From assembly GCF_054482525.1 (NCBI RefSeq), contig NZ_CM137006.1: 64,000 nt of DNA. One strand, given 5' to 3'. The translations under genes and the position numbers were made by a program. A model generated the notes under the pieces. That model was not told the origin of the DNA. It searched no databases and saw only the letters and a list, made by a program, of their open reading frames with translations. Below, in pieces: positions 1-64,000 of the stretch (the stretch's first letter is position 1; every line of letters begins with the position of its first letter).

Positions 1-30758: not shown

Positions 30759-31607
30759 ATGGCGACATACCTTATTGGCGACGTTCATGGTTGTTACGAT
30801 GAACTGATCGCATTGCTGCATAAAGTAGAATTTACCCCTGGGAAAGATACCCTCTGGCTGACGGGCGATCTGGTCGCGCGCGGCCCCGGTTCGCTGGATG
30901 TTCTGCGCTATGTGAAATCCTTAGGCGACAGCGTACGTCTGGTGCTGGGCAATCACGATCTGCATCTGCTGGCGGTATTTGCCGGGATAAGCCGCAATAA
31001 ACCGAAAGATCGCCTGACACCGCTGCTGGAAGCGCCGGATGCCGACGAGCTGCTTAACTGGCTGCGTCGCCAGCCTCTGCTGCAAATCGACGAAGAGAAA
31101 AAGCTGGTGATGGCCCACGCCGGGATCACGCCACAGTGGGATCTGCAGACCGCCAAAGAGTGCGCGCGCGATGTAGAAGCGGTGCTGTCGAGTGACTCCT
31201 ATCCCTTCTTTCTTGATGCCATGTACGGCGATATGCCAAATAACTGGTCACCGGAATTGCGGGGGCTAGGAAGACTGCGGTTTATCACCAACGCCTTTAC
31301 CCGGATGCGTTTTTGCTTCCCGAACGGGCAACTGGATATGTACAGCAAAGAATCGCCAGAAGAAGCCCCTGCCCCACTGAAACCGTGGTTTGCGATTCCT
31401 GGCCCTGTCGCTGAAGAATACAGCATCGCCTTTGGTCACTGGGCATCGCTGGAAGGCAAAGGTACGCCGGAAGGTATTTACGCGCTGGATACTGGCTGCT
31501 GCTGGGGTGGTACATTAACCTGCCTGCGCTGGGAAGATAAACAGTATTTTGTCCAGCCGTCGAACCGGCATAAGGATATGGGCGAAGGAGAGGCGGTCGC
31601 GTCTTAA
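30759..31607 (+). CDS. apaH: Bis(5'-nucleosyl)-tetraphosphatase (symmetrical) ApaH
   Basis: 282 aa [46 protein letters not shown]..., metallophosphatase motifs. Confidence 0.95.
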
Positions 31608-31918
31608 ATCCCGTCGAGCATAAAATCTAATGCCCCTTTAATCAACGTTCGGTGCGCGCTGGCATCGCAAAATTTCGTTCCCAGCGCGTTAACTGGAACA
31701 GTTGCAGTCTCATGCGTCATGAGCACATATTCTTTGCCATCTACCAGTAAAAGGATTGTGTTAAGCCGTTCTGGAGGGCGAATACGGATAAATCGTTCAA
31801 TAGGTGTTAATGGAATAACAATACTGCGATTAATCTCACCAATAATGTCGCTGGTAACATCGATAACAAAGGGAAACGCGGCGTTCCTGCCGCGACTGCG
31901 GTATACCGTAAATTGCAT
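31604..31918 (-). CDS. ccdB: CcdB-family toxin (gyrase poison), chromosomal homologue
   Basis: 104 aa [40 protein letters not shown]...FMLDGI aligns with plasmid F CcdB (MQFKVY...DVQSDII...VIPL...WGI); stop overlaps the apaH stop by 4 nt. Confidence 0.85.
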
Positions 31919-31920
31919 CG

Positions 31921-32154
31921 CTAGAAGCTCCGGTACTCATCAGAGAAACATCCGGTTTCATCAGCCAATTGATTTAACGCAGCGATAGCTTCTGCGTTCT
32001 CTTCACGCCAACGTGTTGCTGCATGTTTTTTAAGTTCAGCATTGAGCGCAACCGTAAGGGTGGCGCTCATATTTAAGCCTGCATCACGAGCGCGATTGAC
32101 TAACTCACGGTCGACGGTGACGGTCACACTTTGTGTGGTACGTTTTGCAGTCAT
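31921..32154 (-). CDS. ccdA: CcdA-family antitoxin
   Basis: 77 aa ORF MTAKRTTQSVTVTVDRELVNRARDAGLNMSATLTVALNAELKKHAATRWREENAEAIAAL... resembles F CcdA; 2-nt gap to ccdB. Confidence 0.85.
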   Translation of the reverse strand: MTAKRTTQSVTVTVDRELVNRARDAGLNMSATLTVALNAELKKHAATRWREENAEAIAALNQLADETGCFSDEYRSF

Positions 32155-32239
32155 GATATCGTGCTCCTGTACAATTTATACGTCTAGTAAACACGGATAT
32201 CTGCACGTATCAGTGATGCCGGAATTCTAATATACAAAC

Positions 32240-34765
<2,526 letters not shown>

Positions 34766-34773
<8 letters not shown>

Positions 34774-35296
34774 GATGTGCCTCCTGCCATTCCAGCAGAC
34801 GTTGCTTATAGTGACGCGCCTGCCCTTCGAGGGTTTCGTCGTCACAAATAAAGGTGCAGTGCATGGCAAACGGTGGCAGCCAGTTCAGCCCGCAGTAGAT
34901 TGCCGTCGCCTGTAGCGGCTGCGACAGCACATCAAAGCCCGGATGCGCACCAATTTCAAAATGGCTTTCCCCGCCGCCGGTCGTCACCGCCCACAGCAAA
35001 TGTTTGCCATGCAGCGCCGTGCCGCCGTGACCGTAAGCCCAGCCGTGCGAGAAGACTTTATCGATCCAAAGTTTAAGAAGCGGAGGAATGCTGTACCACT
35101 GCATCGGGTGCTGCAAGACGATCAGATCGGCGCGAGACAGCGCCTCCTGCTCGGCGGCAATATCGATATTGAAGTCAGGATAGAGTTGATAAAGAGAGCG
35201 AATTTCGACGCCTTCCAGCGTCCTTGCCTGTTCAAGCATCCGTTTATTCGCATGGGAATGATGCGGATATGGATGCGCATAAATTATAAGAATCAT
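34766..35296 (-). CDS. kefF: KefC ancillary protein / quinone oxidoreductase KefF
   Basis: 176 aa [48 protein letters not shown]... Confidence 0.95.
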
Positions 35297-35403
35297 AGGT
35301 AGCCCGCGTGATTACGCCTTTGTTTTCCCACAAAGTGTAGTCATATATTCACGCAGCTTATAGTCAATAATATTGATTCAGAAAAGAGAGAAATCTGAAC
35401 AAA

Positions 35404-36735
35404 TTACTCCATTCTCTGCCCGCGGATCGTCATATTGCTGGTCTGCGCCAGTGACATCCCTCGAGTCTCCGGGGCAAACGCTACGGAAATCAACAAGCCA
35501 AACAGCGAGATACCCGCCCCCATTAACATCGTGTTACTGATACCGTAATTATTGATAAAGATCGGCAGTGCCCAGGTCGAAACAATGGTGCCAATACGAC
35601 TTAAGGACATAATCACGCCCACGGCAGAGGCGCGGATATCCGTCGGGAAGAGTTCATTAGGATAGAGCCACTGCAAATTACCCGGCCCGCCAGAGAAAAA
35701 GGCATATACCGCAAAGGCCATCACTACCAGCCAGATCCCCATATCCGGGATCAGCCCCAAAACTGCCAGCGCCAGCGTCATCATGGCAAAGCTGCCAATC
35801 AACAATGGACGCCGTCCGGCAGTGTTTAACCACAGCATCGGTGGAATACAGCCGAGCATAAAGAACAGGCTAATCACCACGTTCCCCAGTGCCGCGTTTT
35901 TGCCAACACCCAATCCCAACAAACCAACGATTTGCGGGCCAAAGGTGTAGATGGCGAACATCGGGATCACCTGGCAGGTCCAGATGGCGGCAACAAACAG
36001 AACAAAAGGAAAATGGCGGCGATTAAACAGATCGCGAAAACGGGTTTGCTGCGGCTGCTCTTCATCGAAAGCCACCGGTTCGCCAAACAGTTTGATCATC
36101 ATCTCTTCGCACTCTTTTACTCGCCCTTTGCGTAACAACCAGCGGGGAGATTCAGGCAGTTCGAATCGACCAATCAAAATCAACAAACAGGGGATCGCTG
36201 CGCTACCCAGCATCCAGCGCCAACCACCTTCCACATCATAAAGCCAGTAACCGACCAGATCGGCGCAGGTCGCGCCGACATACCACATCGCGGCAATAAA
36301 GCTGATGGAAAACGCCCGCTGACGGGTACTGGAGAACTCAGTGATCATCGAAGTGGCGATGGGATAATCTGCACCGATGACAATGCCGATGAGTACCCGC
36401 ATCACTAACAGTTCGACGGGGGATGAGACAAACATCGTCGCCACCGATATCACGCCGATGGCGATGATATCGATGAGGAACATTTTGCGCCGTCCGACTT
36501 TATCGGAGATATAGCCAAACAGCGATGTGCCAACGAACAGCCCGGCGAGCGTTCCCGCGCCCAGCAAGCCAATCCAGTCAGCGTCCAGTTTCAGCGCCGG
36601 AGTCAGTTGCTCCAGCGCCACGCCAATCATTACCAGTACATAACCATCCAGAAACGGACCACCGCTTCCCCACAGCAAAATGCGGCGGTGAATAGAAGAG
36701 AATTTAAGATCGTCAAAGTTTCTGGACGGTTGCAT
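35404..36735 (-). CDS. yaaU: MFS-family transporter
   Basis: 443 aa polytopic ORF; position between kefF and fixX. Confidence 0.85.
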   Translation of the reverse strand: MQPSRNFDDLKFSSIHRRILLWGSGGPFLDGYVLVMIGVALEQLTPALKLDADWIGLLGAGTLAGLFVGTSLFGYISDKVGRRKMFLIDIIAIGVISVATMFVSSPVELLVMRVLIGIVIGADYPIATSMITEFSSTRQRAFSISFIAAMWYVGATCADLVGYWLYDVEGGWRWMLGSAAIPCLLILIGRFELPESPRWLLRKGRVKECEEMMIKLFGEPVAFDEEQPQQTRFRDLFNRRHFPFVLFVAAIWTCQVIPMFAIYTFGPQIVGLLGLGVGKNAALGNVVISLFFMLGCIPPMLWLNTAGRRPLLIGSFAMMTLALAVLGLIPDMGIWLVVMAFAVYAFFSGGPGNLQWLYPNELFPTDIRASAVGVIMSLSRIGTIVSTWALPIFINNYGISNTMLMGAGISLFGLLISVAFAPETRGMSLAQTSNMTIRGQRME

Positions 36736-36793
36736 GGGTTATTCCTGTTTTTTTGCAATGAGAGTCAGTACGGCGTTACGTATCAAACCAACA

Positions 36794-37081
36794 TCAGCCG
36801 TAACGGAACTCCACACCAAAGGTGCCGCGCGGGTATTCCCACTGTTCCAGCGCCGCCCCCAGCCCCAGAATGCGACAGGTGCCGCACTCCAGACATCCGG
36901 CGTAATCGAAGCGCACACTGCCGTCATCCTGCTTCTTGTACAGACCTGCGGGGCACGCTTTCACCAGCAGCTCCAGCGCCTGTTTATCGGCATCGGCCTT
37001 CACAACAATGTGCGGATGCTCTTCATCGACATTGAATTTATTGACGCCCAGTTTGACGTCCACATTGACGGGAGAAGTCAT
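36794..37081 (-). CDS. fixX: Ferredoxin-like protein FixX
   Basis: 95 aa ORF MTSPVNVDVKLGVNKFNVDEEHPHIVVKADADKQ... with CxxC motifs; last gene of fixABCX. Confidence 0.9.
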   Translation of the reverse strand: MTSPVNVDVKLGVNKFNVDEEHPHIVVKADADKQALELLVKACPAGLYKKQDDGSVRFDYAGCLECGTCRILGLGAALEQWEYPRGTFGVEFRYG

Positions 37082-38364
37082 AAAACGGTCACTCCTTTCA
37101 TGCCATCCTTGATCAGATTGATGAAGCCCACTTTCTTGCCGTGGCGGAGGATTTTCTTGCGCATCAGTTCCGGCGCACTGCCGTCAATGGTGAACAGGTC
37201 ACGCGCCACGCCCACCGCCAGTTCCGGGTAGCCGCTAAACATGCGTGGGTTATCAAGGAACGCCGGTAGTTTCTGGTACATACGCATATCGCGCAGCGGG
37301 CCACTCTCAAGATGCTGACGATATTCCGCCAGTTTTTGCTTACTGAAATCGTCGCTTTTCATCGCTGAAAGCACGGTTTTTGCTGCGGCTTCCCCGGCGG
37401 CAATCGCCAGATCCATACCGCGAATGGTAAAACCGAGGTTCATACACATTCCGGCGGCATCACCGGCAATCAATACGCCGTCACCGACCAGCTCCGGCAG
37501 CATGTTGATACCTGCTTCCGGCACTACGTGAGCGGAATATTCCACCAGCTTGCCGCCCGCGATCAGCGGTGCAACGGCCGGATGTTGTTTGAAATCTTCC
37601 AGCATTTGCGGCACCGATTTTTTCGCGTCATGCAGATGATGCAAACCACAAACCAGCCCCAGCGACAGGGTATTTTCATTGGTATAAAGGAAGCCGCCGC
37701 CCATCAGGCCATCGGTGGGGGAACCCGCAAACAGGCAAGCCGCGCCCTGATTACCCTGCAACTGAAAACGGTCTTCGATTACCGACTTCGGTAACTCGAT
37801 CAGTTCCTTCACGCCAACCGCCACATCCGTCGGTTTGACGCGTTTTGCCATCCCCAACTTTTCGGCAAGGATGGAGTTCACCCCATCAGCAAGGATCACC
37901 GTTTTCGCTTCAATCACATCGCCATCGGCTTCTACACCGACAACTTTGCCATCGCGCTGTACGAGGTTATCGACACGAATCCCGGTAATTAACTGCGCGC
38001 CCGCTTCTTCGGCTTGCTCCATCAACCAGGCATCAAATTTACTGCGCAAAACGGAGTAAGAACGCTGGGATGGCGAGGTTTCGTCACCGTTGCAGTAGTC
38101 CATAGTCATCGCTGACTTTTCCGTCATAAACGCGAGTTTTTCATGGGTGATCAGGCGTTCTACGGGGGCGGATTCGGCGAAACCTGGAATAATGTGTTCC
38201 AGACTGTGGGCATAGAGACGCCCGCCAGTAACGTTCTTGGCACCTGCGGAATTGCCACGCTCGATAACTAACACTTGCGCCCCTTCGCGGGCGAGCACCA
38301 GTGCGGCAACCGAACCGGCAAGCCCAGCACCGACGATGATGGCGTCAAAGATATCTTCGGACAT
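37078..38364 (-). CDS. fixC: Electron-transfer-flavoprotein:quinone oxidoreductase-like FixC
   Basis: 428 aa ORF MSEDIFDAIIVGAGLAGSVAALVLAREGAQVLVIERG... (FAD-binding GxGxxG). Confidence 0.95.
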   Translation of the reverse strand: MSEDIFDAIIVGAGLAGSVAALVLAREGAQVLVIERGNSAGAKNVTGGRLYAHSLEHIIPGFAESAPVERLITHEKLAFMTEKSAMTMDYCNGDETSPSQRSYSVLRSKFDAWLMEQAEEAGAQLITGIRVDNLVQRDGKVVGVEADGDVIEAKTVILADGVNSILAEKLGMAKRVKPTDVAVGVKELIELPKSVIEDRFQLQGNQGAACLFAGSPTDGLMGGGFLYTNENTLSLGLVCGLHHLHDAKKSVPQMLEDFKQHPAVAPLIAGGKLVEYSAHVVPEAGINMLPELVGDGVLIAGDAAGMCMNLGFTIRGMDLAIAAGEAAAKTVLSAMKSDDFSKQKLAEYRQHLESGPLRDMRMYQKLPAFLDNPRMFSGYPELAVGVARDLFTIDGSAPELMRKKILRHGKKVGFINLIKDGMKGVTVL

Positions 38365-38414
38365 AAGAGCTCCCTGTCAGCGGCAGGGCCAAAATGCAGC
38401 CCTGCCAGAGTGGA

Positions 38415-39356
38415 TCAACGCGCTAAAGCTGCGGTCAGTGCCGGAAGGATCTTCACGGCGTCGCCAACAATGCCGTAATCCGCGTACTGGAAGATCGGCG
38501 CATTTTTATCTTTGTTGATGGCGAAAATGGTTTGCGACGCGTTAGCGCCAACCATGTGCTGGATCTGCCCGGAGATCCCCACCGCCAGGTACAGTTCAGG
38601 TTTCAGCATCAGGTTGGAGATACCGACATAGCGTTCGTGCTCCATCCATTTTTCGTTTTCCGCCACCGGACGAGAACAGGCCAACTCCGCACCTATCGCC
38701 TTACAAAGCTGTTCTGCCAGCGCAATGTTATCTTTGCTGCCAATGCCGCGACCGACGCTGACCACCAGACGGGCTTTGTCGAGATCGACGCTGTTGCTCT
38801 GGCGCGCCTGGGTTGCCGTGCGGGTAATCGCCACAGCCGGAGCCTGCCACTCCACGGTGTGCGTTTCGCCAGTGCGTGACGCGTCTGGCTGAGCCGCATC
38901 AAACGTGCCGCTGCTGATGGTCAGTACCGCATACGGCGTGGCAATGCGTTCTTCGCCAATCGCCAGACCGCCGTAAACCATGTGTTTCACTGTCGCTTTA
39001 CCGTCCTGTACGCTGACGGTGCTGGCATCGTTAGACACCGCCGCTTTAAGGCGATAACCCAATTTTGCCGCCAGTAATTTGCCGCGACGGGTGTTTGGCA
39101 GCAGCACCAGACCGTCTGCGCCGTGCTGGCGAATAGTGTCAGCCATGACACCGGCGTAATCTTCGATCATCCGATCGTCCGGTTTGCCGTTTAATTTCCA
39201 GACATGATTAGCGCCGAGCTGGATTGCCCGTGCGCCGTCGGCATCATTGAGGACAAATGTGTTGATTTGATTAGCTAAAGCCTGCGCACCGTTCATCAGT
39301 TCCGGCAGACGAGAAGGGGTATCGCTGAATACCCAGACTTGAGAAAACGTGTTCAT
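38415..39356 (-). CDS. fixB: Electron transfer flavoprotein alpha-subunit homologue FixB
   Basis: 313 aa [33 protein letters not shown]... Confidence 0.95.
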
Positions 39357-39370
39357 AGCATCCCCTGTAA

Positions 39371-40141
39371 TTAAATGACTTTGCGAAGATTTTCAGCAAA
39401 TGCGGCGATCTGTTCTTCGCCGTCGCCTTCAATCACGATGCGCTGACGCTCGCGCTGTTTCGGCGCGGCAACCTGTTGTTCTGACCAGGCTGCCTCTGCG
39501 TTAAAACCGATATCCGCCGCCGACCATACCTGGACTGGCTTTTTCGCCGCGCCGAGAATGGCTTTCATCGAAGGAATTTGTGGGGAGTTGATATCAGTGG
39601 AAACAGCAACAACCGCAGGCAGCGGAATGCTTAAGGTTTCTGTTTCATCTTCCAGTTCGCGCTCAACGGTGAGGGTATCTGCCGTCAGGGAGATAATTTT
39701 GCTGACGCCGTTAACTGCCGGAATATTGAGGATTTCGCCTACCAGCAAACCAACCTGCTGGGCATAAAGGTCGGAAGAACCATCGCCACAGAGGATCAAA
39801 TCAAAGCCTGCTTTCTGGGCGGCTGCAGCAAGTACGCTCGCCGTTTGTTGCGGCAGTGCCTGCTCGAACTGGTCATCAATCACCACAATCAGTTCATCCG
39901 GACCGCGCGATAGCACATCTTTACGCCCTTTGGCGTTGGTCAGGGCTTTACCGCCCACACTTAGGGCCGTCACCTGCGCCTCTGCTGCCTGTTGCTTTAG
40001 CTGGCAAGCCGCTTCAATAGCGTTGAGATCATATTGGCTTATTTTGGCATCGGCTTTACTGAAGTCTAACGAACCATCAGCATTATTGACCGCAATATCC
40101 TGTTCATCAGGCACGCACTTATAGCAAGTAATAATCTTCAT
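39371..40141 (-). CDS. fixA: Electron transfer flavoprotein beta-subunit homologue FixA
   Basis: Translation [43 protein letters not shown]...; ATG at 40139-40141, ORF-track start is an upstream extension. Confidence 0.9.
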
Positions 40142-42128
<1,987 letters not shown>

Positions 42129-42158
42129 TTAACCCCCAAAATATCAAGAGGTTGAAAG

Positions 42159-43301
42159 ATGGATTTTAATTTAAATGATGAGCAGGAACTGTTTGTCGCC
42201 GGTATCCGCGAACTGATGGCCAGCGAAAACTGGGAGGCCTATTTTGCCGAGTGCGACCGTGACAGCGTCTACCCGGAACGTTTTGTCAAAGCACTGGCGG
42301 ATATGGGTATCGACAGTCTGCTGATTCCTGAAGAGCACGGTGGTCTTGACGCGGGTTTTGTTACTCTCGCCGCCGTGTGGATGGAGCTGGGACGTCTGGG
42401 GGCACCAACCTATGTGCTGTACCAGTTGCCGGGCGGGTTCAATACCTTCCTGCGCGAAGGCACACAAGAGCAGATCGACAAGATTATGGCTTTCCGCGGC
42501 ACCGGTAAGCAGATGTGGAACTCAGCGATTACCGAACCGGGCGCGGGCTCCGACGTGGGTAGCCTGAAAACGACTTATACCCGTAGAAATGGTAAGATTT
42601 ATCTTAATGGTAGTAAGTGTTTTATTACCAGCAGCGCCTACACCCCGTACATCGTGGTGATGGCGCGCGACGGGGCTTCTCCGGACAAACCTGTCTACAC
42701 CGAATGGTTTGTTGATATGAGCAAACCGGGCATCAAAGTGACCAAACTTGAAAAGCTCGGTCTGCGTATGGATAGCTGCTGTGAAATCACCTTTGACGAC
42801 GTGGAACTGGACGAGAAAGACATGTTCGGTCGGGAAGGTAACGGCTTTAACCGCGTCAAAGAAGAGTTCGACCATGAACGTTTCCTGGTAGCCCTGACCA
42901 ACTACGGTACGGCGATGTGCGCCTTTGAAGATGCGGCGCGCTACGCCAACCAGCGCGTGCAGTTTGGCGAGGCTATTGGTCGTTTCCAGTTGATTCAGGA
43001 AAAATTCGCCCACATGGCGATCAAATTAAACTCCATGAAAAACATGCTGTATGAAGCAGCGTGGAAAGCAGACAACGGCACCATCACCTCTGGCGATGCA
43101 GCGATGTGCAAATACTTCTGCGCCAATGCGGCATTTGAAGTGGTGGATAGCGCAATGCAGGTGCTGGGCGGTGTCGGGATTGCGGGCAACCACCGCATCA
43201 GCCGCTTCTGGCGTGATCTGCGTGTAGACCGCGTCTCCGGGGGATCTGACGAAATGCAGATCCTGACGCTGGGTCGCGCGGTGCTGAAGCAATACCGCTA
43301 A
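42159..43301 (+). CDS. caiA: Crotonobetainyl-CoA reductase (acyl-CoA dehydrogenase family)
   Basis: 380 aa [45 protein letters not shown]... Confidence 0.95.
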
Positions 43302-43309
43302 GTCCGTGC

Positions 43310-43385
43310 GCTGCCTGATGCGACGCTGACGCGTCTTATCAGGCCTACGGTCGGCCGGATAAGGCGTTTACGCCACATCCGGCAG
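43310..43385. repeat. REP/BIME element (two palindromic units)
   Basis: GCCTGATGCGACGCTGACGCGTCTTATCAGGCCTAC and GGCCGGATAAGGCGTTTACGCCACATCCGGCAG between caiA and caiB. Confidence 0.75.
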
Positions 43386-43400
43386 TCATGCGCTACATAA

Positions 43401-44636
<1,236 letters not shown>

Positions 44637-44709
44637 ACGCGTGGCGTCAGTCGGCTTGCCTGACTAGCGCCCGCCCAATAACAAACGAACAACAATGGAT
44701 AGAGGTGCA

Positions 44710-46263
44710 ATGGATATCATTGGCGGACAACATCTACGTCAAATGTGGGACGATCTGGCGGACGTTTACGGTCATAAAACGGCGCTGATTTGTGAATCCA
44801 GCGGCGGAGTCGTTAACCGGTACAGTTATCTTGAGTTAAATCAGGAGATTAACCGCACGGCAAACCTGTTTTATACGCTGGGGATTCGCAAAGGCGACAA
44901 GGTTGCTCTACATCTCGACAACTGCCCGGAATTTATCTTTTGCTGGTTCGGGTTGGCAAAAATTGGCGCGATTATGGTGCCGATTAACGCCCGCCTGTTG
45001 CGCGAAGAAAGCACGTGGATCCTGCAAAATAGCCAGGCATGCCTGCTGGTGACCAGTGCGCAATTTTATCCTATGTATCAACAGATTCAGCAGGAAGATG
45101 CCACTCAGTTGCGGCACATTTGCCTGACAGATGTGGCACTTCCCGCTGATGATGGCGTGAGTTCGTTTACTCAACTGAAAAATCAACAACCTGCCACCTT
45201 GTGCTATGCACCGCCGCTATCGACTGACGATACGGCGGAAATTCTCTTCACCTCCGGCACCACCTCCCGACCGAAAGGTGTGGTGATTACCCATTACAAC
45301 CTGCGCTTCGCTGGATATTACTCCGCCTGGCAATGTGCATTGCGTGACGATGATGTCTACCTGACGGTAATGCCTGCGTTTCATATCGATTGCCAGTGTA
45401 CTGCGGCGATGGCGGCGTTTTCTGCCGGGGCCACCTTTGTGCTGGTCGAGAAATACAGCGCCCGCGCCTTCTGGGGACAGGTGCAGAAGTACCGCGCCAC
45501 CATTACCGAATGTATTCCGATGATGATCCGTACGTTGATGGTACAGCCGCCTTCAGCGAACGATCGGCAACACTGCCTGCGGGAAGTGATGTTTTATCTC
45601 AACCTGTCGGAGCAGGAAAAAGACGCGTTTTGTGAACGCTTCAGCGTTCGCTTGCTGACGTCTTATGGGATGACGGAAACCATTGTGGGCATTATCGGCG
45701 ATCGCCCTGGCGATAAACGACGCTGGCCGTCGATTGGTCGGGCGGGCTTTTGCTACGAAGCGGAGATCCGCGACGATCACAATCGCCCGCTCCCGGCAGG
45801 TGAGATCGGTGAAATCTGTATTAAAGGTATACCAGGGAAAACCATCTTCAAAGAGTATTTTCTCAACCCGAAAGCCACTGCGAAAGTGCTGGAAGCCGAT
45901 GGCTGGCTACATACCGGCGATACCGGATACCGCGACGAAGAGGGCTTTTTTTATTTCGTCGATCGCCGCTGCAATATGATCAAACGCGGTGGCGAGAATG
46001 TCTCCTGCGTGGAGCTGGAAAATATTATCGCCGCGCACCCGAAAATTCAGGACATCGTGGTTGTGGGTATTAAAGATTCGATTCGCGATGAAGCCATCAA
46101 AGCATTTGTGGTGCTGAATGAAGGTGAAACATTGAGCGAAGAGGAATTTTTCCGCTTCTGCGAACAAAATATGGCGAAATTTAAAGTGCCCTCTTATCTG
46201 GAGATCAGAAAAGATCTGCCACGTAATTGCTCGGGGAAAATAATTAGAAAGAATCTTAAATAA
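44710..46263 (+). CDS. caiC: Crotonobetaine/carnitine--CoA ligase
   Basis: Translation [33 protein letters not shown]...; AMP-binding motif [10 protein letters not shown]; second ATG at 44710 chosen to match the known N-terminus. Confidence 0.85.
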
Positions 46264-46371
46264 ATGAAACGGTAGGGAACTACCCTGCCAGCTAATAATC
46301 ACGCTCTAAAACAATATGCATTTTTTGCAGAGATGTTGTCGTCCCTGAAAAAGCAAAAATGGAGAAAAGGA

Positions 46372-47157
46372 ATGAGTGAATCATTACATCTGACCCGCAA
46401 TGGATCAATTCTGGAAATTACCCTTGATCGCCCAAAAGCGAATGCTATTGATGCAAAAACCAGCTTTGAAATGGGCGAAGTATTTCTAAATTTCCGTGAC
46501 GATCCGCAATTACGTGTCGCCATTATTACCGGTGCCGGAGAGAAATTCTTTTCCGCAGGCTGGGATTTAAAAGCGGCAGCAGAAGGCGAAGCACCGGATG
46601 CTGACTTTGGCCCGGGTGGTTTTGCGGGATTAACCGAAATTTTCAATCTCGACAAACCGGTTATCGCAGCTGTGAACGGCTACGCCTTTGGCGGCGGCTT
46701 TGAACTGGCACTGGCGGCAGATTTTATTGTTTGTGCCGATAACGCCAGCTTCGCCCTGCCGGAAGCCAAACTGGGCATCGTTCCTGACAGCGGCGGCGTG
46801 CTGCGTCTGCCGAAGATCCTGCCGCCTGCCATCGTCAATGAAATGGTGATGACCGGCAGACGAATGGGCGCAGAAGAGGCGCTGCGCTGGGGGGTAGTCA
46901 ACCGCGTGGTTAGCCAGGCGGAACTGATGGATAACGCCCGCGAACTGGCGCAGCAGCTGGTTAACAGCGCTCCGCTGGCGATTGCGGCGCTGAAAGAGAT
47001 CTACCGCACCACCAGCGAAATGCCGGTAGAAGAAGCGTATCGCTATATTCGCAGCGGCGTGTTGAAACACTATCCGTCGGTTCTGCATTCGGAAGATGCC
47101 ATTGAAGGGCCGCTGGCGTTTGCCGAGAAGCGCGATCCGGTGTGGAAAGGACGTTAA
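46372..47157 (+). CDS. caiD: Carnitinyl-CoA dehydratase (enoyl-CoA hydratase family)
   Basis: Translation [38 protein letters not shown]...; ATG at 46372. Confidence 0.9.
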
Positions 47158-47162
47158 CAACC

Positions 47163-47753
47163 GTGAGCTATTACGCCTTTGAGGGGTTAATTCCGGTGGT
47201 TCACCCGACGGCGTTTGTCCATCCCAGTGCAGTATTGATTGGCGATGTGATTGTGGGAGCCGGTGTCTACATCGGCCCACTCGCCTCACTGCGTGGTGAC
47301 TACGGGCGGTTGATCGTGCAAGCGGGAGCCAATATTCAGGATGGCTGCATTATGCATGGCTACTGCGACACTGACACCATCGTTGGGGAAAACGGCCATA
47401 TCGGGCACGGAGCGATCCTGCATGGTTGTGTGATTGGTCGCGATGCATTGGTCGGGATGAACAGCGTGATTATGGATGGCGCGGTCATTGGCGAAGAGAG
47501 CATTGTTGCCGCCATGAGCTTTGTCAAAGCGGGCTTTCGCGGCGAGAAACGCCAGTTGTTGATGGGTACGCCAGCCCGCGCTGTACGCAGCGTGAGTGAC
47601 GACGAGTTACACTGGAAACGGTTGAATACCAAAGAGTATCAGGATCTTGTCGGGCGCTGTCATGCATCATTACATGAAACGCAGCCACTGAGGCAAATGG
47701 AGGAAAATCGCCCCCGTTTGCAGGGGACGACGGATGTGATGCCGAAACGGTGA
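47163..47753 (+). CDS. caiE: Carnitine operon protein CaiE (hexapeptide-repeat transferase family)
   Basis: Translation from GTG at 47163: (M)[38 protein letters not shown]... Confidence 0.85.
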
Positions 47754-47759
47754 TCTTTC

Positions 47760-48737
<978 letters not shown>

Positions 48738-49306
48738 AGGAGATGCTCCTGCATGGCTTTCAGATATGCATTTTCTGCGCGAAGATAACGCAGCTCATTC
48801 TTCATCTCTTCCGGCGTCATGTTTGCCTCGTTTTCATGGGTATCATCAGAACGGGTCATGCTTTTCTCCTTCCTGCGCCTGATAAAGGCCTCATTACCAG
48901 ATTTGCGGTAGCCTTTTATCCAGTTTTTAACCGTGTTGTGGCTGGGAATGTTAAACCGGGCAGCTACCCGGGGTAGAGACTCAGAATGCCCGAGAGCATA
49001 AAGAACCACGCAAAGTTTATCTTCAGGAGAATAGCTACGCTTGTGTCTGCAATCCAGTGCCCGAGGACCGTGAAGAAGAAAAAGATTAATCCAGTGTGAG
49101 AGGCTGGTGTGAGAAAGTTGAAAGAGTTTTGCCGTAGAAATGATGCCTGCATGACCAGCCAGGTAGTGATTTACAGCGGCAAGTTTTACTTCAAATGAAT
49201 GTTTCATAAACTGCACCTTCAGATGTCAGATTATGTCCAACATTTGGGGTGCAGTTCACCAGCATCGCATCCGGCGATCAGGTCGCACGGTATCAACGAG
49301 ATAAAA

Positions 49307-64000: not shown

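Follow-up and report, generated by a model that had tools for sequence, protein, structure and literature searches.

The window analysed here, a stretch of 64,000 nucleotides from contig NZ_CM137006.1 of the RefSeq assembly GCF_054482525.1, carries two small ATG-initiated open reading frames on the minus strand between the convergent core genes apaH and folA; the ORF listing gives products of 77 and 104 amino acids, as stated by the original prediction (see Table 1 for coordinates). Both reading frames are arranged as in a type II toxin-antitoxin operon: the antitoxin gene ccdA lies directly upstream of the toxin gene ccdB on the same strand and in tight spacing, with a gap of 2 nt between the ccdA stop codon and the ccdB ATG. 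The stop codons of ccdB and apaH, situated on opposite strands, overlap by 4 nt (positions 31604-31607), and the short K-12 spacer named in the original prediction is present as well: apaH and folA of K-12 are annotated 77 bp apart, with a REP-like palindrome and neither of the two ORFs in between. In the alignment with K-12 MG1655, a REP-containing spacer of approximately 70 bp occupies the place at which the window harbors a ccdAB islet of approximately 620 bp. The GC content of the islet (about 0.46) is only mildly lower than that of its flanks (about 0.52-0.55), and a search for direct repeats or target-site duplications at the islet ends revealed none.

Table 1. Positions of the genes, the islet and the putative expression signals at the apaH-folA locus of the window.
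Feature	Positions	Strand	Description
apaH	30759..31607	+	Core-genome flank
Islet, approximate extent	31608..32229	.	DNA without K-12 counterpart (as aligned to K-12 MG1655)
ccdB	31604..31918	-	Gene of the 104-aa CcdB-family toxin, frame open; differs from the E. coli consensus allele by R32S, S44I and P54T; based on Pfam PF01845 and allele comparison; PCN033 annotation WP_001160967.1, 'CcdB family protein'
ccdA	31921..32154	-	Gene of the 77-aa CcdA-family antitoxin; Pfam PF07362; WP_000125566.1 in PCN033
GGAG in ccdA 3' end	31928..31931	-	9 nt upstream of the ccdB ATG; read from sequence
Leader, folA stop to ccdA start	32155..32239	-	85 bp; presumed promoter/operator region
AGGAG ribosome-binding site	32164..32168	-	9 nt upstream of the ccdA ATG; read from sequence
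TTTACT hexamer	32186..32191	-	TATACT in O157 Sakai and most carriers; SNP at 32190
folA	32240..32719	-	Core-genome flank, directly upstream of ccdAB, co-directional; extent mapped from the PCN033 annotation

The assignment of both products to the CcdA and CcdB families, proposed from the letters alone, was borne out by the HMM searches: The 104-aa protein matched Pfam PF01845 (CcdB) over practically its full length (E 9.1e-29; residues 2-103 covering all 101 model positions, 1-101), and the 77-aa protein matched PF07362 (CcdA) with residues 8-77, which cover positions 2-71 of the 71 in the model (E 1.5e-26). Among the solved structures, CcdB of Vibrio fischeri (E 2.7e-15) and that of plasmid F (E 6e-9) were aligned end to end with the window CcdB, and the F CcdA structure 2adl with the window CcdA (E 9e-6). 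In an alignment that included F CcdA and two CcdAs from plasmids, the window antitoxin exhibited the layout of an N-terminal DNA-binding part followed by a C-terminal toxin-binding tail, the invariant residues being Q8, T11, T13, N28, S30, E40, A46, W49, N53, E55, G68, F70, D72 and E73. That neither ORF is a gene, i.e. that the feature consists of chance ORFs or has been mis-called, could be argued from their small size only and has a negligible probability in view of the full-length Pfam matches (E 1e-26 to 1e-28), the PGAP annotation of both ORFs in thousands of genomes and the experimental characterization of the O157 copy. Both proteins remained below the cut-offs of the NCBIfam equivalog models for the F-type proteins (CcdB: NF010262, 54 bits, cut-off 147; CcdA: NF010264, 38.6 bits, cut-off 100); the window CcdB is a member of the family and no F-type equivalog. 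The defence-system models of PADLOC-DB gave no match for CcdA or CcdB, and a defence role is without support.

The closest known system is ccdO157 of E. coli O157:H7, a chromosomal module which the original prediction had named for this locus and which indeed occupies the same place in strain Sakai. Locus, gene order and spacing are identical, the DNA is 98.4% identical in O157 genomes, CcdA is 100% identical to Sakai ECs_0052, CcdB is 95% identical to its Sakai counterpart, and the alternative spacer states (a REP spacer alone, or a longer insert that retains a ccdA remnant) are likewise in common. The further claim of a known accessory module is in agreement with the literature, as the ccdO157 islet between folA and apaH has been described by Wilbaux et al. 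(2007) and Mine et al. (2009), as reviewed in PMC7167474, PMC7232551 and PMC5543033; no evidence contradicting the identification was encountered. CcdB-O157 targets gyrase, its toxicity being relieved by the GyrA R462C exchange and by CcdA (PMC5543033), and CcdA-O157 is degraded by Lon (PMC5543033; PMC7354431). The cross-talk with the plasmid F system is one-way: F CcdA neutralises CcdB-O157, while CcdA-O157 fails against F CcdB, and ccdO157 does not mediate post-segregational killing (both PMC5543033; PMC7354431). Gupta 2017, as cited in PMC5543033, describes CcdB-O157 as less toxic than F CcdB, with a five-fold lower gyrase affinity.

The module is more distantly related to ccdAB of plasmid F, with which it has both protein families, the gene order and the gene sizes in common. 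The CcdB motifs MQFxVY, DVxSDII, VIPL and the C-terminal GI, named by the original prediction, were all retrieved in the alignment with F CcdB, and the CcdAs have the RW..EN.E motif and the G-F-D-E residues of the tail in common; however, the identity amounts to only 35% (CcdB) and 28% (CcdA), the F operator comprises 113 bp compared with the leader of 85 bp in the window, and the window-type module is chromosomal whereas that of F resides on a plasmid. CcdB of V. fischeri (PDB 2kmt, 3jrz and others), the best match among solved structures, is chromosomal too, contains the IPLTPIE stretch and lacks a Trp at the position of F W99 (Thr instead), but differs by its species and genomic context and by a moderate identity only. 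A third group is formed by plasmid-borne modules with 104-aa CcdBs ('DGI-type') from Hafnia alvei, Klebsiella aerogenes and IncFII plasmids, the latter hosted by Enterobacter, Citrobacter and Salmonella. They agree with the window in toxin length, the LDG[IV] C-terminus and a gene spacing of 2-3 nt; all of them possess R32, and nearly all P54. Their CcdBs are 57-72% identical to the window protein (Hafnia alvei 72%, K. aerogenes 69%, IncFII approximately 58%) and their CcdAs 62-66%, with a C-terminal toxin-binding end, ETGCFSDEYRSF, that is identical or nearly identical to that of the window CcdA. In contrast to the islet, these modules are situated on plasmids beside replication and partition genes, and their upstream regions are only patchily similar; they would be a plausible source of the islet.

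The leader contains short GTAT-type and GATATC elements at a distance of approximately 10-12 bp, recognized by eye only. The operator of plasmid F consists of GTATAC palindromes at a spacing of approximately 12 bp (PMC5389731). With 6 observed versus 5.6 expected occurrences, GTATAC is not enriched in the window and its presence alone thus carries no weight. The leader of the window deviates from that of O157 by the SNP at 32190: TATACT of Sakai and most carriers, which is -10-like and also completes a GTATAC palindrome, is replaced by TTTACT. A scan with the sigma-70 consensus gave CTGATA-16-TATACT for the Sakai leader and no promoter match for that of the window. The outgroup plasmids disagree at position 32190; as a lead, drawn from the consensus match only, the SNP may represent a promoter-down or operator mutation derived in this lineage. 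No terminator-like site was found between folA and ccdA. The ccdB ribosome-binding site within the ccdA 3' end and the 2-nt gap suggest translational coupling of both genes.

Across the folA-apaH spacers of 5,426 complete E. coli genomes, a comparison that had been put forward along with the prediction, the islet was detected in 2,021 (37%); it is single-copy, chromosomal at folA-apaH and 95-100% identical throughout, and plasmid carriage was observed in none of the 5,426. A single PLSDB match (CP054241.1, 95% identical) was discarded: the record comprises 834 kb, apaH lies under the match, and the sequence is almost certainly chromosomal and mislabelled as a plasmid. Beside the REP-only spacer, a further spacer state consists of a larger insert in which a remnant of ccdA is left. 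Of the sampled alleles (n=11), 7 had a ccdB disabled by a nonsense, frameshift or truncating lesion, whereas ccdA was intact in all 11; in the widened set of 14 inspected alleles, ccdB was disrupted in 9 and ccdA in none. Counted per genome as exact 28-mer matches, the ccdB lesions amounted to 413 (G95*), 259 (13-bp deletion), 118 (C84*) and 4 (R42*), i.e. at least 794 carriers (at least 39%) possess an obviously broken ccdB. Since a decay of the ccd module across E. coli has already been reported by Mine et al. (2009), this census extends a known picture.

The ccdB frame of the window is open, yet the encoded protein deviates from the E. coli consensus, represented by the Nissle/CFT073 type, by R32S, S44I and P54T, and an identical allele occurred in 3 genomes only. 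An allele with S44I and P54T is represented by strain C4; S44 is the counterpart of S43 in F CcdB, a residue in contact with CcdA. Beyond what the original prediction had covered, the window CcdB differs from that of O157 at five positions, two of which are near-invariant in the family (G10/E28/S32/I44/T54 versus S10/V28/R32/S44/P54); when polarised with the 11 alleles, O157 alone carries G10S and E28V, and R32S, S44I and P54T are derived in the window lineage. On the gyrase-poisoning residues, which the original prediction had considered beyond judgement by eye, the outcome is divided: Compared with the F gyrase-contact set (Q2, F3, Y6, S22, I24, N95, W99, G100, I101; PMC5062330), the window CcdB is identical at seven of nine residues and contains Asp in place of N95 and W99. 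Asp at the former position is the family majority (126 of 132 representatives) and at the latter a natural variant (11 of 132; T, Q, S or D are seen in the family), and both are universal in the 104-aa subfamily. All gyrase-contact residues match those of the active O157 CcdB; together with the uninterrupted ORF, this would speak against an attenuation, although the presence of these residues does not in itself imply function. A terminator-like hairpin at the 5' end of ccdB (31894-31877), absent from the O157 allele, was considered as an attenuator and rejected, as its folding energy of -11.7 kcal/mol is unexceptional in comparison with shuffled sequences (z = -1.0).

It is possible, though tentative and clearly the less favored view, that the module is fully functional, with a CcdB as active as that of O157 that would aid antibiotic tolerance (persisters) or the stress response. 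Both ORFs are open and preceded by good ribosome-binding sites, the gyrase contacts are those of an active toxin, persister formation has been reported for ccdO157 (Gupta 2017, cited in PMC5543033), and ccdB at the identical locus of strain NRG857c is strongly up-regulated under bile salts (PMC7232551). Moreover, of the P52 substitutions in the mutational scan of F CcdB, 41% were tolerated when expression was lowest and 100% when it was highest (PMC5062330); as the scan tolerates changes at the equivalents R31 and P52 at high expression, neither R32S nor P54T need abolish toxicity. Against full function, the residue corresponding to R32 is Arg in 115 of 132 CcdB family representatives (21 of 21 in the 104-aa subfamily) and that corresponding to P54 is Pro in 127 of 132, Ser and Thr, respectively, never being seen at these positions, and the family-HMM score relative to the consensus allele drops by 9.0 bits for the window allele compared with 1.9 bits for that of O157, which is toxic. 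In addition, the closest alleles are mostly disrupted: the 398 genomes with the upstream-SNP haplotype of the window correspond approximately to the 259 genomes with the deletion, the 118 with C84* and about 20 open ORFs (17 + 3), provided that the SNP linkage seen in 6 genomes is assumed throughout, and ccdB is thus nearly always disrupted on this haplotype. That at least 39% of carriers have lost ccdB likewise makes it less likely that the toxin confers a conserved benefit.

The reverse reading, a toxin already dead by missense and a locus reduced to an orphan antitoxin gene, with ccdA maybe kept against plasmids carrying ccd of the same subfamily, is unlikely in spite of several consistent features. 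The persistence of ccdA in 14 of 14 alleles beside 9 disrupted ccdB genes would fit such a role, as would the lower SNP density of ccdA among the 11 alleles (approximately 1.7% versus 6.3% in ccdB), the existence of plasmid relatives (Hafnia alvei, K. aerogenes, IncFII) with a common CcdA end, and the precedent of a chromosomal ccd from Erwinia acting as anti-addiction module against F ccd (Saavedra De Bast 2008, as rendered by a citing paper). But F CcdB escapes CcdA-O157, three of the four ccdA SNPs are nonsynonymous, which gives no sign of strong purifying selection, ccdA also occurs as a remnant, and the absence of ccdA from five independent disabling events is only weakly unlikely at equal rates (approximately 0.06). 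An asymmetric decay of both genes is to be expected in any case, since the loss of ccdA has to await the inactivation of ccdB.

The locus is best regarded as a ccdO157-type chromosomal type II toxin-antitoxin islet, the window copy of which is probably in late decay (probability roughly 0.9). The open frames, the identical CcdA, the additional CcdB substitutions and the mostly disrupted haplotype together lead us to place the copy at a late intermediate stage of the decay already described, probably with a working antitoxin and a toxin that would be at best attenuated and possibly inactive. By analogy with the characterized systems, ccdA and ccdB would be co-transcribed from their own weak promoter, probably supplemented by read-through from folA; CcdB, presumably a small dimeric protein, would bind GyrA and trap gyrase on cleaved DNA, while the disordered C-terminal tail of CcdA would bind and neutralise the toxin. 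CcdA would be degraded by Lon, and the CcdA-CcdB complex may repress the operon via the N-terminal DNA-binding domain of CcdA. The sequence analysis directly shows the gene identity, the family membership, the locus, the population distribution and the allele state; for the window strain, we infer gyrase poisoning, Lon lability and autoregulation from these relatives, as well as the state of activity of the toxin.

The module is a known and ordinary one and carries small weight as a discovery: the islet, its locus, the gyrase target, the one-way cross-talk with F ccd and the decay had all been published between 2007 and 2009. What is added here is descriptive and consists in the carriage of 37%, the broken toxin genes in at least 39% of carriers and an antitoxin gene that was intact in all alleles inspected. 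The annotation 'CcdB family protein' is correct, but the window allele should not be taken to be toxic. A more specific and still less probable proposal than an orphan antitoxin beside a dead toxin combines a missense-attenuated ccdB midway in decay with a ccdA under selection as orphan antitoxin against the addiction exerted by 'DGI-type' plasmids; if true, the chromosomal ccdA would shield the cell from those Hafnia, Klebsiella and IncFII plasmids whose CcdA ends in ETGCFSDEYRSF. Irrespective of ccdA, the ccdB alleles, from the consensus via S44I/P54T and R32S to the frameshift, form a natural series for testing when a chromosomal toxin dies.

Both small minus-strand ORFs that had been predicted between the convergent genes apaH and folA were confirmed in full by the ORF listing, including the overlap of the ccdB and apaH stop codons, which have positions 31604-31607 in common. 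The ccdAB pair lies directly 3' of folA and is codirectional with it; the two ORFs are separated by a gap of 2 nt and, as read from the sequence, GGAG is located 9 nt 5' of each ATG. The predicted family membership was borne out by Pfam matches over the whole models (CcdB, E 9.1e-29; CcdA, E 1.5e-26). Among solved structures, the chromosomally encoded Vibrio fischeri CcdB was the best match to the toxin (E 2.7e-15) and CcdB of plasmid F the next (E 6e-9); the antitoxin matched F CcdA (E 9e-6). Identity to the F-plasmid proteins amounted to 35% (CcdB) and 28% (CcdA), and the curated NCBI cut-offs for F-type equivalogs were missed (54 versus 147 bits for CcdB, 38.6 versus 100 bits for CcdA); RefSeq therefore names the products "CcdB family protein" and "CcdA family antitoxin". 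Judged by these comparisons, they are to be regarded as family members and not as F-type orthologues. Neither CcdA nor CcdB was matched by the PADLOC models.

Coordinates of the ccd locus and of other features in the window
Feature	Position	Strand	Remark
espY1 and adjoining transposase fragment	22536-23507		between djlA and rluA
apaH insertion	31587-31592		6 nt, GGAGAG, versus K-12
ccdB ORF	31604..31918	minus	104 aa
apaH	3' end 31607	plus	flanks ccdB
ccdB hairpin	31877-31894	minus	ccdB codons 9-19
ccdA ORF	31921..32154	minus	77 aa
SNP in ccdA leader	32190		within 32186-32191
folA	end 32240	minus	flanks ccdA side
yaaU	35341-36735		MFS transporter gene
IS1397	47859-49207		IS3 family, between caiF and caiE
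espX1	from about 63629		far end of window

A 1.2-kb query spanning the locus was 100% identical in E. coli PCN033, whose genome differs from the window at 9 positions in 49.6 kb. In this near-identical strain the annotation lists yaaU as a pseudogene interrupted by an internal stop, and the transposase of IS1397 as a programmed-frameshift gene. The type III secretion effector gene espY1 with its transposase fragment constitutes another small accessory insert in an otherwise core region.

The spacer comparison across E. coli revealed the full insert in 2,021 of the 5,426 complete genomes, every copy being single, chromosomal and 95-100% identical; the E. coli plasmids of this complete-genome set contained no copy of this module. 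As stated in the original prediction, the module is present at the same place in O157:H7 Sakai (ECs_0052/ECs_0053), and K-12 MG1655 has a short spacer without the ORF pair (apaH-folA distance 77 bp, with a REP-like palindrome); homology between window and K-12 is lost right after the apaH stop and restarts some 10 bp short of the folA stop. A third state was found in STEC316 (locus L002, 6309-7733: a DUF4291 gene, a hypothetical gene and a 45-aa ccdA remnant) and a fourth in strain 2017-02-2CC (locus L013, 3001-3774: a 72-nt ccdB 3' remnant adjoining an "IS1096 element passenger TnpR family" gene). Since both spacers hold other occupants besides ccd remnants, the islet has been partly overwritten at least twice. 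These states correspond to the plastic folA-apaH spacer with a decaying ccdO157 that citing articles attribute to Mine et al. 2009 (PMC7167474, PMC7232551, PMC3184786, PMC2654758), in agreement with the reading as a known accessory module. The apaH insertion (C-terminus GEGEAVAS versus GEAAAS in K-12; 282 versus 280 aa) is not tied to the islet, because the same 849-nt apaH is present in STEC316, a strain without ccdB.

Among PLSDB plasmids, the closest genuine copies were those of Hafnia alvei (72%) and Klebsiella aerogenes (69%); small IncFII plasmids from Enterobacter, Citrobacter and Salmonella followed at about 58%, and the F-type copies, which number in the thousands, were below 60%. An E. 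albertii homologue was 90% identical. The islet may plausibly derive from a plasmid; a search for an integration signature at the islet ends found none. The PLSDB entry CP054241.1 (834 kb, labelled E. coli plasmid; apaH and ccdB at 95%) was rejected as a plasmid copy, as it looks chromosomal and misfiled; records mislabelled in this way would make chromosomal genes seem "plasmid-borne" more often than they are.

The gyrase-binding site of F CcdB, defined by saturation mutagenesis, comprises Q2, F3, Y6, S22, I24, N95, W99, G100 and I101 (PMC5062330). In the alignment, seven of these nine contact residues are identical in the window protein (Q2, F3, Y6, S23, I25, G103, I104), the equivalents of N95 and W99 being Asp (D98, D102) as in the O157 protein. 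For the family alignment, a search of 1.84 billion proteins supplied 131 full-length representatives: the D98 position is Asp in 126 of the 132 aligned CcdB sequences (the family majority), G103 is invariant in 130/132, and the W99 position is occupied by T (50), Q (27), S (13) or D (11), so that Trp is a peculiarity of the F type. In the closer 104-aa subfamily, the C-terminus is DG[I/V/F] in each of the 21 full-length sequences. The Asp singled out in PMC7232551 as possibly compromising is thus what this subfamily normally carries.

The allele comparison covered the window, Sakai and a further nine E. coli alleles picked across the identity range. Relative to the species consensus (Nissle 1917 type, WP_001160966.1), the O157 allele carries G10S and E28V, and the window allele R32S, S44I and P54T. 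R32 (F R31) is Arg in 115/132 family representatives and 21/21 subfamily members, and P54 (F P52) is Pro in 127/132; Ser and Thr, respectively, occurred in none. Position 44 is variable in the family. With an HMM built on the family alignment, the bit score relative to the consensus allele decreased by 9.0 for the window allele (R32S alone, -3.6; P54T alone, -3.9), by 3.6 for the control G103A at an invariant position and by 1.9 for the O157 allele. The experiments on the F protein point in the opposite direction to this penalty: R31 forms salt bridges to D19 and D23, yet its substitutions are well tolerated, and the buried P52 showed a tolerance of 41% at the lowest and 100% at the highest expression level (PMC5062330). 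S44 aligns with F S43, which ranks among those positions that matter most when CcdA is bound (bioRxiv 10.1101/2022.02.21.481196); this does not carry over cleanly to S44, because the partner E54 of F CcdA is Ala in CcdA-O157. On balance, the odds that the window toxin retains residual toxicity are put at roughly even.

Among the 11 sampled alleles, ccdB was disrupted in seven (C84* and a 13-bp deletion in two each; R42*, a +1 frameshift and, in ST131, G95* in one each); ccdA was intact in all 11, and in 14/14 alleles inspected overall. The ST131 protein is shortened by 10 residues at its C-terminus and so loses the G-I end and with it the C-terminal gyrase contacts. Counted with 31-mer queries (every 28-base seed spanning the variant) in the 5,426 genomes, G95* was present in 413, the 13-bp deletion in 259, C84* in 118 and R42* in 4; ccdB is thus visibly broken in at least 794 of the 2,021 carriers (39%), with four lesions counted in a database biased to clinical clones. 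The S32 variant of the window occurred in 47 genomes, and a ccdB identical to that of the window in three only (PCN033, SCU-102, 19KM1776). Of 40 listed S32 carriers, 37 lie outside the 99% identity band; both that were translated (CFSAN061763, 746) have R11S and the 13-bp deletion, and two further ones fall in the deletion-length class. Strain C4 has an open-frame S44I/P54T allele with R32 kept. The alleles can be arranged from consensus via S44I/P54T and R32S (window) to the frameshift, although the exact order is not fixed without a tree, because the 13-bp deletion also occurs on R32 backgrounds.

The 85-bp leader after folA contained no terminator-like site, and read-through from folA into ccdAB is for this reason likely. 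A consensus scan matched a candidate promoter (CTGATA-16-TATACT) in the O157 copy and none in the window, where a single SNP changes TATACT, present in O157 and most carriers, to TTTACT; it also abolishes a perfect copy, upstream of ccdA, of GTATAC, the palindrome at the core of the F-plasmid ccd operator (PMC5389731). The plasmid outgroups do not agree as to which base is ancestral. TTTACT was found in 398 genomes, close to the total of the deletion (259), C84* (118), C4-type (17) and window-type (3) counts (overlap checked in six genomes); this suggests, as a lead and not a finding, that the SNP carriers form one clade with about 95% of ccdB copies broken. Within ccdB, a GC-rich hairpin with a T-rich run was flagged as terminator-like and rejected as probably due to chance (-11.7 kcal/mol, z = -1.0 versus shuffles); G10S of O157 weakens it.

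Two independent, concordant secondary sources (PMC5543033; PMC7354431) credit Wilbaux et al. 2007 with the findings that CcdB-O157 targets DNA gyrase, that Lon degrades CcdA-O157, that F CcdA neutralises CcdB-O157 whereas CcdA-O157 fails against F CcdB, and that an unstable plasmid gains no stability from the chromosomal module. Gupta et al. 2017 (as cited in PMC5543033) is the source for a lower toxicity of CcdB-O157, for a gyrase affinity reduced five-fold relative to F CcdB, and for a role of ccdO157 in the formation of persisters. PMC10886550 gives the opposite direction, with chromosomal CcdA protecting against F CcdB, which is treated here as an error of that review. Because the window CcdA is identical in amino acid sequence to that of Sakai, the published antitoxin properties transfer directly; the question left by the original prediction, whether it neutralises F CcdB, would accordingly be answered in the negative, short of experiment. 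Plasmid CcdAs share 62-66% identity with the window CcdA, their C-terminal ETGCFSDEYRSF being identical or near-identical; selective retention of the antitoxin to shield the cell from plasmids that carry ccd of this subfamily is unlikely.

The ccdAB module at folA-apaH is real, was correctly interpreted and is already known. What extends beyond the available literature is descriptive only: how common the islet and four disabling lesions of ccdB are today, and that the window copy is a rare allele, open in frame and substituted at two near-invariant positions.
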